64,000 nt of DNA from Carpediemonas membranifera BICM (Eukaryota > Protista > Fornicata): assembly GCA_019828565.1 (NCBI GenBank), contig JAHDYR010000012.1, positions 1,116,001 through 1,180,000 of the forward strand. The letters are read 5' to 3'. Every line of letters begins with the position of its first letter. Position 1 is the stretch's first letter. The position numbers and the translations under genes are program-made. Positions 1 through 64,000 of the stretch are shown here, piece by piece. Under the pieces are notes generated by a model. The model saw nothing but the letters and a program-made list of their open reading frames with translations. It was not told where the DNA came from and made no database searches.

Positions 1-1
1 C

Positions 2-586
2 AGAGTGCGCCTGACGAACCACATCTTGCGTCAAAAGCACTTCCACAGAGCTGGGGAGCAGCTTGCTCGCACCCTAGGATGGACTCCTCGGCGACTCCCT
101 CGCGGTATTGCTCCTCCCCGGGCAGCCCCCACCAGGCTGGTTGTCTTCTACAGAAGCGCTAGATTCAAGACGCCCCGTCGGGTGCATCCATGCGCGCCGT
201 ATGGTCGCTTTGCAAAATCACTAGCACACATCATGAGAACTTTCAACATCACTGCTGAAGTGCGGATGACTAACGAGTTCCGAACCTCACTCGTCTGCCC
301 CTTCTGCCGCGCGAGGTTCCGTAGAACTCGCTACACGAGGCGCACGATGCGATGCCACAACCCGAATTGTCAAGGTGCTCCATGGTACAGACAGCAACGC
401 CTCAATTCCGATCCTACTACATCCACTTGGCTCAATCTCTCCCATAGAGACAAGACTGCTGCACAGAACATCTTGGATTGCAGCCTCATGACGGATGCAC
501 AGTATAACAAGCCAGTGCTTTCAGAAATCCAGCCCGTCTTCCCAACTATAACCCCAATACACCAATTACGGCTAACCAGCCGCTAG
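2..586 (+). CDS. Fanzor (eukaryotic TnpB-like RNA-guided RuvC endonuclease), C-terminal part; 5' end lies outside the window
   Basis: Frame is open from the window edge. Motifs in order: VVFYRSARF, APYGRFAKSL, NEFRTSLVCPFC (Glu codon 275-277), CHNPNC, HRDKTAAQNI (Asp codon 449-451). This matches the Fanzor (D/N)EfrTSxxCxxC...CxxxxC...RDxnAAxNI RuvC/zinc-ribbon pattern. Codon use is less GC3-biased than in host genes. Confidence 0.85.
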   Translation, partial: RVRLTNHILRQKHFHRAGEQLARTLGWTPRRLPRGIAPPRAAPTRLVVFYRSARFKTPRRVHPCAPYGRFAKSLAHIMRTFNITAEVRMTNEFRTSLVCPFCRARFRRTRYTRRTMRCHNPNCQGAPWYRQQRLNSDPTTSTWLNLSHRDKTAAQNILDCSLMTDAQYNKPVLSEIQPVFPTITPIHQLRLTSR

Positions 587-680
587 TCTTCGCCTCCGGG
601 CAAGCTAATTAATTGAAGTGGAGAGACGCACTGCTTGCACTGTGCACTCTATGATACTTCACGCATTCGATCCGTTTATC
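569..680 (+). ncRNA. Candidate Fanzor omegaRNA scaffold and guide
   Basis: Three consecutive hairpins overlap and follow the Fanzor stop: 569-582 (CGGCT-AACC-AGCCG), 584-607 (TAG/CTA, CTT/AAG, GCC/GGC, loop TCCG) and 614-661 (TGAAGT/ACTTCA, AGAG/CTCT, GCAC/GTGC, TGC/GCA). This is the expected position for a TnpB/Fanzor omegaRNA. Boundaries are inferred. Confidence 0.5.
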
Positions 681-705
681 CGTCTAAGAGCGAGCTACTG
701 TACAA

Positions 706-1479
706 TCATTGCCGCATAGCTGCGACGCTGTCCTCCAGCAGCCTGAACAGCGTCTCTTCCGTGCTCTTCCGGTCGCGCCGCTCCTGGGCAATTTCCGTCT
801 GTGTGCGGGTCGCCACGTCCTCCAGCATATTGAACATGGTCTGCTCGGTCTCCTCCCGCACTTTCCTCTCCGTCGCCAGGGTTTCATTCAGCGCGGCGAC
901 CTCGTCCTCGAGCTTCTTTGCCATGCGGGTATACCGCTCCGACCGATCGTGGTGCTCCATCTCCAGCAGCTCATTCAGCCGCGCGATCTCAGCTGCCACC
1001 TTCTCGTCAACCTCAGCACCCTCCTGCTCCCGAGCCTTCCTGTCGTTGGCAAACTCAAGGCGAAGGGCGAAGCATCGATCATCAATGGTTTTGACGAGCT
1101 TCGCCTCGGCGTCTTTGCGTGTCGACTTCTCGGTCCCGAGGTCGTAGACGACGGTGGACTCGACTTGGCGCAGATTCTTCCCCATGCGCTCGTCCTGCGC
1201 CTCTCGCTCCGATCGAGCAGTGGCAATGGACTGCTGCAACCGAGTGAGGCTGTCTTTCATGTCGTTCATCTTGGTCTCTTCAGCAGCGGCGGACTTGGCG
1301 AGCTTCTCCTCCAGGACACGCAGCTTCACCTCGATGAGCTGGGATCGCGCCTGCTTCTCGTCCTCTAGGCCAGCTTGGAGCGAGCCAAGCTTGTCAGCAA
1401 TCTGTCTCATGCGCATACGGCTGTTCTCAGTGAGTGCTTGCGGTTCTCCCACCGGCATTTGGTGACGAGACTCGTCCAT
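706..1479 (-). CDS. SF-assemblin / beta-giardin family striated-fibre coiled-coil protein
   Basis: About 257 aa from MDESRHQ. Short head, then a segmented coiled coil with repeated ExxxRE motifs (EKSTRKDAE, ERKVREETE, ERRDRKSTEETLFRLLE). Confidence 0.8.
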   Translation of the reverse strand: MDESRHQMPVGEPQALTENSRMRMRQIADKLGSLQAGLEDEKQARSQLIEVKLRVLEEKLAKSAAAEETKMNDMKDSLTRLQQSIATARSEREAQDERMGKNLRQVESTVVYDLGTEKSTRKDAEAKLVKTIDDRCFALRLEFANDRKAREQEGAEVDEKVAAEIARLNELLEMEHHDRSERYTRMAKKLEDEVAALNETLATERKVREETEQTMFNMLEDVATRTQTEIAQERRDRKSTEETLFRLLEDSVAAMRQ

Positions 1480-1760
1480 TGTTCTGTCACCAAGGTCAGG
1501 GTCAACCCCAGGTGGGAATGGCGGGACTGCTACGGCCCGGTATGTACTGTGGATGTTGGCCAACAGTGGCATTGCAGCGTGGTCGCCTTGCCTCACTGTC
1601 AAAGAGAATACGATCTCACTGCCGACTTAAAAGATGGGTTATAAACGAGGGGAGGAGGCAGACAGCGCAGTATCAAGTGATTAACTGGCCCTTCCTACAA
1701 CTACGTGGCACAAATGCCGCCTGGCGTTATTCTGCGAATTTTCGGGGCAGGCTTCCACAC

Positions 1761-3968
1761 ATGGGCTCTGGCCGGGGATCCGCTCCAACATCACCAAAGA
1801 AGATTGGAAGTGCGCATGGAACTCCTAGAAAGGGAGTTGGCAGTGCGCACAATACGCCTAAGACATCTGTGTTCTCATCTGCAGATATGAAGTATAGGCC
1901 GCACGAGATCGACACACTGTTCAACGCGAAATGCCGAGACCTTGGCATTAAGAGCCTTGGTCCTCAGCTTGAGCGTTTTAGATACTATATGTTTGCTCAC
2001 TGCAACAAAGACGAGTTCAACCTCGTCGAGAACCACCTCGGCCCGCAGTCCGCCGCTGTGATCGCGGGCATTCTCAAGGTAGGGGATCGCCCCAACACTG
2101 TCACGACACTGAACCTGAATGGCAACCAGCTGGGCGACGCCGGTGTTGCCAAGCTCGTGCCTCTTTTCAACCTAGAGGCGTCGAAGCTGAGCACTATACT
2201 GCTCCGCTCCAACGACATTGGCCCCGCTGGAGCCGTCAAGCTGCTCAATGCGATTGCCACGTCGCCCGTGGTGGCGACGCTGGACATCGGCGGTATCTCG
2301 GGCGTCAACAGGAACCACATCGGGCGGGATGGGTCTGCGGCCCTCGCTTCCTGCCTCGAGACGAACACCAAGCTGGTCACGCTCGACATCTCGGCCAATG
2401 GGATCGGTCCCGAGGGCGCGACCGAGCTGTGTGCCGGTGTCGCGGCCAACCACACGCTGCAGACCCTCGAGCTGTCGTCTAACAACCTCGAGCAGGCGGG
2501 CATGTCAGCCCTTGCACCAGGCCTCGCCGTGACCGGCCTGACGAAGCTCGGGCTGGCCGCCAACCAGCTCGGGGACAGTGCCGCCAGCATCCTCGCCACC
2601 GAGGTCCTCGCCGTCAACCCCTCGATCGAGAAGATCGACCTCTCCGCGAACACCATCACGGAGAATGGCGCGGGCGTCCTGGCTGAGATCCTGAAGCTCC
2701 CCCCGGCCGCAGAGGTCACCGCGAAGAAGCGCCAGATCGAGCAGAGCCAGCGCTTCGCCGACGAGCAGCGGGCGCGCATCGAGAGCAACCTGCCCCCGGC
2801 CCTCTCACACACTCTCTTCGACCCTCAGACCCCCGGCACCCCAGGCACTCCCATGTCGGGCGCCTCCCCGGGCCCCACGACGCCCACCACACCCATCGCC
2901 ACGGCCGCCGCTCTCGACTTCTCCGGCATGTGCGCGTTGACCGTTCTTGACCTCACTGGTAACAAAATCGGGCCTCATGGTGCCATCGCCATCTTCGAGG
3001 CCCTGGAAATGAACCAAACCCTCGTCGAGCTCCGTGTGGGCAAGAACGGCCTCACCGCGCAGTGTGTGGACGCCATGTCCGTGGCGCTGAAGGGCAACCA
3101 CACGCTTCAGGTGCTGGACGTCTCCCACAACACCCTGGGCGATGCCGGGGCCGAGGCAACCGGTGCTGCCCTCAGGACCTGCCCGGCCATCCGCACGCTC
3201 GACCTGTCGTCGAACCACATCAGTGATCGCGGCGCTCTTGCACTGGCGGACGGCATCAAGACGAGCTACACCCTTCAGAACCTGAACGTCGCCGACAACT
3301 CTATCGGCGACGACGGCGGGCTGGCCCTGTGTGACGCTGCAACCCAGTCTGCGGGGCTCATTTCGATGGGGACGAAGTTGAACCGCATGTCGTACAAGAC
3401 GAGCATGCAGATTAAGGACGTCATGAAGGGCCGCAGCCTGGAGTTCAAGAAGGGCATGGCGGACCGTGTCCAGGTCCAGGTCCAGCGGCTCCAGATGACG
3501 AAGCAGCAGCTCGACGAGGCCACACATGAGCTCGAGTCGGCCCGCAAGCGCCGTGAGACCACCGAGGGCTCCTTCCAGTGCACTGTGAAGGAGATGGAGA
3601 TGATGCAGGCGGCCAGCGAGGCGGAGATCGCCGAGTTGGAGCAGTGTCTCGATGTCGCCATCGAGAAGAAGGACGTTGTTGCGAAGGACCTGCAGGCGCT
3701 GAACCACGAGATCGGGGAGAGTAAGGCGTACTCCGCCTCTAAGCTCCGGATGCTCGCAGCTAAGACACAGAGGGAGGCGGAGGCGGTTCGTCAAATCCAG
3801 AAGAAGGTCAAGAACATGCAGGTGGCCCACAAGGATGTGAAGACGAAGCTGGATGTGGAACGGAGCGACGTGCAGCGGAAACTGGACGTGCAGACCTCAC
3901 AGTACAACATCATGAAGAGCAGGCTCCAGCGGAAGCAGGAGGAGTTCGATCGCCGTTCCGGGAAGTAG
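1761..3968 (+). CDS. RNI-like (NLRC3-like) leucine-rich repeat protein with C-terminal coiled coil
   Basis: Many LxxLxLxxNxIGxxGA 28-aa repeats in two blocks and a heptad-rich C-terminus. Likely start is MGSGRGS at 1761. Confidence 0.85.
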   Translation: MGSGRGSAPTSPKKIGSAHGTPRKGVGSAHNTPKTSVFSSADMKYRPHEIDTLFNAKCRDLGIKSLGPQLERFRYYMFAHCNKDEFNLVENHLGPQSAAVIAGILKVGDRPNTVTTLNLNGNQLGDAGVAKLVPLFNLEASKLSTILLRSNDIGPAGAVKLLNAIATSPVVATLDIGGISGVNRNHIGRDGSAALASCLETNTKLVTLDISANGIGPEGATELCAGVAANHTLQTLELSSNNLEQAGMSALAPGLAVTGLTKLGLAANQLGDSAASILATEVLAVNPSIEKIDLSANTITENGAGVLAEILKLPPAAEVTAKKRQIEQSQRFADEQRARIESNLPPALSHTLFDPQTPGTPGTPMSGASPGPTTPTTPIATAAALDFSGMCALTVLDLTGNKIGPHGAIAIFEALEMNQTLVELRVGKNGLTAQCVDAMSVALKGNHTLQVLDVSHNTLGDAGAEATGAALRTCPAIRTLDLSSNHISDRGALALADGIKTSYTLQNLNVADNSIGDDGGLALCDAATQSAGLISMGTKLNRMSYKTSMQIKDVMKGRSLEFKKGMADRVQVQVQRLQMTKQQLDEATHELESARKRRETTEGSFQCTVKEMEMMQAASEAEIAELEQCLDVAIEKKDVVAKDLQALNHEIGESKAYSASKLRMLAAKTQREAEAVRQIQKKVKNMQVAHKDVKTKLDVERSDVQRKLDVQTSQYNIMKSRLQRKQEEFDRRSGK

Positions 3969-4150
3969 ATAAACGACTGTAGTTAAACTGCGAACTGCGT
4001 TATTTATTCCGCGTCGGGCAGACAGATGATGCCTGTTTGTGTTGTTTGGTTAAGGTTGCGTGAGGTGTTTGTTTTGTGTGTTTTCAAGCTATGTACAGCT
4101 GACAACCCGCTAAGTGAATAGAAGGCTGTCAGCACAGTAAAGAGACTTAC

Positions 4151-5329
4151 CTAGATGTCACTGGCGGTCTGGTAGACCCCTTCCCCGGTCTTCCGCAGCG
4201 GCCCGCCCTCGTCGTTGGTGTGAATCCACCCGAGTAGCCGCATCAGCTGCAGCACCACGGCGTCGCAGTCCCCCAGCAGCTGGATGTCGAAGGCATGCCC
4301 GTCAGCGACAGTTTCCTTGTTGATGAGGATCTGCGGGACGTCCGATGGGATCTCCCGAATGATGTTGCAGACGGGCTGTACTTGGAGTGACGACCCCATG
4401 ACGATGAGGAGGTCGGCCTGGGAGAGGTCCAGGTCGATGTTGTCGTCGAACTGCTGGTTGAGGCCGCCCCCGAAGAACGTCACGTCGGGCTTGACAGGGT
4501 TGTTGCAGAACTGGCAGAACGGTACCTTGCGGTTCTCGATGCAGTCGGCGACGTAGTCGTCATCTGGACACGTCCGGCCACAGCCGACGCAGATGTTGCG
4601 GTCGAAGTTGCCGTGGCACTGCACGCACCGTCTGATGCCGGCCTGCCGCTCGAGGCAGTCGATGTTCTGCGTGTAGTTCCGCAACAGCTGGCCCCGCCGC
4701 TCCAGCTTTGCGATGAACCAGTGGGCCAGAGACGGGCGGGTGCGGGTGTCGGGGAGGATGCGGTGGGCGAACGAGTAGAACAGACTGGGGTCCTTTCGGA
4801 AGTAGTCGAGGTCGAAGAGCTGGGTCGGGTCTTCGAGGTGTGGGTACTCTCGGCGCACGGTGTCGTATAGCCCACCCGAGCTCCTGAAGTCCGGGATTCC
4901 GCACGAGACGCTGATCCCGGCTCCAGTAAGGATGAGTATGCGGTGAGAGCACCGGAGGAGATTCAATGCCGCGCCCAGGGTTGAAAACTCAGGCAGGCGG
5001 CGCCTAGGAAGCTTGCATTGGCGGTCTGGTGTAACGGGCTGCTCCTGCTCAACAGTGATCGGCTGGATCACGTTGAGGGCCGTAAGATCGATACTCAGAG
5101 GGCTCATGGCCATCTGCTCATTCGCTTGATTCATTTCAAGCGAACAAGGCAAGCTTTCAAGGTTCGGCGAGGGAGTTGATGCCGGGAATGGAACACTCAT
5201 CGGCATCGACATTGCTTCCTCGATCAAAGTCAGGCTGGCTGGCCTCTCGATGAACTCCGTACCCCGAATATCCCCGAGGAGCTCGGGGAAGTGCAAAGAA
5301 TCGAAGGTACGCGCCAACTCAAGGCGCAT
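4151..5329 (-). CDS. SIR2: NAD-dependent deacetylase, class I sirtuin (Sir2/SIRT1-like)
   Basis: TGAGISVSCGIPDFRS, YTQNID, QCHG (catalytic His), CVGC/CQFC zinc site, KPDVTFFG, GSSL and LLGDCD motifs. Confidence 0.93.
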   Translation of the reverse strand: MRLELARTFDSLHFPELLGDIRGTEFIERPASLTLIEEAMSMPMSVPFPASTPSPNLESLPCSLEMNQANEQMAMSPLSIDLTALNVIQPITVEQEQPVTPDRQCKLPRRRLPEFSTLGAALNLLRCSHRILILTGAGISVSCGIPDFRSSGGLYDTVRREYPHLEDPTQLFDLDYFRKDPSLFYSFAHRILPDTRTRPSLAHWFIAKLERRGQLLRNYTQNIDCLERQAGIRRCVQCHGNFDRNICVGCGRTCPDDDYVADCIENRKVPFCQFCNNPVKPDVTFFGGGLNQQFDDNIDLDLSQADLLIVMGSSLQVQPVCNIIREIPSDVPQILINKETVADGHAFDIQLLGDCDAVVLQLMRLLGWIHTNDEGGPLRKTGEGVYQTASDI

Positions 5330-6220
5330 TCTTCAATTCTTCGTTTGCAAAATTTGCATGAAAAAAGCTGGCAAGATTGATCGGCGAGATCAGTCGCACG
5401 CCAGCGAATTATGTCTGGAGCAAATGCCAACACATACCTACTGGTCTGTTAAAAGCAAAAAATCGCAACATTTGCGCCAGTCCCGCTTGAACCATGGTCT
5501 GTAGTATCTGGAGCTGGGCCCTGACTCAGCTCGGGCAGCAGGGTCATCATCGCATAGAACATCGCGTCCTGTCTTGTAAATTCTCCCCTCGACTCTCAGC
5601 CCCCGCGACGACGACTGCCGGTTGTCGTCTAGCCGCCACTGTCCATGGGCAGTTTAGTGAGAATTTTTTTTCGATAACTGCATAGCCTACCCCACACGAA
5701 CAAGGGGCTACCACTTCACTGGCTTTCAGACTGCGTCTGGGTGGGGTTAGATGACATATTCGGGTGGTCCGCCGACTGACTGTCCCGAGTCGGATCTGCC
5801 GACAGTAGCCTGGACCCAGGCTCCCGACATCTGGGTGATGGCCGACAGGGCAGGTCAGATGCGATTGACTGGATTGCATGGCCCTGAAGGGGTGGAGCGA
5901 AGGAGCGACTCAGGCGCCTTGAATGTCTCGCGGGGGGGCCCCGGTTCCCCCGGGGCGGGGGTCGTCTCCTCCACTGGCATGCCAATACCCGCTGCCTGCT
6001 CGCGGTCTGTTGAGATCCTGACAGTGATAGGGAGCCCGGCGGCGCGAGCATTCCAGTGCTCCTCATCCACAATGCCTCTCACGGCGATGATGGCACTCGG
6101 CACGACAAGACCGCAATGAGGGGATAAATCAGCAAGCAGCCTTCAAACACAATGCGTGAGCGTCATCAGGGTTAAATGGTGTATTTTAGTCTAAGGCTGG
6201 CAGGTAACATGGTAACATGT

Positions 6221-6892
6221 TCAGATGCGATCCGGGTCCCGGATAAAGATCACGGGCTCTCTAATGGCGGCATACCGTGCCCCGAGCGAGTAGTTCGCAG
6301 GTTTGGGCATCTCCTTATGCTGTGGGGCGAAGGTGCGGGCTGGGGGGAGGGCGGACTTGGGCTGGACAGCTGCCCTGGGCGACGGCTCCTGAGCCTGCTC
6401 CGAGTGGGAGGTCCGGGGTCGCCCAGGCGGGACCTGCTGGATCATGCCCGATATCTGCTGGCCGTGTTCGTCCCTGAGCTCGGAGGGGTCGTTGAGGCCG
6501 AGGAGCTTGGACGCCTTGAATCGGAACTTCTGCAGGTGGGACGCAATGTGGTGTCGCTTGATAGAAGGGTCGTTCAGCTCGGCAAGTATGGACTTCGGCG
6601 AGGCGGTGCGGAGGCCGATGAGGAGCACAGCCTTCTCGAAACGTTGGTGTTGGTCCTTCGACCAGATAAGCCGAGCGGATTGCTCCTTTGCGCGCTTCTT
6701 CCGCGTCCTAGTTGGCTGAATAGAGATAGGATAAATGTTCTGGTCCTGAACTTCCACAGCTATGGAGTTTGGAAAGGTTACAGGTGCCGCTGATCCAACC
6801 ATCGTCGGCATTGCGGGGTCCGTTGTAGGGGGAGGTTGTATGAGTCTTTGCGAGCCGGGAACATACGCCACATGCGTATTTGAAGGCTGCAT
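6221..6892 (-). CDS. GARP/G2-like (SHAQKYF-class) Myb transcription factor
   Basis: RLIWSKDQHQRFEKAV...ASPKSIL...HIASHLQKFR, preceded by basic RTRKKR. Probable start is MQPSNT. Confidence 0.85.
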   Translation of the reverse strand: MQPSNTHVAYVPGSQRLIQPPPTTDPAMPTMVGSAAPVTFPNSIAVEVQDQNIYPISIQPTRTRKKRAKEQSARLIWSKDQHQRFEKAVLLIGLRTASPKSILAELNDPSIKRHHIASHLQKFRFKASKLLGLNDPSELRDEHGQQISGMIQQVPPGRPRTSHSEQAQEPSPRAAVQPKSALPPARTFAPQHKEMPKPANYSLGARYAAIREPVIFIRDPDRI

Positions 6893-7321
6893 GTCGTATG
6901 CAACGACAGTTCTTCTGTGCACATTTTTTGACGAAAAAATTCGGTCCGAAAAGATTCGTTCAGGGCCTAAGCACATCGCCGGGACCAAACACCATCAAAC
7001 TTGACACAACACCGCCATTGCCTCAGATATTCGCTCTGATTTTGGAATTCCAATTAAATCTTGAAATATCTTCGCTCGAAATAGCTGGTCCAAATTGATT
7101 TCAAGATCCGATTCGATCAGACCGATTGACTGGCTGGATCACCCTCAGCACCCGTCCGGCCCCACAGTACTGTTCACCCCTCTGGCCATCATGTTCATCA
7201 TCTCCAAATCAGATGATCAGAGGCTGATTATTTTTCATATCTCACAGACCTGCCATGTTGAGATCACGCCAGCTGTATTCCATAAGGTTTACTTAATCAT
7301 CCTAAACATACCCGCCTACGT

Positions 7322-8410
7322 CTACAAGAACCCGAGCAGCTGCTCCAGCGTCTGCTCGTGTCTCGGCTCGGGCTTTGGGATGCCCTCGATCAGGTCGTCG
7401 ACCTCACCTGTCCGTCCGATACCACCCACCACCGTCAGCGCACCGTTGCCAGGGCCCGCCTGCCGACCGGGCAGGGCGTCCTTGCCGTAGACCGGGGCGG
7501 GTGGCAGGGCGCCCGGGGTGGGGTTGGGCAGGGGCGTAGTCGCCATCAGGTCGATCAGCGTGACCTCCTCGGGCGATGTGGGTGACATGGGGGCGGTTCT
7601 CTCGTGGGGCCGGCCGGTGCAGAGGTCGTCGTACTCCTGAATGACGGCTTTGATTGATTCAAAGGCATCGACGTACCGCTGGACCGTGTCGGGGGCCATC
7701 TTGGCGAGGAACGTCCACTCGCCGATGACCTGCTCCATCCTGTCGATGTACAGCTGGCAGCGACCACGGGCGGCGTCGAGCCCTCGGGTCGGACCGGTCG
7801 CCGTCGACAATTCACGTCGGAAGGAGTCGACCTGCTTGCTGAGGCGGTCGATGTCCTCGTCCAGCTTCTTGCTGGCGGTCATGTTGGCCTGTTCCTGCGC
7901 CGTCTTCACCGGCTCAGGGGGCCGCTGGACCTGGCTCTGGTCGGACGGGCCGGGAGGAAGCTGTCGGATCTGCATGGGAACGGCGGCGGCTGTGAGTGCT
8001 AGCTGGACGGCCTGGAGATTGATGGCCGTAGGGAACAGCGTCAGCCACTCGAGAACGTGGTCGGCTGCCTCGCGGCGGTACGCGGGGCTGTCGACGCGGA
8101 TGACGCTCTTCACAAACACATCGGCGAACTTGGGGCGGTCCACTGCGTTGATGAAGCCAATAAGGTTCTTCAGGCCGGCATCGATGAGGAGGAGCGTGTT
8201 TCGAAGGGTGCGGTCGTCTGTGCTGTACCGCAACGTGCGTCGGATCGCTACAAACGCATCATGGATGCCTTCGTTGCCCTTGAGCTGGATTTGATCGAGA
8301 AGGGAGATGATGGGACGGTAATCGCCAACAGGGTTCGTGTGAGGCGAGACAGCTAGGCGCAGGCGATCGGCCCATGACTGATAGAACGTTAGCGTGTCAA
8401 TAAGACCCAT
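7322..8410 (-). CDS. VHS + GAT-like domain protein (TOM1/GGA-like trafficking adaptor)
   Basis: N-terminal helical VHS-like pattern (IISLLDQI...DAFVAIRRTL...TLLLIDAGLKN), then a helical bundle ending FESIKAVIQEYDDL and a Pro-rich tail containing LIDL. Confidence 0.65.
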   Translation of the reverse strand: MGLIDTLTFYQSWADRLRLAVSPHTNPVGDYRPIISLLDQIQLKGNEGIHDAFVAIRRTLRYSTDDRTLRNTLLLIDAGLKNLIGFINAVDRPKFADVFVKSVIRVDSPAYRREAADHVLEWLTLFPTAINLQAVQLALTAAAVPMQIRQLPPGPSDQSQVQRPPEPVKTAQEQANMTASKKLDEDIDRLSKQVDSFRRELSTATGPTRGLDAARGRCQLYIDRMEQVIGEWTFLAKMAPDTVQRYVDAFESIKAVIQEYDDLCTGRPHERTAPMSPTSPEEVTLIDLMATTPLPNPTPGALPPAPVYGKDALPGRQAGPGNGALTVVGGIGRTGEVDDLIEGIPKPEPRHEQTLEQLLGFL

Positions 8411-8551
8411 TTCTGTAGTGTCTACACGCTCATGAATTGCGAACCATGTCGTTCGTATGCGATGGCACAGTCGCCGAGTCGTGAAGGCAGCCAAACAAGC
8501 TTGGCAGACCACAACACAGCCCAGGAGCACGCTAATACCGCTAATATATCT

Positions 8552-9010
8552 TTAATCAAGCCGTGCGGCGCCCTGCATCGGGTTATTCACCCGCGCAGCC
8601 ATGCTGCTCCTCACACCGCGCAGCATCTTCACGGCAGTCTTCATCGTAGGCCGGTTTTTGGGCTCCTGGTCCCATAGCTTCGTCACAACGTCCATCAGCG
8701 CTGGGTACGCGGTGAGGGTGCGGCGAGGCTCGGGCCGAATTCCGTCGTTGATCTTCTTCATCGCTGAAAACGCCGACTTCTCGCTGGCGAAGGGGAGCTC
8801 CTCGGAGAAGAGGGCGTAGATGGTCATTGCGAAGGAGAAGACGTCCGCCTTCTGATCGTAGTCGCCCCGCTGGAGAAGCTCGGGGGCGGCGAAGCCCATG
8901 GTGCCGATGTTGGTCATCGTCTTGGTCGTGTTGTTGACGGCCAGACCGAGATCGCCGACCTTGACGCGGATCCTGTTCTTACGAACCTTCTCCTCGACTG
9001 ATACGAAGAA

Positions 9011-9043
<33 letters not shown>

Positions 9044-12011
9044 TCTCGAGTGGATGAAGGCGAGACCGTCGGCCGCCTCGATGACGAGGTCGAGTAGCTC
9101 GACTGGCGTGAGTCGGCCCTGCCTCCGGAGCCGCTCGACATACTCGGTCAGGCTGCCAAGGGCGCAGAACTCGGTCACGATGTAGATGGCCGGAAGTTTC
9201 ACTGTGGCGCCCAGGAACTTGAGCACGTTGGGGTGGGACAGCTCGACGAGGGTCTTAGCCTCCCGGGCAAACTCGTTCATGCTCGTGGCATCCGCCTGGA
9301 ACGCCTCATGCAGCTTCTTGATGCAGACCACCTGATCCTTGTACACAGCACGCGATACAGACCCGAACCCGCCTGCTGCGATGACCTCAGTCTCGGTGAT
9401 CTTCTCGGGAGCTATGAAGAAGTCGAATATGGCCGAGTAGAGCTTGTTACTGGAGTCGACACCGAGTTTGGTCAGCTCGGCCTTGGCGAACTTGCGCAGA
9501 CGGCTCCTGATGATGGCCTTTCTGACCGCCTGGGCGCTGCGGCCTGCGAGCACGAGGGTGAAGAACCCGGTCACGATAACGCCCGTGCACATGGCGCTCA
9601 GCAGCACGGCCAACGTCACCGTGATGACGCCCATGGCGAGGTAGAGGGAGGCGCCCCCGCTGCCGCCCCTGTCGTAGAAGCGGGCGTACCGCTTGAGCTG
9701 GTCAGCCGCGACGTCCCTGTAGACCACCATGTCGTCCGTGACCACAGCCGCGGTGCAGGTGAACTGGGCCGCCGCGCAGTCCGCGTTGAAGCTGGACTCG
9801 TGCTCCCACCGCCGGGCCCCCGTCCCCAGGGGCGTGCCGGCGAAGAAGTGTGTCGAGCAGCAGCTGCTGGTTCCCACGTCTGTCAGGGCCATGACGGCGC
9901 CGTCCGCGATGACGTCGATCGCTGTAGTCACCATCCCCAGGAAGCAGAGGCCCGAGTCATGTGCCACAGTGACATTCGTGCTCGGCGACCAGTCCTGCGC
10001 GATCGGGCTCCACACAAAGGACTCCGCGAGCACGCACTGCACGTCGCCCGACGCGACTGTGGTCGTAACACCGTCGGCCCGGGAGAGCACAAACTCGTTG
10101 GGCCCGACAAAAACTGCGTGGGAGGCGTCGAACTGCCCCGTGGTCTCTATTGTCGCTGCCATCGTCCAGCCCGCCTCCTCCGTCTTCTCGAGCATCGTGA
10201 ACTTGCCCGAGGTAGTGTAGGCGGCCGCGTGGGTCCCCCTGATCTGCAGGTACGTCCCGAAGTGCGAGCTGCTGAGGGTCAGCACTGTAGGAGTGAGGGC
10301 GTCAGGGTAACCGACGGGATACCCCGCGTGTAGGTCATAAATCCAGACTGTACCGATGTTACTGCCGACCATGAGTGTCCCGCTGTTGTTATCGTCGACC
10401 TCGATCGCCATCCCATACCCGAAGTTGGTCGCCAGATAGGGGTTAGGTGCACTGGTCGGCACCAGTGACCATGCGGCCGTGGAGTTGAAGTAGCCGCTGT
10501 CCGCCTCCTGCAGGAAGCCGTAGACGGCCCCAACCTCGCTCTCCATGACTGCGCTGGTGATGAGCATCGTCTCTGTCATGACGATGGCCTCCCCGAACGC
10601 CGACCCCAGGGCGACCGATCCGAAGAGCTTGTTGGCGAGGGTGTGGCTGTTCGTGGCGTCACCCGCGGCGGTGTTCGTCACGTTCATGACCTGGATCTGA
10701 CTGAAGATGCGCTCGGACCTGGACCCCGTGGTGCCTATGGCCAGCTTGTTACCACTCTGGGCAATCACCTGTCCGAAGTTGGCGATGCTGTTGTCGGGCG
10801 AGATGATGGAGTCCGCCATGTACCATCCAGAGCCGCTGACACGGCCGAGGACAGTCACGGTGCTCTGGGACCCGGCCGCTTGGTCGTCGGGCTCGATGGT
10901 GATGAGCATGCTATCACCGTCGAGTGCGATCTCGGTCGGCCTGGCCCTCGCGATGCCCCACGAGACGCTGTCGTACGCGACGTGGGACGTCTGATTGAAC
11001 ACGAAGACACACATCGTGTCGTCCGCACCAAAGGCCAACGTGTCGTTCTGCAGGGCAAGCGGGACGCCGATGGAAAGGCCCGAGAGCCACTCGAGGTGCG
11101 GGTCGAACTGCCAGGCGACCTCAGTCCATGCTGACCCGCCCTGGGGCCGCTGGTAGATGTGGATGGCGCCATCGGGCACGCTGCCGTCGACAATCTCGCT
11201 CACTGCCAGCTGGTCGGAGGCGTAGGCCGGGTTTGTGTCGAGACTGACGGCACCGAACGACAGGCCGTTCGTGGCGTCGCTAGTGAAGGTGGCCTCCGTC
11301 GTCCAGCTGATTCCGGTGGCGTCCGTCGCCTTGTACACGGTGATAGTCCAGGAGTCCGCAGTTATGAAGGAGACGGCCGCGACCGTGCGGTTTTGGAAGT
11401 CAAAGTCACGAACAGCATCGCCCAGTGTAGCTACTTTGTTCCAGGACACGCCAGCTCCGGTTAAGGTGGCGCGGAACACGAATGCTGCCATGGGTGTGCT
11501 GAGGCACGTGGCGACGATGATGTTGTCGGACACGATGGCGCGATGCTCCTTGCAGCCGGGAATATACAGCACGAAGCCGCTTATCGCGCTGAACGCCGTG
11601 GTCAGGCCGATGTTGAACACGAATACGGTGGATGCAGACAGCGTCACCCAGGTGCCGTCGGTAAACACGTTGGACGTGGAGGTCGTCGCGTCGTCGAAGT
11701 AGCGCTGGGATAGCATGGTCCAGCTGCCCCTGAATACTGTGTATAGCGTTGCATGTGGACGGAGGTTGACTCCTGTGTGAGAAAGAACGTTCAAACAAAC
11801 CTGTCGCTGCGTCCATGTAGCGCGCCGTGTTGATGATAGCGATCTTTACGTCCTCAGACGCCGCTGACCGTGAGGCCATCGTCAGACTCGTCCCGAATGC
11901 CCCGGCCACGGTCGATGGACTTACTGTGTCCGCTCCATCGGCCGTGAATGCAACGTTGGCCGTCACTAAGCACAAACTAAGCAGAACAATCGAAAGCTGT
12001 AGCAATATCAT
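8552..12011 (-). CDS. Single-pass receptor-like TKL kinase with FG-GAP beta-propeller ectodomain; join(11801..12011, 8552..11772)
   Basis: Signal peptide MILLQLSIVLLSLCLVTA in exon 1 is joined in frame by a 28-nt intron. FGxxxA propeller repeats, a long TM segment, and kinase motifs GGFGSV, VCIKKL, HRDIKPDN, DLG, APE, DVFSF. Confidence 0.88.
11773..11800 (-). other. Spliceosomal intron, 28 nt (GTTTGT...CTCACACAG)
   Basis: Removing it joins the signal-peptide ORF to the 1080-aa kinase ORF in frame (ACA G|GA GTC). Confidence 0.85.
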
Positions 12012-12261
12012 TACTTGCTGGGACAGAGGGCTTGTTTCTGTCGCTCGCTCAGATGCTCGTTCGGGACCGATCTGGGATAATGATGACCTGCAATAGGCCT
12101 CCAATAACCTCCAGCGTGCCTCATAGTTGGGCCACGCGCCACCTTTCTTGGGTGTGAATATCGGACATCTTGCCTATCTGTGATCGACCACCGCGCCACT
12201 GAGGACATCATGTCCTGAGACTTTATGGATAGCATAAACTCTGTCTAACGTATGAATAACA

Positions 12262-13512
12262 CTACATGCTGAACAACTTCTCCATCCCCCGCAGGTCCAG
12301 GTCCGCATCGGCCTCCTCCTCGACATCGACCTTCGTGCCCCGCCGCCGCAGCTTAGACCCCGACCACCGCGCCAGGACCCCCGACACGAATGCCCCCGCT
12401 CTGAGCATCTCTCTCTTCTCCCTCGAGGCATGCCCCTCGATGTCCCCCAACTTCTTCTCGATCACCGCGAATGACTCTAGGGTCGAGTCGAGCTCAAGGC
12501 TACGGCATCCGGGACACAGAATGGAGTCGAGCAGGTCCACGTAGAAGAAGATTCGATGGTACTGCGCCTTTGACACACAGTCGGCGAAGTCATACACATG
12601 GGCCGCCATCTGCTCGAACACCTCGTCCCCGATGAGCGTGACATTCGCAGGGCTGTGGTCGAGCTCGAACAACCGCCCGACCGGCTTGAAGTCGCCGGGA
12701 TACACGTCCGCGGCGTCCAACGGAGACATGCGCCGCCGCTTGATCTCCAGGAGTCGTCGCCTCCGCTTCTCCTCGGCCTGGTCAATCTCCTCGTCCCGGA
12801 TCTCCATGAGCTTGGTCTCGGCGTTGAACGACAGCAGCGGCACGGGGTCTGAGTGGTGGAATAGGGAGACGAAGTGGTGGCCCAGGGCTTGCTCGGTGAT
12901 GTGGTCCTGGACCATCGCGTCGAACAGCAGCGGGCAGCCGAGTGTGACAACGAGCAGCCCGTCCCTGACGGCCTGGGGCACGTCCGGGTTGAGCAGCACG
13001 TCCATCGCCTTGATCATCGCAATGGCGCCCCCTAGGCTGTGTCCCGCGAACACGACGCGCTTATCCCCGTGTATGTAGCCCATGAACTCGGGGCTGTAGC
13101 CATTGGCCCGCAGGAGGAAGCCGCTGTGGACATGCCCAAGGAGGTGCCCGTGGAGAATAAGCTGGGACGGCTTCACCGTGACGTCAACGATGGCGTCCAG
13201 CGAACCTGACGTCCCCATGAAGACGATGTAGACGGTGTCGGCGTCCTCGGCGAACAGGTAGTTGGTGTACCCGAGGCGGGTGATGGTGCAGTGGGTCAAA
13301 CGGACGAAGCCATGCGTCCTGGTGTTGAGCATGTTGATCAGAAATTGCGAGTGCGTTTGCCTGGCGGCCTCTGGGGTGTCGATTGAGACCCCATACAGCG
13401 TCGCGAGGCGCCTGCAGAGGTTAGGATCATCGTAGACTAACGCTGAGAGGTATATGGCTGTTATTAGTTGTGAAACGTTCTCTTTGTCGAAAACTCGGCC
13501 AAGATCGACCAT
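12262..13512 (-). CDS. Class 3 lipase (alpha/beta hydrolase)
   Basis: YIVFMGT, VHSGF, nucleophile elbow GHSLGG, TLGCP, DPVP. Confidence 0.9.
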   Translation of the reverse strand: MVDLGRVFDKENVSQLITAIYLSALVYDDPNLCRRLATLYGVSIDTPEAARQTHSQFLINMLNTRTHGFVRLTHCTITRLGYTNYLFAEDADTVYIVFMGTSGSLDAIVDVTVKPSQLILHGHLLGHVHSGFLLRANGYSPEFMGYIHGDKRVVFAGHSLGGAIAMIKAMDVLLNPDVPQAVRDGLLVVTLGCPLLFDAMVQDHITEQALGHHFVSLFHHSDPVPLLSFNAETKLMEIRDEEIDQAEEKRRRRLLEIKRRRMSPLDAADVYPGDFKPVGRLFELDHSPANVTLIGDEVFEQMAAHVYDFADCVSKAQYHRIFFYVDLLDSILCPGCRSLELDSTLESFAVIEKKLGDIEGHASREKREMLRAGAFVSGVLARWSGSKLRRRGTKVDVEEEADADLDLRGMEKLFSM

Positions 13513-13808
13513 TGTTTCCTTGTGATGATGTTGAACGTGATGGGGCTCGTTTAATAAACGGCATGCGGTCGGCCGTCGCTGACCCCTGAGCTGCCCCAGT
13601 TCACTGTATGACTGCTCAGCGGCATCAGACCAGTCTTATGAAGTATGGTGGGTTTCTGAGTGGTCGGTTGGTCGTGTCCGCATTTGGCCGACCCTATTGG
13701 CGGGCTCAGCCTGGGTCTAGCGGGTGGAGGACGCGTTTTTTGGCGCCATAGAGGCGTCTGTAGCCGGATAGGGCTGAACCATTGACGACTTCATTTCTGC
13801 GTTCAGCG

Positions 13809-15077
13809 ATGTCTCTTCCTGCCGGCTACAGCATCTCAAGGGACCCATTGACAGATCCATCATTCGCCAAACGCCGGAGTACGTACGAAAAGGCCCCGAT
13901 TGCTGAGCGGAGGATTATTACGAGCGAGGCATTGGAAAAGAAGCGCGTACCATTCCACGGGAACCTGACGATGGCCACAAACAGCAGTGCGCTGATGATG
14001 AAGCAAACATGTACGACGCAAAGGCCCCATAGGCAGTTTGAGCGCCTCCCACAGTATGCCCTTTCGATTGATGAACACATCACCAGCATCGCCATCCAGC
14101 CGGTGCATGCCGAGGACGAATCCGTTCCCCTCTTCGCGGTTGGGACCGAGGGCGGGCAGGTGCATGTCTTCGAGTTCGGTATGCGGCTGGTCGGGCGTTG
14201 TCTCGCCCACTCTCAGCAGACCGTGACGGCCTTGGCCTTCTCCACGATACACCCATACATATACAGCGGCAGCACAGACAACTCGGTCAAGCTGCTCACG
14301 TTCGACCGAGCTGCGGGCCAGCTGGTCGAGTCTGCGCGATTCAACGGCAGCACGGCCACCATCAAGGGCGTAGGCTCGCTCTACTTCCCCTTCAAGAAGG
14401 GGGAGAACGACATGGTCTACGGCGTGGCCCTAGACACTGAGCTCCGCGCCTGGGACGTCACCGGCGGCCAGCTGCACACCCGCCCCGCCCAGTCCGCCCG
14501 GGTTGCCACGGGGTGCCTCAGCATGGTAGCCATCCCCCGCGTGGGTGAGGGCAGTGTGGTCGTTGTAGGCACTAGGGGCGGCGACGTCCGCGCGTTCAGG
14601 GCAGACCGAGCGGGCCTGACCCAGATGGGCCAGCCGCTGCAGCTGCACGAGAGGAGCGTCGTTGCTATGGCCTTGTGGTACGACGACGGTGCCCCCCGCA
14701 TCGTCACGGCGTCTTCGGACCGAGTGGTGTGCTGGGACTTCGTGCCCACCGGCCCCGCCCCCATGAGGATGATAGGGGAGCTCGAGCTCGCAGACATCGG
14801 GCTAACGCACTCCGTGGTGCGGGCGGTGGCAGCCACAGACGATGGCCTCATCGCCATGGCGGCGGACGGGGTCCATCTGCTCGACGCGCACTCCCTGAGT
14901 CTCGGCCGGCCCTCCCTCGTCGGGTCGCTCCCCCTGCCCCAGGATGGGCACTTCCAGCCCGGGCCAGACCGCAGCGTCGTCACCAGCGTGGCGTTTGATG
15001 CGACGGCGACGAGGCTGCTGGTGGGATCGACGAGCACGGCGTACCCCTTCTTGGTCTACGGCCAGGTCGAGGATTGA
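13809..15077 (+). CDS. WD40-repeat protein
   Basis: Repeats such as H...VTALAFS...YSGSTDNSVKL, LRAWD and IVTASSDRVVCWD. Confidence 0.8.
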   Translation: MSLPAGYSISRDPLTDPSFAKRRSTYEKAPIAERRIITSEALEKKRVPFHGNLTMATNSSALMMKQTCTTQRPHRQFERLPQYALSIDEHITSIAIQPVHAEDESVPLFAVGTEGGQVHVFEFGMRLVGRCLAHSQQTVTALAFSTIHPYIYSGSTDNSVKLLTFDRAAGQLVESARFNGSTATIKGVGSLYFPFKKGENDMVYGVALDTELRAWDVTGGQLHTRPAQSARVATGCLSMVAIPRVGEGSVVVVGTRGGDVRAFRADRAGLTQMGQPLQLHERSVVAMALWYDDGAPRIVTASSDRVVCWDFVPTGPAPMRMIGELELADIGLTHSVVRAVAATDDGLIAMAADGVHLLDAHSLSLGRPSLVGSLPLPQDGHFQPGPDRSVVTSVAFDATATRLLVGSTSTAYPFLVYGQVED

Positions 15078-15106
15078 TCTGCAGTTAATGTCACCGAGCA
15101 GTTTTA

Positions 15107-16915
15107 TTAATTAAAATTCGTCCCCATGGTATACTCGTCGATGAGCTCAGCCTGCAGCATCGTCTCCTTGCCCTTGTCGATCGGCCCAACTCGCGTCACC
15201 GGCCTGTGGCTGCGGAGGTCCGAGGCCGGAGGGACCTTACCACCCCCGTCGGCCAGCACCAGGCAGTGGTACATCATGCGGAACCCCGCCGGGTGGAGCC
15301 ATTCGAGGCCATGTTCGGAGATTCCGGCCTTCTGCTCCTCCGCCAAGATCCTTATTCTGCGAAAAAGGGTGTGGATCTTGGGCGGGGTGATCTCTTGCTG
15401 GGTCTGACCCACGCTGGACTTGAAGGGCACGAAGATCGTTGACCCGTGCAGCTGGGCGTACGGCGACAGCTTCCGCCATCGGCGGAGGGCGTCTGCGCTG
15501 TATACGCTGAGGATTATTGTCGCCTTGGCCCCCTCCCCCGGGCGGGAGACAATGATAGTGGCCGCCTGACCGGGCTCTTTGGGGTCCTTGAAGTCGCGCC
15601 ACCTCATCTCGGACAGCTGCTCGGGGGTAAATCCGTTCGTGACCATGAGCATCGTCATCGCCCGGCACATCACCATGCGGCCCGCCGCGGGTGTCTTCTT
15701 ACCCATCTTGTCCGTCTGGCTAACGTGCTTGTTCATGAGGCGCATCAGCTTGTTGAAGTCCTCGTACGATAGACAGCCGACCTTGGAACCTGGACAGTCA
15801 TCGAACGTTGCAAACTGCCCCCACGTGTGCCAGCCATGCCACCAAGTATACCGCTGCAGCCTGAGCAGAACCCGCTTCACCGCACGCCTCGCCTGAGAGT
15901 TCTCACCGAACTTTTCCGCGACGAACTTGGTCACCAGCGTGCGGCCGACGTCCCCAGGGAACCCGAACACGAACCTGAGCACCGCCTCTACCTCCTCCGG
16001 CGCCGTCTCCGGGGCGGGCCCAAGGGTCCAGGTAGGATGGTGCAGTTTAGGGTCATCCATGGCCTGGCGGCGAGTGTAGATGCAGAACTTGCCCAGGTAC
16101 TGACCGTACCGGGTCTGCGTACTCGCCATGAGGTTGTCGAAGAGGTCCCACGGCTTGTACTGCTCCCGCGGCCAGATCCTGACCTTGCCGTCGTTCGTGA
16201 AGAGCGGCTTGGGCGGCAGCTCGACCGCCGGCTCCTGTTTCACGGCAGCCACCGTGGCTGGGCTGGGCGCGTCTGGGCGCCTCTCTTGGCCCGCAGACTC
16301 CGCCTCTTGCTCCTCGGATTCCTCCCCCGATTCTGGGGTGGACTCTTGCTCATCTTCATACTCATCACCCGCATCGCTTTCCTCTGAAGACGACGACGAC
16401 GATGACCCACTGTCGACAATCGGTTCCCTGGGGCCCTGAGGGGGGCCTCCCGTCCGCCGAGCCAGGGAGACGGCCGCGGGCATGTCCCAGTCCGACATCT
16501 CGGACACGATCGACTCCTCTGAATACGTGTCCGACTCATCACCGTCGAGCCCCTCGTCGGCGGGATGGGGGGGATCCGCCAGGACAGGGGTCGGGAGTCG
16601 AGCTTGGCCAAATTCTGCCTGCACACGTCGGGAAACCTCTGCCTTGAGCTCAGGCAGCCTGGACTCGAGGGTTTCGAACACGATCTCGGTGAACCTGGCG
16701 AATATTGAGCCCGTGTCAAAGGGCACTGGCTCGTCCGTGTCGGGAACGCGCTTTAGCTCCAATCCCGATGAAGGAAGAGTCTTCAAGACACGGGCATTGG
16801 TGCTATTAGCAGTTGTATTGTGCTTAGCTTGGCTGGATTTGGGGCCAGACCTTGCAGCGGTTGAATTGGTGCTGCCAGTGGAATCTTGCGTTGTGTTCTT
16901 CCTCTTGCGTGGCAT
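15107..16915 (-). CDS. Tyrosine recombinase (XerC/D-like)-fold protein, probably catalytically inactive, with basic NLS-like start and acidic disordered region
   Basis: Core-binding-like helices (STQTRYGQYLGKF; RAVKRVLLRLQRY), linker LSYEDFNKLM, box I RAMTMLMVTNGFTPEQLSEMRWRDF, SADALRRW...IFV, box II HPAGFRMMYHCLVLADG...DLRSH. Starts MPRKRK. Confidence 0.7.
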   Translation of the reverse strand: MPRKRKNTTQDSTGSTNSTAARSGPKSSQAKHNTTANSTNARVLKTLPSSGLELKRVPDTDEPVPFDTGSIFARFTEIVFETLESRLPELKAEVSRRVQAEFGQARLPTPVLADPPHPADEGLDGDESDTYSEESIVSEMSDWDMPAAVSLARRTGGPPQGPREPIVDSGSSSSSSSEESDAGDEYEDEQESTPESGEESEEQEAESAGQERRPDAPSPATVAAVKQEPAVELPPKPLFTNDGKVRIWPREQYKPWDLFDNLMASTQTRYGQYLGKFCIYTRRQAMDDPKLHHPTWTLGPAPETAPEEVEAVLRFVFGFPGDVGRTLVTKFVAEKFGENSQARRAVKRVLLRLQRYTWWHGWHTWGQFATFDDCPGSKVGCLSYEDFNKLMRLMNKHVSQTDKMGKKTPAAGRMVMCRAMTMLMVTNGFTPEQLSEMRWRDFKDPKEPGQAATIIVSRPGEGAKATIILSVYSADALRRWRKLSPYAQLHGSTIFVPFKSSVGQTQQEITPPKIHTLFRRIRILAEEQKAGISEHGLEWLHPAGFRMMYHCLVLADGGGKVPPASDLRSHRPVTRVGPIDKGKETMLQAELIDEYTMGTNFN

Positions 16916-17191
16916 TAACGGCTGTGTTTTTAGGACTCCTGCTTGACAGCCGTGCGAAGGGCGCACAGTAACTCTACCTTCCAAGTGGATTACTCGCAAC
17001 GGATTTACGCGCGAACATACTGGTCATGTACCGGTCCCGGGGGGCCAGGTTCGAGCGCTCAGCCGGCCCGGGACGAATAACTGGCCTTTAATGAGCGGCT
17101 GGTGAAAATGCCACACTTCACTGATCCCCTTGTTGCTCGCAGCGTCATAGTCGTATTTATACGGAAAAACAAAACAAAGCTGCAACACAAA

Positions 17192-19075
17192 TCAGTGGAA
17201 CTGGGCGATCGCCGTCTTCGCTGGGTCCAGCGCCCACATGCTGAGTTTCCCCGCCCCGTCGAAGGCGTACGTCCGCCGCACCATGGGTCTCGGCACCCGG
17301 ACAACCTCGTCGCGGCCCCGGCCCTCGCTGTCGACTCCGAGGTGGCCGTGGTAGTTCTCCCCGCACGCCAGCACGGCCCCGCTGTCTGTGGTGAACCAGG
17401 TCGAGAGCCCACCCGGCGACGCCCTGATCTCGGTGATGCCCTTGACGTCGAGCTTGACCCAAAAATCACAGTCGCCCGGCACGGGGACGCCCAGGGCGCC
17501 GTAGTCGTTGGACCCGAGGCCGTACCAGTCGCCTGTGTCGTGGCGCTGGACCCAGTACGCGTCGTCTCCGCATACGAACCGGGAGACGGGCCATGGGAAG
17601 GGGATCTGGTCGAGCTCGGCGTACTCGGAGTCCCGGAAGTACCAGAAGTCCGCACGGAGCCCGCATGCCCGGATGACGCCGTCGTGAAGGAAGAGGCCGG
17701 TCGTGCCGTCGAACGCGGCGTCCGTCACGGGGAAGGGCAGCTTAGCCAGCCGGGGGACGTCGTCGTCGTGCCCCAGCCCGAAGCGGGCCTCACAGTTCTC
17801 CCCGGCGACGTAGAGGTCCTGGCCGACGAGCACGGAGACCATGCTGTCCGAGAAGCGGAGATCACGGACGGAGGGGCCGCGGGGCATGGGGACGGGTGTG
17901 AAGTGCGGCACGATCTCCGTCTGCTGGCCCACCCCGAGCCGGCCGTGGGCGTTGTCACCGGCGGCGATGACACCCACCGGTGTCTCTATGAACGTCTGGG
18001 CCTGGCAGACGAGGATGTCGACGACGAGGCGGTCCTTGCGCCACGTAGCCAGCCCCTCCTCGAAGCGACTGACCTTGGGGGCCATGGGGAAGCGGGCACG
18101 GCGGGGGACCTTCAGGAAGCCGAACGACCCCCCCAGCCCGAGGGCCCCGAAGCGGTTGTCCCCCATAGTGTAGAGGCCCCGTGCCGTGACAGCCACCACA
18201 AACAGCGCGTCCCTGCTGTTGCCGCTGAACGACAGCACGGGCGGGACCCGGATGCGGTGGAACGTCGGGATGGTCTCGACCTCCCCGGGATCCGCTGGGT
18301 TCGAGCGGTTGGTGCCGCACACGAAGAGGCGACCGTGGTAGAGGATCGAGTCCAGCTTGGCGAACCGGTTCAGCTCGGTATGGCGCTCGCCGTCACGAGA
18401 GGCTACGCTCCTACAGAAGGCGAACTTCTTGCAGAGGAACCAGAGGACCCGGGCATCCTTGCTGAACTCACCTGCAGCGCCCTCGCCGAGACTGGGGTCT
18501 GCGCCCGCCTGCATGAGGGTTGCCCACACAGTGCCCTGCATCAGTGTGTACAGCGTGTCAGGCAGCCCGCCGTCTGCGAGCTCGATATTCATGGACCTGT
18601 CGCCGCCAGTCCGGAGGAGACGCCGCGCCGTGGACAACTCGTTGATCCGGACGGGCGGGTCCGCTGGTATGGACTCGAGGGTGGACTGGATGTGGCCGAG
18701 CCGCTGCTCGATGGTTGTTGGTGTGATGAAGGTCGGGACGGCAGTGCTGGTGCCGCCTATCCGTGCAACAACGGCCTTGTGCGCCCGCTTGATGAGGGTG
18801 GGTATGTCTCCTGGATGGTGCATCGTCACTTGGTCGACAACGGCGCCGAGGGCTTGAAGCTTTGATGCTATGAGGGTCAGCTGGTCATCGGACGTCGTCT
18901 GAACAGAGTTGATGCTCTCTAAAGCATAGAGATCTGTGATTGTTGCGATAAGATTGCGGCAAGCGCTCAGCATTCTCTCTTTAGCTGCAGTTGTTGCGTT
19001 TGTGAGCTCAGTTGATTGCAATGTGCCTAATACCGCTTCCAGCATCGCTATGGATGCTTGCGGGGAGTCTATCAT
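17192..19075 (-). CDS. RCC1/BLIP-II repeat protein, lineage-specific family (paralog of 44292-45881)
   Basis: Repeats GDNRFGALG, GDNAHGRLG, GENCEARFG, GSNDYGALG, GENYHGHLG. Confidence 0.85.
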   Translation of the reverse strand: MIDSPQASIAMLEAVLGTLQSTELTNATTAAKERMLSACRNLIATITDLYALESINSVQTTSDDQLTLIASKLQALGAVVDQVTMHHPGDIPTLIKRAHKAVVARIGGTSTAVPTFITPTTIEQRLGHIQSTLESIPADPPVRINELSTARRLLRTGGDRSMNIELADGGLPDTLYTLMQGTVWATLMQAGADPSLGEGAAGEFSKDARVLWFLCKKFAFCRSVASRDGERHTELNRFAKLDSILYHGRLFVCGTNRSNPADPGEVETIPTFHRIRVPPVLSFSGNSRDALFVVAVTARGLYTMGDNRFGALGLGGSFGFLKVPRRARFPMAPKVSRFEEGLATWRKDRLVVDILVCQAQTFIETPVGVIAAGDNAHGRLGVGQQTEIVPHFTPVPMPRGPSVRDLRFSDSMVSVLVGQDLYVAGENCEARFGLGHDDDVPRLAKLPFPVTDAAFDGTTGLFLHDGVIRACGLRADFWYFRDSEYAELDQIPFPWPVSRFVCGDDAYWVQRHDTGDWYGLGSNDYGALGVPVPGDCDFWVKLDVKGITEIRASPGGLSTWFTTDSGAVLACGENYHGHLGVDSEGRGRDEVVRVPRPMVRRTYAFDGAGKLSMWALDPAKTAIAQFH

Positions 19076-19399
19076 GCGTTTCTGTTGTACCGCTCCTTGT
19101 GGAACAAGTGGTAAAGCCCTTCACTTCTTCTTGGCACAAATCTCGAAAATTTGTGCTGGGGCGACCACGGGACAACGGAGCCAGGCTAGGCTCGGGGCAG
19201 ACGGCATACACCCATGCCAGATCCGGTTTAAAGTTTCTAGGTGAACACACGGCGAAGCGAATCGAATCGAATCGCCAGATCATAAAATTTGTATCAAGCG
19301 GCTGTCGGCCCTTTAACGTCTCAATAGCTCGGCAGCAGACCCCAGACCCGCAATCAGACCTGTATCGAGTCCTGGCTGCGGTTTATAGCATGGTGCAGC

Positions 19400-19780
19400 T
19401 CAGTCTTTCCAGTACCCAGCATGAGACTGCGACGGGGCGGGGCCACGGGAGCGGTTAGAAGCAGATGGTAGATCGGACTGTTCCGGAATCGCCTGTGCGC
19501 CGATCAATGGAATGGTCCCGCGCTGGTAGCAAGGCTTCTGAGGCAGATGAGCAAAGCCATTCTGTGCTGGGCGCTTTGGATCGCCACGAAGAGACGATAT
19601 TTCGGCCTGTAACGCATCAACCATGACCTTCAAGGAGTGATTGGCACGTTGGAGGGACGATACTTGCTCTGCAAGGCAAGAAATCTCGTGAAAGTGGCAA
19701 GCGATAAGTTCTTCCTGCAGCCGCTCGAACTTTGAAGTATTTGGGGTTGGTATCCAATGCTTTTCACCGTTTGCCGCCAT
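19400..19780 (-). CDS. Small hypothetical coiled-coil (leucine-zipper-like) protein
   Basis: 126-aa ATG-initiated ORF with heptads LAEQVSSLQRANHSLKVMVDALQAEISSL. It fills otherwise empty space. Confidence 0.45.
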   Translation of the reverse strand: MAANGEKHWIPTPNTSKFERLQEELIACHFHEISCLAEQVSSLQRANHSLKVMVDALQAEISSLRGDPKRPAQNGFAHLPQKPCYQRGTIPLIGAQAIPEQSDLPSASNRSRGPAPSQSHAGYWKD

Positions 19781-20120
19781 TTGCTTCAACCAATAGCGAA
19801 AGAGAGTTTTCCGGCGTCCGCGAGTCGGCCGCAGTTTTAGTCGCGGTCCACAAACGATGCGATAGCAGCAGTCTCCGCAAAACCAGATCTCTGCATGAGG
19901 CATCTCTGACCATGCCACATTTCGGCCAGCGTTGGCCACTCCATTCTGTGGCCGGGTGGCCATGAGAGGTATTGGGTCCCCATATGCTGACTCAGCATCA
20001 CAGCCCAACTGCAGAATACCCAGCCTGCGACGCCAACCCACCGAATCTCTGGATCCAATCAGATCGATCAGATTTCCAGCGAAGTCTGTTGCCCAAGTGC
20101 GCTTGCTTTGTAACAGCCAG

Positions 20121-20891
20121 ATGATTCACAACGCTATTAACTTCATCAGTGGTGCTTCTGCCGCCGGTACTATAGAGCTTACTGTCGCCAAAGCCTCCCA
20201 GTACTCCAAACTGCCCACTAAGGACAGGAAAATCGCCACCATGCTCGACCTCTACCGCAGAAGCATGCGCACGATGCCCATCAACATGATTGGCGGCGGC
20301 TCCTTCTTCACTGCGTGGGAAATGGGCCATCCTGCCCTTGGAGTCGTCACTGGAATGAACAGCTTCCTCGCCGATCTCATCGTCGGCGGCTTTTCCAACG
20401 TCGTTTCATCCACTCTCGTCCGCCCCGTCGGCGTACTCGTCACCTCGGGTCCCAAGGCTCTGCGAAAGGCCCCCGCGACCTCGATTTACGCTGGCTTCTT
20501 CGACCAGCTCAAGTGGTCGGTCCCCGCGTCGGGCGTCAACCAGGCCTCCTTCGCCTGCTCGATGAAGACTCTGTACGGCCTTGGCCTGGCTCAGGGTGGC
20601 GGATACCTGCCTTCCATGGCGTGCTCCGGTCTGATCAGCGCCACCGTCACTCACGCCACTGTCGGCACGGCACGCCAGTTCGCCCAGTACGTCGCCCACA
20701 CGCGCGCCGTGAAGGTTCCCGGCGACGCTGTCAAGCTATGGGAGCTCTGGCGGCAGTGGCTGTGCGATGCGGACGAGCGGGCGGAGTGGGTCTCCGACTG
20801 GAAGCGGGAGGCTGCAACTGTTGCCACGGGCGGGTTCACGTATGGCCTCGTCCGCAGCAGCCTGCGTGGGGCGCTTGGCATGCGTCGCTAA
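20121..20891 (+). CDS. Highly divergent mitochondrial carrier (SLC25)-like membrane protein
   Basis: About 256 aa in three ~80-aa units, each with a small-residue helix (FISGASAAG; LIVGGFSNVVSSTLVRP; ACSGLISATV). Units 1 and 2 also have LYRR/IYAG...P...F motifs. The PxDxxK signatures are eroded. Confidence 0.55.
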   Translation: MIHNAINFISGASAAGTIELTVAKASQYSKLPTKDRKIATMLDLYRRSMRTMPINMIGGGSFFTAWEMGHPALGVVTGMNSFLADLIVGGFSNVVSSTLVRPVGVLVTSGPKALRKAPATSIYAGFFDQLKWSVPASGVNQASFACSMKTLYGLGLAQGGGYLPSMACSGLISATVTHATVGTARQFAQYVAHTRAVKVPGDAVKLWELWRQWLCDADERAEWVSDWKREAATVATGGFTYGLVRSSLRGALGMRR

Positions 20892-23800
20892 GCAGCTTGC
20901 GCCTTCGCCGACAACAGAAAGTAAATGCGTAATTTATCAGTGTTACTCCGCGATGCTTTCCGCGCAGAGCACTGCGGTCCGCAGCAGGTCGGACAGCTGG
21001 CTCACGACAGCGGGCACGGTCGGGGCGACGAGGGCGGGCGCTGGGGCCCTGGTGCGGTCGCCCGCCGCGGCCTTGAAGATGTTGACGTTGACCGACTGGG
21101 GCTCGGTTCCGGCGGGCATCGCCATCTGGGACAACGCGATGCAGTGGTCGTTCTGGCCCGACACAAAGAAGCGGCGGTGGCGTAGCGTGGAGTGGCCGTC
21201 GAACGGCACGACCTCCTGCTCGCCGACAGCCGCGCGGGCGAGCAGCTCGTTGGCGGACTCGTCGGGCTCGGCCATCGTGGCAGCGTCGATGTCGGGCAGA
21301 GGCAGCGCGATCACGGGCGTCGCCTCCTCGGTCTGGGAGGTGGAGCGCGCGGTCGTCTGGAAGACGCACCCGAGCGGGATCGTGCTCGCTGCAGCAACGA
21401 TACCGTCGAGCGCAGAGTCGCCACCCTCGGTCGGGCGGATGACGCGGGGGCGCGCCCTGATGACGAAGGAGATGTCGACGCCGGGGTGGGGCGTGGCGAC
21501 GAGAATCTGGGCGGACGCGCCAGTGAGGCTGAGCTCGACGGGGCAGTCGGTCGGCGCCAGGCTCGACAGGTCGGCAGGTGAGAGCTCGGGCCCGGGGACG
21601 CCCGTGACGTGGCGCGTCATCGTGACCTGGCGCCACACGGCGCGGTCGGCGACAGCGAGGGGCTTGCGGTTGAGGACGAGCGTGTCGGGCAGCTCCGCGA
21701 CGTCGCCCTCGGGGAGGTTAGCGGTCAGCAGCTTGGAGCGCGCGAGAGTGGCGTCCGCCGCGACGAGGCTGACATGGAACGAGCCCTGGTGGCCCTCAGT
21801 GACGTCGCCGGGGAGGGGCATGGCCGCGACGAGGCGGTCGGCGGCATCGGCCGAGACGCCAGCCCAGAAGCGGGCGTCGTAGCGGCGGTCGTGGATGTTG
21901 TCCGCGATGAGGTTGACCTTCGTCTGCTTGGTCGTCGGCTGGGCCATGATGTTGATGACGTTGCGGCCGACGTAAGCCGAGATCTCGAGGTCGGGCAGAC
22001 TTCCGAGCCCGTCGACGGCCGGGTTGGAGCTGTCCGCGGCGTGGCCGAGCATGCCGGACAGGGCACGCGCGACAGCGCCCTCCCAGTAGGCGCGGGCACC
22101 AGCGAGCGCGGCGTCGAACCAGCAGGCGCCGAGCGAGATGGTCTTCTCGCCGGGGGCGAGGACTCGGGCGGTGCTGGTGCGGTCAGCGAAGAAGAACTCC
22201 TCGACGGGGTCGGAGAAGTCCTCATCGCCAGACATCTCCGAGTCGGAGAAGCCGAAGAGCGCGTCACCGATCGGCTTGTCCGCGACGTCAAGGGTGAACT
22301 GCACAAGCTGCGGGCGCGTGCTGCGGGGCGACTGGGCGCCGGTGGGCGTGTGGGCGACAGAGTGGCCGTACGGCGTGACGCCGTAGACGTTGTCCATCGA
22401 GGCTGTCGGCGTGACAGGCGTGCCGTCAGTCTCCTGCTTGGCGAGGCTCTCGAGGCGCGACGACAGGCCTGCGAAGAGCGTGGCCGGCGACTGGGGAGGG
22501 GTCTGGCGCGGCGTCTCGATGCCCAGGGCGGGGGTCTCGGCCGAGGGGACGAGCACGTTGTCGTCGACGTGGGGCACGAGCGTGTACGACGCGGCACGCG
22601 GGCGTGCGGCCCGTGGAGCGGCGCGGGGGCAGCACCGAGAGGAACATGGCGCAGCGGTGAGACTGGAGCAGCGCCATGCGCGAGATGAAGAGCTTGCGCG
22701 TCAGCACGACCGTGTCGACGGGACCCGCGATGACGGCGTACTTGTCGCCGCTGTCGTTCGACGGTAGGAAGAGAGCGACGTCTCCTCCCGCGAGCTTGAC
22801 GATGCGCTTGAGGTTCTCGCCGTTGCGGCCGATGATGCGGCCGATGAGGCTCTGGACGATGGGCAGGCGGGCGTACGAGAAGTCGCACAGCAGTTCAGCG
22901 ACCTCTTGCTCGGCTTCCTCGATGTTTCCAGGCTGGCCGACGAGGACGAGAGCGCCCTGGGCCTCGGAGGACTGCGACGTGACCTCGACGCGCAGCGTCA
23001 CGCCCGTCTGCTCGCGGATGCGGCGTAGCGTGGCGGCGCGAGGTCCGACGAGATAACGGTCGGCGTAGAGCGGCAGCGTGACCGTCTTTTTGCCGCGCGT
23101 GCCGTCGATCTTGACGTTGCTCTGCAGTCTCTCAACGATGAGGCCGAGGGCCTCGCGGACACCATGGGCCGGGCCCTTGACGATCGCCCACCCGTTGTCG
23201 AAGCGGATCGTCGTGCCGGTCTTGTCACGGATGCCCTGGACGGTCGACCCGTTCTGGCCGATGAGCACGCGCTCTGAGCCGTTCGGGATGTGGACGACGC
23301 GGACGAGGGGCGCTGCATCCGGCGGGTCGGGCCCGTGGTTCTTGGTGCGCGGTGTGGCGCTTCACGTTGACGGTCGTCGGCCACGGCTGGCTCTCGTCCG
23401 TGGCGGCCGTGATGGTGGCGTGCAGGCTGTCCTTGACGAGGTAGAGGCGCTCCGTGGGGCAGTGCAGGCGCAGCACGTGGCGGTAGACGGACACGGTCGC
23501 GGGCTCAGTGCCGTCGTCGGTGCGGCAGGTCTTGGCAATTCCCTCAATACCCTCGAGCGAACGAAGCCACTCCTCGGCCTTCTTCGTCAGCAGGAACTCG
23601 ACAGTGACGTGCGAGTCCGTCTGGTCGGCCATGCGGCGGTGTGTCTCCATGGAGGCCATGGATGCGCACCGGGACATTGACCCAGTGGGGGCTTGCTCGG
23701 TTTGCTTCCACTCAGCGAGCTTCTCCTCGATGAGCTTCTTAGCGAGCTGCGTCTGCTCTTCTGTACCCCGGATGATCGTGATGCCGCCCTCTTGGAACGA

Positions 23801-24201
23801 GACAACGGCCTTCGAGCGCGCACGGATGGATGAGACGGTGGAGCCCTTCCGGCCGATCAGGAAGGAGACAGCGGTCGGATCAATGTTCATTCTAAGCGTT
23901 TTGAGGAGAGTGTCGGTGCGGCCACGGCTTCGCCAGTTCGGAGATGCGCTCATGGCTTGCTGAGAGTGTTGTGCCGACTGCTCCCAGAGTCGCCTCGCCC
24001 CGCGATCGCGCAGGGAGCTGCATGCATCTGACTGGCAACTGTGGCGACGTCTCGGCCGGCGAGGCGGCGGTGGCTGGGGAAAGCAGAGCCGCGGCACCAA
24101 CGAGATTTTGTCTCGGGAAATCGGTCCAAAACAACCAGGCCGTAAGCACAGCCGCTGGCGTAAGTCAGATCCTCTCCGGGCATCCCGATTTGACGCGAAT
24201 C
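20845..24201 (-). repeat. Left arm of ~3.36-kb inverted duplication (pairs with 25638-28992)
   Basis: Reverse-complement identity seen in the sequence and in the mirrored ORF track. Boundaries read by eye. Confidence 0.95.
20943..23953 (-). pseudogene. KH-domain RNA-binding protein, copy 1, with two +1 frameshifts (pseudogene or assembly errors)
   Basis: Same sequence as 25886-28894 but with extra bases at about 23341 and 22600-22602, which split it into three ORFs. Confidence 0.75.
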
Positions 24202-24244
24202 CCCGTAACAACGTAAAACTCTTCATGCGCATTTACCACGGCGA

Positions 24245-25375
24245 TCAGATGCAGTACGCCTTGATCGGGTCAAATCCATTGAAGTTGACACTGGCATACG
24301 AAGTAGTGTATGCCCCGGTGGAGTGGAATTGAACCAGGTCGCCCGCCTTGAGGCCGACAGGCAGGCTGTACTCCTTCTTCTCGTAGATCACGTCGACGCT
24401 ATCGCACGTCGGGCCCGCGAGAATAACAGGCTCGGTCTCCTCGCCGTCGCGGGAGGTGGTGACGCGGTAGGTGATGGCCTCGTCCAGGGTCTCGGCGAGA
24501 CCGTTGAACTTGCCGGCGTCGAGGTACACCCAGCGCTTGCAGTCATCGTTGGACTTGCGGGAGACGAGGATGACCTCGGCCTGGAGGACGCCCGAGTCGC
24601 CGACCATGGAGCGGCCGGGCTCGATCATGAGCTTGGGGTGTCGGGAGCCGAAGTGGCTGATGATGGCACGCATGACGGCATCAGCGTAAGAGGGAAGCTC
24701 CTCGACGTGCTCAATGTAGTGCGCGGGGAAGCCGCCGCCGAGATTGATGGCGGTCAACTCGATGCCGCGCTCCTGGAGGGTCATGAAGAGCGAGGCGACG
24801 CGGGTCATGGCGACGTCCCACTGGCTGAGGTCGGTCTGCTGGGAGCCGACGTGGAAGGAGACGCCGTAGGGGACGAGGCCGAGCTCGCGGGCCTGGCAGA
24901 GGAGGTCCTCAGCCATCTCGATCTCGCAGCCGAACTTACGGGACAGAGGCCACTGGGCGCCCTCGTTCTCGACAAGGATGCGGCAGTAGACCTTGGAGCC
25001 GGGTGCGGCGCGGGAGAGCTTGAGAAGTTCCTCCTCGGAATCGAACGCGAAGAGGCGGATGCCCTTGGAGTAGGCATAGGCAATATCGCGCTCCTTCTTG
25101 ATGGTGTTGCCGAAAGAGATGTGGTCCGGCGCGGCGCCATGTGCCAGCGTCAGGTCCAGCTCGGGGACCGAGGCAACGTCGAAGGACGAACCCTCGGCTG
25201 CAAGAAGGTCGACCACCTCGGGGGCGGGGTTGGCCTTGACAGCGTAGAACACCTGGGCTAAGGGCAGGTGCGCGGTCATGTTGCGGTAGTTGGTCTTGAC
25301 CACGTCGAGGTCAATGACGACACACGGAGTAGCGGGCTGCTGCTCCTTCAAAAACTGCTGGATACGCTTGGTCAT
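24245..25375 (-). CDS. ODC: Ornithine (lysine/ornithine) decarboxylase, fold-type III PLP enzyme, bacterial type
   Basis: FYAVKAN (PLP Lys), SFHVGSQ, NLGGG, EPGR, GPTCDS, GAYT, FNGF. It is 376 aa, with SFGNTIKK and WPLSRKFGC as in bacterial enzymes. Confidence 0.93.
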   Translation of the reverse strand: MTKRIQQFLKEQQPATPCVVIDLDVVKTNYRNMTAHLPLAQVFYAVKANPAPEVVDLLAAEGSSFDVASVPELDLTLAHGAAPDHISFGNTIKKERDIAYAYSKGIRLFAFDSEEELLKLSRAAPGSKVYCRILVENEGAQWPLSRKFGCEIEMAEDLLCQARELGLVPYGVSFHVGSQQTDLSQWDVAMTRVASLFMTLQERGIELTAINLGGGFPAHYIEHVEELPSYADAVMRAIISHFGSRHPKLMIEPGRSMVGDSGVLQAEVILVSRKSNDDCKRWVYLDAGKFNGLAETLDEAITYRVTTSRDGEETEPVILAGPTCDSVDVIYEKKEYSLPVGLKAGDLVQFHSTGAYTTSYASVNFNGFDPIKAYCI

Positions 25376-25637
25376 TCTGTGTAATCATGAAACTGTGCAC
25401 TGTATCAAGGATTCAATTGACGAACAAAGCCAGTCAGTTCTCCCAATGGCTGATACAGAAACATCGTTGTGAAAGATGCTCAATATTGTAGCAATATGGC
25501 ATTAGAAGAGATCGCTGTGCACAGATTACTTACCGGTGGCTGCTGGAATATCTTCTGGTGGTGGAGAGGGGCTGTTGGAGAAGAAAGGAGTGCTCGCGAC
25601 GAGACGACTCCGCCGACTGTAAGAAATAAAATGACAT

Positions 25638-28600
25638 GATTCGCGTCAAATCGGGATGCCCGGAGAGGATCTGACTTACGCCAGCGGCTGTGCTTACGGC
25701 CTGGTTGTTTTGGACCGATTTCCCGAGACAAAATCTCGTTGGTGCCGCGGCTCTGCTTTCCCCAGCCACCGCCGCCTCGCCGGCCGAGACGTCGCCACAG
25801 TTGCCAGTCAGATGCATGCAGCTCCCTGCGCGATCGCGGGGCGAGGCGACTCTGGGAGCAGTCGGCACAACACTCTCAGCAAGCCATGAGCGCATCTCCG
25901 AACTGGCGAAGCCGTGGCCGCACCGACACTCTCCTCAAAACGCTTAGAATGAACATTGATCCGACCGCTGTCTCCTTCCTGATCGGCCGGAAGGGCTCCA
26001 CCGTCTCATCCATCCGTGCGCGCTCGAAGGCCGTTGTCTCGTTCCAAGAGGGCGGCATCACGATCATCCGGGGTACAGAAGAGCAGACGCAGCTCGCTAA
26101 GAAGCTCATCGAGGAGAAGCTCGCTGAGTGGAAGCAAACCGAGCAAGCCCCCACTGGGTCAATGTCCCGGTGCGCATCCATGGCCTCCATGGAGACACAC
26201 CGCCGCATGGCCGACCAGACGGACTCGCACGTCACTGTCGAGTTCCTGCTGACGAAGAAGGCCGAGGAGTGGCTTCGTTCGCTCGAGGGTATTGAGGGAA
26301 TTGCCAAGACCTGCCGCACCGACGACGGCACTGAGCCCGCGACCGTGTCCGTCTACCGCCACGTGCTGCGCCTGCACTGCCCCACGGAGCGCCTCTACCT
26401 CGTCAAGGACAGCCTGCACGCCACCATCACGGCCGCCACGGACGAGAGCCAGCCGTGGCCGACGACCGTCAACGTGAAGCGCCACACCGCGCACCAAAAC
26501 CACGGGCCCGACCCGCCGGATGCAGCGCCCCTCGTCCGCGTCGTCCACATCCCGAACGGCTCAGAGCGCGTGCTCATCGGCCAGAACGGGTCGACCGTCC
26601 AGGGCATCCGTGACAAGACCGGCACGACGATCCGCTTCGACAACGGGTGGGCGATCGTCAAGGGCCCGGCCCATGGTGTCCGCGAGGCCCTCGGCCTCAT
26701 CGTTGAGAGACTGCAGAGCAACGTCAAGATCGACGGCACGCGCGGCAAAAAGACGGTCACGCTGCCGCTCTACGCCGACCGTTATCTCGTCGGACCTCGC
26801 GCCGCCACGCTACGCCGCATCCGCGAGCAGACGGGCGTGACGCTGCGCGTCGAGGTCACGTCGCAGTCCTCCGAGGCCCAGGGCGCTCTCGTCCTCGTCG
26901 GCCAGCCTGGAAACATCGAGGAGGCCGAGCAAGAGGTCGCTGAACTGCTGTGCGACTTCTCGTACGCCCGCCTGCCCATCGTCCAGAGCCTCATCGGCCG
27001 CATCATCGGCCGCAACGGCGAGAACCTCAAGCGCATCGTCAAGCTCGCGGGAGGAGACGTCGCTCTCTTCCTACCGTCGAACGACAGCGGCGACAAGTAC
27101 GCCGTCATCGCGGGTCCCGTCGACACGGTCGTGCTGACGCGCAAGCTCTTCATCTCGCGCATGGCGCTGCTCCAGTCTCACCGCTGCGCCATGTTCCTCT
27201 CGGTGCTGCCCCCGCGCCGCTCCACGGGCCGCACGCCGCGTGCCGCGTCGTACACGCTCGTGCCCCACGTCGACGACAACGTGCTCGTCCCCTCGGCCGA
27301 GACCCCCGCCCTGGGCATCGAGACGCCGCGCCAGACCCCTCCCCCAGTCGCCGGCCACGCTCTTCGCAGGCCTGTCGTCGCGCCTCGAGAGCCTCGCCAA
27401 GCAGGAGACTGCGGCACGCCTGTCACGCCGACAGCCTCGATGGACAACGTCTACGGCGTCACGCCGTACGGCCACTCTGTCGCCCACACGCCCACCGGCG
27501 CCCAGTCGCCCCGCAGCACGCGCCCGCAGCTTGTGCAGTTCACCCTTGACGTCGCGGACAAGCCGATCGGTGACGCGCTCTTCGGCTTCTCCGACTCGGA
27601 GATGTCTGGCGATGAGGACTTCTCCGACCCCGTCGAGGAGTTCTTCTTCGCTGACCGCACCAGCACCGCCCGAGTCCTCGCCCCCGGCGAGAAGACCATC
27701 TCGCTCGGCGCCTGCTGGTTCGACGCCGCGCTCGCTGGTGCCCGCGCCTACTGGGAGGGCGCTGTCGCGCGTGCCCTGTCCGGCATGCTCGGCCACGCCG
27801 CGGACAGCTCCAACCCGGCCGTCGACGGGCTCGGAAGTCTGCCCGACCTCGAGATCTCGGCTTACGTCGGCCGCAACGTCATCAACATCATGGCCCAGCC
27901 GACGACCAAGCAGACGAAGGTCAACCTCATCGCGGACAACATCCACGACCGCCGCTACGACGCCCGCTTCTGGGCTGGCGTCTCGGCCGATGCCGCCGAC
28001 CGCCTCGTCGCGGCCATGCCCCTCCCCGGCGACGTCACTGAGGGCCACCAGGGCTCGTTCCATGTCAGCCTCGTCGCGGCGGACGCCACTCTCGCGCGCT
28101 CCAAGCTGCTGACCGCTAACCTCCCCGAGGGCGACGTCGCGGAGCTGCCCGACACGCTCGTCCTCAACCGCAAGCCCCTCGCTGTCGCCGACCGCGCCGT
28201 GTGGCGCCAGGTCACGATGACGCGCCACGTCACGGGCGTCCCCGGGCCCGAGCTCTCACCTGCCGACCTGTCGAGCCTGGCGCCGACCGACTGCCCCGTC
28301 GAGCTCAGCCTCACTGGCGCGTCCGCCCAGATTCTCGTCGCCACGCCCCACCCCGGCGTCGACATCTCCTTCGTCATCAGGGCGCGCCCCCGCGTCATCC
28401 GCCCGACCGAGGGTGGCGACTCTGCGCTCGACGGTATCGTTGCTGCAGCGAGCACGATCCCGCTCGGGTGCGTCTTCCAGACGACCGCGCGCTCCACCTC
28501 CCAGACCGAGGAGGCGACGCCCGTGATCGCGCTGCCTCTGCCCGACATCGACGCTGTCACGATGGCCGAGCCCGACGAGTCCGCCAACGAGCTGCTCGCC

Positions 28601-28992
28601 CGCGCGGCTGTCGGCGAGCAGGAGGTCGTGCCGTTCGACGGCCACTCCACGCTACGCCACCGCCGCTTCTTTGTGTCGGGCCAGAACGACCACTGCATCG
28701 CGTTGTCCCAGATGGCGATGCCCGCCGGAACCGAGCCCCAGTCGGTCAACGTCAACATCTTCAAGGCCGCGGCGGGCGACCGCACCAGGGCCCCAGCGCC
28801 CGCCCTCGTCGCCCCGACCGTGCCCGCTGTCGTGAGCCAGCTGTCCGACCTGCTGCGGACCGCAGTGCTCTGCGCGGAAAGCATCGCGGAGTAACACTGA
28901 TAAATTACGCATTTACTTTCTGTTGTCGGCGAAGGCGCAAGCTGCTTAGCGACGCATGCCAAGCGCCCCACGCAGGCTGCTGCGGGCGAGGC
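25638..28992 (+). repeat. Right arm of ~3.36-kb inverted duplication (pairs with 20845-24201)
   Basis: As for the left arm. It also carries the last ~45 nt of the carrier-like gene, at 28946-28992 on the minus strand. Confidence 0.95.
25886..28894 (+). CDS. Multi-KH-domain RNA-binding protein, copy 2 (~1000 aa)
   Basis: Four GxxG-type KH loops (LIGRKGST, LIGQNGST, LVGPRAAT, IIGRNGEN) and an unassigned C-terminal half. Relative to copy 1 it has a compensated +1/-1 indel pair at about 27345/27411. Confidence 0.85.
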   Translation: MSASPNWRSRGRTDTLLKTLRMNIDPTAVSFLIGRKGSTVSSIRARSKAVVSFQEGGITIIRGTEEQTQLAKKLIEEKLAEWKQTEQAPTGSMSRCASMASMETHRRMADQTDSHVTVEFLLTKKAEEWLRSLEGIEGIAKTCRTDDGTEPATVSVYRHVLRLHCPTERLYLVKDSLHATITAATDESQPWPTTVNVKRHTAHQNHGPDPPDAAPLVRVVHIPNGSERVLIGQNGSTVQGIRDKTGTTIRFDNGWAIVKGPAHGVREALGLIVERLQSNVKIDGTRGKKTVTLPLYADRYLVGPRAATLRRIREQTGVTLRVEVTSQSSEAQGALVLVGQPGNIEEAEQEVAELLCDFSYARLPIVQSLIGRIIGRNGENLKRIVKLAGGDVALFLPSNDSGDKYAVIAGPVDTVVLTRKLFISRMALLQSHRCAMFLSVLPPRRSTGRTPRAASYTLVPHVDDNVLVPSAETPALGIETPRQTPPPVAGHALRRPVVAPREPRQAGDCGTPVTPTASMDNVYGVTPYGHSVAHTPTGAQSPRSTRPQLVQFTLDVADKPIGDALFGFSDSEMSGDEDFSDPVEEFFFADRTSTARVLAPGEKTISLGACWFDAALAGARAYWEGAVARALSGMLGHAADSSNPAVDGLGSLPDLEISAYVGRNVINIMAQPTTKQTKVNLIADNIHDRRYDARFWAGVSADAADRLVAAMPLPGDVTEGHQGSFHVSLVAADATLARSKLLTANLPEGDVAELPDTLVLNRKPLAVADRAVWRQVTMTRHVTGVPGPELSPADLSSLAPTDCPVELSLTGASAQILVATPHPGVDISFVIRARPRVIRPTEGGDSALDGIVAAASTIPLGCVFQTTARSTSQTEEATPVIALPLPDIDAVTMAEPDESANELLARAAVGEQEVVPFDGHSTLRHRRFFVSGQNDHCIALSQMAMPAGTEPQSVNVNIFKAAAGDRTRAPAPALVAPTVPAVVSQLSDLLRTAVLCAESIAE

Positions 28993-29358
28993 ACAGGTCG
29001 ACGTCTGCTGGACATGTAATGGGATAGGGACATAGGAGTGAGCATGCAGTCACCAGCTCAGGCCGATACCCTGATCCTCGCTTTATTCCATCACCCTTTG
29101 ACGATACCCTGAGGCCACGACAGCGACGATTCATAGTCAGTGTCTAGAGGGCGTTTGGACTCGGTCTTGGGCGTAGTTGAATTAATTAGAGCGCCACGTG
29201 GACCCGACGCATTTCATTCCGTCGAGTGGGGTCAAATCGATTCCAAATCGGACGAAGTTTTGTTCAGAGTCGCTTTCGAGTCATAAGCTTCTTCCGCTCC
29301 GAAACGACGCCTGCATTAAGTCAATTGACATTCACACCAGAGAAATAGTGATAACAAT

Positions 29359-30971
29359 ATGCACAGTTCCTCCGAGATAGAAGAAATGAACGAATCCAGT
29401 CTTCGTAGCTCTTTTTCATCAAAATCAGTTTCCGAGTCATTCCTGGACGACGATCTGGACCTCCAGATTAGCCAGAATGACTCAGCGTTACATCGACGCA
29501 TTTTCTCCTTCTTCACTTCCCCGCTTGGTTTGTTTCATTTGCTGATCTGAGGGAGATCTCGGATTTGCAATCATCCCCGCGTTATCCAGGCAAGAATCTC
29601 ATGGTCGTCACGATGCTCATGATCACCATCGCGGGCATGGAGATAGAGTGGGCCGGAGTCTACTCCTGGGCCTCCAGCACCCTGCTCGAGCACGGGGCGT
29701 CCGGCGAGCTCAGCACGCTGCCCTTCCAGCTCTCCCCCATCATCTCGGTCATCATCATCCCCATTGCGGGGTGGGCAAGCGACCGCGTGATGCCCCGGGC
29801 CGTCCGCTATCGGTACGGCTCCCGCCGCCTCATCCTGACGGTTTCAATCCTCCTGTGCGGGGCCTCGTCCGTCTGCGTGCCCCTCACATCCGGTACGATA
29901 TTCCCCCAGCTGCCGAACATGTTTATCGTGGTGTCCCAGCTGTTCCTCAACACCTTCATCGACATCCTCAACAAGTTCATCGAGTCATTCGTACGCGCCC
30001 TCGTCAGCACCGTCGCCGACCCCCGCATCGAGGGCATAAGCCACGTCCTCACCACGGGCATCCTCGGATTTGCCATGATCTTCGGCTTCCAGGCGACGTC
30101 TCTCCCCCTCAATGACCTGCTGCCCGTCGGTCACACCATGAACCTGTACTTCCCCCTTGGCGTCCTCATCTTCTTCATCACGGCCATACCGGTCTTCTTC
30201 TCCCGAGCAGAGGCCCGGGCGTGCTGTCTCAAGGATAACGTCGACACCCCCGCCACAAGAGACAGGCCCCTGCTGTCTGTCGCTGACGACGGACTCAGCC
30301 GCGTCGGAGACATCGAGGACGACGGCGCCAAGCCAGACCGCGGTGCCCGCAAGCGGACGTCCTGGGTGCGGGTCGGGCTCGTCCTTCTGTGGGGCATGCT
30401 GTCGTTCTTCTCGGCATGGACCCCGTGGGTGTTCAACCCCGAGTTCCTGGGCGTCGAGATCTACCACGGCGACCCCCACGCCGCACCCGATAGCCCCGCC
30501 TTCCACCGGTACGAGAAGGGCAGTCGGCTCGCGGGTTCGTCTGACTCGCTCATCTCTGTCGGCGTGCTGCTCTCGGTCTTTATCTGGATCGCACTCGACG
30601 CGTTGCTGGCCAAACCACTGGGCCGCTTCCGCCCCATGGTCTTTGGCGCGGCGTTCAACGTCGTCATGGTCGTCGGAATGGGGCTGTGCGCCTTCTCCAC
30701 AAGCCTGCCGCTGTTCGTCTTCTCCCAGCTCCTGATGGGCATGGGCTTTGGCGGAAGTACGAACTTCATCTTCAGCCGGGCGGCCCACTACACCCACATC
30801 AGCGACGTCGGCCTCGTGAACACCCTGGTCTTCTCGGCCGAGACGCTGCCCCAGATGCTGATGACGGTGAGTGGGACCATGGCCGTGGGGCTGACTGGGT
30901 CGTACCGCGCCCCGTACGTCCTGGGGGCAGTACCAATGTTGATCGCCATCCCTCTGACGTTCTTCCTGTAA
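29359..30971 (+). CDS. MFS transporter, SLC45 / sucrose-H+ symporter-like; join(29359..29527, 29590..30971)
   Basis: About 12 hydrophobic segments. Motifs GMEIEWA, PIAGWASDR...YGSRR and FLGVEIYHGDP...YEKG are typical of SUT/SLC45. Confidence 0.85.
29528..29589 (+). other. Spliceosomal intron, 62 nt, with internal 13-bp stem-loop (29539-29570)
   Basis: GTTTGT...TTATCCAG. Removal fuses the two ORFs in frame (CTT G|GC AAG). Confidence 0.75.
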
Positions 30972-31500
30972 ACTCCGGATTTTGTGTGCGGCGTCGTCGG
31001 CCGAGTCAGGCGCAATGCGATAAGTGCTGTGGCAGGGTCACAGGACAACCCTATGATGCGTGGCCCGTCATCCCCTAAAGGCAGATGCGACCTTCCCAGC
31101 GTATAACGGGGAATGTGACTTGCCTCGACTCAACTCGATCCGACTGAGATTGACTCTCCTCCGGAAAACTAATGACCCAGAGGGGTAAGGGTAAAAGTGC
31201 TCTTCTGCATTTCTTATAGTCGCGCATGGGCCACTGAGGTCACACTCAGCTGAACATCAGAGTCATTCGGCTGTGTCCATTGAGCCCCAGAAGTTGACGC
31301 AAGAATCACAAAGGGCGAATGGGTCGACACATGCTGCGACCGGCCAGTGGTTTGTGGTGAAGACAGTGTCAGGTGGGGTGCGAGACTCCCATAGTACTTG
31401 GAGGTCATCCCCGCCGTCGACGACCTGTGGACACAATGGAACACACAGATTCGCTCATATATGTCTATTTATTACATGCTGCTTGAGTGATCTACTGTTG

Positions 31501-32157
31501 CTAGTTGCCATAATTCTCCCGCTGGGCGTCGACAGCGTCGTCGATGCTCAGAACCGCCATCGCGTGCTTCACAAGGGTGATTGGGGTGGAGCTACGCGTC
31601 GTGTGACTCGATAGCGTCTTGATAGACCCCGAGACCGACAGCCGCTTCGCTCCCTTGGCACCGCGGGGCGACGGCAAGAACTGGGGAGACGCCAGAGGCC
31701 GCCCGAAGCATGCAACAGGGCTGCGGCCCGGCGAGAATGCCGATGGTCTGCGACTAGTGCTGAGTGATGCTGAAAATTCCAAAGTGCTGGTGCGGCCCGA
31801 GGTACATGTGGCTTCGGTTGCGGAGGCGGTGAAGATCTCGTCGACCTCAACTTCAATGCGGGGTGAAATCATTCGGGCACGGGGGGTGATCGCCTCTAGA
31901 GTCAAAGAGGCCGATTTGTGCAGCTGGTCTGAGCCGACGAGGTCGACTTCCTTAGTGAAGGAAACAGGTGCGAAGAGCAAATGTGTGGACTTGGAGCCCT
32001 CCATTGGCCTGATTTCTTTCATTAAATTGGGTATTGAGGACGGGGATTCTGCAGGAAGCTCTTCCAGCTCTGCGTCGGAGCTGAAATCGGCTTCCGAAAG
32101 ATGGAGGTCGCTGTCAGAAGCTTGAGGGATGTAAAAGATGTCCAAATCAGGTTTCAT
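31501..32157 (-). CDS. Hypothetical Ser/Pro-rich disordered protein
   Basis: 218-aa ATG-initiated ORF with many SP sites and no recognisable domain. Confidence 0.55.
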   Translation of the reverse strand: MKPDLDIFYIPQASDSDLHLSEADFSSDAELEELPAESPSSIPNLMKEIRPMEGSKSTHLLFAPVSFTKEVDLVGSDQLHKSASLTLEAITPRARMISPRIEVEVDEIFTASATEATCTSGRTSTLEFSASLSTSRRPSAFSPGRSPVACFGRPLASPQFLPSPRGAKGAKRLSVSGSIKTLSSHTTRSSTPITLVKHAMAVLSIDDAVDAQRENYGN

Positions 32158-32817
32158 TATCTGTAAGCTTGTTATTTTGGCGCTTTTGTGGAGGGTTTGC
32201 GCGGCGTAGCTTCCACAACAGCTTCTTCAACGGCCGTTTGACGGACAACGAAATCTAGAGGATCCGAAATCTAGCAGATCCACACAGGGCAACGTAGATG
32301 AAGTGTCGTCGACCCGAGGCTTGACGCTTTGCTGAGCGGACTAGCGTCGTTTCATTTTTATGTGTCACCCGATCATCATTGCCGTGGTCAGCGTTCCGGG
32401 GGCTAATTGACCGAACAAGAGGCATTGGCCAAGCATGTGATAGAAAACAGTTGCCTGAGATTGATTGTGCCAAACACCGAAATCCCGGATTGGTTTTGTG
32501 AGATGGGTCTCGACCTAAATTCTGAGAAGGAAATCATGGACTCGGCCAGTATTTTTTTCTGAGACGAGATCGAACCAACCTGATGGTTCGGGCGAGGATA
32601 GCACTTCTGTGTGAGGATGTGTCCGAACTTTCGTCTGCCAAGATTGCCTGCAAGGTCAGGTTTCGTCTATCAAAATTGCCTCATGGCATATTCCGCGGTA
32701 TTACTCGATATGTGTTCAGTTGCCGTTATTGACGGCATATTCATTGTGGTCAACGACGGTCCCACAGAAAAGATGAGATGTTGAAAAAAAAGAACACCAA
32801 CCAGTAGAACCCAAGAT

Positions 32818-34269
32818 ATGCGCATTGCTCTCGCTCTTCTTTGTGTCGCTGCTGCGCTCGCTGTGACTATGCCTTCTCTGCCCAGCAAGGTCAACTTCAA
32901 GGTCCTTGTGACCAAGGAGGATGGTATGTAACAACATCATCCTGTTTTACTCAGACAAGTTCCAGGGCTACTCCTACGAGGTCAACATCAACGGCAAGAC
33001 CTTCGCCGAGTCCCTCTACCCCACTGGCACAACCCGCTACGTCCAGCAGGGCGGCAAGCAGTACAGCATCTACATCTCTGCCGACGATCAGGAGAACCTT
33101 AAGTGCTCCATCGGCCAGGACCTCGGTGAGGGCCTCTTCGGCCTCGCCCACCTTGTCCAGCCCTGGACTGCTGACGTCAGCAAGGCCCAGTACATCGGCC
33201 AGGACTACCTGCGCGGCGAGCTCGTCTTCAAGTTCGTCGTCGGCCCCTCCAAGGCTGCCCCATACGAGTCCATCTTCTTCTTTGACGCCAAGTCCAGCAA
33301 GCTCGTCCACTGGGAGACCCAGCACCAGGGCCACGCCTACCGCACCTACTCTATCGACGTCTTTGACTGGAAGGAGAACTACAACAACGACGACCTCTGG
33401 GATCACTCCATGTGCTATGGCGAGACCCTCGTTGCCCGCCAGCCCGATCGCGTCCCCCCGAACCACGCCGACCTCCTCGCCGACGAGCTCGTGTCCCTCC
33501 ACGAGTACGACGGGAACGACGTCCTCCCCAAGTCCGTCGACTGGAGCCAGGGCGATGACCGCCGCACCCTCGTCGGCGTCTGGGACCAGGGCCAGTGCGG
33601 CTCCTGCTGGGCCCACTCCGCCGCTGAGGGGCTCTACGGCCAGATCCTCCGCTACTCCAAGACCGGCCACCCCATCTCCCGCCAGTGGATCAACGACTGC
33701 TCCACCGCCGGTCAGGGCTGCTACGGCGGCGACGAGCTCGAGGCCTACCGCATCATGGCCCACAACAAGGACATCGTCCCCCTCGAGCGCGCCTACCCTT
33801 ACAACATCAACAACAACAAGGTACGCCCCCACATCGTTCTATTCTAACACAGTGCCGCGCCGTCACGGCCAACCCCGCCATCGCCTACGGCACCAACGCC
33901 AAGCCCCTTGTCACTGGTGTTAAGGTCATCCCTGAAGGCAACGAGGATGCTCTCAAGCATGCCATCGCCACCGTCGGCCCCGTCACGATCGGTGTCTGCG
34001 TCAACGAGGACTTCATGAACTCCCACGACCGTGTGATCCACACTGCCCAGAAGTGCACCGCCGCCGACATCGAGCACGCCATCCTCGCCATCGGCTACGG
34101 CGTCGATGACGTCACCGGCGAGGAGTACTGGCTCGTCCAGAACAGCTGGAGCTACCGCTGGAACTGGGACGGCAAGGCCAAGATTGCCCGTAACCGCGGC
34201 AACCAGTTCGCCATCGCTTCGGGCGCTGGCTACCCCGTCGTTGACCCCGAGGTTGCCAAGCAGTTCTAA
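32818..34269 (+). CDS. Papain-family (C1A) cysteine protease, secreted; join(32818..32923, 32955..33820, 33853..34269)
   Basis: Signal peptide MRIALALLCVAAALA, then QGQCGSCWAH, GCYGG, HAILAIGYG and YWLVQNSW. Two introns restore the frame (462 aa). Confidence 0.92.
32924..32954 (+). other. Spliceosomal intron, 31 nt (GTATGT...TTACTCAG)
   Basis: In-frame join GAT G|AC AAG. Confidence 0.88.
33821..33852 (+). other. Spliceosomal intron, 32 nt (GTACGC...CTAACACAG)
   Basis: In-frame join AAG|TGC links the catalytic Cys half to the His/Asn half. Confidence 0.9.
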
Positions 34270-34530
34270 GTAAACAGCTTCTGATAGATTCCATGCTGGG
34301 AGTTCATCCAATCATGCGAAAATGACCAAACGTCCCTTTGATGTGTAGTTCAAGGTCGGTCTCGGTGTAGGACTCGGCCCTCGATGTTCCAAATGGCGGG
34401 ACCATCGCCTGGGACACGGAGTGATTGGTTAACGCCACGTCCTTGGTATGCGCTGTGGGTAATCACTACACCATCCACCCAGGCCTCCAGCCCCACAGCC
34501 GCACAAGTAATACAGCGAATTTATCATATC

Positions 34531-37383
34531 TTACAGCGAGTCCTCATCCTCGTCGACGGACGCCTCGATGCGGGCCACGGCGTCCGTCAGCGACAGCTCA
34601 TCCAGGCCAGACGCCGCGAACGTCTCGAGCGTGTAGAACTGCCTGCTCACCGTCTGGAGCATGGGATGGGTCGGACCGAGCGTGTAGAACGCCGCGACAG
34701 CTGCGCGGCGGCCTGCGTCGAGGGCGGCGTCGAGGTTGTCGGCCTCGTGATATGCGACGGAGAGCTCGGAGTAGAGTGCCGCCACAAGGGGGTGCTGGAA
34801 CCCGACCGCGGGCTCGAGCCGGCCCAGAGCCCGGTCGAGGAAGCTGGGGCCGGCCTCGTCGAGGTGCGCCAGACCCCTCATAGCGAGGGCGTAGGTGACG
34901 GCCGCGCTGAGGTAGTCGGGCGCCGTGGAGTGCAGCCGGGCGCGGGTTGACTGGACGACGGTGTCGTACAGGGCAGTGGCCTCGAGGCTGAGGTCGGATT
35001 CGGGCACGTTGGCGCACCTGTTCCATCTGGAGTACTCGGGGCGCCCGGACTCGGCGTGGCGGGACCGCAGCTGGTCGGCAAGGGCGAGGGCGACCTCGTC
35101 CGTCGCCATCGGGTCGGCAGCGGCCTTGCGGAGGATGTCGGTGGCCATCTCGCGCTCTTCAGTGCCCGCGACATACCAGCGCGCGTTCTGCCCCTTCTCG
35201 TCGACAGCCAGGGCGCGGTCGACGGCGTCGAGGGGCCTGGCGATGAAGTGGGCCGGGACTACGTCGCCCTTGACCCGGGCGGCCGGGGCTGTAACAGCCT
35301 GGGCGGTTATCGGGCTGTCCGCGCTGTAGTCGACCGTCGAGTCATCCAGAGTCACGCCGAGAATGCCGCACGAGACATGGACGAGAGCGCTGGCGAACAG
35401 CGGTCTGCGGTGCTCGGGCGTCAGCTCGAAGCCGTAGTGGGAACCCGAGTGGTCCTCGATAAAGGCCCACACGTCGCCAGGCAGGCCCGTGAAGAGGTCA
35501 TTCAGGGTCTGTGCGACGGTCTCCGCGTCCACGAGCTCGCCCTGGGCGCGGAGGAAGGCGCGGAGGGTGCGGCCGAACATCTGCCGGAGGGCCATCTCGC
35601 GGGCGTGAAGGTCGACCTCGTTCGATGCAATGAGCCCCAGCGCGCTCATCGGGATGCCGCGGGCGTGCATGGCGGCTATCAGCTCGGCGTCCGTGTAGTA
35701 CGGCTTGGGCGCGGCCAGAAGGTCATCCAGGAAGTCCGCCACGGCCTTCTCGACGGCCGCTTGCAGGTCAGCTGCGGACTCGGCGCTCTCGGGCTGGACT
35801 GGAGTGAGTTCGATGGGCCGGGTCGCCATGACGACGCCGGTCTCCTCATTCTTCCAGTACACCTCGCGCATCGACGTCGGCACCTTGTAGCGCGTCAGCT
35901 TGGCGTCGGGGATGACGTTGCGGTGCTTCCCGGCACTGTGGCACTCGGTGCAGACGTCGAACTCGTTTCCGCCGTGGGAGCCCTTGAGATACTCATACTC
36001 CTCGATCAGCCGGCCGCAGATGTCGCAGGCGGTCGGCTCAAGAGACGTGTACCGGACGAAGCCCTCACGGGTGGCGTCGCTGCCGCCGTACGTGGCCTGC
36101 AGCTCCGGTCTCGCCCAACCCGCCCCGACGGGAGTGAGCAGCGAGGCGGTGCCCTCGAGCACGAGGCCGTGGGGGGTGCGGTAGGCCGCGAAGTTGGACG
36201 CCGGAAGCAGCGCGGTGTTGCCGAAGAGGTCGGTCTTCCCGGCCTGGGCAATGTCGAGGGCATCGCACACGACGGTGAGGACCTCGGCCGCGGCGTCGTC
36301 CGGGGTGACAATCATGGCGCCCTTTGTGATGGACCCGCAGACCATGGTGGCGGGGCTGGGGTCGACCGTGGTGCAGAGGTATCGGCGGGGGAGGACGTCG
36401 ACGATGGCCATTGGCACGGGGGCCACGCCGGGCACAGTCAGCAACGCATCGTGGGCCCTTAGCTCGGCAGCGGCCTCGGCGTACCACGTGGAGACGTCGC
36501 GGCAGACGATGCCGTCCTTGGCGTAAACGGGGCCGGACTCCCGGGACGACAGCGGCTCGAGGGTGGGGATCGACGTGACGAGGGCCTCGCAGGCAGCGAG
36601 GAAGTCGGCGCGGAGGGCACGGGCTGCCTCCACGCGGGCCTCGCCCTCTTCCATGTCGCGAACAGTGACGGCGCGGCCGACCCAGGGACTGCCGGCGATG
36701 ACGGGGACGTGCCGGGCCTCGGGCCACAGCATGAACGTCGTCAGCACGCGGAGGACACCACTCTCCACGGCCTCGGTAACAGCAGCATCGCTGTTGATGG
36801 GCTCGAAGTCATCTGACACCAAGATGCAGTCAGACGGCCCGAAGAGCTCGACAGCAATCTGGCCGAGCTTCTCGAGGCGGGCCATGTTTGACGGGATCTT
36901 CACCTCCAGCGCACTCACGTCGTTGGGCGAGTGGACGTATAGGGTGAACTCGGACGCCTTGGCGCCGGCCTGCTCGGCGAGCTGCTCGAGGACGGACATG
37001 TCAAGTGACAGTGTGGGGCCTGTATGCTCGGGCTCGGGCTCGGGCATGGCTGGTTCGGGGAGGGATGGCACACTAGGCTCGCGCCTGCCCTTGCCTGCCC
37101 TAGCCTTGCCCTTGACAGGCTTGGTCTTCTGCGGTTTTTCCTTCTTGGATGGTTTGACATTCTTCTCCTGCTTGGCTGGAGACGATGGTGCATTCTTTGC
37201 AGTGTTGCTAGCGGCGGGAACAGCAGTTTCAGTCCTGATAGGCGCATCCTTGACCTGGATTGTTTGGTCAGCGGCTTCGTCCGCGATAGGTTCATCAGAC
37301 GGGACTTCTTCAGGGGCGAAGTTGGATTGATGATCAAGTTGTTCTACGTCTTGGATCTCGGCGCTCGACGCTCCACAACCCAT
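34531..37383 (-). CDS. CLU/Clueless-like protein with ZZ-type zinc finger insert, C-terminal TPRs and N-terminal dual-acylation motif
   Basis: MGCGAS start; CLU-like ELRAH...PMAIVDV; CDICG...DVCTECH...H; central motif LIAAMHARGI; TPR-like GFQHPLVA and LGPTHP. Confidence 0.7.
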   Translation of the reverse strand: MGCGASSAEIQDVEQLDHQSNFAPEEVPSDEPIADEAADQTIQVKDAPIRTETAVPAASNTAKNAPSSPAKQEKNVKPSKKEKPQKTKPVKGKARAGKGRREPSVPSLPEPAMPEPEPEHTGPTLSLDMSVLEQLAEQAGAKASEFTLYVHSPNDVSALEVKIPSNMARLEKLGQIAVELFGPSDCILVSDDFEPINSDAAVTEAVESGVLRVLTTFMLWPEARHVPVIAGSPWVGRAVTVRDMEEGEARVEAARALRADFLAACEALVTSIPTLEPLSSRESGPVYAKDGIVCRDVSTWYAEAAAELRAHDALLTVPGVAPVPMAIVDVLPRRYLCTTVDPSPATMVCGSITKGAMIVTPDDAAAEVLTVVCDALDIAQAGKTDLFGNTALLPASNFAAYRTPHGLVLEGTASLLTPVGAGWARPELQATYGGSDATREGFVRYTSLEPTACDICGRLIEEYEYLKGSHGGNEFDVCTECHSAGKHRNVIPDAKLTRYKVPTSMREVYWKNEETGVVMATRPIELTPVQPESAESAADLQAAVEKAVADFLDDLLAAPKPYYTDAELIAAMHARGIPMSALGLIASNEVDLHAREMALRQMFGRTLRAFLRAQGELVDAETVAQTLNDLFTGLPGDVWAFIEDHSGSHYGFELTPEHRRPLFASALVHVSCGILGVTLDDSTVDYSADSPITAQAVTAPAARVKGDVVPAHFIARPLDAVDRALAVDEKGQNARWYVAGTEEREMATDILRKAAADPMATDEVALALADQLRSRHAESGRPEYSRWNRCANVPESDLSLEATALYDTVVQSTRARLHSTAPDYLSAAVTYALAMRGLAHLDEAGPSFLDRALGRLEPAVGFQHPLVAALYSELSVAYHEADNLDAALDAGRRAAVAAFYTLGPTHPMLQTVSRQFYTLETFAASGLDELSLTDAVARIEASVDEDEDSL

Positions 37384-37556
37384 TTCGTTTGGATGTTCGC
37401 TTGCGGGGTTCTGGAATTTTTTCATGCACGATCGGCCACCCACCTCAATCGGGGCCAGACTCGCTGCTAGGCCTCAGACATGGCCGTATAGTCAACCCTC
37501 CTCCTTCTTCCAACGAGAAATTGCTGTGCAGTTTGTGCGGCAATCGCTGGCTTTGC

Positions 37557-38049
37557 ATGGGCAAACGAAAGACAAAAGCGAAGGTGCCAACAAAGCGGAA
37601 GAAGCTTGTATGTTAGCATATTATTCCCGATTACTCAGACTCTTCCGAAGAAGACCTTCGATTGCCCCGTGTGCGGCACCGACAAGTCTGTAATCGTCAC
37701 AATCGACAGGAAAAACAGGATAGGCTCCCTTAGATGCACTGAGTGCAGCGAGTCCTTTGAGAAGAGAATCAATGTGCACCTGGAGGAGGCCGTGGACGTC
37801 TTCACCGAGTGGGCCGACAGCCTCAGAGACCAGCAGCAGAACGCCCCGGCACAGGGGACGCAGGACGAGGGAGAAACGTACTCGCCTGACTACCAGGAGG
37901 GTGCTGACGATATGGCCCCCGGGTCACTGTTCGACAAGTCTCCCGGGTCTTTCGGCGACGACGACCTCTTTGGGCTGCCCGAGGAGGAGGAGCCCGAGAC
38001 CATGGGGCTTGTGAATGACGATGATCTGGACGATCTGGCGGACGATTAG
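37557..38049 (+). CDS. ELF1: Transcription elongation factor Elf1; join(37557..37607, 37639..38049)
   Basis: MGKRK start, FDCPVC...SV...IGSLRCTEC...AVDVFTEW, acidic tail. Confidence 0.9.
37608..37638 (+). other. Spliceosomal intron, 31 nt (GTATGT...TTACTCAG)
   Basis: In-frame join CTT|ACT restores the Elf1 N-terminus. Confidence 0.9.
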
Positions 38050-38196
38050 TGTGTATAAAGCTGCCGTTTACGGGATGGGCGGGTCTGGCTACTACGGTGG
38101 GGTTGGGGTGCTTTGTGAGTGGGAGGCTGCCTGCATGGGAGATGGCACGGTCAATCGGCTGTGCAGGTTTGGAAAAGTCGAAACGAACGCGAGCCA

Positions 38197-40341
38197 ATGG
38201 CGTCGGAACAAGCCCATCCTGATACCGGAACGGGTGATACGATTTCTGACGTGCGCTGGTCCCGTGTGCTGGCCTATCACGATCATTTCGTGAGCTATTA
38301 CGACCGATTGTTCAAAGACATGGCGAAGCGGAAGAAGCGCTTGAAGGAGGCCAAGCATGCCATGAAGAAGCTGAAGAAGGAGGACAGGGAGGACTTCTGG
38401 CTGGCCTTTGTGGCCCGTGAGACGCTCACTCTCCGTGCTCGACGCATCGGCGTCACTGCAGCCGACTTTGAGCTGAAGAGAATCATCGGGCAGGGCGGTA
38501 TGAGCAACGTGTACCTAGCTAAGTACAAGCAGACCGGCCGGTACTACGCTATGAAGCGGATCGGGAAGTACAACGTCTCGACGTTCAACCAGGCGCTCAG
38601 AATCAGATCCGAGCGCGCCGTCATGACCATCACTGACAACCCCTTCATCACCAAGTGCAAGTTCTGCTTCCAGGACGACGCGTACGTCTACATGGTCATG
38701 GATCTGGCCCAGGGCGGCGACTTTGCCGCCCTCCTCGGCAAGATCGGCGGCCTGTCGCCAGAGGACGCAGCTATCTACTTCGCGGAGATGGTGGAGGCCG
38801 TGTCTGCGCTGCACTCCCACGGCTTCATCCACCGCGACCTGAAGCCGTCGAACTTCCTCATCAGGGCGGACGGACACCTGCTGCTGGCGGACTTCGGGTT
38901 CGCCAAGGGAATGCAGAGCGTCGACAACGCCAAGGTCACCAACAAGGACCAGCTGTCTTACTCCGTCGTCGGCACCCCCGAGTACATTGCCCCCGAGGTC
39001 TTCAGCGGCGCCGGGTACACCTTCTCCTGCGACCTGTGGTCACTTGCCTGCATCTTGTACGAGATGCTGTCGGGGGCCCCGCCATTCACCGCGGCCACGA
39101 TAGCCATGGTCATCGCCAAGATCCAATCACACGACTGCAACGACCAGTTCATATGCAAGGACGACTTGGTCGACTTTGACGACCCCGACAACCCCCTCGT
39201 CGACCAGGCCTGGGACCTCATACAGCGTCTGCTGTGCCCCGCCGCTAGCCGCACCATCACGCTTGACGACATCAAGGCCCACCCGTTCCTGGCGGGGATC
39301 AACTGGGATGCTCTGCCGCGACGGACGGACATGCCCTTCATACCGAAGCTGGACGGGCCGGACGACTTCAGATACTTCGAGTGCAGCAAGGAGGTCAAGG
39401 CAGACGAGGACCTCAACAAGTTGGTTGACGTTGACCTGCTGTCCGAGCTTGACGACCTTTCCGTCGCCTCTATGTCAGCTGGGTCCCCCTCAAACGTGCT
39501 GGGGTCGGCCCTCACCAACGCCAGCAACGGCAGCGTCGACCTAGCCCCCGCGAGTCACGGTCGGCGCGTGTCAGCCCCGGTGGTGCCGTCCCTGTCGAGC
39601 AAGGTCATGCAATTCGAGTCAACGGGCGGCAACAGCGTCGTGCGGGCCCAAGTCCACATTCCCCAGACACGATCGCCGTTCGCCACGAGTGCCCGCACAG
39701 CGTCGGCCTCGATGACGCGGCAGCGGTCGCTGTCGGACCCTAAACTGACCCCGATGATGGACTACCACCGCGTCGGTTCGCCCGTCAACGGCGAGGAGGC
39801 CTCCACGCCCTCGTTCATCACGCCGAGCTTCTCGTCGCTCGTGCCGTACCCCAGCCTCGACAGGTCGGGGTTCATGCCGTCCGCGGTGTTCTCGTCGACC
39901 CCGCCCGTTGACGACGAGCCCGAGTCATTCCAGAGTCACATGTCCGCCGGTAGCATGGCGTCGGTGCTCGAGGCAGAGAACGTGAGCCGTGGGGAGTCCC
40001 CCATGGAGGCGCTTAGGGACATCGGGTTCGTCACGGACGACGCTGTGCCCGACCCATCTCGGACGATGCATAAGAAGATGATTGAAATGCTGAAGCACCA
40101 CCGCGACAACCCAGTCACGCCAGACGCGAACGACGCGAACGACACCTCCGAGGGGGAGAGTACGGCGGGTCGGCACCCCATGACCATCGTGATCAAGAAG
40201 GGCGACACCAGGCAGGAGAGGAGCAGTCGCATGGGCACGATTATGGAGCGGACGCCGTTGGAGGGAGCCCGCAAAAGGGGTGGGTTGCATCGACCCCGAG
40301 TCCGCATCAGCGGAGTCCGGGACACAGAGGGGGCAACTTGA
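38197..40341 (+). CDS. AGC kinase, NDR/LATS (Dbf2/Sid2-like) family
   Basis: Mob-binding NTR (YYDRLF...R..R...ETLTLRARR), GQGG, HRDLKPSN, DFG, YSVVGTPEYIAPE, PFIPKL...DFRYF, and a long Ser-rich tail. Confidence 0.9.
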   Translation: MASEQAHPDTGTGDTISDVRWSRVLAYHDHFVSYYDRLFKDMAKRKKRLKEAKHAMKKLKKEDREDFWLAFVARETLTLRARRIGVTAADFELKRIIGQGGMSNVYLAKYKQTGRYYAMKRIGKYNVSTFNQALRIRSERAVMTITDNPFITKCKFCFQDDAYVYMVMDLAQGGDFAALLGKIGGLSPEDAAIYFAEMVEAVSALHSHGFIHRDLKPSNFLIRADGHLLLADFGFAKGMQSVDNAKVTNKDQLSYSVVGTPEYIAPEVFSGAGYTFSCDLWSLACILYEMLSGAPPFTAATIAMVIAKIQSHDCNDQFICKDDLVDFDDPDNPLVDQAWDLIQRLLCPAASRTITLDDIKAHPFLAGINWDALPRRTDMPFIPKLDGPDDFRYFECSKEVKADEDLNKLVDVDLLSELDDLSVASMSAGSPSNVLGSALTNASNGSVDLAPASHGRRVSAPVVPSLSSKVMQFESTGGNSVVRAQVHIPQTRSPFATSARTASASMTRQRSLSDPKLTPMMDYHRVGSPVNGEEASTPSFITPSFSSLVPYPSLDRSGFMPSAVFSSTPPVDDEPESFQSHMSAGSMASVLEAENVSRGESPMEALRDIGFVTDDAVPDPSRTMHKKMIEMLKHHRDNPVTPDANDANDTSEGESTAGRHPMTIVIKKGDTRQERSSRMGTIMERTPLEGARKRGGLHRPRVRISGVRDTEGAT

Positions 40342-40405
40342 TGTACTCTATGTTGAACTGTGATAATAAACGACCGGAACACTAATATTTACCTTAAATT
40401 CTCCC

Positions 40406-43400
40406 TTAATCCTCAAGCTTCGCGTACTTGACCTTGACCCGCTTCTTCAGGCCGTCCTGGGTCTTGTGCTGGTGGATGGCGCCCGCGACAACGACGAAGA
40501 AGATGATGCCGATGGCGGCAATAAACACCGCGACGAAGGCCCCGATGAGGAGGAACCCGCCGACGATGACGGCCATGCTGGGGCCCGACCCGCCATTGCT
40601 GTCGGGGGCGGGGTCGTAGTTGTCCATCTGAACCCGGATGAACGCGTCGTCGTCCAGGGTGACGTAGATGTAGTTCACCCCGTCCTCCTTGTCGTCCATA
40701 CCCTTGGCGACGGCCGTGTGGGCCGCCCCGGTACTGGCACAGAGCCGGCCGAACTCGTCAAGATAGGGCGCGAGCTCCACGCCAGCAGCGAGCATGCCGA
40801 TCTGCTCAGTCGAGTTGAACGTCACGTCGTGCAGCTGGGCACACACGTTCGTCGGCGACTGCTCCATCTCGGGGATCAGCTTGGCCTTGATGATGGCTGC
40901 GTCGATCTCCTGCTGGGCAATGCAGACCGCGGTGCCGTCGTCGGCCACCTCCGCGGCCGTCAACCCCGTCGGCCCGAGCAGGCTGGCGGTCATGGAGGCG
41001 GGGCAGATGGTGCTGTTGACCCTAGTCTGCATGACGACGCCCTTGAGCGACGTCCGGGCCTCGGGGATGGTGTAATCTGTCGGGACGTTGACGTTGATCG
41101 TAGCGGCAGTGCCGTCGGAGTAGGTCAGCTTCATCGGGTAAGTACCGGCCTTGACCGTCGGCTCCGTGACAACTGGGATGATCGTAGTGTTGCCGTCGGC
41201 CGTCTGCACCAGCTGGCAGGGGTTGGTCTCCTTGCCGAACGCCACCGTCGCCACAGTCTCGTTCATGGCGGACGAGTCGATCACCATGCGGTCCTTGGCG
41301 TCGATCTTGGGCGCCACGGGGACCCAGCGCACGCACGACTTGTGCGGCTGGTCGTCGTCGGGCGTGCTCGTCTCGGCCGGGCAGTACTTGCAGCTGCTGG
41401 CGTGGGCGTCGGGCTGGAAGCGGCCACCGTCGCAGGCCTGGGCGTAGATGTGGGGCTGCCCGTCGTTGGGGACGAAGTAGCCCGGCGTCGTGTCGAGGCA
41501 GGCGGGCTTGCCGTGTTCAGGTTGGTACTGGCCGTTGTAGCAGGGGTACTGACGGATAGCCTTCTCCATGGGGACGTGGTAGCCGTCAGACGCGTCCAGA
41601 CACGCGTTGGTCTCCTCGTCGGGCTGGTAGCTCCCCGCGGGGCACCCCACCTGCTTCGTGTGGTCGCCGTCCTTGACGAACCAGCCCGGGCTCGACACCT
41701 GGCACAGTGGCTGGGCGGTGACGTTGGTGTAGCGGCCCATCGTGCAGTCGTCGCACTGCGCCATGCCCGTGTAGTTCTGGTGGGCGCCTGCTGGGCACGG
41801 CGTCTGCTGATCGTTGGGCTGGGCGACGTCGGGGCTGTAGTAGCCGCGGGACGTGATCAGGCAGTGGTTCTGGCCCGTCTGGGGCTGCCACTTGCCGTCG
41901 TAACAAGGCCGCTGGTGCGTGTGGTCGTCATCCGGGACGAAGTAGCCAGGCTCGGCAACCTTGCAGGCCGGTTGGTGGAGCTCGTCCGTGTAGTTCCCCG
42001 TGGCGCACTCGATGCACTCGACCTGGATCCGCTCGGGCTGGTAGTAGCCCTTGGCGCAGGGGTCGGGCTTCGTGTGGGGCTTGTTGTCGTCCGGGACGTA
42101 GTACCCGGGCTCGGTGTCGTCGCACTTGTCCCGCCCGGCGAGGGGCTGGAAAGTGCCCGAATCACACACCGTCTGCCGGGTGTGGTCGGAGTCGTGCACG
42201 TACCAGCCGGGCGTGGCGGCGTTGCACTCGACGGTGCGGGTGACGTTGGTGTAGTAGCCCGACTTGCAAGTCTTGCAGGCCGACAGCTTCTTCACATCAG
42301 CGTACATGCCCTTGGCGCAGTCGATCTCCTCCGTGTGTGACTGGCCGTCGTCGGGCACGAACGTCCCCTTATCGCACACCACACACACCGCCTTGCCCGC
42401 GGCAGGCTGATACGTTCCGTTGTTGCAAGGGTCCATCTTGGGGTGCGGCTGGCCGTCCACGGGGTTGTAGTAGCCGGGTTCGGTCGTCTTGCAGTCGCTC
42501 TGGCCCGTCTCGTCCTGGTACTTCCCCCCCATGCCGCACGGGTCCTGGGCCGTGTGGTTCTTCCCGTCAGCGGGCACGAAGTAGCCTGGACTGGCCTTCA
42601 CGCAGCTCCCCTTGCCCTTGTCGGGCTGGTACCCGCCCGCGTTGCAGTTCTCCCACTTTGTGTGCGGCTTGTTGTCGTCCGGGGTGTACGTGCCATTGGG
42701 GGTGAGCAGGCACTTGTTCTGGCCGCTATTGGGCTGGTACCCGCCGTTGTCACAGGGGAGCTGCTTCGAGTGGTCCTTGTCCGGGACGTAGTAGCCCGGG
42801 TCGGCGTCCCGGCACTCGAGGTCTGCCTCCTTCGACCACTTGCCGGACTGACACGCGACACACCTGTCCTCGTCGGTCGGGTGGGTGCCTGGCGGGCAGA
42901 CCTCCTGGTCAGTGTAGACGGCGCCCTTGCCTTGCTCGTTGAACGCGCCAGCGATGACGATGGTGTCGTCCATGTAGATCGAGGCCCCGAGGTGGGCGTC
43001 AGCCGGTGTCCCAGTGGGGACCATGCGCTGGTTGTACACCCAGTCCGTGGCGCTCTTCTTATAAATGTAGACAACGCCCGCCCCCACGCCGCCGCCCGCC
43101 TTGTCGAGCGGCGCGCCAATGACAAGATGATCATCGTACATGCCGACAGCGGTGCCGAAGTGGGCGTCTGCGGTCGGTGTGGGCGCCATGAACTCCTTCC
43201 ACACCTTCCACGTCTGGTCCTGGATCTCATAAATGTAGACCCGGCCCCCGCCCGCGGCCCCTGAGTGAGTGCAGTACGGCGCCCCGACGACTACCTGGGC
43301 CCCGTTGGTGGCAATGGACGTCCCGAACTGCTCGCCCGAGACGTAGCCTTCCCAGTTGAGGTTGTTGGTCCAGCCCGTGCCGGCGTCGTAGTTCCAGATG

Positions 43401-44068
43401 TACACGGCGCCCGTGCCGCCGGACTCCATGGGGGCTCCGACGAAGGCGACCTTGCCTGTGAGGGTGACAGCCCGCCCGTACTCCGTAGAGAGGTCCTTGC
43501 TGGACGATGTCAGCGTGCCCGTGTTTGACCAGTGGCCGTTGGAGACGGCGAAGATGTAGGCTGCCATCGTGCCCGTGCCTTGTTTGACGCTGAGGTAGGG
43601 CTCGCCAATGATGACCTGCGTCCCTTCTATGTCGAGGGAGTAGCCGAACGTCGCACGGTCAGTCTTCTTAGGTGACGTGACGATCTGTTTCATTTCAAAG
43701 TTCAGATTGTCCCGTGCGTAGAAGTAGACAGCGCCCTGCAGGCTTTCATAGCCGGTGGAGCCGACGATAAGCCACTCGTCGTCCATGCGGATCGAGCTGC
43801 CGAAGTTATCACCAGCGGTACTGTGGGGGTCTTCGATTGACTTCTTGATCGACCATCCCACGCCAGAATCATCCTTAGTGCTGATGTATACGGCACCTTT
43901 TCCCCCACTGACGCCTGTGGCGCCGATAACGGCAGTCTCGTCCATTACAAAGACGGAAAAGCCAAAGTTGTCTCCATTGGCAGTTGCTGCATCAACAATC
44001 CTGAATTCAGCCTCTTTTGCGTAGCCTAGAGCGGCTAATAGCAAGAGGACTGCCAGGATCAAGCGCAT
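40406..44068 (-). CDS. Type I surface protein: FG-GAP beta-propeller, many Cys-rich (ephrin-receptor-like/GCC2-GCC3) repeats, TM
   Basis: Signal peptide MRLILAVLLLLAALG, seven FG...GAP...GAVY blades, tandem CxxGxYQP...C...PGYY repeats, a TM helix, and a short tail ending YAKLED. Confidence 0.9.
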   Translation of the reverse strand: MRLILAVLLLLAALGYAKEAEFRIVDAATANGDNFGFSVFVMDETAVIGATGVSGGKGAVYISTKDDSGVGWSIKKSIEDPHSTAGDNFGSSIRMDDEWLIVGSTGYESLQGAVYFYARDNLNFEMKQIVTSPKKTDRATFGYSLDIEGTQVIIGEPYLSVKQGTGTMAAYIFAVSNGHWSNTGTLTSSSKDLSTEYGRAVTLTGKVAFVGAPMESGGTGAVYIWNYDAGTGWTNNLNWEGYVSGEQFGTSIATNGAQVVVGAPYCTHSGAAGGGRVYIYEIQDQTWKVWKEFMAPTPTADAHFGTAVGMYDDHLVIGAPLDKAGGGVGAGVVYIYKKSATDWVYNQRMVPTGTPADAHLGASIYMDDTIVIAGAFNEQGKGAVYTDQEVCPPGTHPTDEDRCVACQSGKWSKEADLECRDADPGYYVPDKDHSKQLPCDNGGYQPNSGQNKCLLTPNGTYTPDDNKPHTKWENCNAGGYQPDKGKGSCVKASPGYFVPADGKNHTAQDPCGMGGKYQDETGQSDCKTTEPGYYNPVDGQPHPKMDPCNNGTYQPAAGKAVCVVCDKGTFVPDDGQSHTEEIDCAKGMYADVKKLSACKTCKSGYYTNVTRTVECNAATPGWYVHDSDHTRQTVCDSGTFQPLAGRDKCDDTEPGYYVPDDNKPHTKPDPCAKGYYQPERIQVECIECATGNYTDELHQPACKVAEPGYFVPDDDHTHQRPCYDGKWQPQTGQNHCLITSRGYYSPDVAQPNDQQTPCPAGAHQNYTGMAQCDDCTMGRYTNVTAQPLCQVSSPGWFVKDGDHTKQVGCPAGSYQPDEETNACLDASDGYHVPMEKAIRQYPCYNGQYQPEHGKPACLDTTPGYFVPNDGQPHIYAQACDGGRFQPDAHASSCKYCPAETSTPDDDQPHKSCVRWVPVAPKIDAKDRMVIDSSAMNETVATVAFGKETNPCQLVQTADGNTTIIPVVTEPTVKAGTYPMKLTYSDGTAATINVNVPTDYTIPEARTSLKGVVMQTRVNSTICPASMTASLLGPTGLTAAEVADDGTAVCIAQQEIDAAIIKAKLIPEMEQSPTNVCAQLHDVTFNSTEQIGMLAAGVELAPYLDEFGRLCASTGAAHTAVAKGMDDKEDGVNYIYVTLDDDAFIRVQMDNYDPAPDSNGGSGPSMAVIVGGFLLIGAFVAVFIAAIGIIFFVVVAGAIHQHKTQDGLKKRVKVKYAKLED

Positions 44069-44291
44069 GGTGATGTTTAACTCGAGGTGAAGTCGAGCGG
44101 CAGTTTCCACGAAAGATCCGATACTGTTCGTTCGATCTCGGGTAGCAGCGGCCGTACGCATGGATATATCGTCTGTGGGATGACCGGTATTCGCCAGAAC
44201 ACGGGAGAAATGGACGTTGTTGAACGGGTGACCGCCGAAGACCCTGCTGTGATGCCGGACGAGACTCACCACATATACCACAACGCCATGT

Positions 44292-45881
44292 TTACTCTAG
44301 AGTGACCGGTGGGAAGGGCTGTATGAAGTCTGGCGGGTCGCACACCGTCAGTGAAGCGACCCCCTCGGCCTCATCCACCACGGTGTACCGGCACCACTCG
44401 CCCCCAGTGCAGTAGAAGTCGTCGGAGGTCGTGTCACTCATCCCGCAATGGGACACGGGGAAGGGCAGTGCGTACGCCGTGTCAGGTGTGGCGACGTGGG
44501 TCTTGCCCTCGGTAACCCATGCCGCCATGGTCAGCGAGCCCAGGAACGCGGTGGTCGTGGCCGGGAGCTGCAGAGGCGTGGCGCTCGAGATGACATCCCC
44601 AGCGGTGTAGCCGGGCAGCAGGTTCGACCGGGCGAAGGCCTCGGTCACTTGGCCGGCGAACAGGAGCTCGCTGCTGGTGACGAAGACAGTGAACATGCCG
44701 TCATCGTTCAGCATCTCCTCGACCACGAAGGGCTGCTCGACGAAGGTTTGCAGGGGATCTGTATGACCGAGTCCGAGCTGGCCAAACTGATTGGACCCGC
44801 CGATCATTTGCCGATCGCCCATTGTGAGAATGACAGACCAGCCAACCATGGCGTGATCTGGGACAAACCCGCTGGGCACGGGGACTGGGGCGAAGTCCTT
44901 CGCTTTCTCTATTCCGCAGAAGGCGTCGGCGTCGAGCCCGGCCATCACCAGGCCGACGGGGGTGCTGATGAAGGTCTTGTACCGCCCCATCCAGACGTGC
45001 TCAACGACGGTGTGCCTGTGCCAGGGGGGCAGGCCTTGCTCGTACGCGGCCACCTCAGGGCAGCAGGGGAAGGTGAGGCGGGTCGGGGCCGCGAGGTACT
45101 TTCCTGCACGGGTTCTGCCGAGCTGGGCACTGTCGTTGTGTCCCCACACGAACACACCGCGCGGCGTGACTGCGACGTGTGAGTTGTCGCAGCTGTGGAC
45201 GGCAGTGACGTGGGGCATGGCCGCCCGGGAGAACCCGCCGGGGGTGACCGGGTCGACCTTGAACAGACGGCCCGCGTACATGATGTGGACGTACAGCTGG
45301 TCCTTGGGGCACCCGAACTCCCTCTGCTGGAGGGTCTCGCCGTCCTTCTCGGCGACGAGGTGGGAATGATAGAACTTCTTGCACAGGAACCAGGGCAGCT
45401 TATCATGCGGCTTGTACTGGTTGCCCCTTCTCTCCATCAGACGTCCGCCGAGGTCGGGGTCGGCACCGCACGCCATGAGCACCCCCCAGATGGTCCCCTG
45501 CCGCAGGGTGACGAGGCTGCCGGCAAGAGTGTGGCCAGGCAGGAGGGGAATACTCATGCTTAGTGCTGGGCCGTCTGTGAGGATGGAGTGAACGCGGTCG
45601 AGGAGGACCTGCGCCTTCTTCTTGAGAGGCGGGAGCTTTGAGAGCCTCGCAAGGAGCTCATCGGCCGTAGCCCCAGTTGTGGCTTCATATGCTTCATTAT
45701 AATCGTGTAGCGAGGGCATCTCTTCGCGGAACTGCCTGTGGAAGGCGCCAGCGATCAACGACGGCACGTCGCCGGGGACATCCGTCGTGGTGATTGTTGC
45801 AAGATGATGGAGAGCTGTTAGTGTGTGTCTAAGCTCTTCTGCATCAGCATGTGAGCCAGCGCTGCTATGCCCGGCACCCAT
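44292..45881 (-). CDS. RCC1/BLIP-II repeat protein, lineage-specific family (paralog of 17192-19075)
   Basis: WGHNDSAQLG and GSNQFGQLG repeats. Shares the QGTxWxxLMxxGADPxLG and WFLCKKF blocks with 17192-19075. MGAGHS start suggests myristoylation. Confidence 0.8.
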   Translation of the reverse strand: MGAGHSSAGSHADAEELRHTLTALHHLATITTTDVPGDVPSLIAGAFHRQFREEMPSLHDYNEAYEATTGATADELLARLSKLPPLKKKAQVLLDRVHSILTDGPALSMSIPLLPGHTLAGSLVTLRQGTIWGVLMACGADPDLGGRLMERRGNQYKPHDKLPWFLCKKFYHSHLVAEKDGETLQQREFGCPKDQLYVHIMYAGRLFKVDPVTPGGFSRAAMPHVTAVHSCDNSHVAVTPRGVFVWGHNDSAQLGRTRAGKYLAAPTRLTFPCCPEVAAYEQGLPPWHRHTVVEHVWMGRYKTFISTPVGLVMAGLDADAFCGIEKAKDFAPVPVPSGFVPDHAMVGWSVILTMGDRQMIGGSNQFGQLGLGHTDPLQTFVEQPFVVEEMLNDDGMFTVFVTSSELLFAGQVTEAFARSNLLPGYTAGDVISSATPLQLPATTTAFLGSLTMAAWVTEGKTHVATPDTAYALPFPVSHCGMSDTTSDDFYCTGGEWCRYTVVDEAEGVASLTVCDPPDFIQPFPPVTLE

Positions 45882-46212
45882 CTTCGTCTTGCGTGTCAAT
45901 GTGTCGGCAACCCTGACCCACCTGAAATGCGACAAGGGACATCGAGCGTGCCCAACATGGAACACTCCGATAATGGCCTGCTTGTTGCTGTTTGGGTCGT
46001 GCAAGCAGGGTGTCATGGGCCCAGAGCTTTGGCTTCAAAGCATGGCATAAGAGCATCTGTGTCTAATGCTTGTTGTGGAGCCATCAAGGAGTTACAGCAC
46101 ATGCTACTCCCGATTTTTGATGAGCTTTGGAAAAACGCAGTTTTGGACAAATCGGGGTCCTGTGACCACTGTGAAACAAACTTTTCTGCTTCAATCGAGC
46201 TGAACCTCCTTG

Positions 46213-49200
46213 ATGGCTGATTCATCTGTGAATTCCCACGAAGTGGATCAGGATACGGCCATCATGCGTGAAGCAAGTGACATCAAGGCAAAGTACAATG
46301 CCCTACTTGAGGACAAGGCCTTATTGCACGGCAAACTGCACTGCTTCACATGGATACAGGAGCAGTGCATCGCCAGTGGCTGCAAGGACCTTCCCACTCG
46401 CCCTTATGACGATGATGACCAATCCATCAACGCCCACGATGACCAGCCCATATGCGATGTTATCGTCTCGCCCAACACCACAGAGCCATCCCCCGACCAG
46501 ATCACGCAGTCTGATACGGTGTCGGCTGAGGCATTGCGGCAGCAAAAGTGTCGTCTAGGCTTGGCGGTGGATCGCATCATCAACGACACCATCGCAGCAG
46601 AAAACAGTGCGGCTGCCAAAGACATTGCCAAAATTGAGGAAACGCTCAGGAGCTGCCCGCTTGCCGTGTCGATCAGCCAGCGTTTCCTCGAGGCCCAGCC
46701 TAACCCGACCCCCTACACGGCCGAGAAGCCACCGCCCATCAGCACGGCACTGGGAAAATTCTCCGCGATCAACGGCAAGCTCAGGCGTATGCGATTCTTC
46801 CATCAGGGCATGCTGGATGGCTTCAATGCGGTCGGAGACCCGGTAGCCGGCACGGCAGTGACCCTCGCACACAAGCCGCCGGTCAAGATACAGAGACGAC
46901 CGAAGGGGGAGGCCAAGAGCAGCGTTGAGAAGAAGAAGCAAACGACGTCCCGGAAGCACGCCACGAGAGACGAGAACGCCGGTCTCCAGAAAGAGATCGC
47001 CACGGTGTTCGCCTCCATCATGGCCGGCAAGGAGGCAGCTGGCAGTCAGGTCACACCTACCGCGGGCAGTGTGACGCCTCAAGACCCTCCCCTCCGGCAC
47101 CCTGTTGGCCAGCCCGCGGATACCGCCATACAGACAGCACCCGGGCCGGTTCGCCGGAAGGCCAGTCCGGTCGCCTGGCCCGCGGAGGAGCCCGAGCTGG
47201 ACCCCGCCACGCAGCTCCCATTCCTGCCACCGGTCTTCTCGCCGTTCAGATCCAGCTTCAGCCCAATCCCCACCAGCGGGGTCGTCCCGATGTCCTTGAC
47301 CCGCAACTCCCGCGGCCTCTTCCGGGACACGAAGAACGGCGTCGTGACGTACAATGCTGCCTCGCAATACGCCCTCGAGCGGCTGATAGAAGGCGCCCTC
47401 ACCGTCCTGTCCTGCTGCAACCGCCGTGACATCGCCGACCTCGTCGCCACCGTCAAGTACCAGCTCTACCTGGTCAGGACACAGCCGGGGCGGGTCAACT
47501 TGCTCGCCCTGACCAACTTCACGGTCCACTGCGCCCGTCTCACCGTCTCGGAGTCTCTCGGATTCGCGTCGGTTTGGCTCAGATCGAGCAGCCTGTTAGT
47601 AAGCTTGCCCGTTGCCGCTGCGGGCTACTTTCTTGCTCCTGGCTCATCTGGGCCGGCCCCTTCGCTTCCAGTCACGGTTACAGGTCTGGCCATTGATCTG
47701 GCCGGGACTGCTGCGATCACGATGCTTTTCCCAGGCGTCGGCTTTGGGGCCGTTGTCGCACGCGCGGCCGGCTTTGTTCTCGCTCGGCAGACTGCGGGCC
47801 TCGGCGCCAGCTTCGTCTCCTGGTGCATTCGAAAGCTGGTCGGCAGCCGCGTGAGCGCGACCCTCATCGACGACTTCAACCGACTCATCGGCAAGTACGA
47901 CCTCAAGTTCACCCAGGCCGACGGCACCAAGCGGCCCTACCGCTACACGGACGTAGCCACGCCCAGATGCAAGCGCAAGCTCCGCAAGGAGGCCATTGAG
48001 GCGGCCAAGAGCAAGCTCGACACGGACATGAAGAGGCAGAACTTCAAGCTGCATCCCGACAAGAACGAAGGCAACCCGATCCCCTGGGATGAGATGCTTC
48101 ATGACATCGAGAAGATGGTGTGCCTGATCAACAATATCGCCAACCGTGAGCGCGGCTTGATCAGTCTGGATGAGCTCATGTCCATCGTGAAGGAGAAGGT
48201 CTCCAGCGTCGTCGACCAGGTCTTCAAGGGCGGTAAGAGTGACACCACTAGTCCCTGCCTGCTGTTGGAGGATAAGACCGGCCCCGCTCTGCCCGACGCG
48301 TTCAAGAGCTGGCTCGAGGCAGACAAGTCGCTCAACGACGACCAGCGTCTGCTATGTCTGGCAGCCGCTGAGTACGACCACACCGCGACCCTGTGCGAGT
48401 GGTTCTGTCTTGCCGAGAGCGAGGCCAGTGCGGACATCGTCATCGCCCAGGCCTACGGGATCACTGACGGGCAGACCGTCGCCGAGTACATCACACGCTG
48501 TCTCGAGAAGGCAGACCACGAGACGCTCACCAGGGTAGCCGCCCGCGTGGGTTACGACGGGGTGGCCAACGTCAAGGTGCTCCGGGCTTCCCTGAAAATG
48601 ATCGACTTCAGCGGCATCAGTGTGTTTGACCAGTGTGACATGCTGGACGCGTTGGGATCAAAGCAGACCTCGCCGCTGGTGTTCGTGACTCGTGATACTG
48701 AGGTCAAGCAGCCTTTCGTGCGGAAGAAGGACGAAGGCATGGAGACGTCCCTCTACCCGTTTGCCCCGCTCACTGAGGACCTGCAGATGGAGGAGAGAAC
48801 GGTCATATCCAGCGACGGCAGCGTCTACACGAGCAACGCTGCGGCCTTCGTGAAGTTTGTCGAGCGGTTGACGGGCCTAAACTGCACTAAGCACGTCGCT
48901 GAATTCGTTCTCCATTACGCCAGCGGGCTCGACGCCGACCATGACATCGCAGTGAAGCGTGTGATGAGGCTCTGCGACAAAGGCGACCTCGAGTGCAGGT
49001 GGGTCGGCCAGCTGGGTAAGATCCTCAAGGATGCCCTCGTTGCCAGCCTCTCGCACCCTTTGGATGCCGCGCAGTTCGACCTCCACTCCCGCTTCAGCCT
49101 GGACAATGCCTGCTACCGCGACAACAGGGGCTCATTCGACTCGGCCGTCCACGCGCTGTACTACATGGACCCTCTTCTGTTCAGCCACGATGCCAAGACC

Positions 49201-50742
49201 CTCCGTGCCAAGGCGACGACCATACTGGGCAAGTCCAACCCACCTGTTGACCTGACCGAGACTGGGTGCAGCAACGAGAAGCTCCTTGAGACGTTCAAGG
49301 GTAAGAACAACATCAACCTGCCCGCACTCTGGGCGATCCAGCTGTACCTGTCGGGGCGGGTCAGATCAGAGACCGTCGGCCAGTTCGAGCTGATCCAGTA
49401 CGCCAGCGTGCTCGACGACAGGGGCGTGCACCGGTCAATCGAGCGCTTCCACCTCGAGCTGAACGACAGCCAGCTCGTGCTCCGCTGTTCCTATGTTGTT
49501 AGCCGCGCAGGCTGGTCTGCATGCTCTGAGGGCGTCGGGTTCACCAACAGTCACTTCTTCAACGTTTACCCGGCAACGGTTGACACCCCGCCCAGCCTGA
49601 TTATCCCCGCTATCGTCTCGAGCTCCAACGTCGTCGTCCGTGGAACCTTCCACCGCTCGCTGCTCATCGCCGCACACACCCTCGCGAATGACGTAGCAGC
49701 CAAAGTCGATGACAGCATCGCACCCATGCTGGCCCAGGCCTACCGCGCCGAGTTCGACGCGCACATCATCCAAGGGTCGCATGTGGAGATGACGTATGGC
49801 ATTGCAGGGCTTCGGTCCATGCTGAAGTCCCTGAAAACGCTCAGGGGGGAGGCCCAGAGGTACGTCGACCGGGCCAGACTGCGGCTACGCACCATCATTC
49901 CGCGGGACGACATTGACGACTTTGAGCGAGACAACGAGCACTGCATCGGCCGCGGCTCGCACGCGTCGGTCTTCCGCGGCACGTACTTCGTTGACGGCGA
50001 CATGGAGAACGCGGTCCCGGTGGCGATCAAGTTCATCGACAACGTGAGCGGGGCAGCCTTGGAGGCCACCCTCGCCGAGATCTCCCGCCACATGCTCCTT
50101 AGTGGCCACGCCAACGTCGTGACGCTGTACGGCGTGCTCGTCGACGAGAACCAGCAGTCGCTCGGCCTCGTCATGGAGCGGTGCAATAACACACTGCGCG
50201 CCGTCATCCACGGCAACAACAACAACAACGACGTTTCATTCTCCGCTGACGAGAAGCGCTCAGTTCTCCGGCAGGTGGCTGCCGGAATGGCCCACTGCCA
50301 CACCAAAGGCGTCATCCACCGCGACGTGAAACCGTCAAACGTCCTGGTGAAGCGAACTGGGCGCGGGCTCTGCGGGCTAGAGGGCATGGTGTCAGATTTC
50401 GGCATCAGCGTCAATGCGGCCGCGAGAGCGACGACGACAGGCGCCGTCCACGCCGGAACGCTGGTGTACAGCGCGCCGGAGACGTTCGACAACGTATTCT
50501 CGGAGAAGACCGACGTCTACGCCTTCGGCATCCTCGCCTGGGAGCTTCTCACCGGCCGCCAGCCGTGGGAAGAGGCGATGTCGCCCGCTGCGATCATGTG
50601 CAAGATCTACATGCAGCACCAGACGCCCGATATGAGCCTGATCCCCGACGCCGATTTGAGGGCCCTTGTGGAGCAGTGCGTCCAGCCTCTGCCTGAGAGC
50701 AGGCCCGGGTTCAGTGAGGTGGCCGCTCAATGGGCCCTGTGA
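46213..50742 (+). CDS. Large protein with J-domain-like segment and C-terminal TKL-type kinase
   Basis: MKRQNFKLHPDKN (HPD). Kinase motifs IGRGSHASV, VAIK, HRDVKPSN, DFG, GTLVYSAPE, DVYAFG. Confidence 0.85.
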   Translation: MADSSVNSHEVDQDTAIMREASDIKAKYNALLEDKALLHGKLHCFTWIQEQCIASGCKDLPTRPYDDDDQSINAHDDQPICDVIVSPNTTEPSPDQITQSDTVSAEALRQQKCRLGLAVDRIINDTIAAENSAAAKDIAKIEETLRSCPLAVSISQRFLEAQPNPTPYTAEKPPPISTALGKFSAINGKLRRMRFFHQGMLDGFNAVGDPVAGTAVTLAHKPPVKIQRRPKGEAKSSVEKKKQTTSRKHATRDENAGLQKEIATVFASIMAGKEAAGSQVTPTAGSVTPQDPPLRHPVGQPADTAIQTAPGPVRRKASPVAWPAEEPELDPATQLPFLPPVFSPFRSSFSPIPTSGVVPMSLTRNSRGLFRDTKNGVVTYNAASQYALERLIEGALTVLSCCNRRDIADLVATVKYQLYLVRTQPGRVNLLALTNFTVHCARLTVSESLGFASVWLRSSSLLVSLPVAAAGYFLAPGSSGPAPSLPVTVTGLAIDLAGTAAITMLFPGVGFGAVVARAAGFVLARQTAGLGASFVSWCIRKLVGSRVSATLIDDFNRLIGKYDLKFTQADGTKRPYRYTDVATPRCKRKLRKEAIEAAKSKLDTDMKRQNFKLHPDKNEGNPIPWDEMLHDIEKMVCLINNIANRERGLISLDELMSIVKEKVSSVVDQVFKGGKSDTTSPCLLLEDKTGPALPDAFKSWLEADKSLNDDQRLLCLAAAEYDHTATLCEWFCLAESEASADIVIAQAYGITDGQTVAEYITRCLEKADHETLTRVAARVGYDGVANVKVLRASLKMIDFSGISVFDQCDMLDALGSKQTSPLVFVTRDTEVKQPFVRKKDEGMETSLYPFAPLTEDLQMEERTVISSDGSVYTSNAAAFVKFVERLTGLNCTKHVAEFVLHYASGLDADHDIAVKRVMRLCDKGDLECRWVGQLGKILKDALVASLSHPLDAAQFDLHSRFSLDNACYRDNRGSFDSAVHALYYMDPLLFSHDAKTLRAKATTILGKSNPPVDLTETGCSNEKLLETFKGKNNINLPALWAIQLYLSGRVRSETVGQFELIQYASVLDDRGVHRSIERFHLELNDSQLVLRCSYVVSRAGWSACSEGVGFTNSHFFNVYPATVDTPPSLIIPAIVSSSNVVVRGTFHRSLLIAAHTLANDVAAKVDDSIAPMLAQAYRAEFDAHIIQGSHVEMTYGIAGLRSMLKSLKTLRGEAQRYVDRARLRLRTIIPRDDIDDFERDNEHCIGRGSHASVFRGTYFVDGDMENAVPVAIKFIDNVSGAALEATLAEISRHMLLSGHANVVTLYGVLVDENQQSLGLVMERCNNTLRAVIHGNNNNNDVSFSADEKRSVLRQVAAGMAHCHTKGVIHRDVKPSNVLVKRTGRGLCGLEGMVSDFGISVNAAARATTTGAVHAGTLVYSAPETFDNVFSEKTDVYAFGILAWELLTGRQPWEEAMSPAAIMCKIYMQHQTPDMSLIPDADLRALVEQCVQPLPESRPGFSEVAAQWAL

Positions 50743-50782
50743 GTGTAGTAAATGTTTGAATGAATGGTCGTGCCGTTTACCA

Positions 50783-53771
50783 CTAGGCGTCGTAAGTCAG
50801 CGTGGTCGTGCCGTTGCCGCGCATCAGCATGCTGGGCTTGCCCTCCCTGATGAGCTGCTGCATCCAGGCCATCAGCACGTTCACAGGCACGTCCAGCTTG
50901 GGCACGGGTGTCGAGACCACCGTCAGCTCGGCGTCCCCGGACATCTCCCGGATGACACGGCCCAGCCGCACGAACCGGAGCGTCTTGTCCCTCAAGACAG
51001 GCGGAATTGGGATGTCCTCGAGCACGGCGACGCTCTCGGCGGTCAACCCGTCGAGGGAGACGGGGGCGGGTGTCGGCCCCGGGATGGGCGGGGAGACGTC
51101 GCTGGCACTGTCGGAGTCGGCGTCGGTCGACTCGCCCTCCGTCTCGGTCTGTAGCCCGGCCTCTGCGACAATGACGTCGACCTCCTCTGCCTCGAGCTCC
51201 CACCGGTCGAACACCTCGGTCAGGTTGGGGACAGTCGACAGGCTTGGCTTGGACGCGTGGCCGGCCATCGACATCGACGGGTGCATCGTGATGGATGACG
51301 CGTGCACCGTAAAGAGGCTCTGGATGTGCGAGTACGCGCTAATCGTGTGCTTGGCGTCCGCGGCGTGTACTTTCTGCTGCATCTCGATACGCTCCTCGAT
51401 CGAGTCGGGCATGCCGTGGGTCAGGAAGCCCTCGGGGATGACCACAACCTCCGCCTTCATCCGGAAGTCCGTCATGAGCCGCTCCATGCGGGCCTTGTGC
51501 TCCTTGGCGTTGTCCTCGTTCGCCGTGGTGAATACACGCAGCTTGCACGACGACCAGGCGGGGTTCTTGCTCAGCAGGTGCGGCAGCAGCACGGTCAACC
51601 CGCCGTCGTCGGCCAGCCAGTAGACGTCGATTGCCCCGCGGTGGTGTCTGGCGGCCTTGGTGAACTTGGCCACAGGGCCATCGCCGGCCTCGGTCTTGAT
51701 GACGTCGCGGAGGTTGGCGATCGACCGGACCGTGATGGCCGCGTCACCCTGGAGCCGCTTGAGCATGGACGCGGTGTCGGGGTTGGGCACGGTGGACGGC
51801 TTGACGTCGAGGTCGAAGTTCTCGATGATGACCACGCCCTTGTTGATGGCACACGCCTCTCTGAGCACCGTGATGAACCGCTCGCCCTTGGCCGAGTCGC
51901 TAGGCCAGCGGGTTGGGTAGCCCATGACAACTGTGTCTGGCCGCAGCCGGCCCAGGCCCGAGGTGAGCATCAGGTGGCGTGCGCCCCGGGGGAAGGTCGT
52001 GGACGTCGTGGCGTCATAAAATGCGGTGATGTTTCTCTCGTCGAGGAACTCCCGGCCCCGCTCCCGTTCGTGCACGAGGAGGTTGATCTGGCGGTCCTCG
52101 TCTGCCTTGACGATGACGTTGCCGACGACAACGATGCCCTTGGCCGCTGCCAGCTGATGTGCGAACCGGAAGAGGTGGGGCCGCTTGCCGAGCTTGCCGA
52201 CGAGCACCAGGCACTGCGGACGGTAGTTCTTGACATGGAGCTCGGTCCTGTCGAGCTTCAGGGCGGACTGGAGCGCGGTCGCGTAGAGGTTGGCCTGTGC
52301 GGCGTCGCCCCAGTTGACGTTGGGCGGGCGCCAGTGGATGTATCCGAACACTACGAGGCACACCACGACGGACAGGGCAGCGTTGAACCAGTCCATCATG
52401 AACATGATGACGATGCAGAGGACCGTCGCCAGGAGGGCCAGCCAGCGGTTGTACAGGCGGAACGAGGGCCTCCAGCCGGGGCTTCCCGTCATGCTTGTGG
52501 TGAAGCAGGCGTAGTTGATGGCGCCGTACGAGATGAGGAAGAAGTTGGAGATGACCGGGGCGACGAGGTCGAGGTTGTTGACCATGATGGACCCCAGGGC
52601 GATGGCGAAGGTCAGCAGGTACGCCCGGTGCGGCTCGTTCTTCTTGCCGTCCCGTGCCCATGAACCGGAGCCAGGGAAAGAGGTTGTCGTCGCACAGGCG
52701 CTGGAGGATGCGGGGTGCCCCGACGAACGACGCCAGGGCCGACGAGAGGGTGGCTGCGAACACGCCGACGTAGAAGATGGGCTCCCATATGGTGATGCTG
52801 GCCATGACGAGCTTGTAGTTGACCAGACCCTCGTTGGAGGCGGCCGTCCGGGACACCGTGGCGGCCAGGGCGAACGCCATCAGCAGGTACACCGCGGTCG
52901 AGGTGAAGATCGCGTGGAGAGTGCCCTTGGGGATGGCGACGGACGGGTTCTTGAGGTCACCCGAGATGTTGGCGCCGGCCATGATGCCGGTGCAGGCGGG
53001 GAAGAAGATCGCGAAGACCGTGAACAGGTTCTCGCCACTGTTGCCGTTGGAGGAGAAGGACGACGGCAGGTTGTCGACCAGCGTGTCCAGCGAGAAGCCA
53101 GTGATGCCGTTGGTGTGGAGGATGACGACGGCGACGGCAGAGGAGACGAGGCGGCTGTCGACCTGGCTGTGGAGGACGGGGCCCGAGACGAAGCTGTACA
53201 GCATCTCCAGGAAGCTCTCGGTGAAGCCGATGACGTACATGGCCACAACGACGGCGTTGGCGATGAAGAAGACGACGCCGATGACACCGCCGTACGTCGG
53301 GCCCAGCGTGCGGCTGATGAGGTAGTACACGCCGCCGCCCTTCACCGCACCGTTGGTGCTGATGGCTGAGAGGCTGAGGGCTGTCAGGAAGGTCACAGAA
53401 ACGCCAGCCAGTACGACGAGGAGCGCCAGGGGCAGCCCGGCCGTGCCGACGACCCAGCCGAGCCGAAGGAACATGATCACACCCCATATGTTGAGCAGGC
53501 ACCGTGCATAAACGCCTGTAAACCAGCCGAAGCCAGATTGCTTCATTTTCTTTTGTTTTCTAACGCGCTTTGAAGTGCGTGGAGTGAATGTAGCCACCTC
53601 TTTCTCCTCAGAGACATCCATGGGAATGCCTTCGCCTATTTCCATGGTGGAAACAAGCTCATTGAGGTTTGGGCGCGGCTCTGGAGAATCGGCCGCATAC
53701 ATAACGGTGACTGGGACTGGTTCAGCTTGAAACATTGTTGAATTGACGATTGGAGCATCTTGCTCGTTCAT
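50783..53771 (-). CDS. SLC12 cation-chloride cotransporter (NKCC/NCC-like), frameshifted near 52652 and apparently missing ~35 aa near 53118
   Basis: FGWFTGV..RCLLNIWGVIMFLRLGW, GGGVYYLISRTLG, FFPACTGIMAGANISGDL, ISNFFL, PGWRPSF, HVKNYRPQ, DVYWLADDGGL, MRGN. Confidence 0.9.
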
Positions 53772-54370
53772 TCAGCTGTTTGTCGCTAAAGTGGAACGAC
53801 AAGAATATCATGGCGAGAGCCGCACTATTGAGAAATGTGTCTTAAAGTGCGGTTGCCAGGTGGAGCCACACTGCCGTTGGGGTAGAAGTAGTTCTGCCGT
53901 TGAGGTGCTGATTGTAAACATCTGTGTTGCTGGGCTTGGAACTTCAGAAATTGGTTGTTCATCAAATGATGGGTCGGGTCGGCCTGAGAGGCGGCAGTCA
54001 GTAGAAGCGTCGCATAGTGGTGACCAGGGAGGTGGAGAGCTTGGTCTGTCCTGATGCCCTTTCATCGTATCCGTAAGGTGGAATCCCACCATGCAGCGGC
54101 GGGGGCCACCCTCCCAATGTAGTCTGGTGTCTTATCAGTGATATGGGCATTGATCGGTGGTAAAAGATGGATGTCCGTGGGGCGGGGTCGCCGGTAACAG
54201 AGATCTGATCACGTCAAATCCTTTTGAAACCGTGTCCAGCGACCCAGCCCCCTACTTGTCTTCCCGGTGCGACATGCTTGGCAGGGACGCCCAGTGTAAG
54301 AATTGCTGACGATCTTTGACTGCCGCGACCACCGTTCGATTACGAAAGATCGCCATTGAAGTGAAGCGAA

Positions 54371-55406
54371 ATGACTTCGCTCCTGGCATCTTTCACCATA
54401 CACGACTTTATATACGGCTGGGACATTCCAGAGTGGGCGTATCGCCTTATAGCTGGCATCTCGGGGACCCTATCACTCCTAGGCAGCAGTTACATCGTCC
54501 TGAGCTGTCTCTTGCTAATATTCGGGATAGTTAAGCAGAGTTCTCAGACTACTAACGTCCCTCTTGTCCTCTCGCTCTCAATAGCCGACTTCTTTTCGTC
54601 TTTCAGCTGTTTGTTCTTGAAACGTCCGCCACGCTCACACAGACATGACCATCTGCTTCAACCTCCACAACCGCTTCTGGATCGTCTGCCAGCTGCAGGC
54701 GTTCTGGATGCAGCTCTTCGAACTCGCGTCCATCCTGTCAACGGGCGCCGTCTCACTCTATCTCCTGGCGTCAATCATCTTCAGGGTCCGCGGCAAGGCT
54801 CTCTCCGTAATCAACGGGGTCGGTATATTCACAGCATGGGTGGTCCCGGTCGTCCTGGCCCTGCTGCTGCTCCCGCTGAGGGGCTACGGCCCCTCAGGCC
54901 CATGGTGCTGGGTCGAGGTGTACGGCCTCAAATTCCTGTTCTTCTACAACTTCCTCTTCCTCGTGGTCGTCGTTAACGTCCTGATCTACCTTGCCGTGTT
55001 CCTCTACCTCACCCTGCTCGGCCGAAAGGTCTCCCGCAAGAACAGGCATACATTCCGGTTCGCCCGGTCGTTGCTTGCCTACTTGCTGGTGTTCTTCATG
55101 GTCTGGACAATGCCCGTGGTCTACCGGCTGCTGTCTCTCTTCATGGACGTCTCGACCCCGTTACTGGTCATACCCGTCACGGCGCTCAACCCGTGCGGCG
55201 GCCTCTTCAACGGCATCATTTACGGCTACTTCGCCAGAGTCCACCAGACCTGGTACCGCTGGTTCTGCCGCAGGAGGCGGGCCATCGTCAGTGTCGCGAA
55301 CCCACTCGCCCGGGTCTCCACCGAGCCTGAGAGCCCGTCTGGTACCGACATGACAGTAGCCTACCCCGTTCATGTCGGGGAGGGTCCCGATGAGAGTAGC
55401 GTATAG
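54371..55406 (+). CDS. 7TM receptor, cAMP-receptor-like (CAR/GCR1) family; join(54371..54608, 54643..55406)
   Basis: SLLGSSYIV (TM1), LSIADF, CQLQAF..Q.FELAS, YGPSGPWCW, LLAYLLVFFMVWTMP, GLFNGIIYG. Confidence 0.85.
54609..54642 (+). other. Spliceosomal intron, 34 nt (GTTTGT...CTCACACAG)
   Basis: In-frame join AGC T|AC ATG links TM1-2 to TM3-7. Confidence 0.87.
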
Positions 55407-55692
55407 GCGCCCATCGGCACTAGGGGCCTGGCCGGGGTCGGGCCCGTGTAAAACTACCGCGGTCCTGACCCGACTTTGTGACTTTACAGCGGTATCCGGA
55501 GTGTGAGCAGCAGCCCCCAGCCCGGGGCACAGACGGCGCTGGGGCCGCCACACGACGCCAGCCCATGACGACTCCCTGAGTGTTTCATATCTCGATGACA
55601 ATCTGGATGTGACACGACATGGCAGCCAAAGAAAGCTTGAGAAATCTCTGTAGCGCAGAAGCGCGGCCATTGGCTACTAATACGCATATACG

Positions 55693-56646
55693 ATGAACGA
55701 GCCGCATTCTTACGATATTTTAGGCACTAGCTACGACACAATACTACCCTATGGCATATCAGATCTTCCCGAGATCTTCCCGCAGCCTGATGATCGTTCC
55801 ATGAATGCTATGTCGCTACCTGCACCAACATATGATCTCAGCTGCCGTTCTATGGAGGATATCCCGATATACCGCGAGGAAATGCCGCTGTACGACACAA
55901 CCGGGGTCAACCTCGACGAGCTCATCACATCGTTCCAGTACTTCACCGCATGCACCGCCGAGACGCTCGAAGCGGTCCCCAAAAAGCGCCGGCACTCGAC
56001 CCACGCCAAGCCCGCGAGTCTTCCGACGACGGCGGACTCCGTCTCGCCCACCAACACCGCCCTCACACTGCCCTTCCACAGCAGGCCTAGGAGCAACAGC
56101 CAGTCAACCCGCAAGCCGTGCACGGCCTTCCGTCGTAACGGCGGTCCTGGGATCCAGCGAGGCATGTTCTGTGCCTGCCGGGAGTGCTGCATACCCATGG
56201 CAAATATCGTCATGCTCGAGGAGAGGAACCAGAAGAAGACGCCATACTGCTCAGGTGGCTGTCAAACCCGGGAGCAGAACCTGCGACAGGGCCGTGTGAA
56301 GGCTGACCTCGACCTCATCCAAGCTAAGAAGTGCATGCTGTCGGGGCTGCTGGCGTTGTTCCACATCGATGAGTGCAGGATCCGGCCCCGTCTTCCGTCG
56401 CCCGTCGACCTGAGCCCGAGCTCCATGGCGCGGGACATGCCATCCCGCCCGCCCCTCCCTTCGTTTAGCCCCATGAACGTGAACGCCACGATGACTGTCG
56501 GTCCAGGTGACTCTGTTTGCAGGCCGATGTCGCTCCAGTCGTTGGTGAACGACGAGGCGCCTTGGATGGGGATGGGGCACACTAGTAGAAGCATGAGCCC
56601 AGCTAGCGAGTATAGGATGCTGCAGGGCGGACGTGACATAGTTTGA
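55693..56646 (+). CDS. Hypothetical protein with Cys-rich putative zinc-binding module
   Basis: 317 aa with an acidic N-terminus, basic PKKRR, C...CACRECC...YCSGGC, and an SP-rich tail. Confidence 0.65.
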   Translation: MNEPHSYDILGTSYDTILPYGISDLPEIFPQPDDRSMNAMSLPAPTYDLSCRSMEDIPIYREEMPLYDTTGVNLDELITSFQYFTACTAETLEAVPKKRRHSTHAKPASLPTTADSVSPTNTALTLPFHSRPRSNSQSTRKPCTAFRRNGGPGIQRGMFCACRECCIPMANIVMLEERNQKKTPYCSGGCQTREQNLRQGRVKADLDLIQAKKCMLSGLLALFHIDECRIRPRLPSPVDLSPSSMARDMPSRPPLPSFSPMNVNATMTVGPGDSVCRPMSLQSLVNDEAPWMGMGHTSRSMSPASEYRMLQGGRDIV

Positions 56647-56746
56647 ATGCTGTAAATACCTCCAACGGAGCCGGGAAGACTCGGCAATTTCTGTGCATAA
56701 ACTGCACATTACACCAAACCGGGCTAATCAGCGCAGAAAGGCATCA

Positions 56747-59700
56747 ATGAACCAGCTGCGTAGTCCAGAATCGGATATTGAGCAACTTCGTGCACGACTA
56801 GAAGAAATGAGCAAGCAGTCGCAAATATCGGCGAATAACCATCGTGATGAGATCCTCAGCCTCCAAAAGGCCCGCGATGAGGCGGAACAGATCTGGAATT
56901 CGGAGAGGGAAGTCTTTCAGCATCAGGTTGAAAGCCTGTCGACTGAGCTTGCCAACACACGCGCCGAGGCCGAGCTTGCTGTGGAGCAAGCGAAGCGGGA
57001 CGCCTACAACATCATCAAGATGCGCAATCAGCAGGATGCTGTCGATGTGAGGCAGGCAGATATCACTGAGCGCGAGGCCAGCCGCCTTCAGCAGGAGTTG
57101 GCCGACGCGAAGGACCAGGCGGGGAGGGTGCGGGACAGCCTGCTTGCCCAGTTGGAGGACCTGCGGATGTCGCACGACGAGTACGCCAGGGCCAGTGAGA
57201 TCGAGAAGACGCGGCTCAGTGAGGTTGTGAAGAGCCTCAGGGCCGAGGTGGCGGCGTTGAACTCGCAGCTGACGGCCAGGAAGCCGAGCTCCGCGAAGGC
57301 AGAGAACGCCAAGGCCGCCATGGAGCAGCTCAAGGAGATCCGTGCTGATGCTGAGAAGGAGCGCCGTCGCGCTGACGCGAAGGAGGCTGCCCTCGCATCG
57401 ATGGAGGCCGAGCACAAGGCGCGCGTCGCCGAGCTTGAGGCCAAGATTGTTGAGCTGACCGACGCGGCCGAGGACAGCGTGGCGGCCTATGCGACCATCA
57501 ACCTGGCCTCCGGGCCGAGCAAACTGGACACCGAGGCGCTTGAGGAGATGGTGGGCGTGTGGGCCGATGCCGTCCAGTCTCTGGGCGATAGCGGGTGCGG
57601 GGCAAAGGACCAGCTGCAGCAGGCCGTGGGGGCGTTTGAGTCACGGCAGGAGGCCCTCACCGACGCCATCCTCGTGCTCCAAGAGGCCGCCGAGGACGTC
57701 CGCGGCGTGGTCGATAGCCAAAGTCACACTGAGTCTGTTGCTGCGATCAGGGAGAACACCGAGACAATGCTCAACGCCCTCGAGGGCATGCAGGCAGTCG
57801 TCGACAAGCTGATCGAGGTCACCGGCAACAACGTCGCCCGGCACAGGGAGCTCGCCGCTGTCCTCGACGCCGGGGTGGGCGCCCCCGAGTCCGTGGACAC
57901 GCTGCAGGGCAAGCTAGACGGGATATGGGCACTGGTGCGAGACACGGTCACCGCCAGGAGCGATTCTGTGAGCGCAGCCGTGGCGGTGGCGTCCACGCCG
58001 TTCGAGACCAGGTTGGTCGAGAAACGGCTGAATGAGGCGTCCTCCGCGGTCGCCTTGCTGACCTCCACCGCTCTGGACCGCGTGCAGATGGCCGAGACGA
58101 AGCTCCAGGGGGGCCTGGCCAACGTCGACCGTCTGGCCGCAGCCAAGGCCGAGACCATCGTGTCAGATGCCAAGGGCGAGTCGATGCGCCAGTCTGGCCG
58201 TATCAACGCCCTTCAGGCCCAACTGGCGGCCTCCGAGGAAGAGCGCCGTGTTCTCCGAGGCGAGGTTCGTCGCGTCAGGGGACATGCAGACTCCCTGGAG
58301 GCCAAGGCCGCCCGGGCTGCGGAGGTGTCCCGGAACGAGGTCGCCGTACTCCGGGTTCGGGTGGCGGAGGCGGAGAAGGCCGAGAGCGACGCCGTTCAGA
58401 ACGCCAGGGCGACGGCAGACAGCCTCATCGCGATGGAACAGGCGTTTGAGGCCCAGAAAACGTCCCTCGAGCAGCAGCTGGACGACGCGCTGAGCAGGGC
58501 CGGTGGTGGTGCCGACCGGGCGACGGTGGCTGCCCTGGAGGAGAAGTGCAGCGCCCTGTCTGCAGCCAACGAGGAGCTGCTGACGTCGCTAAGGCTGACC
58601 ACCGACTTTGGCTCGGAGTTCGACCAGATGCTTGATGACTGGCGGGAGACGCTGGATACGGTGACAAAGCAGGCAATCGAGAAGTTCGACCGCGTCGGGG
58701 AGCTCGAGCACGAGTCCTGGCGCCAGATGGAGTCGGAACAGGCCACTATCCGCACCCGGTTCACCGAGCTCGCGGAGACCGTGGCCAAGTCGACCGAGGC
58801 CCGCCAGAGTATCGCGGCGCTGTGGGAACGGCTACACAGTGCCGTGGAGTCGCAGGAGGAGCTCAACGATGGCCTGGGGGAGTTCGCCGTGGTGGTCTCC
58901 GAACATGGCGACCTGCTCCAGTCGATCGCCAGAACCATCGACGACGGACCGGCGGCCAAGCTGCAGCGGGTGGCGGAGACCACGGACAAGCTCGGGGCCG
59001 TCGTGGTGGACGCCATCGAGGGCAACCGGGACGTGATGGACACAGTGAGGGCGGCCCTCCAGCACGCCGAGGTCAGCGGCCGGGCGGCCTCCGACATCAC
59101 GAGCCACGTGTCGCAGCTACGGGACCGCATCCAGGAGATCCGGGAGGAGGTGGACGCGGAAATCGCCGCCAGCAGCAAGGCCGTGAAGCGGATGGCCGCG
59201 CAGATCCGGGAGAAGGACCGCGACCTCGGGACCCGCTTCCAGATGCACCAGGAGCGGCGGAAGAAGATGAGGGCCGAGCTCGACGCCAAGCAGGCCGAGC
59301 TGGAGGCGGCCCTCGAGGCGCGGGATAAGATGTGCAGGGCGAGGGTCAGCAAGGTCGAGAAGGCAGCCAAAGCCAGAGAAGATCTGCTCTCATCGCAGCT
59401 GAGCGAGCTGATCGACAGCAGGCAGGCCATCAACGCCGCTGTCCAGGCGAGGCTCGTCGAGGCGGACAAGCGAAGCGCGGAGATCGAGGCGGCGCTCGAC
59501 AGAGTGATGGCAGCCCAGCGGCGGCAGCAGGAGGCGGAGGAGCGTGGACAGCAGATCGAGGCGAGCGCCATCGAAGAGCTTCGGAACCTGCTGGCGGAGG
59601 AGGCGGAGTCCGCAGCCAGGGCGCAGGAGGAGCTGCACAACGAGAGCGTCGAGGGGAAGCGGTTACTCGCTGAAATGAGCACGAACATGATGAAGATCCT

Positions 59701-60067
59701 GGACGACGTCGACGCCGAGCACGCCAAGCAACGCGACCAGCTCGCCGAGACGAAGCAGCGCATCTACAGCGACCGGCAGAAGGAGAAGCAGGAGGCTGAC
59801 AGGATGATCCAGCAGCTGGAGAAGCAGCTCACCTTAGTACGGGGGGAGCGGCTGCAGCTCCAGGAGAAGCTCCGGGACGCCCAGAACCAGCTCGACCTCA
59901 AGGAGCGGCGGATATCGTCAAAGTTCATGGACCTACAGATGTCGTTCTCAAGGATGATGGCGCACGACGCCCAGCGGGGGTCACCGGGCAACGCTCCGCC
60001 CAGTCACGTCCCAAGGTCGCTGCCGCGGTCGCCAGAGGGTCCGGCGGAGGACAAGCACCTCGGGTGA
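56747..60067 (+). CDS. Long coiled-coil protein (cytoskeletal/basal-body candidate)
   Basis: About 1106 aa, E/A/L/R/Q-rich heptads, no globular motif recognised. Confidence 0.8.
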   Translation: MNQLRSPESDIEQLRARLEEMSKQSQISANNHRDEILSLQKARDEAEQIWNSEREVFQHQVESLSTELANTRAEAELAVEQAKRDAYNIIKMRNQQDAVDVRQADITEREASRLQQELADAKDQAGRVRDSLLAQLEDLRMSHDEYARASEIEKTRLSEVVKSLRAEVAALNSQLTARKPSSAKAENAKAAMEQLKEIRADAEKERRRADAKEAALASMEAEHKARVAELEAKIVELTDAAEDSVAAYATINLASGPSKLDTEALEEMVGVWADAVQSLGDSGCGAKDQLQQAVGAFESRQEALTDAILVLQEAAEDVRGVVDSQSHTESVAAIRENTETMLNALEGMQAVVDKLIEVTGNNVARHRELAAVLDAGVGAPESVDTLQGKLDGIWALVRDTVTARSDSVSAAVAVASTPFETRLVEKRLNEASSAVALLTSTALDRVQMAETKLQGGLANVDRLAAAKAETIVSDAKGESMRQSGRINALQAQLAASEEERRVLRGEVRRVRGHADSLEAKAARAAEVSRNEVAVLRVRVAEAEKAESDAVQNARATADSLIAMEQAFEAQKTSLEQQLDDALSRAGGGADRATVAALEEKCSALSAANEELLTSLRLTTDFGSEFDQMLDDWRETLDTVTKQAIEKFDRVGELEHESWRQMESEQATIRTRFTELAETVAKSTEARQSIAALWERLHSAVESQEELNDGLGEFAVVVSEHGDLLQSIARTIDDGPAAKLQRVAETTDKLGAVVVDAIEGNRDVMDTVRAALQHAEVSGRAASDITSHVSQLRDRIQEIREEVDAEIAASSKAVKRMAAQIREKDRDLGTRFQMHQERRKKMRAELDAKQAELEAALEARDKMCRARVSKVEKAAKAREDLLSSQLSELIDSRQAINAAVQARLVEADKRSAEIEAALDRVMAAQRRQQEAEERGQQIEASAIEELRNLLAEEAESAARAQEELHNESVEGKRLLAEMSTNMMKILDDVDAEHAKQRDQLAETKQRIYSDRQKEKQEADRMIQQLEKQLTLVRGERLQLQEKLRDAQNQLDLKERRISSKFMDLQMSFSRMMAHDAQRGSPGNAPPSHVPRSLPRSPEGPAEDKHLG

Positions 60068-60347
60068 GCGCCGATGTTGTAAAGTATGGCACGACTTTGA
60101 CCTATGTTTTCATGCGTCCCCATAGACGACGGCAAGCCGTAGTCGCGCAGTTTAACCTGACCTTATCCTGCGAGGACTGACGATGGCCGTTTCTCGTTAT
60201 GTGGGAGGCTAATGACCATATTTTTCATCCATTAATGTGGTATCTGGTCTTTTTATCCAAAACGCTTGTATGATTAGCTAATTTCGGCCATGCCGCGACA
60301 ACGTGCGAGGCCCGGCCTACAGTTTGCCATAGGTTAACGATTCAACA

Positions 60348-60731
60348 ATGATCGGATATAAGCGCGTTTGTAACAAGGCACAGCGTCTGGAAGATCCTTA
60401 CGAGGACCGCCAGTTCCGCTGCAAGTACTCGGGGCCGCTCACGTCAAAGCCCAAGAAGGTAGTCGTCACAATCGGCGAGCGATTCGTCGTCTTCCGCCTT
60501 CCCAAGCACCGCACGGCGCACCTGGCGTACGAGGACATCCCGTCGTGGGAGACGAACGACCGGACGTTCCTGACGATCCACTACAACTCGCAGGACGGGT
60601 TCCGGGAGAACCACCACCTGCTCACGGGGGACAGCGCCAGCATCCACGAGTGCATCAAGGTGGCGGTCGACCGGATCGTCGAGGACAGAGAGGAGACTGG
60701 GATCGTCTCCTCACCGGGTCGACTATTGTAA
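60348..60731 (+). CDS. Small PH/FERM-C-like fold protein (tentative)
   Basis: 127 aa with alternating beta strands, YEDIPSW and a C-terminal helix (SASIHECIKVAVDRIV). GC3-rich codons; GTAAAT overlaps the stop. Confidence 0.55.
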   Translation: MIGYKRVCNKAQRLEDPYEDRQFRCKYSGPLTSKPKKVVVTIGERFVVFRLPKHRTAHLAYEDIPSWETNDRTFLTIHYNSQDGFRENHHLLTGDSASIHECIKVAVDRIVEDREETGIVSSPGRLL

Positions 60732-60855
60732 ATACTGAATATAGATAGGGAGATGGCGCAGTGGTGGTGCTACTGGGTCTATGACTGGCCTAATTTGCCT
60801 GATTTACGCGATTTATGGCCGGATTTTCATAACAGAACCTGAACGGAGAAACGAG

Positions 60856-61491
60856 ATGGACGAGCTCAATGTGCTCTTCGACGACGTATACGATGAACAA
60901 GCTGCCTATGACGGCTATTTCAACGACGCTGACTTTGGTGTAACGCCACAGGTGGGCCCTGCTGATAACAACGCCGAGAACGTTCCGTACAGCCCTTCAA
61001 CGCCCGCTATCCAGATCCTCCGCAATCGTTTGGAATCTATCAACGCAACTATGGCGCAGTACGGCATCGAGACCGTCTCGTTGGACGACACTCCCGAGGC
61101 CCACCGTCGCATGGTCGAGGCCCTCGAGCTTCTCTGCTCCATGGCCGAGCGGACGAAGGACAACGAGGACACCATGACCAGCTCCATCACCTCCCTCGAG
61201 ACGTCCGCGGCCCGGTCAGCTCGGGAGATTTCCCGGCTACAGGAGGACCTGCGGAAGGAGCGGCAGCGGACGGCAGCCAAGGAGGCGCTTATACGGAAGG
61301 AGAGGAAGGCGCACGAGTCTGCGATGAACTCGGAGGGCCGGGGCCGTGAGAATGTCGAGCTCGAGATCAAGAAGATCGCCAGGCGGTGCCAGCAGACCGA
61401 GCACAAGCTTCGCCGGGCTGAGGGCGAGTACGATAAGCTCAGGGACCAGTTGTTGACTGCCCAGAAGCGGTTCTTCAAACTCAACGAGTGA
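60856..61491 (+). CDS. Coiled-coil protein, possibly ADIP/SSX2IP (Msd1) family
   Basis: LESINATMAQYG...MVEALELL followed by a long coiled coil ending YDKLRDQL. Confidence 0.55.
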   Translation: MDELNVLFDDVYDEQAAYDGYFNDADFGVTPQVGPADNNAENVPYSPSTPAIQILRNRLESINATMAQYGIETVSLDDTPEAHRRMVEALELLCSMAERTKDNEDTMTSSITSLETSAARSAREISRLQEDLRKERQRTAAKEALIRKERKAHESAMNSEGRGRENVELEIKKIARRCQQTEHKLRRAEGEYDKLRDQLLTAQKRFFKLNE

Positions 61492-61603
61492 GGCAATTCG
61501 AATGAGAGCCCGGCCAGCGGCCCACGATCAGTGGTGGTCTGTAAAGTAGTTTATCCTCGAGATACGGTGTGCACCGTCAAACAGCACTAACGTCCATGGC
61601 TGC

Positions 61604-61900
61604 TCAGCGGAGTGTGAACCAGACGATGACGAAGAAGACGCATGCCAGGAGCACGAACCAGCACATCGGCATGCGCTTGGACTTCAGCGCTTGTTTGAGC
61701 TTGCCCATCGTAATCGCTAGTGCGGCATTGGCATCCGACATGCCGCTGTGGAGGTCTCCGAGGACGTCTTTCTGGTCTGCAAGGGTGTCGCCGATGCTAT
61801 CGACCATGTGGCGCAATGACATGACGCCGTTGGCAAGCTGCTGGAGCTCATCTTCATTCTGGTCTTCAAACTTGCGCTTAAGGGATTGGCGGCTTTGCAT
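61604..61900 (-). CDS. BET1: Bet1/Sft1-like Qc-SNARE
   Basis: 98 aa; EDQNEDELQQLANGVMSLR...IG...DQ SNARE motif plus C-terminal TM anchor. Confidence 0.85.
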   Translation of the reverse strand: MQSRQSLKRKFEDQNEDELQQLANGVMSLRHMVDSIGDTLADQKDVLGDLHSGMSDANAALAITMGKLKQALKSKRMPMCWFVLLACVFFVIVWFTLR

Positions 61901-62061
61901 TGATCGTGATCTCGTGTTGTGGATGACGACTAGCCTGCGAAATTATATTTATCGCGAGCTGGGGGCGTATGGCCGCCCATGCGCATCGCCCATGGGTCCA
62001 CGGGTGATATCTGGGATCTTCGTTGAAAGTCAAAATTTCTGCAACAATTCGTCAACGAACT

Positions 62062-63639
62062 ATGCCCGATGAGCTAACGCTGCTTCTAGTTGGCAGTGGA
62101 CATGCAAACCTATCATTACTAGCTGTTTTAGCACGGCGTGGACAGGCGAATATTCGTGTTACTGTCGTGTCGCCGTCGCGAACAACATACTTGACGCCGC
62201 GGCAAGCATATTGCCTTGCAGACGCTGTTAACCCGAAGAAGGAAGAAAAGAAGACAACTGTTAGTGTTGTGGACTTCTGCCGCTGGTCTGGGGCCCGCTA
62301 CATCGAGAGCGAGGTGTCGTCCATCAGCGCATCTTCCAACAAGTCGGTCGCCGTCCTGGCTAACGGCGACGAGGTCCCCTTCGACTATGCGTGCGTGGCC
62401 GTGGGGTCGACTTCGCTTGGCCCCGTGTCGCTGCAAAAGCCCCAGCCCGGCGCGCCATCCCTTGCTGTGCCGCTGAGGCCGTACCCGGAGTTCCACAAGG
62501 CATTCTCGAAATTCTATGATTCTGTCAAATCTGGAACGATCCGGCTCCGTGGGACCCAGCCCAAGGAGGGCGGCAAGGTGTTCCGGGTGGTGGTCGTCGG
62601 GGATGGGCCCCAGGCGGTGGAGACCGCACTTGCTCTCAGGGTGAGGGGCAGGCAGCTTGAGATGGCCCACACAGACACAAAGGTGACCATCAAACTCGTC
62701 GGCAGCGAGAGACTCCCGTTCAAGGGCCGTGCAGTTTATGACCGTTTGGACAAGGAGCTAGTTCGGGCAGAAATCCAGTACATCCCGGGGCTGCCCATCG
62801 AGAGCGTCACCCATGCGTCTGCCTTCACCCCTGCGAGTGTGAAGATGCAGGACGAATCGATGCTATCCTTTGACCTCGGCGTCATGTGCCTCCCCTCAAC
62901 AAGAGCGGACTTGCCCAACTTCGGGCTGCCGGCCGACCCGGAGACAAACAGGTTTACCGTCGAGTCAACCCTGCAGGTGACTGGCATGCCCAACGTCTTC
63001 GCCCTTGGCAGCTGTGCGCTGATGCCCGGCAAGGAACCGCACCCCACGTGGACACACGGGTCGGACATCTCCCTGTCCCAGGGCACACACGTAGCGGGGG
63101 CCATCCTTAAGCTGGCCGCCCGACCCACAGCCAAGGTACCCAAGTTCAAACCCCCCCGCCGCAGCCTGGCCATCATGTCGTTCCTGAGGAAGAGGCCCCG
63201 AGTCATCCTCCCGAGGGGCGGGCCGGACGTGAAGCTGGCCAAGGGCGTGGCGTCCCGCAAGGCGTGGGCTGACCGAGACCGGACCGAGACCCGCCTGTTC
63301 GAGTCGTTCGACATCTACTGCCTCGCCAAGCCCCTCAACCGCCTGGCTTCCTGGGACTACTCGGAGGCCGCCCTGTCCCGCCCAGCGCCCGGTGTGGCAT
63401 CCCCGCCGCCCCGGACCCCGATGTCGCCCGTCCTCGGCGTCCGCTCCCCACCCCCGTCGTCATCGTACAGGCGGCCGTCAGGGGGGTCAGGGCCGGGCCT
63501 CACCGTGCCCCCACCCCCGCCCAGGGGCCCACCCAGCTTGAGGTCGCCCCCGCCGCCGATGTCTGCGTCGTCGCCTTCCATTGGGGCGAGGAAGCTACCA
63601 CCCCCAGCACCGAGCAGGCCACCGCCGATGCTGCGGTGA
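62062..63639 (+). CDS. Pyridine nucleotide-disulfide oxidoreductase-fold protein (like the NADH-dehydrogenase-like domain fused to bacterial SelD) with Pro-rich tail
   Basis: LLLVGSGHAN, VPFDYACVAVGS, VVVVGDGPQAVETALAL, VESTLQV..PNVFALG. Confidence 0.75.
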   Translation: MPDELTLLLVGSGHANLSLLAVLARRGQANIRVTVVSPSRTTYLTPRQAYCLADAVNPKKEEKKTTVSVVDFCRWSGARYIESEVSSISASSNKSVAVLANGDEVPFDYACVAVGSTSLGPVSLQKPQPGAPSLAVPLRPYPEFHKAFSKFYDSVKSGTIRLRGTQPKEGGKVFRVVVVGDGPQAVETALALRVRGRQLEMAHTDTKVTIKLVGSERLPFKGRAVYDRLDKELVRAEIQYIPGLPIESVTHASAFTPASVKMQDESMLSFDLGVMCLPSTRADLPNFGLPADPETNRFTVESTLQVTGMPNVFALGSCALMPGKEPHPTWTHGSDISLSQGTHVAGAILKLAARPTAKVPKFKPPRRSLAIMSFLRKRPRVILPRGGPDVKLAKGVASRKAWADRDRTETRLFESFDIYCLAKPLNRLASWDYSEAALSRPAPGVASPPPRTPMSPVLGVRSPPPSSSYRRPSGGSGPGLTVPPPPPRGPPSLRSPPPPMSASSPSIGARKLPPPAPSRPPPMLR

Positions 63640-63710
63640 ACAGCCCTGCATGTTGAATATTATAGGTAAACGCTCTTAGCGATATCACTTAGCACACTAC
63701 GGTATCCTTG

Positions 63711-64000
63711 ATGCGCTCAAAAACTACCGAAAAGTTGATGGCCGTGGATAAGAGTCGTGAATACAGAGCTCTCATCGATCAGGAGAACAGCAAAATAGCA
63801 GCAAAGAGGGTCGGAAAGCCGTTAGCTAGTGCTAGAAGCACGAGCAAGAGCCCGTTCGTTGTGATTGCGAGAAAACGGCCGATTCTCGCTGGCGATAGCA
63901 CCTTGTTACGTCCTGAGGATGTTATCAATAGCATCTACAGCTGTAGTCCCACCACCTATGTCCATCGATGCCAGGACAACGTCGACACGACCACCGCGAT
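63711..64000 (+). CDS. Probable kinesin-13-like motor, N-terminal fragment (runs off window; absent from the ORF track)
   Basis: Open frame MRSKTTEKLM...EYRALID...PFVVIARKRPI...EDVI...YVHRCQDNVDTT resembles the kinesin-13 neck plus VcVRKRPl...DVi...VHe..kVDlT. Confidence 0.55.
   Translation, partial: MRSKTTEKLMAVDKSREYRALIDQENSKIAAKRVGKPLASARSTSKSPFVVIARKRPILAGDSTLLRPEDVINSIYSCSPTTYVHRCQDNVDTTTA

Follow-up and report, generated by a model that had tools for sequence, protein, structure and literature searches.

A single-copy gene of Carpediemonas membranifera encodes a probably domesticated and apparently inactive tyrosine recombinase-like protein

We analysed a stretch of 64,000 nucleotides from the genome of Carpediemonas membranifera BICM (contig JAHDYR010000012.1, positions 1,116,001 to 1,180,000 of the forward strand), which is called the window here and to which all positions refer. 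On its minus strand, an intronless gene with an ATG at 16913-16915 and a stop codon at 15107-15109 encodes a protein of 602 amino acids with similarity to tyrosine recombinases (YRs); by chance, an open frame of 602 codons would be expected at ~9e-9 at such base composition. The gene is packed between a convergent WD40 gene, the stop codon of which lies 29 nt from that of the YR-like gene, and an RCC1-like gene at a distance of 276 nt. The features of the gene and its product are listed in Table 1.

Table 1. Features of the YR-like gene and its product with their positions in the window
Feature	Position	Strand	Basis
Complete CDS with 602 codons and a stop codon, intronless	15107..16915	minus	ORF listing and translation
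Transcript-like contig, 1826 nt	15101..16926	minus	Contig 3 of run X1, 0 mismatches, no joints
MPRKRK, basic NLS-like motif, putative	16898..16915	minus	Read from the sequence; function inferred
N-terminal 260 aa, acidic extension, probably disordered, without recognisable domain	16136..16915	minus	
Ser/Glu/Asp-rich tract, aa 171-207	16295..16405	minus	Sequence
Core-binding-like helical domain, aa 261-380	15776..16135	minus	hhalign, Atlas, MSA-guided AF2
Catalytic-domain-like region, aa 381-602	15110..15775	minus	PF00589, custom HMM, MSA-guided AF2
T430 at the Arg-I position, GFTPEQL vs GLRVSEL	15626..15628	minus	HMMER, hhalign and MAFFT agree
E461 at the beta2-beta3 catalytic Lys, GEGAK vs GKGxK	15533..15535	minus	HMMER, hhalign, MAFFT
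A543 at the His-II position	15287..15289	minus	hhalign, MAFFT
R546, Arg-II, kept	15278..15280	minus	Invariant MAFFT column including the query; hhalign
H570, His-III, kept	15206..15208	minus	Invariant MAFFT column including the query; hhalign
I579 in place of the nucleophilic Tyr	15179..15181	minus	MAFFT alignment column Y319
Y595, sole Tyr after H570, 25 residues on	15131..15133	minus	Region with pLDDT below 50

The original prediction had stated that no element ends are visible, and had named many near-identical copies with element termini as the finding that would speak against a host gene. Both points were looked at. In the genome searched for copies (24,237,836 bases in 69 contigs; 24.2 Mb) the gene is present as a single copy, and within the 10 kb around it no flanking or terminal repeats longer than expected by chance were found. 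With neighbours of the WD40 and RCC1-like type and a degenerate active site, it thus does not show the traits of a mobile element of the DIRS, Ngaro or Crypton type.

The N-terminal 260 residues have a pI of 4.5 and contain 50 acidic (D+E) versus 28 basic residues (K+R), and the C-terminal 342 residues are basic (pI 9.6). The NLS-like motif and the acidic, Ser-rich N-terminus described in the original prediction were found again in the sequence, with the extent of the extension and of the tract given in Table 1. A Pfam search with residues 1-260 alone gave no match, and the search with the whole protein gave just a weak match to DUF5308 (residues 175-349, E 0.026, under the cut-off). The search of the Atlas with the N-terminal half yielded no usable feature match and TM values of at most 0.20. 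Since the N-terminal half remained silent in this search, it can be used as an internal negative control for the YR signal of the C-terminal part.

For the C-terminal part, the same kind of search, which is based on a protein language model, gave a feature score of 0.97, and the ten best family-bearing matches all belonged to PF00589. The Atlas model matched six YR cluster types with TM values of 0.54-0.63 over residues 261-575/599, its nearest neighbours were all YRs, and the start of this match at residue 261 coincides with the start of the core-binding-like domain. Because Atlas features and Atlas model share one language model, they are counted as one line of evidence. Profile methods were used as well. 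With residues 381-602, PF00589 was the sole Pfam match (E 0.1 and 12.8 bits among 24,736 models, corresponding to a per-model p of ~4e-6), with residues 416-536 aligned to profile positions 23-131. A custom XerD-like HMM aligned residues 415-535 with a p of 0.0057, and 4 of 3000 shuffled sequences scored as well. The comparison with 51 XerD-like sequences by hhalign gave a P of 4.6e-4 over 259 colinear columns including both domains; residues 261-282 (NLMASTQTRYGQYLGKFCIYTR) pair with XerD 20-41, and the later helices are colinear. In the corresponding shuffle control (z 6.4), none of 120 shuffled sequences was as good, and the reversed sequence scored at background level.

Structure prediction with AF2 from the single sequence, i.e., without an alignment, did not result in a usable model (pLDDT 36). 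The confident model was guided by an alignment of XerD-like recombinases, so that this model and its Foldseek matches represent threading and not independent evidence. In this model, the core-binding-like domain consists of four helices with a pLDDT of about 70-83, and residues 381-550 mostly reach 85-96, with two ten-residue blocks at 76-77. The values decrease to 64 at residues 551-560 and are below 50 at residues 558-602, although LGHxxxxTTQIYTHV represents the most conserved columns of the guiding alignment. The predicted order of secondary-structure elements, i.e., helix, helix, three-strand sheet and helices after a helical core-binding domain, fits the YR fold. Topoisomerase IB has the same catalytic fold as YRs; this assignment was dropped, as no Pfam topoisomerase model matches and the N-terminal domain of the fold is XerD-like.

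An alternative explanation is that the protein is an orphan unrelated to recombinases, and that its resemblance to integrases results from chance and language-model bias. Consistent with this, the curated libraries all fail at their thresholds: no model reached a curated threshold (PF00589 12.8 vs 27.1 bits, the latter being its gathering threshold), no integrase match was obtained in Pfam, PHROGs or NCBIfam with the full protein or the C-terminal 342 residues, and sequence searches of the PDB gave chance matches only, e.g., PD-1 and a phage adaptor. Also, the hhalign probability is just 33%, the single-sequence prediction fails, and the two Atlas results go back to one language model. However, profile HMM/HH methods and the language model converge on the same family in the same register, the alignment is colinear across two domains, the shuffled and reversed controls fall behind, and the N-terminal half is without any such signal. 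We therefore regard an unrelated orphan as very unlikely. At the level of the fold the protein can be assigned to the YR superfamily while staying below the gathering threshold of PF00589, and the integrase layout of the C-terminus stated in the original prediction is confirmed beyond chance: the C-terminal 342 residues have the predicted architecture of a YR with core-binding and catalytic domain.

The active site of YRs consists of the residues R-E/D-K-H-R-H/W-Y. These positions were mapped in the YR-like protein using three aligners, HMMER, hhalign and MAFFT (Table 1). Only two of the seven residues are kept (R546 and H570), and the other five, including the nucleophilic Tyr, are replaced. 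According to the alignment, the E/D position is occupied by Q433. The HxxR region reads LH541-P-A543-G-F-R546, with H541 two residues upstream of A543. I579 lies at +9 from RSH570, where hhalign places a deletion of six residues at the Tyr position. Thereby, the residue assignments of the original prediction were reproduced, namely Thr in place of Arg-I, AGFR in place of HxxR, no Tyr at about +9 and a later Tyr at about +25. The replacement of the beta-hairpin Lys by E461 (GE461G), with K464 three residues further on, is an additional loss which had been missed there. Due to the loss of Arg-I, E/D, Lys, His-II and Tyr, canonical cutting or rejoining of DNA should be impossible, and as judged from these residues the protein is probably catalytically inactive.

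One could also imagine a recombinase which is still active in a non-canonical way, in which Y595, perhaps provided in trans like the Tyr of Flp, would act with R546 and H570. Y595 is followed by Thr (EYT vs IYT) and lies on a predicted helix 25 residues past H570, and Arg-II and His-III are in place. On the other hand, T, E and A now stand where Arg-I, the catalytic Lys and His-II would be expected, and Arg-I and Lys are known to be required in every characterised member of the YR family. Even MrpR, which retains K and Y, shows no recombination (PMC10516654). Furthermore, the gene is single copy without surrounding repeats or target sites, which together makes an active enzyme extremely unlikely.

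The codon use of the gene was described as host-like in the original prediction, and this holds: CAI (0.587) and GC3 (0.77) are within the host range (0.563-0.801 and 0.72-0.91, respectively) and far from the YR-bearing DIRS frames (0.40-0.45 and 0.53-0.60). The CAI lies close to the lower limit found for the host, and that of the N-terminal half (0.538) falls beneath this limit. The transcript-like contig obtained from run X1, the RNA label of which ('RNA?') is a guess, comprises the open reading frame plus 6 nt at the 3' end and 11 nt at the 5' end. The neighbouring genes are covered by separate contigs of this run (13819-15119, and from 17145 onward), and the intergenic region 16927-17144 is almost uncovered. 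The contig of the YR-like gene has a word depth of 27.8, and most of those covering the neighbours reach 39 and 58-68. These data support that the gene is transcribed as a unit of its own, with the RNA label of the run being guessed. With an intact frame, a transcript-like contig and host-like composition, the gene thus looks like an expressed host gene, again under the guessed label.

In the C. membranifera genome, at least 98 YR copies of DIRS-like retrotransposons were found by matches to PF00589. They share the superfamily fold, and among the residents of the genome they would be the first candidates for the origin of a YR domain. The DIRS recombinases carry the intact signature SR..RTKT..HSFRRG..GxW..Y with Trp instead of His at position III, whereas the YR-like protein has H570 there. 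Unlike the single YR-like gene, the DIRS elements are multi-copy, besides their deviating GC3 and CAI. BLASTP and phmmer searches against the DIRS ORFs and hhalign against a profile of 11 DIRS sequences all remained at background level, and direct descent from the resident DIRS recombinases was dropped as unsupported.

The search for orthologs and paralogs suggested along with the original prediction was carried out, and none were found in the collections searched; a C. frisia bin and Carpediemonas-like transcriptomes were outside the direct search. An exhaustive phmmer search of 1.84 billion representative proteins and a word-indexed search of 5.8 billion returned only the protein itself, and a scan of JGI metagenomes gave zero homologs. 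Lineage-specific orphan genes are often dispensable. The YR-like gene might be a transcribed relic, i.e., an old, inactive and drifting integrase gene without function, which came from a mobile element since lost, from a virus or by lateral transfer. Such a relic would be in line with the missing homologs, as no conservation is shown, with the loss of the catalytic residues, with the C-terminal 45 residues, which could not be fitted to the fold even when an alignment guided the prediction, and with the low CAI; tight gene packing makes read-through transcription conceivable. However, the frame of 602 codons is intact despite a divergence beyond the reach of phmmer, and a still detectable fold pattern combined with lost catalytic residues is typical of selection that acts on structure and not on chemistry. 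The transcript-like contig has its own ends, which are separate from the two neighbouring genes, its depth is comparable to that of the neighbours, and codon use has converged on that of the host, unlike that of the resident elements. Rep and helitron genes that this genome has acquired are reported not to be expressed (PMC8516963). Altogether, we consider a drifting relic rather unlikely, and the gene is presumably maintained by selection.

The nearest structural neighbours of the YR-like protein are recombinases of the XerC/XerD, Cre and lambda Int type. Domain order and the sequence of helices and strands are the same, and several elements are in register, including S..T...Y..L..F, LSxE(D)F..L, the G before Arg-I, the beta-hairpin, Arg-II and His-III. 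In contrast to them, the protein has an identity of only 11-18%, stays below the Pfam threshold and has five of the seven active-site residues replaced. A core-binding insertion of ~30 residues, a degenerate Tyr helix, the acidic N-terminal extension of 260 residues and a location in a single-copy eukaryotic gene further distinguish the YR-like protein from these recombinases.

Inactive YR folds were recruited as DNA-binding proteins several times, as in DUF3504, Gcr1/Ndc10, the plant ALOG domain and MrpR. The DUF3504 genes of animals (KCTD1, KIAA1958, ZMYM2-4, QRICH1, WOC) contain Crypton-derived YR domains which lost the catalytic Tyr and other residues, and, as presumed for the YR-like gene, the domain was retained by the host, there inside longer regulatory proteins (PMC3212892). 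DUF3504 lost Arg-II, whereas the YR-like protein keeps Arg-II and lost Arg-I; moreover, the DUF3504 genes have been conserved for hundreds of millions of years, whereas the YR-like gene is without known ortholog. PF12012 (DUF3504) gave no Pfam match at E values up to 10. The CryptonF-derived Ndc10/Cbf2 and Gcr1/Msn1/Hot1 of budding yeast are inactive YR-related DNA-binding modules with roles as centromere protein or transcription factors (PMC3212892; PMC3537659; PMC6077249, citing Perriches and Singleton 2012). No sequence relation to these proteins was detectable (no Pfam match to the Ndc10 and GCR1_C profiles at E values up to 10, no Ndc10 chain in the PDB sequence search), and the added domains differ. 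MrpR/YopR of the Bacillus phage SPbeta has a full YR fold with core-binding and catalytic domains, has lost most catalytic residues, and was shown in experiments to bind DNA as a repressor and to be inactive as a recombinase (PMC10516654). It keeps K and Y, whereas the YR-like protein keeps Arg-II and His-III. MrpR and SroF are phage proteins; the YR-like protein differs from both by its eukaryote-style acidic extension, and the PDB sequence searches showed no similarity to either. SroF of phi3T was at rank 49 among the Foldseek matches of the recombinase-guided AF2 model, which reflects threading.

We think that the gene rather probably encodes a domesticated, inactive YR of the XerC/D or phage-integrase type, which now serves as a nuclear, non-catalytic DNA-binding protein of the host. 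The C-terminal 342 residues would descend from such a recombinase and would have diverged past ordinary sequence recognition. The YR fold forms a C-shaped clamp which wraps around DNA. As the residues for cutting are lost, the protein probably only binds DNA, and the remaining basic two-domain clamp would provide DNA recognition and perhaps self-association. It would be fused to an acidic, Ser-rich and probably disordered arm of 260 residues starting with RKRK, which would recruit partners, so that a role as transcription or chromatin factor in the nucleus is predicted; DNA binding is deduced from the fold, and nuclear location from the RKRK motif only. Fold, residue loss, single copy, codon use, missing element ends and transcription all agree with the domesticated dead YR of the original prediction. 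Its proposal of an independent origin fits the data, since the sequence could be linked neither to DUF3504 and Ndc10/GCR1 nor to the DIRS recombinases of this genome; with its different pattern of lost residues, the gene would add a separate instance of a known evolutionary path. If true, it would be the first described case of dead-YR domestication in Metamonada, while the route of domestication itself is known. At present, the evidence amounts to a result at the annotation level for one orphan gene.

Carpediemonas is the only free-living eukaryote lineage for which a lack of the Ndc80 complex, ORC and Cdc6 is reported. The origin-recognition and kinetochore-microtubule machineries of this organism are unknown (PMC8516963). 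It is tempting to imagine the YR-like protein as a Carpediemonas-specific chromosomal DNA-recognition factor and part of a replacement machinery, acting like Ndc10 at the point centromeres of budding yeast or marking replication starts. Only the fold, the expression and the NLS-like N-terminus point in this direction, and we give this specific role very little credence. Given the unknown machinery, any lineage-specific chromatin protein is worth localising in this organism, and the YR-like gene offers a concrete, expressed and taggable candidate for a DNA-binding protein.

The YR gene, which encodes the tyrosine recombinase (YR)-like protein, was found by ORF listing and translation to consist of a single uninterrupted frame; given the base composition of the window, the probability that 602 codons stay open by chance is about 9e-9. 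Protein (E up to 10) and DNA searches of the genome (24,237,836 bases, 69 contigs; 24.2 Mb and 69 scaffolds in PMC8516963, Table 1) showed that it is present in a single copy. Its stop lies 29 nt from that of the convergent WD40-repeat gene, and 276 nt separate its start from the stop of the RCC1-like gene, with a class-3 lipase gene further along. This tight spacing leaves no space for element termini, and a repeat search in 11000-21000 yielded only short, imperfect pairs at chance level, in agreement with the original observation that no element ends are visible. The RCC1-like gene contains four copies of a 27-nt motif (window 17337-17960; spacings 153, 288, and 156 nt), which are the DNA trace of the ~51-residue RCC1 repeats. 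A 309-aa ORF at 19962-20888 had no Pfam match at E up to 0.01.

Features around the YR gene and residues of the YR-like protein at the catalytic positions of tyrosine recombinases
Feature	Position	Strand	Remarks
YR gene CDS	15107-16915	minus	602 aa
YR gene start (first ATG)	16913-16915	minus	opens MPRKRK
YR gene stop	15107-15109	minus	translation
WD40-repeat gene	13809-15077	plus	convergent neighbor of YR gene
RCC1-like gene	17192-19075	minus	neighbor on start side of YR gene
X1 contig on WD40 gene	13819-15119		contig layout
X1 contig on YR gene	15101-16926		1826 nt, 0 mismatches, no joints
Arg-I	T430		GFTPEQL vs GLRVSEL
Acidic residue 3 positions after Arg-I	Q433		E432 adjacent
beta2-beta3 Lys	E461		GEGAK vs GKGxK; K464 nearby
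His-II	A543		H541 two residues upstream
Arg-II	R546		kept
His-III	H570		kept
Tyr nucleophile	I579		6-residue deletion placed here by hhalign

No integrase match was obtained in Pfam for the whole protein or aa 261-602, nor for the protein in PHROGs, NCBIfam, or PDB sequences. The catalytic-like part alone (aa 381-602) matched one of 24,736 Pfam families, PF00589 Phage_integrase (E 0.1), aligning aa 416-536 to profile positions 23-131 with 12.8 bits, below the cut-off of 27.1 bits; since this family had been named beforehand, the per-model probability is about 4e-6. A custom HMM built from E. coli XerD plus 50 XerD-like sequences from IMG/VR contigs aligned aa 415-535 in the same register (p 0.0057; 4 of 3000 shuffles matched the real score). 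With hhalign, the XerD-like alignment was matched over 259 colinear columns including the core-binding domain (P 4.6e-4), where aa 261-282 NLMASTQTRYGQYLGKFCIYTR were paired with XerD 20-41 NLAENTLNAYRRDLSMMVEWLH. The score of 33.5 was reached by none of 120 shuffles (mean 15.7, sd 2.8, max 28.7; z 6.4), and the reversed sequence scored 17.8. An ESM Atlas feature search returned integrase families only (0.97), and the Atlas model had TM values of 0.54-0.63 to six kinds of YR cluster over residues 261-575/599; aa 1-260, serving as internal negative control, gave nothing usable (TM <=0.20). All four approaches thus concur with the integrase layout originally proposed for the C-terminal part, which very probably has a tyrosine-recombinase-derived fold, while a chance resemblance to integrases is very unlikely.

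Structure prediction with AF2 from the single sequence gave no usable model (pLDDT 36). Model A2, for which the XerD-like alignment served as guide, reached a mean pLDDT of 73.6 and matched Cre, XerA, XerH, XerD, and lambda Int, but its fold was imposed by the guiding alignment and is therefore not counted as a test. One aspect of it is nevertheless informative: residues 381-550 were mostly modeled at pLDDT 85-96 but residues 558-602 below 50, despite conservation in the alignment being strongest in the columns at this tail (LGHxxxxTTQIYTHV). The tail of the YR-like protein does not match the Tyr-bearing helices.

Residues were assigned by HMMER, hhalign, and MAFFT, which were concordant, and codons were verified. 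The previously noted losses at Arg-I, His-II, and the Tyr nucleophile hold with all three aligners, and the sole Tyr after H570 is indeed located 25 residues downstream (Y595). In YR enzymes, loss of any of Arg-I, Lys, and Tyr abolishes recombination. As all three are replaced, it is almost certain from its sequence that the YR-like protein is no recombinase; non-canonical activity through Y595 is extremely improbable. The protein fails the curated family thresholds as well as the catalytic signature and should hence not be filed as tyrosine recombinase; judged by fold, it derives from the tyrosine-recombinase superfamily. By sequence, it belongs to none of DUF3504, Ndc10/GCR1, and the DIRS recombinases.

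Codon use was host-like, as had been stated, with a CAI of 0.587 (C-terminal domain 0.629) inside the leave-one-out host range of 0.563-0.801 (median 0.667), though at its low end, and a GC3 of 0.77 compared to 0.72-0.91 in 23 further long ORFs in the window. The YR-bearing frames of resident DIRS-like retrotransposons had GC3 values of 0.53-0.60 and CAI values of 0.40-0.45. At least 98 of 234 candidates in the genome were above-threshold PF00589 matches, in multi-copy frames of 200-1279 aa. These matches occur on many contigs, several of them in tandem at C6:504000-522000. In 15 extracted recombinases, all belonging to DIRS-like elements, the signature SR..RTKT..HSFRRG..GxW..Y was intact, which together with the low GC3 and CAI points to active or recent elements with clearly non-host codon use. 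The YR-like protein showed no similarity to these recombinases by BLASTP, phmmer, or hhalign; the hhalign score against the DIRS profile (16.7) equals the shuffle background measured with the XerD-like profile, and position III is His in contrast to Trp in the DIRS recombinases. In profile space, it seems closer to XerC/D- or phage-type recombinases than to DIRS, with profiles differing in depth. The source could be an extinct old element family, a Crypton-like element, a virus, or a prokaryotic transfer.

A public sequencing run from 2017 (X1), stored as Logan contigs (~10 Mb, 36,010 contigs) and labeled as RNA by guess, contains 91% of the sampled words from 14600-17400. Across 13600-19200, its contigs track gene borders, being nearly absent from 16927-17144 and resuming at 17145 across the RCC1-like gene. 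Contigs broken at intergenic spacers are expected of a transcriptome and not of genomic DNA, so the YR gene is considered a transcription unit of its own, with the MPRKRK ATG as start and very short untranslated ends. The word depth of the YR contig was 27.8 and of the same order as in most neighbor-gene contigs (39 and 58-68); depth in contigs is a poor measure. Acquired Rep and helitron genes of C. membranifera were dismissed by the genome paper for absent RNA-seq coverage (PMC8516963), which makes expression a meaningful discriminator in this organism. The WD40 and YR contigs share 19 nt (15101-15119), so that the 3′ ends of both mRNAs would be mutually antisense. A 239-nt contig on the RCC1-like gene (window 17595-17833) with seven mismatches and a word depth of 209, compared to 58-68 for most others there, probably derives from a more highly expressed RCC1-like paralog.

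The only homolog found was the YR-like protein itself, both in a word-indexed search of 5.8 billion clusters and by exhaustive phmmer against 1.84 billion representatives, and a JGI metagenome scan revealed no relative. An intact frame despite extreme divergence, a fold pattern retained with selective loss of the chemistry, host-like codon use, and a discrete transcript argue against a transcribed relic without function, which is unlikely. The most economical reading is that of a putative non-catalytic DNA-binding protein. Charge differs between the two parts of the protein, with a basic YR-like part (pI 9.6; 47 K+R vs 33 D+E) preceded by an acidic stretch of 260 aa (pI 4.5), which includes a run of Ser, Glu, and Asp (aa 171-207) and carries an RKRK motif at its extreme N-terminus. 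In the YR fold, DNA is held between the two domains, which grip it from opposite sides, and monomers assemble on paired sites (PMC3537659). The clamp would recognize DNA, and the acidic arm may act as an activation or chaperone-like module. Parallels are the transcription factors Gcr1, Msn1, and Hot1 and the centromere-acting Ndc10, all YR-derived, and the repressor MrpR with its inactive YR fold; for DUF3504 proteins, non-catalytic DNA binding was likewise proposed. Most likely, the YR-like protein would work like these inactive YR-derived DNA binders, and belonging to none of their families, it would be an independent addition to them. A literature search pairing C. membranifera with tyrosine recombinase turned up nothing but a preprint about DIRS methyltransferases; as far as literature was found, this is apparently the first such candidate in Metamonada. 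ORC, Cdc6, and Ndc80 are missing in C. membranifera (PMC8516963), and a connection of the YR-like protein to this loss is attractive but speculative and highly improbable. Among the recombinase-fold matches of A2, rank 49 was a phage repressor, SroF from the Bacillus phage phi3T (PDB 9rgl_A); SroF and MrpR show that repressors made from dead recombinases are a recurrent theme in SPbeta-like phages.
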